Shown piece after piece: positions 1-13,121 of a DNA stretch of 13,121 bases (position 1 is the first letter of the stretch; every line of letters begins with the position of its first letter). Position numbers and translations under genes: made by a program. Source of the DNA: Promethearchaeota archaeon (lineage in GTDB: Archaea; Asgardarchaeota; Lokiarchaeia; Sigyniarchaeales; SOKP01); assembly GCA_004524535.1 (NCBI GenBank), contig SDNY01000102.1, positions 1 through 13,121 of the forward strand, written 5' to 3'. The notes under the pieces were generated by a model, which made no database searches, had not been told where the DNA came from, and saw only the letters and a program-made list of their open reading frames with translations.

Positions 1-1202
1 AACCAATCAGAGCTACTGGCATTGTATAGAAAAATTTCTGCAGTTTTTAGAATACTAACGTCACTTATATTAGTTACAATATTAAAATCAAAACCGTATA
101 AGAGGTAAGGATGAAATAAATCCCAGAGTTCTTCCCATGTAATACCCCAGAGTTCTTCCCAAGGCTGGTTAGGAAAATAATTTATCGTTTGATTTAAAAT
201 AGCTCGACTCCAAAATCCAAAATTAACTCTAGTAGTTATAGTTAAATTATCTGTTTCTGATTGAACGACGAATCTATCATTATCCGTAAATTTAAATGAA
301 TCTAAATCACCAACAATTGAGCTATTATTAATTACGTTAACTATATCAGTTACATTATTTTCAAAGAAGAGTTTTCTGTGAGCACCTCCATAAAATGCAC
401 CTTTGACAAATGTAGCCCCCACGTCGATATCATCAGAATCTTCTCCATCTGGTTTAAAAAATAGATATTTTTCTCCCCCGCCTAAATGACTATCATCTGG
501 AGGCATCTTAACTCGGTAGGCAAACCAATATTTCCTCACCCCTTCTTCTTCAGTCCAGTTAGTATTATCTTTATCTAGATATATAGGTCCAATAGGTGAA
601 TTTAAAAAATCAAAAGTAAACCATTGTTGGAAACGATCTCCAGGACGATTTTTACTTAAAGGTGCTTTTATAGTTCCATTTTCAAATGGAGCTCCATCAT
701 TCGAACAGTTCATGATGGCAACTTCCCAAGCATTCGTTTCATCAACGCGTAATTCATTAATTTCATCTAAGATATAAATACTAACATTATAAAGAAATTG
801 GCTTTTGTCAATCCAAAATTTTTGATACACATATGTGGGCTCGTAATACGACCTGCTTTTAAATGCGGCTGTATAACCTGATTCGAGTTCATATGTGACG
901 TTATGGACGATTATATCATCAAATGTAATTTGTGCTTCTGAAAGAAAATTATTCTTTATGAAAATATTTGGCAGTCTGTTTAAACCGGGATGTTTATTAT
1001 TAATATAACAATCTTGGATTTGTACCGTTTCTTGAGTGTATAGCTTTCCTCCACTTTCTATACCAGAAGTTTTTAAAGATTTTAAGTCATTAGCTTCTTG
1101 ATTAGCTAAAGGATTTTCGTTGGAAGAAACAACGAAAATAAAAATATTCATGCATATTATAAAAAAAAGCAAGAGAAATGGTTTTTTTTTTAAAGTTATC
1201 AT
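1..1202 (-). CDS. Secreted or cell-surface glycoprotein of unknown function, 5' part only (runs off the left edge)
   Basis: Hand translation from ATG at 1202-1200 gives MITLKKKPFLLLFFIICMNIFIFVVSSNENP... and stays open to the edge (...AEIFLYNASSSDW, 400 codons). It is probably missing from the ORF track because no stop lies inside the window. It has a basic plus hydrophobic signal or anchor peptide and many N-x-S/T sequons (NVT, NVS, NCS, NGT, NWT, NLT, NQT, NIS, NAS). Confidence 0.85.
   Translation of the reverse strand, partial: MITLKKKPFLLLFFIICMNIFIFVVSSNENPLANQEANDLKSLKTSGIESGGKLYTQETVQIQDCYINNKHPGLNRLPNIFIKNNFLSEAQITFDDIIVHNVTYELESGYTAAFKSRSYYEPTYVYQKFWIDKSQFLYNVSIYILDEINELRVDETNAWEVAIMNCSNDGAPFENGTIKAPLSKNRPGDRFQQWFTFDFLNSPIGPIYLDKDNTNWTEEEGVRKYWFAYRVKMPPDDSHLGGGEKYLFFKPDGEDSDDIDVGATFVKGAFYGGAHRKLFFENNVTDIVNVINNSSIVGDLDSFKFTDNDRFVVQSETDNLTITTRVNFGFWSRAILNQTINYFPNQPWEELWGITWEELWDLFHPYLLYGFDFNIVTNISDVSILKTAEIFLYNASSSDW
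122..161. repeat. Perfect 16-bp direct repeat, 24-bp period, inside the CDS (WEELW-GIT-WEELW)
   Basis: cccagagttcttccca occurs at 122-137 and 146-161. Confidence 0.9.
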
Positions 1203-1379
1203 TGTCCGTTCTCTTGATTTTTATTAAATTTATTTGCGATATTAAAATAAATATTTGAATATATTTTTTCTATAGTCCAATATTTACTTTAAAAAACTAG
1301 TATTATAATCTAATATTATTATTTATTTGATATCTTTTAATTATTATCTTAAAATTCTGAGAGATTATTGATTTAATTA

Positions 1380-1395
1380 CAAAGATTTTTATATA
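1380..1395 (+). promoter_or_regulatory. Putative archaeal promoter (BRE plus TATA box) of the MFS operon
   Basis: CAAAGA is followed by TTTTTATATA, about 60 nt upstream of ATG 1457. The AT-rich background lowers specificity. Confidence 0.45.
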
Positions 1396-1456
1396 TTTTA
1401 CCATCTTAATCTCCAAACCATTAAAGTAAACTCAAAAAAAAATTTATTCTTTTCTT

Positions 1457-2719
1457 ATGAAACATCAATCTTTTATAATACTTATATTACTAACACTTTT
1501 TTCCTCAGCTTTAATGAGCATTATAATGCCGATGGCTAAAGAAGTTGCGCAAACTTTAAAATTAGAAAGTGAAGCTCAAGTTCAGATTATAAATTCAATT
1601 TTTTTATTCGTTGGGGCATTTAGTTCAATAGCATGGGCAATTTTGGGTGATAAATTTTCACGCAAAATAATGCTAATCATTGGAACATTTATATGGTCAT
1701 TTTTTTCATTTCTTACTATTTTCGCAACAGATTTTTATTCGTTATTATTCTTTCAAATATTTGCTGCTATTGGCTTTGGTTCAGCATTGCCTTTAATATT
1801 TTCTTTATTGGTAGATTCAATCGAGGCAGAAAAAAGAGGAAAATCTTTTGGTACTTTAAGTGCCGCTTATGTTCTAGGTAATGGTTTAGGTCATATGCTT
1901 TCAGGATTTTTAATTGATTATTTTCCTTGGATAGTGCCATTTATTATAATTTCTATATGCGGGATTTTTTGTATGATATTTTTATTTTTCATGAAGGAGC
2001 CTACCAGAGGTGAAATGGAGACATCATCAGAGATGGACGATGAGAGTCTGGGATTAAGTTTTAAAATAAAGATAAAAGATTTCAAGAAAATTTGGCAGAA
2101 AAAGACAATCTTTTGGATATTAATTTTTAATTTCGTTATGTTTGTAGCTATTGGAGCTATATCATCGAATTTTATTTCAATGTTAAAAAATGATTATCAT
2201 TTTAGTTCTAGCATAGCTACCTTATTTCTAATTATTGTTTTCGGTAGCCAAATGATAAGCGGGCCTATAATAGGGGATTTGGCTGATAAAAAAAATAAAA
2301 CTGATAAAAATGGAAGAATAAAATATGTTCTCATCTGTATAGTAATAGGATCAATATGTTATATCATTGGATTTTGCTTAATATTCTCATCTAATAATGT
2401 AATTATGCTGATTATTTTCTTTATTTTTGTCTTAATAGGTGCCTTCTTTTTTGGAGGTATTGATCCGCTTACGCAAGCAACACTAGGAGATATAAGCCCT
2501 CCACAAATTAGATCTACGATTTACTCTCTCAATTTTTTAGCTTATACTTTTGGTCGAAGTTTGAGCATATTACTTTTAGCATTTCTTTTCATAGGCTACG
2601 GCAATCTTTATAGACCGGGTTATGTAATCTTATCAATAATGGCACTCATTAGTTCTCTATTTGTATTTATATTATTAAATACCTTACCTAAGGATTTAGA
2701 TGCCACTGAATCTGATTAA
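1457..2719 (+). CDS. Major facilitator superfamily transporter (about 12 TM helices)
   Basis: 420 aa with about 12 hydrophobic segments. MFS motif A-like GDKFSRK follows TM2 and is echoed as GDLADKK in the C-terminal half. E-KRG follows TM4, and the central loop begins EPTRGEME. Confidence 0.92.
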   Translation: MKHQSFIILILLTLFSSALMSIIMPMAKEVAQTLKLESEAQVQIINSIFLFVGAFSSIAWAILGDKFSRKIMLIIGTFIWSFFSFLTIFATDFYSLLFFQIFAAIGFGSALPLIFSLLVDSIEAEKRGKSFGTLSAAYVLGNGLGHMLSGFLIDYFPWIVPFIIISICGIFCMIFLFFMKEPTRGEMETSSEMDDESLGLSFKIKIKDFKKIWQKKTIFWILIFNFVMFVAIGAISSNFISMLKNDYHFSSSIATLFLIIVFGSQMISGPIIGDLADKKNKTDKNGRIKYVLICIVIGSICYIIGFCLIFSSNNVIMLIIFFIFVLIGAFFFGGIDPLTQATLGDISPPQIRSTIYSLNFLAYTFGRSLSILLLAFLFIGYGNLYRPGYVILSIMALISSLFVFILLNTLPKDLDATESD

Positions 2720-2755
2720 AAACGCAATAAGCAATTAAAAAGCTAGGTTATTGTA

Positions 2756-3457
2756 ATGGAAATAAGAGAAGATCTCTGCGTTGGATGCGGTAAGTGCGAA
2801 ATAATTTGTCCCGTTCAAGCTATTAAAATAATTGATAACAAAGCAGTTATAGATAAAAATCTTTGCGTAGAATGTTCTATATGTTATCGAAACGCAGAAT
2901 GTCCTGTCAATGCGATTAAATCCAGACGATTAAAATGGCCGCGAATTATTCGTAATCCATTTAGCGATGTGATTGGTACACATAAATTAACAGGGATACC
3001 AGGAAGAGGGACAGAAGAAATGAAAACTAACGATGTAACTAATCGTTTTGGAACAGATGAGTATGGGATCTCTATTGAATTAGGGCGCCCTGGAGTTGGA
3101 ACGCAGCTAAAAAATATCGAATTATTTACAACAAAACTTTCACAGATAGGAGTAGAATATGAACCTATGAGTCCAGTTACAGCAATTTTAACTGAAAATA
3201 AAATCAATATTAAGGATGATATAAGAGATGAGCGTGTTCTCTCTGCTATTATTGAATTCAAAATTCCTAAAAATAAGATAAATCAGGTTTTACAAGTAAT
3301 CAAAGAAGTGGAAAAAGAAATTGATACAGTATTTTCGGTTGGGATCGTTTCACGAGTAATGGAAGATGGCTCAATTCCGATTATAGATATATTAGATCAG
3401 CAAGGGTTTAAAGTTAATCCAAATGCTAAAATTAACATAGGCTTAGGTAGAGCCTAA
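2756..3457 (+). CDS. 2x[4Fe-4S] dicluster domain protein with a C-terminal domain of unknown function
   Basis: N-terminal [12 protein letters not shown] and [14 protein letters not shown] ferredoxin motifs. The remaining ~170 aa contain conserved-looking motifs [20 protein letters not shown] and [12 protein letters not shown] lies upstream of the ATG. Confidence 0.85.
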
Positions 3458-3460
3458 ATA

Positions 3461-3467
3461 GAGGTGG
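3461..3467 (+). promoter_or_regulatory. Shine-Dalgarno site GAGGTGG
   Basis: Strong SD 6 nt upstream of the in-frame ATA at 3474, just after the upstream stop at 3455-3457. Confidence 0.7.
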
Positions 3468-3473
3468 AAAGCG

Positions 3474-4061
3474 ATAACACATTCATTACATAGAGTTGGA
3501 ACTGTTGAAGATTTAAAAGAGGATTATGTGATATTAGCAATGCTGGCGGCTGGAATTAATGATAAATATCCAGATTCACGTAAAAGATTAATAAGGACTG
3601 CTGAAATCATGAAAAAACATAATCCTACAAATATGATGAGGGAGGCGGCTTGGAAGATTTCTCCTGTTATCACAGCTACTTTTACAGATATCGAAACAGT
3701 TAAACAAATTACTCGAACTTTAAAAGAAGAAGATTTAGGAGTTTCTATTGTGATAAGTGGTCTGATTTCTGAAATTAAGGAAGCAGTTAAAGAGATCGGT
3801 TTGAATATGCATACAGTCCATCTTTCATTAGGTGTATTTGGAAAGAAAGAGTTATTACCATCTGAAAAAGTTCTAGAAATTACCACTGGCTGTGGTCATC
3901 ATTGCATTTCACCGCAATCCGTGGAGTATTATGTTGATTTAATTAAAAATGGTAAAATAACAATTAAAAAAGCAGCGGAGAAATTGTCCAAACCTTGTGT
4001 TTGTGGGATTTCAAATATAAAAAGGTATATCAAGATTTTAGAAGAGCTAACTCTCCCATAA
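3474..4061 (+). CDS. Conserved hypothetical His/Cys-rich, probably metal-binding partner of the Fe-S protein (195 aa from ATA 3474; the track calls 177 aa from GTG 3528)
   Basis: The frame is open from TAG 3459-3461. ATA ACA CAT TCA TTA CAT AGA reads (M)THSLHRVGTVEDLKEDYV. C-terminal motifs TTGCGHHCIS and KPCVCGISN. It follows the Fe-S gene by 16 nt. Confidence 0.8.
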   Translation: MTHSLHRVGTVEDLKEDYVILAMLAAGINDKYPDSRKRLIRTAEIMKKHNPTNMMREAAWKISPVITATFTDIETVKQITRTLKEEDLGVSIVISGLISEIKEAVKEIGLNMHTVHLSLGVFGKKELLPSEKVLEITTGCGHHCISPQSVEYYVDLIKNGKITIKKAAEKLSKPCVCGISNIKRYIKILEELTLP

Positions 4062-4063
4062 TT

Positions 4064-5434
4064 CTATTCCCCTAAATAAACATTGTCTTTCAGCAAGGTT
4101 TTACGTAATAGGCTATAGGGTAACTCCCTAGAATGCAGCTCGTTAAGGGCACACAGAGCTGCAGCTGTCCCTGCACCTTGCCCTTGTCCCATGCAAGCTA
4201 CCGTATTCCGGGTTGACATATGGGCCTTAAAATCTTTAGTTATCATCATCCCAGTAGCATATAGATTCTCGATATCTTTCACCAATAATGCTCTGTATGG
4301 GATACCGTAAACACCTCCATCCTTAATTTGAATAAATGGAGCAAGGTCATGGAAACCGTACACCATGATCTCATCTTCAAACCGTTGGGCATTAACAATA
4401 TCTTCTAGGGAAATATCATAATCACAATCTATCAATCTACCTCGCCGGATACATAAAGAGGGGCTAGTGCGAGTGATAAATGCCTTTTCACATCCTGGAA
4501 TATACTTTCGAATAAGATTTACAGCTTTTTGCATTCTTTGTCGTAAAATTACCTCCGTTTTTGAGACATCATCTCTGTTTGTTGGACTGTTCTTCATTTT
4601 TTTATTTAATTTGACAAACATGAAATAATCATCATGAATTGAAGTGATTACTGGATGCATTCCTATTCTTCTTCCTTCTTTTAAAAAACTTAGGGGGGGT
4701 TTCACATATTTCGCATCTAACCTTACCATTTTATTCATTTCCCCACTTCGTTTACCTTCACAATATTGGGACAAGGCATTATTCTTGGATAGGAAATCGT
4801 GGTATTTTTCGATACTGACTCCTGCTACTCCGATACTGTTTGCTACCGGATAATCATTCGGTTCGCTAAACTTCGCGCTGGCATATGCACATAAGTCTCC
4901 ATATCCGGTGCAATCGACAAATGAATGTGCATAAAAAGCTTCTCTTCCTGATCTACTCTCCACTATTATGCCCTGTATAGTTGATTTATCCATAATCACC
5001 CCTCTAACAAAAGAATTTAAAAAAATATGGACTCCTGCGTCTTGTAGCATTTCGAGAGAAATCAATTTATAGAGTTCGGTGTCAATGGCTGTACACACGG
5101 AATCGTAATCGTAACCCTTCAACATTTCAGCATGACCAGTAGTTCCCCCCACCTGTTCTAATCTGGTTATTATCTCTTGTGGAATCCCTCTAACAACCTG
5201 CCGTTTTTCTATCCCGGGAAATGCTTTCCATAAATTAAAAAAACTATGTAATGCAGTCCCTGCTTCAACCACATTTCCTCCAGTGTATCCCTTTCCTTCT
5301 ATCAGCGCAGTTTTTGCCCCCGTTCTAGCAGAAGCTATCGCAGCAACCACTCCACCCGTTCCACCTCCCGCAATGACTACATCAAAATTCCTAATGGGGA
5401 GTTTTTTTGCGGGTTCATTATAATATTTCAACAA
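4064..5434 (-). CDS. FAD-dependent oxidoreductase (FAD_oxidored/PF12831-like)
   Basis: Rossmann motif DVVIAGGGTGGVVAAIASARTGAKTALIE, then FVDCTGYGD, YGIPYRALL, NLYATG and R-x4-CMGQGQGAGTAAAL. TTG start with SD AGGTGA at 5444-5439. Confidence 0.88.
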   Translation of the reverse strand: MLKYYNEPAKKLPIRNFDVVIAGGGTGGVVAAIASARTGAKTALIEGKGYTGGNVVEAGTALHSFFNLWKAFPGIEKRQVVRGIPQEIITRLEQVGGTTGHAEMLKGYDYDSVCTAIDTELYKLISLEMLQDAGVHIFLNSFVRGVIMDKSTIQGIIVESRSGREAFYAHSFVDCTGYGDLCAYASAKFSEPNDYPVANSIGVAGVSIEKYHDFLSKNNALSQYCEGKRSGEMNKMVRLDAKYVKPPLSFLKEGRRIGMHPVITSIHDDYFMFVKLNKKMKNSPTNRDDVSKTEVILRQRMQKAVNLIRKYIPGCEKAFITRTSPSLCIRRGRLIDCDYDISLEDIVNAQRFEDEIMVYGFHDLAPFIQIKDGGVYGIPYRALLVKDIENLYATGMMITKDFKAHMSTRNTVACMGQGQGAGTAAALCALNELHSRELPYSLLRKTLLKDNVYLGE

Positions 5435-5438
5435 TTGT

Positions 5439-5444
5439 TCACCT
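5439..5444 (-). promoter_or_regulatory. Shine-Dalgarno site AGGTGA
   Basis: tcacct on the plus strand, 4 nt from TTG 5434 and 7 nt from the alternative TTG 5431. Confidence 0.7.
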
Positions 5445-5529
5445 ATTTTTCATATTTGTTAATTATGGTTTAAATCTAGTTAAATTTAAAGATTCTTAAT
5501 GAGTTAGTAAATTAATCATAATTATAATG

Positions 5530-6756
5530 CTATTTGAGTGTTTTTTTGGCTAATTCTTCAAGTTCTCGTTCAGAAATGAAATCTTGAGTCTTTATTTTCT
5601 CTTTAATTTGTTTGCGTAGAGTGTCTAACTGTTCTGCAGTTGGAGTCAAACCGATTTTATTTAATTTCGCCTTAAGCGCCCTATCTTGAAGTGTGGTTGC
5701 GCCAAAGATCAGTTTCCGATTCTGTCCGACCACATGAGGTTGAAATAATTCCCAAGTTGTCCAATTCCCAATCAAAATTTGCTCTACATGTAAATCTGAT
5801 TCGTGAATGAAACAATTTTTACCTACAATAGATTTATGGGGTTGCAATGGCGTTTTACTATATTTCTCAATAAGTTGAGAAACTTCCATAATTTTATCCA
5901 ACTTTAAATTTAAATCAATTCCATATAAAATTTCAAGCGCCATTATAACTTCTTCAGTAGCAGCATTTCCAGCTCTATCTCCAAGTCCGTTGAATACCAC
6001 ATCAACGATTTCGGCTCCACCTTCGACACCGGCAAGTGTAGTTGCGGTCGCTAATCCTAAATCATTATGAGTATGAACCTCAATAGGGATATCTCCAACG
6101 ATATTTTTTGTAAATTCAACGTTATCTTTAAAGGCGGAAGGATGTGCACATCCATTTCCATCATAAACAACAATTCTATCTACTCCAGCCTCCATGGCCA
6201 ATGCTAAAAATTTTTTCCAGTACCGGGGAATCACACGTCCAGAACCAAATGCTACAGTGACGTCTTGCGATTTCGCATATTCTATGCCTTCAACAATTCT
6301 TTCAAACACAGCATTTTTAGTTTTTAATACAGGACCAGGAACAAGTAAAAAGTTAATATGATCGGCTCCAGCGCTTATTATATCATCAACTTCTCTTTTA
6401 ATATCTTCAGCATATAATCTCGCATGTGAAGAAAGCATCATTTTTATTCCGTCTCTTTTGAGCGCTTTAAATGTGTCAGCATGTTCCTTAATTCCTGCCG
6501 CATACCCTACTTCGATTTCAGGGATTCCCATCTCTTCTAAAAGCTTCGCAATCTCGACTTTTTCATCAATGGTAAAATAAGTACCTGGTGTTTCCTCCCC
6601 TTCTCTCAGTGTATCATCCTTTATAATTATTTTTTCTGGCAAGTTCATTTGGCTGCGAACGGAATCGGCAAAGTTCCATTCAAAACTCCACCATCTTTGA
6701 TCTTTATCCATTCTCATGGAAGCCCATGCATTCCACCACATTCTTTTATACCTCAT
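5530..6756 (-). CDS. LeuA/homocitrate synthase-like DRE-TIM metalloenzyme (pyruvate carboxyltransferase family) without a C-terminal regulatory domain; substrate uncertain
   Basis: DDTLREGEET (DRE motif), metal ligands EVHTHNDLGLA, NGLGDRAGNA and PHKSIVGKNCFIHESDLH; 408 aa. The start may be Met1 (6756), Met6 (6741, GAGGT 8 nt upstream) or Met14 (6717). Confidence 0.88.
   Translation of the reverse strand: MRYKRMWWNAWASMRMDKDQRWWSFEWNFADSVRSQMNLPEKIIIKDDTLREGEETPGTYFTIDEKVEIAKLLEEMGIPEIEVGYAAGIKEHADTFKALKRDGIKMMLSSHARLYAEDIKREVDDIISAGADHINFLLVPGPVLKTKNAVFERIVEGIEYAKSQDVTVAFGSGRVIPRYWKKFLALAMEAGVDRIVVYDGNGCAHPSAFKDNVEFTKNIVGDIPIEVHTHNDLGLATATTLAGVEGGAEIVDVVFNGLGDRAGNAATEEVIMALEILYGIDLNLKLDKIMEVSQLIEKYSKTPLQPHKSIVGKNCFIHESDLHVEQILIGNWTTWELFQPHVVGQNRKLIFGATTLQDRALKAKLNKIGLTPTAEQLDTLRKQIKEKIKTQDFISERELEELAKKTLK
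6682..6727. repeat. Copy A of a 46-bp imperfect direct repeat (inside the 5' end of the LeuA-like CDS)
   Basis: aaaactccaccatctttgatctttatccattctcatggaagcccat aligns without gaps to 11660-11705 at 40/46 identity (33/36 over 6682-6717). Confidence 0.9.
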
Positions 6757-6861
6757 TATGAATATTTAATTCTAAAGTGATTTGGAGAAATTTAAAATTT
6801 ACTACTTTTAAACAATTAATGCTTATGATTATAGAATTGACATTTTTAAGTAAAAGATAAT

Positions 6862-6876
6862 AAAAATAAAAAAAAA
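6862..6876 (-). terminator. Putative archaeal oligo-T terminator of the surface-protein gene
   Basis: T9-A-T5 on the minus strand, starting 16 nt after the stop at 6893. Confidence 0.55.
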
Positions 6877-6892
6877 TTAATTAAATTTTAAG

Positions 6893-9800
6893 TTATTCTC
6901 TCTTTAATTTAGAGATATCGATAATACCTTTCTTGATTAACACTATTATAACAGCAACTAAGCCGCCTATAGTTGCTAACACAATTATAACAACCACTAC
7001 GATGATAGCATTAGTTTCTTCAACTTCTTCGTCATCGTCATCGTCATCACCTGCAGGAGGTGCAGGACCACCAGGAGCTCCATCTTTAACTATTTTAATA
7101 ACAACATTTTCAGTTTGGTTTATGTTACCATTATTATCAATTGCCCAAATAGTAATACTATAATCTCCTGAAGTGTATAATGAGATGTTATTCCAAGAGC
7201 AGTTCCAATAGAACCCCGATAGTGTCATGGAAATGTTAAACGGCGTTGAGGCATTTATCATTGCTACTGCTTGCGTTACATCCGTTATTGAGGCATTGAT
7301 CAATAAAGAAGCAGGACCATATGTGCCGGCAGCAGGATTGATTATTAACACACTTGGTCCATCAGTATCAATCGTGATAATGACAAATTCAGTTGCATTA
7401 ACATTACCTCTATTATCAATTGCCCAAATAGTAATACTATAATCGCCTGAAGGGAATAATGAGATGTTACTCCAGTAGCAGATCCAATAGGATCCCGATA
7501 GTGTCATGGAAATATTAAACGGCATTGAGGCATTTATCATTGCTACTGCTTGCGTTACATCCGTTATTGAGGCATTGATCAATAAGGAAGCAGGACCGTA
7601 AGTGTCAGCTAAAGGTTCGATTATGGTCACACTTGGTCCATCAGTATCAATCGTGATAATGATAAATTCAGGTGCATTTACGTTACCATTGTTATCAATT
7701 GCCCAAATGGTAATATTATAATCTCCTGAAATGTATAGTGAGATGTTATTCCAATAGCAGTTCCAATAGGATCCCGATAGTGTCATGGAAATATTAAATG
7801 GCGTTGAGGCATTTATCATTGCCAGTGCCTGTGTAACTGTGCCATATGTATCTGTTATTGAAGCATTGATCAATAAAGAAGCAGGCCCATATGTGCCAGC
7901 CGAAGGCTCGATAATTAATACGATTGGTGGAGTTTCATCCCCATCCCAACAAATTGGATAAAGATCTTGCCGATTTCCTTCTCCTGGTAAATCATGTGGT
8001 GTATTTCCAATTCCATCATCATCAGGATCACTTCCCGTATAATTATCCCAGTAATTTCCAATTTCAGTAATAGGATCATACCAGTAATTTACCGCATTGA
8101 CATCATCACGAGCATGTAATGTGTTATTTATAAATTGGTTCTCATAGAAATAATTATTCTCACAAGTATCTCCACCCGTATCATCCAAAAATGCGCCAAT
8201 TACGGAATTGTTTTTAATAATATTCCCTTTAAATGTATTCAAATCGCAATCAGCGTTTATGTAAATACCGTACTGAGTATTATTGGTTATAAGATTATTC
8301 GTTATTGTAGAATTTTTACACGCGTTAAATAAAGTTATACCGTTTTCATTATTCGAATCTATAGTATTTTCGATAATTGTTGTATTATAACAATTGTCCT
8401 CTATTCTAATTCCGTTAGTATTGCCGATTATCGTGTTATTATAAATTATGGTAAAGTTGCTTTTAGTTAAAATATATATTCCAAATCCTCCGTTATTATA
8501 TATAGTATTATTTATAATATCGTTGTCAGAACATTCCGTATTTAAATATATCCCTTCCAAAACATGTCCAATTATTGTATTATTAATGATATCATTATTT
8601 TCAGGACCTCCAATGCCAGAGCCAGCTTCATCTAAATATATTCCATATTCTTGCGAATATCCATTTATAGTATTTTTTATTGTATTCCCTATTATGCTAT
8701 TTCCAGTACATTTTCCCTCATCAGATCCCAACACATGAGTAAAGATCCAGATCCCATAATCATCATTATCATATATTGTATTATTAAGAATCGTGTTTCC
8801 ATTAGCTCCATCTTCGATAAGGATACCAGAGTCTAAGTTATTATAGATCATATTATGTTTAACAGTATTACTGTCTGGACCCCAAATATATATTCCATGG
8901 TTTAAATTCTCATAAATTTTATTGTCGATAATTTCAGTGCCGGAAACATAGCTATAAAGATAGGCTCTCATTCGTATCCCATTATGATCATTACCATATA
9001 TTGTGTTGTTTGCTATTATAGTGTTATAGCAATTATAATAGATTAGAATTCCATCCCATTGATTTTTTCCTACTCCATTCTCATCATACACCGTATTATT
9101 TATAATCTCATTATTATCTGAAAAATCCCATATAAAAATTCCACTTTCATAATTATCTCGGATGATATTGTTGAAAATAAAATTTAAGCAGCTTGATTTT
9201 ATACACACCCCTGCGTCATTCACACTATTTCCATTATCAAATACTGTGTTGTTAATAATATCATTTTCACTTGACATAAACAGACAAATTCCACCAGATG
9301 CGTCGATAGGGACGCTCGGGAAATGTCCATTACTCATTATAGTGTTATTTACAATATTATTTAGAGTTGAAAAAAACTCCAAATAAACTCCGAACTCATC
9401 ATGATTTATAATTGTATTATTAATTATGTCGCAATTATTACTTAAACTTAAATATATTCCATAATCTCCATTATCAATTATTATATTGTTTATTATATCA
9501 TTAAGATCACTGCTACTTATCGAGATTCCATAACTATCGTGCCCTTTTATAGTATTATTTTTTATAACACAATTTTCAGAACCAGAGTCTAATCTTATCC
9601 CTACATCCTGTGAATATCCGCTAAATGTGTGATTTATGATGTTATTGCTAAAGATCTTAGTGTCATCACAATTACTATCTAAATTAATTCCATAGCGCTC
9701 GTTATCAAGAATAATGTTTTTAAAGATAAAAGTGCCAGAACTCTCCGTAATATATATTCCATCATAATATTCAGTATTTTTTATCGTATTGTTCATAATA

Positions 9801-11410
9801 TTATTGTTGTTAGAAGTGCTTTGAATATAGATTCCATAATTTCTATGATTAATTATTGTATTATTTTCAAATGTATTACCGACGCTTGATCCCGATATAA
9901 CAACTCCATAATCGGTTTTTGAATTTGCTCCATCTAAAATGTTATCAAAAAAATCATTATTATTGCTTAATTGCATCAAAAAAATTCCACGCCATTCATT
10001 GCCTCGAATAGTATTATTTTCAATGGTGTTGTCATTAGCTTGATTAAGGGTAATTCCAGAAGCTCCATTGTCAATTAGTGTATTATTTATAACATCAACT
10101 AAAGCTATACTCCCCAAATATATCCCATAATTTCCATTATTCGATATAGTATTATTTATAATATCACAATCATCATTATAAAACGCAAGAATACCATTTC
10201 TGCCATTAAATTCAACTTTATTATCTATAATCGTACTGAAGTCACAACCTTGTACAAGCAAACCATCATTTGAACCTCCTAATTTGCCATTATTGAAAAT
10301 CTTGTTATTTTTAATTATATAATTATAAGTGTTATACTCATTCATCCTGTTTAATCCCACAAATATTCCTTCATCAGCATTATTGTATACAATGTTATCT
10401 GTGATATTGATATCATTAGTGTCATCTCCAACAGCTATACCAATGTCATATTGGGTACCATCTCCACAACCGCTAATTTCGTTCCCAGAAATGGTAACAA
10501 AATCGCTATCCCTAAGAACATAGATTCCAATATTTATAGCAACTCCTCCATCCACTCCATCTATAGTATTGTTTATTATTTTATTATAACTATTGGAAAG
10601 GAAGAGCCCATCTACTAATATTCCCGCATGAGTACTATCTGCTATTGTATTATTAAAAATCAAGTTATTATCAGAATCATCTTCGACAATTAATCCATAA
10701 CTATTAGTATTTTTTATTTTATTATCAGTAATATTATTATTATCACAATTATCTTCTATATACATACCATTTGAGCCACTATATATTTCATTTTCTGTCA
10801 CATTATTATCATGGCAGTTTGTCTTCATATAAACCCCCCGATAGCAATTTGTAAAAGTATTATTCCAAATTGTATTATTATTGCAGTTAGAACTCAAAAG
10901 AATTCCACTTCCTTGATTATTCGAGCAATTATTATCAAAAATAATCCCGTTATTTGTATTGTAGAGTTTAATTCCTCCATAATCTGAACCGCTTGAGGAA
11001 TTAAAAACAGTACAGTTCCTAATGATAAATGGTCTAATTGAGTTTTTTATCTCCATTCCATTACTAAGTTGCATTGCGTCTATTGAAACATTTTCAATGA
11101 TATAGAAATAGCCGTCAAAATAACACCAATCATTGTCTTTGGCAGTTTTAGTCCAATTATAATTCCCATCTGCATCATCTATGATAATAGGAGAAAAAAG
11201 CTCATATTGAGCGGAAATCTTTGGAGGTCTTGAATCGATCTCATTTATATCCTGTCTATCATCGTTTCTATCAATTTTTATTCTATAATCATCATTGTCA
11301 GACTCATTATTAATAAAATCATCTTTCTCCGTCGAATTTGTAGCAATCAATGCAAACAGAGCAAAGAGAACAACTATACCAAATAAAATATAAAATTTTC
11401 TGTTTTTCAT
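6893..11410 (-). CDS. Large membrane-anchored surface glycoprotein: right-handed parallel beta-helix (NosD/PbH1-type repeats), three Ig-like repeats, Pro/Gly and acidic linker, C-terminal TM helix
   Basis: Signal peptide MKNRKFYILFGIVVLFALFALIA. About 1000 aa of GI-x-L...N-x-I-x-NN-x-I coils. NosD-type cap GNYWDNYTGSDPDDDGIGNTP. Three 93-97 aa repeats each containing ITIWAIDNxGN. Then GAPGGPAPPAGDDDDDDEEVEE, a hydrophobic helix and a basic tail. AGGGGA lies upstream of the ATG. Confidence 0.92.
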   Translation of the reverse strand: MKNRKFYILFGIVVLFALFALIATNSTEKDDFINNESDNDDYRIKIDRNDDRQDINEIDSRPPKISAQYELFSPIIIDDADGNYNWTKTAKDNDWCYFDGYFYIIENVSIDAMQLSNGMEIKNSIRPFIIRNCTVFNSSSGSDYGGIKLYNTNNGIIFDNNCSNNQGSGILLSSNCNNNTIWNNTFTNCYRGVYMKTNCHDNNVTENEIYSGSNGMYIEDNCDNNNITDNKIKNTNSYGLIVEDDSDNNLIFNNTIADSTHAGILVDGLFLSNSYNKIINNTIDGVDGGVAINIGIYVLRDSDFVTISGNEISGCGDGTQYDIGIAVGDDTNDINITDNIVYNNADEGIFVGLNRMNEYNTYNYIIKNNKIFNNGKLGGSNDGLLVQGCDFSTIIDNKVEFNGRNGILAFYNDDCDIINNTISNNGNYGIYLGSIALVDVINNTLIDNGASGITLNQANDNTIENNTIRGNEWRGIFLMQLSNNNDFFDNILDGANSKTDYGVVISGSSVGNTFENNTIINHRNYGIYIQSTSNNNNIMNNTIKNTEYYDGIYITESSGTFIFKNIILDNERYGINLDSNCDDTKIFSNNIINHTFSGYSQDVGIRLDSGSENCVIKNNTIKGHDSYGISISSSDLNDIINNIIIDNGDYGIYLSLSNNCDIINNTIINHDEFGVYLEFFSTLNNIVNNTIMSNGHFPSVPIDASGGICLFMSSENDIINNTVFDNGNSVNDAGVCIKSSCLNFIFNNIIRDNYESGIFIWDFSDNNEIINNTVYDENGVGKNQWDGILIYYNCYNTIIANNTIYGNDHNGIRMRAYLYSYVSGTEIIDNKIYENLNHGIYIWGPDSNTVKHNMIYNNLDSGILIEDGANGNTILNNTIYDNDDYGIWIFTHVLGSDEGKCTGNSIIGNTIKNTINGYSQEYGIYLDEAGSGIGGPENNDIINNTIIGHVLEGIYLNTECSDNDIINNTIYNNGGFGIYILTKSNFTIIYNNTIIGNTNGIRIEDNCYNTTIIENTIDSNNENGITLFNACKNSTITNNLITNNTQYGIYINADCDLNTFKGNIIKNNSVIGAFLDDTGGDTCENNYFYENQFINNTLHARDDVNAVNYWYDPITEIGNYWDNYTGSDPDDDGIGNTPHDLPGEGNRQDLYPICWDGDETPPIVLIIEPSAGTYGPASLLINASITDTYGTVTQALAMINASTPFNISMTLSGSYWNCYWNNISLYISGDYNITIWAIDNNGNVNAPEFIIITIDTDGPSVTIIEPLADTYGPASLLINASITDVTQAVAMINASMPFNISMTLSGSYWICYWSNISLFPSGDYSITIWAIDNRGNVNATEFVIITIDTDGPSVLIINPAAGTYGPASLLINASITDVTQAVAMINASTPFNISMTLSGFYWNCSWNNISLYTSGDYSITIWAIDNNGNINQTENVVIKIVKDGAPGGPAPPAGDDDDDDEEVEETNAIIVVVVIIVLATIGGLVAVIIVLIKKGIIDISKLKRE
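7031..7048. repeat. (GATGAC)3 microrepeat encoding poly-Asp
   Basis: gtcatc x3 on the plus strand encodes DDDDDD on the minus strand. Confidence 0.8.
7091..7939 (-). repeat. Three tandem intragenic repeats (291, 279 and 279 bp) encoding Ig-like domains
   Basis: Units are 7649-7939, 7370-7648 and 7091-7369. Identical blocks: 61 bp at 7246-7306 and 7525-7585, and 35 bp at 7349-7383 and 7628-7662. Confidence 0.95.
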
Positions 11411-11470
11411 ATACTTTCCCCTAGTATTTTATATATTTGTCAAAAATTTATATTAAGAATTAATTAGACA

Positions 11471-11491
11471 TTTTTATATATAAGTGTTTTG
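11471..11491 (-). promoter_or_regulatory. Putative BRE plus TATA promoter of the surface-protein gene
   Basis: The minus strand reads CAAAACAC-TTATATATAAAAA about 60 nt upstream of ATG 11410. The core TTATATATAA is palindromic. Confidence 0.55.
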
Positions 11492-11623
11492 TATGGGAAA
11501 AATAATTTAAATATCATAACAAAATATAGTAAATTCTAAATCAAACCTATGATATAGGATCAATCACATTTTCAAAATCAGAAAAATAACTAATATCGCT
11601 GTCCCACTCTTTTTGTATCCATT

Positions 11624-11707
11624 CTAAAGGATATAACTTAAAAAACTTTTCAGACACCTAAAACTCCACCATCGTTGGGCTTTATCCATTCTCATTGAAA
11701 GCCATAC
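11624..11707 (-). pseudogene. Orphan 5' fragment of the LeuA-like gene (copy B of the 46-bp repeat), forming the 23-aa mini-ORF MRMDKAQRWWSFRCLKSFLSYIL
   Basis: The minus strand reads VWLS-MRMDKAQRWWSF, against AWAS-MRMDKDQRWWSF in the intact gene. ATG at 11695, TAG at 11626-11624. Confidence 0.75.
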
Positions 11708-11718
11708 TTTTTTTTTTT
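11678..11718 (+). terminator. Terminator-like hairpin plus T11 on the plus strand with no plus-strand CDS upstream
   Basis: GGCTTT (11678-83), 14 nt, AAAGCC (11698-703), ATAC, then T11 (11708-18). Confidence 0.35.
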
Positions 11719-11768
11719 ATTAAATTAAAAAATTGAAGATTTAAAAGATTATATTCGAATCTGAGTTA

Positions 11769-12977
11769 CTATATTTTTATCAAGTCATACTCGATATTAC
11801 CAAGTTTACTCTTAACGGCAGCATCAAAAAAAGAAGATGTATTGACTAAATTATTCATTGCATTAAATTTCTCAATTCCAGGAGCAACAGGTTGAGTCCA
11901 TTGTCCTTTTTGATTTAAGATTGGGAGTCCAGGGGCATTAATCTCTGCATCGACACAAGCTTTATCTATAGCAACGGGATCAGATGAAGCAAATATACCA
12001 AGATCAGGGATAATAGACATATTAGGGCTAGAAACGCAATCGCATTGGGAAGTTACATCTATAGCAAAGTTAATATAACGTATATTTTTACGATCGTAAG
12101 AAGATAATACACCAACAGCATTATCAACAACTTTTTCCGTAAAATTTTTAAAATCCAAATTAAAGGATTGATTTATTGCTTTTTTCACGGGACAACTTTC
12201 AGAACAACCCAAACAGCCAACACAAATGGACGGATCAATAATTGCAGATTCACCTTCTATTTTAATAGCATTTACAGGACAAACTTTTATACATTCTTGA
12301 TCACATTTAGAAATATTACACTTTTTAGAATTTATACTCAAATTTTCATTAAAGTGAGCCCGAAACTTACCTAGCTTAGCTAAACAGCCAATTCCAAGTT
12401 GCTTCATCGCCCCCCCAAAACATGTTAATCCATGTCCTTTGAAATGTGAAACTATAATAATTTTATCAAATTCAAAAAGTCCTGCTGCAATAGCAATTTT
12501 ATTAAGATGAACTCCCTCTATTTCAAAGATTTTTGCATCAAATCCTTTTTCACCATCTATAAACTTCAATGGTGCTCCAATTATAGATTCAGTATATCCA
12601 TGAAGCCGGGCTGTATTATAGTGTTTAGTTGCCGTCTTTCTACTTCCAAAAGAGATCGTAAAATTTTCAGAGATAGTTCTATGACGAGCTTCCATTCCTA
12701 ATCCTTGGGTCTCTATAAGAGTTGGAATGCCCCCTTTTGATTTAACTGCATTGACAACTTCAAATACATAATCATGGCGTAAATAATGTGTATTATATGC
12801 TTCACCAACATGAACTTTTATTCCAACTTTATCTCCAGAATTAATATTATCTAATATTTTATCTAATAACAAGCGAGTTTTTACTAAATTATTTGTCTTC
12901 ATAATTGCTGTGGAGGGACTTAGGGCGGAAATAAGCTCATTTGGTGGAGCCCAATAAACAATCGATTTTTCTGACAT
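11769..12977 (-). CDS. DUF362 family Fe-S protein (COG2768-like) with an inserted 2x[4Fe-4S] ferredoxin domain
   Basis: GDKVGIKVHVGE, SHFKGHGLTCFGGAMKQLGIGC, CDC and PDLGIFASSDPVAIDKACVD. The ferredoxin insert has CNISKCDQECIKVCP and CVGCLGCSESCP. Confidence 0.9.
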   Translation of the reverse strand: MSEKSIVYWAPPNELISALSPSTAIMKTNNLVKTRLLLDKILDNINSGDKVGIKVHVGEAYNTHYLRHDYVFEVVNAVKSKGGIPTLIETQGLGMEARHRTISENFTISFGSRKTATKHYNTARLHGYTESIIGAPLKFIDGEKGFDAKIFEIEGVHLNKIAIAAGLFEFDKIIIVSHFKGHGLTCFGGAMKQLGIGCLAKLGKFRAHFNENLSINSKKCNISKCDQECIKVCPVNAIKIEGESAIIDPSICVGCLGCSESCPVKKAINQSFNLDFKNFTEKVVDNAVGVLSSYDRKNIRYINFAIDVTSQCDCVSSPNMSIIPDLGIFASSDPVAIDKACVDAEINAPGLPILNQKGQWTQPVAPGIEKFNAMNNLVNTSSFFDAAVKSKLGNIEYDLIKI

Positions 12978-13017
12978 ATTTTTTAAAAACCTTTTAGATT
13001 TTTATTTTTTTGTTTAA

Positions 13018-13066
13018 AAATCTATAAGTTAATTTTTTCTCAATAAAAGGGTTAAATTATAGATTT
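13018..13066. repeat. Inverted repeat upstream of DUF362 (15-bp arms, 1 mismatch, 19-bp spacer)
   Basis: AAATCTATAAGTTAA (13018-32) pairs with TTAAATTATAGATTT (13052-66); the outer 10 bp are perfect. Confidence 0.75.
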
Positions 13067-13121
13067 AAGAGTTTAACAGCATTTTCTCCCAAGATCCTCT
13101 TTTTAAAGCTCTCGGAAATCG

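Follow-up and report, generated by a model that had tools for sequence, protein, structure and literature searches.

A conserved MFS–Fer233–hyp195 operon beside a LeuA-like gene in a probably mosaic Lokiarchaeal locus

Results

The DNA analysed here (the window) is the whole of contig SDNY01000102.1, 13,121 bp long, from a Promethearchaeota archaeon of the class Lokiarchaeia; since the window is the entire contig, assembly GCA_004524535.1 holds no wider context for it. Six of its genes had been described in the initial annotation as two convergent three-gene units, and our analysis confirms that the six reading frames are real and that the units converge. On the forward strand lie genes for an MFS transporter, an iron-sulfur protein (Fer233) and a Cys3-His protein (hyp195); on the reverse strand lie genes for an FAD-dependent oxidoreductase, a LeuA-like enzyme and a DUF362 protein, with a large beta-helix gene between the last two. 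The stop codons of hyp195 (4059-4061) and of the oxidoreductase (4064-4066) are 2 nt apart. The window was also said to lack aconitase-like genes, and indeed the contig carries neither these nor Iso_dh genes; four aconitase-family and three Iso_dh genes lie elsewhere in the genome, on contigs C8, C82, C39, C123 and C38.

The conserved unit of the locus is the operon of MFS, Fer233 and hyp195. Its first gene (1457-2719, + strand; PF07690, 3.2e-48) encodes a transporter that falls below every NCBIfam cut-off, the best family being aromatic acid/H+ symport (77.3 against 418.55), and that matches uptake and efflux families equally weakly. Fer233 (2756-3457, + strand) consists of a 2x[4Fe-4S] ferredoxin domain, whose Fer4 families at residues 2-58 are the sole family matches, followed by an unnamed C-terminal domain with two motifs, one of 15 letters and K.N.GLGR; across 26 sequences neither the eight cysteines nor the motifs vary. 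For hyp195 (3474-4061, + strand), the metal partner of the initial annotation, the gene call stands and the size is corrected from 177 to 195 aa, because the conserved N-terminus (ITHSLHR...) is in frame from an ATA start at 3474. This start is preceded by GGTGG at 3463-3467 and recurs in the nearest relative. Though hyp195 has no Pfam or NCBIfam match, its relatives form 356 clusters (50% identity) at E<=0.001, and 39 sequences all have C140-G-H142, C175-x-C177 and N181. The AF2 models are of good quality (pLDDT 89.3 for Fer233 and 86.4 for hyp195); a Foldseek search with Fer233 gave no PDB match at E<=0.001, and a fold search with hyp195 gave no match above background. The two proteins thus have no Pfam family beyond the Fer4 part and no solved fold for their unnamed parts.

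Fer233 and hyp195 travel together in Asgard archaea, in Thermoproteota and in several phyla of bacteria. In 77 of 79 species-level loci the gene immediately upstream of hyp195 is Fer233; this holds, on the same strand, for 46 of 47 loci from Asgard archaea and 31 of 32 from elsewhere, and a contig edge accounts for one of the two exceptions. An MFS orthologue (at least 45% identity) is present in at least 30 of the 47 Asgard loci with the pair. Fer233 and hyp195 are moreover predicted to bind each other: the modelled complex scores 0.93, the best of three controls reaching 0.01, and it passes a mark that 58 of 80 solved complexes attain, as do 2 of 110 mismatched pairs, a calibration that holds only roughly here because the prediction used alignments of our own making. 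The runs share at least 97% of contacts, with partner pLDDT of at least 90. These figures express how confident the model is and do not measure binding. The predicted interface involves residues 84-95 and 218-233 of Fer233 and residues 1-8, 110-125, 142-149 and 173-177 of hyp195, which on both sides are the invariant motifs. A redox role for the pair is suggested by two fusions, of Fer233 to a GltD-like Pyr_redox_2/Fer4_20 module (locus L108) and of hyp195 to a Fer4_11 domain (P0369).

What surrounds the pair outside Asgard archaea suggests a link to carboxylic acids. We scanned 26 of the 32 non-Asgard loci with Pfam (all but L124, L127, L130-L132 and L136). Among these 26, AFOR adjoins the pair in 8 and a LarA-like gene in 5 (Dehalococcoidia); HpcH/HpaI aldolase genes occur at the pair in 5, HMGL-like genes in 4, and transporters of the TctABC, TRAP, CitMHS or Peripla_BP_6 types in 12, and a GntR/FCD regulator lies directly upstream in 4. 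In another locus, L229, genes for an HMGL/HCS_D2 protein, an amidohydrolase, TAXI-TRAP, Fer233 and hyp195 follow one another on one strand. Bacterial pairs thus sit within clusters for carboxylate uptake and catabolism. In many Asgard genomes, by contrast, the operon is preceded by an MntR-like metal regulator and not by a carboxylate sensor.

The LeuA-like gene (5530-6756, - strand) encodes a DRE-TIM protein of HMGL-like/HCS_D2 architecture (PF00682 1.1e-49, PF22617 4.1e-11), which we assign to an 'LREGEE' clade. The gene was correctly called, and its start is probably to be moved to Met6 (6741), as in the 403-aa orthologues. That it is atypical and not the ordinary LeuA of this genome also holds: the protein stays below all NCBIfam cut-offs (best 306.3 against 517), and canonical enzymes are found elsewhere, a 2-isopropylmalate synthase on contig C76 (581.8 against 517) and a citramalate synthase, CimA, on C78 (685.1 against 450). 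Its closest solved relative is the homocitrate synthase 6ktq (9e-53). We mapped its active site on 6e1j and 6ktq, taking residue roles from an extract of PMC11532901 and numbering from 6e1j. Of the nine residues which, on that account, define the isopropylmalate/methylthioalkylmalate synthase active site, R89, H288, H290 and H388 are kept and five are missing or changed: D90 (as in 6ktq) and Q93 are both Glu, Gly stands in place of T257 and Trp in place of Y399, and a deletion of three residues takes in E227. The same extract gives E227, T257 and Q93 as needed for condensation in methylthioalkylmalate synthase (MAMS).

In a sample of 251 Asgard genomes, 17 carry this gene, all in one Lokiarchaeal family (16 of 54 other family genomes, and none of 196 genomes outside it). 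Sixteen of the 17 also have hyp195, and in nine, from four genera, the two genes converge within 1.5 kb. In 7 of the 16 genomes with both, however, they lie on different contigs, clearly unlinked in five (G018, G236, G195, G265 and G182). A LeuA-like paralogue, in the source genome on another contig, adjoins the LeuA-like gene in 13 loci and flanks the other side of the operon in L041, L046 and L047; G179 has the paralogue, MFS and the LeuA-like gene without Fer233 or hyp195. The recurring unit is MFS, Fer233 and hyp195 together with the LeuA-like gene and its paralogue.

The remaining genes arrived recently by insertion or are associated more locally. In three genomes of the same genus (G008, G005 and G002), DUF362 abuts the LeuA-like gene, which is tail-to-tail with hyp195. 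The FAD oxidoreductase (4064-5434, - strand; PF12831, 235 bits) is absent at this position from these three and from G015. It is a lineage-specific insertion of bacterial type: its best match in 59 genomes of its own family is 36% identical, its relatives in Planctomycetota, Halanaerobiales, Oscillospiraceae, Anaerolineae and Sumerlaeota are 65-69% identical, and GC here is 0.37-0.385 against 0.304 genome-wide. The beta-helix/NosD surface protein of 1505 aa (6893-11410, - strand; PF13229, PF05048), which G008, G005 and G002 do not encode between DUF362 and the LeuA-like gene, is likewise an insertion between these two genes and part of no pathway. As described initially, its gene is bracketed by a direct repeat, of 51 nt with copies 84% identical: copy A (6682-6732) lies within the 5' end of the LeuA-like coding sequence, and copy B (11660-11710) lies a short way downstream of DUF362 and matches, in alignment, the 5' ends of the LeuA-like genes of G008 and G005, at the place of their intact gene. 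The beta-helix insertion left copy B behind as a relic of the start of the LeuA-like gene. The DUF362 gene (11769-12977, - strand; PF04015 8e-35) carries an inserted 2x[4Fe-4S] domain, with Fer4 matches at 215-270, and we know of no function for DUF362. Its orthologues (at least 54% identity), found in 26 of 59 other family genomes, occur both with and without the LeuA-like gene; it is a genus-level neighbour of that gene only.

Discussion

We lean towards reading the locus as a mosaic, in which a conserved MFS–Fer233–hyp195 redox core is joined by a LeuA-like accessory, rather than as a six-gene pathway. Fer233, with two [4Fe-4S] clusters and its unnamed domain, and hyp195, with its Cys3-His site, would form a heterodimeric redox protein whose conserved motifs meet at the predicted interface. 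Gene order, distribution, insertions and residue changes are observed, and the binding of the two subunits has the support of a model; for the class of substrate, the direction, and the cooperation of the LeuA-like enzyme with the operon, we infer the following. The MFS transporter would bring a small carboxylic acid into the cell, and a metal or Fe-S site to which both subunits contribute, supplied with electrons by way of the ferredoxin domain, would convert the imported acid. The LeuA-like enzyme, normally with its paralogue, would be an accessory of one Lokiarchaeal family, repeatedly kept beside the operon; it has retained the arginine, metal ligands and catalytic histidine but no longer has the Glu, Thr and Gln that isopropylmalate-type synthases carry, and may form or break a C-C bond in a different acid, of 2-oxo or hydroxy type, tied to the operon substrate. 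As to the insertions, the FAD oxidoreductase came from bacteria and entered between the two convergent genes, and the beta-helix gene entered the LeuA-like gene at its start. Against this reading we count the seven genomes with the two genes on different contigs, G179, the weak matches of the MFS transporter, the MntR-like regulator and the lack of a fold match for the subunits; in addition, the LeuA-like gene and the operon, being convergent, do not form one transcript.

Could the adjacency simply reflect inherited gene order? In that case the LeuA-like enzyme and its paralogue would serve a separate biosynthesis, for instance in elongating 2-oxo acids or as a synthase of homocitrate-like type, and ancestry alone would have placed them beside the Fe-S operon. 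Since all linked cases belong to one archaeal family, shared ancestry alone could explain them; the linkage is lost in most of genus g11, whose tandem paralogues adjoin KAS III-like, AMP-binding and Nre genes instead, convergent transcription fits, and the identity of 77-88% among orthologues is what a constrained, housekeeping-like enzyme typically shows. However, the arrangement is kept in four genera and in two forms (flanking and tail-to-tail), of the other family genomes, 15 of the 16 that carry the LeuA-like gene have hyp195, against 10 of the 38 that lack it, and other members of the HMGL family lie next to the pair, independently, in Dehalococcoidales, Sulfolobales/Desulfurococcaceae and G356. 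The LeuA-like gene is also patchy within genera (5 of 22 genomes in g2, 6 of 18 in g11), unlike a core biosynthetic gene. We regard this explanation as possible but unlikely.

That an uncharacterised, probably organic-acid-related unit is present, as initially proposed, agrees with our results; that all six genes form one such module does not, and overall the earlier interpretation is partly supported. Co-occurrence of the families had been set as the test, and they do not co-occur as a unit. It might still be argued that the six genes are one pathway in this lineage, the flavoenzyme and DUF362 having been recruited recently. Every member is a redox or C-C enzyme; the hyp195/oxidoreductase and oxidoreductase/LeuA-like junctions are both bridged by contigs 93-98% identical from three other runs (X2, X4 and X8, from three studies) and are thus a stable feature of a population; G001 has a PF12831 paralogue (28% identity) two genes from the pair; and LarA, homologues of which adjoin the pair in the Dehalococcoidia loci, shares a Pfam clan with DUF362, according to an excerpt of PMC11770544. 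Yet the oxidoreductase at this position is missing from every other genome examined and is of bacterial type. A DUF362 orthologue is missing in 4 of the 12 LeuA-like genomes covered by both searches (G015, G018, G195 and G223), is present in at least seven genomes without the LeuA-like gene, and lies within 8 kb in only 3 of the 47 Asgard loci with the pair. We thus consider one six-gene pathway improbable.

Least of all do we expect synthesis and export, in which condensation of acetyl-CoA and an oxo acid by the LeuA-like enzymes would yield a hydroxy-polycarboxylate, a metal chelator resembling citrate or homocitrate, exported by MFS under metal-dependent control: the MntR/DtxR-like regulator (PF01325/PF02742) preceding the operon on the same strand in many Asgard genomes (73.1 bits with the MntR model, cut-off 138), the weak MFS matches to efflux families and the homocitrate synthase as nearest solved relative speak for it, but that regulator is absent from the window, bacterial pairs adjoin uptake systems with solute-binding proteins and catabolic enzymes, Fer233 and hyp195 are left without a role, and the residues needed for condensation in MAMS (E227, T257 and Q93) are missing or changed.

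The mosaic that we favour resembles known systems in several of its parts. Fer233 is like clostridial-type 2x[4Fe-4S] ferredoxins and ferredoxin-like electron-transfer subunits of oxidoreductases: its residues 1-58, with their eight invariant cysteines, superpose on 1fdn and on 9g03_E over a length of 55 residues (probability 1.00), and it is often encoded beside AFOR. In contrast to these proteins, it extends for about 175 further residues, which contain invariant motifs and match no family or fold, and has an obligate, unnamed Cys3-His partner. The LeuA-like enzyme shares the HMGL-like TIM barrel and HCS_D2 subdomain of the Claisen-condensing DRE-TIM enzymes, the isopropylmalate, methylthioalkylmalate, citramalate and homocitrate synthases (6e1j, 6ktq, 3rmj), and keeps their substrate-binding arginine, both metal-ligand histidines and the histidine that is proposed to act as general base; its 'LREGE' matches the Glu metal ligand of the S. 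acidocaldarius enzyme 6ktq. Unlike those Claisen-condensing enzymes, it has a Trp-rich N-terminal extension, no LeuA_dimer domain and no LeuBCD-type partners nearby. Finally, the DUF362 domain recognised here belongs with LarA, the lactate racemase, to Pfam clan CL0471, as the excerpt of PMC11770544 has it, and LarA homologues adjoin the Fer233-hyp195 pair in five bacterial loci; a profile comparison of these with the DUF362 protein was not significant (probability 0.7%, 35 columns), and the DUF362 protein differs from the LarA superfamily in its inserted di-cluster ferredoxin domain.

Results

The window is the whole of contig C41 (13,121 bp), in a genome of 3.66 Mb with 30.4% GC, and its genes lie as the initial annotation had placed them. 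On the forward strand are genes for an MFS transporter (1457–2719), the ferredoxin-domain protein Fer233 (2756–3457) and the Cys3-His protein hyp195 (3474–4061); on the reverse strand are those for a PF12831 FAD oxidoreductase (4064–5434), a LeuA-like enzyme (5530–6756), a beta-helix/NosD protein (6893–11410) and a DUF362 protein (11769–12977), with the convergent stop codons 2 nt apart. With the beta-helix gene set aside, the other six had been proposed as one co-occurring module, a proposal that was to stand or fall by whether the families occur together elsewhere, and comparison of relatives' loci refutes it. Three genomes of the same genus (G008, G005 and G002) have DUF362 and LeuA-like genes followed by convergent hyp195, Fer233 and MFS genes, and neither the FAD oxidoreductase nor the beta-helix gene is at the locus in any of the three. 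Relatives' loci also encode Arf/Ras/Roc GTPases and gelsolin, which marks the genome as that of an Asgard (Loki-type) archaeon. Our best reading is that the locus is a mosaic, made up of a conserved MFS–Fer233–hyp195 operon, an atypical DRE-TIM accessory restricted to the family, DUF362 as a neighbour at genus level and two insertions.

We regard the FAD oxidoreductase as a gene taken from bacteria. It scores 235 bits against PF12831 (gathering score 27) over profile positions 1–416 of 416; its best identity in 59 genomes of the family is at most 36%, it is 65–69% identical to proteins named from Planctomycetota, Halanaerobiales, Oscillospiraceae, Anaerolineae and Sumerlaeota, and the GC content local to it is 0.37–0.385. 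Contigs from three other sequencing runs, 93–98% identical, bridge both of its junctions, which shows that the insertion is genuine rather than chimeric. Flanking repeats were looked for and none was convincing. A contig of run X5 that joins 3863 to 5487 without the gene was not counted, its shorter side being 31 letters at 85% likeness. Genus g8 has, in the same place between the LeuA-like gene and hyp195, a conserved family-less ORF of 240 aa (11628–12347 of locus L022 in genome G015; also at L028, L029 and L032).

The beta-helix gene is the other insertion. A 51-nt stretch at the 5' end of the LeuA-like gene (6682–6732) is repeated with 84% identity at 11660–11710, just after DUF362, which is the exact site of the intact LeuA-like gene start in relatives, and this second stretch is a relic copy of the gene start, left by the insertion. 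Within the beta-helix gene, the C-terminal part (7079–7915) contains a 279-nt unit three times in tandem, the later copies having 85% and 67% identity to the first, and parallel beta-helix repeats of 48 nt are found throughout 8474–10408.

The core of the operon is Fer233 and hyp195, which form an obligate pair. In a species-level scan Fer233 lies directly upstream of hyp195 on the same strand at 77 of 79 loci, the exceptions being one contig edge and locus L110, and the pair is represented in Asgard archaea, Sulfolobales/Desulfurococcales, Dehalococcoidia, Anaerolineales, Clostridia and other Bacillota, Syntrophia and Desulfobacteria. The window shows the pair's defining features, namely adjacent same-strand genes, an eight-Cys ferredoxin domain with GRGTEE..KTND, and a partner with C-G-H ... 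C-x-C. Conserved in Fer233 are eight invariant Cys, then the GRGTEE..KTND-type motif and a C-terminal K.N.GLGR; conserved in hyp195, which forms 356 clusters at 50% identity and found neither a Pfam nor an NCBIfam family in profile searches, are C-G-H, C-x-C, an Asn, a His and an N-terminal THxLHR. The hyp195 gene (195 aa) of the window appears to start at ATA, as does that of G008, the closest relative. A start at ATA 3474 (3474–3476), with GGTGG ahead of it, is needed to retain the conserved N-terminus, and G008 has the same ATA (locus L019, about 11015–11020); other relatives have ATG at this position, with a THSLHR N-terminus in frame.

Structure models of both proteins are confident (pLDDT 86 for hyp195 and 89 for Fer233). 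Neither matched the PDB at E ≤ 0.001 with Foldseek, and the only solved folds to match them were generic alpha/beta sandwiches and the ferredoxin domain. A wide VIA-align search with hyp195 reached Z 7.1 at best, for the N-terminal alpha/beta domain only, and no row rose above the unrelated ones beneath it; an ESM Atlas search returned clusters that were unnamed or '4Fe-4S binding' only. The predicted Fer233–hyp195 complex passes, with a score of 0.93 against 0.01 for the best control, at a mark reached by 58 of 80 solved complexes and 2 of 110 mismatched pairs (rough counts, own alignments having been used). At least 97% of contacts agree between runs, partner pLDDT is at least 90, and the interface, as modelled, includes conserved motifs of both proteins. 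A GltD-like Pyr_redox_2/Fer4_20 flavo-Fe-S module is fused to Fer233 in a Dehalococcoidales MAG (locus L108, 5791–7998) and a Fer4_11 polyferredoxin domain is fused to hyp195 in protein P0369; these fusions point to electron transfer for the pair. Another protein, P0384 (3822 aa, no Pfam match), contains seven hyp195-like stretches and represents a giant repeat protein or else a prediction error. In several bacterial genomes (loci L116, L118, L120, L123, L124 and L113) the pair is present twice or three times, in tandem or close together, which suggests paralogues that differ in substrate.

The surroundings of the pair were Pfam-scanned at 26 of 32 non-Asgard loci, that is, all except L124, L127, L130–L132 and L136. 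Among these 26, carboxylate or solute uptake systems (Tct, TRAP, CitMHS, Peripla_BP_6) are near the pair at 12, AFOR is adjacent at 8, LarA-like and HpcH/HpaI aldolase genes are near it at 5 each and HMGL-family genes at 4, and a GntR/FCD regulator is directly upstream at 4. Genome G356 has a short HMGL/HCS_D2 gene, an amidohydrolase, a TAXI-TRAP system and the pair, all on one strand. As gene content goes, these neighbourhoods fit uptake and conversion of carboxylic acids, which is the portion of the first reading that survives. Asgard genomes have an MFS gene in the transporter's place at no fewer than 30 of 47 loci, and many Asgard loci of the pair have an MntR-like regulator, an NpdG-like reductase, DUF1028 and a Zn-ADH on the shared strand. 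The MFS protein of the window scores 164.9 for MFS_1 (against 33.4) and reaches the cut-off of no NCBIfam subfamily that would assign a substrate. Beyond the MFS gene, window positions 3–1202 hold a cut-off 400-aa ORF; large proteins 34–61% identical to it and without a Pfam domain, which probably belong to the cell surface, adjoin the MFS gene in same-genus genomes (L019, 13273–19901; L020, 13940–17260).

The LeuA-like protein, which probably starts at Met6, scores 169.6 bits for the HMGL-like TIM barrel PF00682 and 43.6 bits for the post-barrel HCS_D2 domain PF22617. It falls below the cut-off of all curated whole-protein models for LeuA, CimA, NifV, LysS and HCS: 306.3 against 517 for NF002085, 280.1 against 484.75 for TIGR02090, 246.5 against 462.9 for TIGR02660 and 234.2 against 413.55 for TIGR02146. 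The genome has canonical LeuA (contig C76) and CimA (C78) elsewhere, the check that the initial annotation had suggested, and two further sub-threshold paralogues. Orthologues (77–88% identity) are confined to its own family, where 16 of the 54 other genomes carry one, against 0 of 196 Asgard genomes outside it; beyond these, identity drops to about 42%. In the same genome sample 16 of 17 carriers have hyp195, which lies convergent with the LeuA-like gene and within 1.5 kb of it in 9 carriers from four genera, and on a different contig in 7. A 35%-identical paralogue accompanies the LeuA-like gene in 13 loci and in several loci flanks the operon's other side, and in the window genome it is on contig C126, near a DUF362 paralogue. 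Both LeuA-like paralogues fall in a clade with LREGEETPG, G-Y, YDxxG and HESDLH. A metagenome scan for LREGEE-type relatives, whose generic second pattern drew in ordinary 'LRDGEQ' LeuA genes, found LREGEE in 1 of the 80 loci listed (L173, an Asgard orthologue). A search with protein P0211 in 301 genomes from the phylum to which G285 belongs gave 3 matches at E ≤ 1e-60, and none of those fetched shows LREGEE, the motif being LREGEQ or LRDGEQ or not picked up by the pattern used; a literature search on DRE-TIM Claisen enzymes of unknown function gave no match. Two orthologues have an in-frame stop, a TGA in G018 (C9:13652–14872) and a TAG in G204 (C332:6091–7305); errors in sequencing, gene decay or recoding may account for them.

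DUF362 is a genus-level neighbour of the LeuA-like gene, adjacent to it in G002, G005 and G008 and on the same contig in G182. It scores 121.1 bits against PF04015 (gathering score 24), and Fer4 families match within residues 215–270. Orthologues of at least 54% identity are present in 26 of 59 other family genomes; they are found in 8 and absent from 4 of the 12 LeuA-like-carrying genomes covered by both searches, and at least 7 genomes have one without the LeuA-like gene. Comparison by hhalign with LarA homologues, including the H...GG.K region, gave a non-significant probability of 0.7% and an E of 0.084 over 35 columns, from shallow alignments (Neff 1.7). No function is given in the titles or abstracts of the DUF362 papers listed. 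On C126 (locus L025, 9132–14683) the LeuA-like paralogue is followed by three family-less ORFs (195, 181 and 397 aa) and the DUF362 paralogue (about 39% identical), which is present in nearly all family genomes; none of the other genomes examined shows this neighbourhood.

Discussion

Asgard archaea are studied for their feeding and their cooperation with partners, and much of their metabolism has been deduced from family names. Here a six-gene pathway that looked plausible on one contig falls apart under comparison and leaves a conserved core, a genus-level neighbour, a gene taken from bacteria and an inserted surface gene. What stands of the earlier interpretation is an uncharacterised organic-acid-type unit; its six-gene composition does not. 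At the core is a two-subunit Fe-S protein, widespread in anaerobes, nameless and found in acid-catabolism clusters.

What might the pair and the LeuA-like protein do together? We offer one joint reading, which we consider rather unlikely. Fer233–hyp195 would be a new class of ferredoxin-linked oxidoreductase, its active site a metal or Fe-S centre assembled where the two subunits meet, and it would act on 2-hydroxy or 2-oxo carboxylic acids. LREGEE-type DRE-TIM proteins would be lyases or synthases whose catalytic set has been re-wired, and would join the pair in one undescribed anaerobic organic-acid route in Lokiarchaeia.

PMC11532901 assigns active-site roles, mapped on the PDB reference 6e1j, that include metal ligands Asp90, His288 and His290 and the general base His388, and gives the MAMS mutants Q93A, Q93N, E227A, E227D, T257A and Y399S as having no detectable activity. 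In 6e1j numbering, the LeuA-like protein keeps R89, H288, H290 and H388 (its R51, H228, H230 and H323, invariant in alignment A6), while D90 is changed to E52, Q93 to E55, T257 to Gly and Y399 to W335, and three residues are deleted over C226-E227-D228. Because of these changes, the missed curated models and the canonical LeuA and CimA elsewhere, the protein is, as far as its sequence can tell, not an ordinary synthase. The homocitrate synthase of S. acidocaldarius (6ktq) likewise has Glu at the Asp90 position; its 'VKVRFTAEDATR' aligns to 'VTVAFGS---GR', and the LeuA-like protein lacks the Arg feature of 'VRF(S/T)AED'. In homocitrate synthases of the lysine, coenzyme B and FeMo-co types the Arg in this strand binds the distal carboxylate of 2-oxoglutarate. 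The changed active site argues against annotating the LeuA-like protein as an isopropylmalate or homocitrate synthase.
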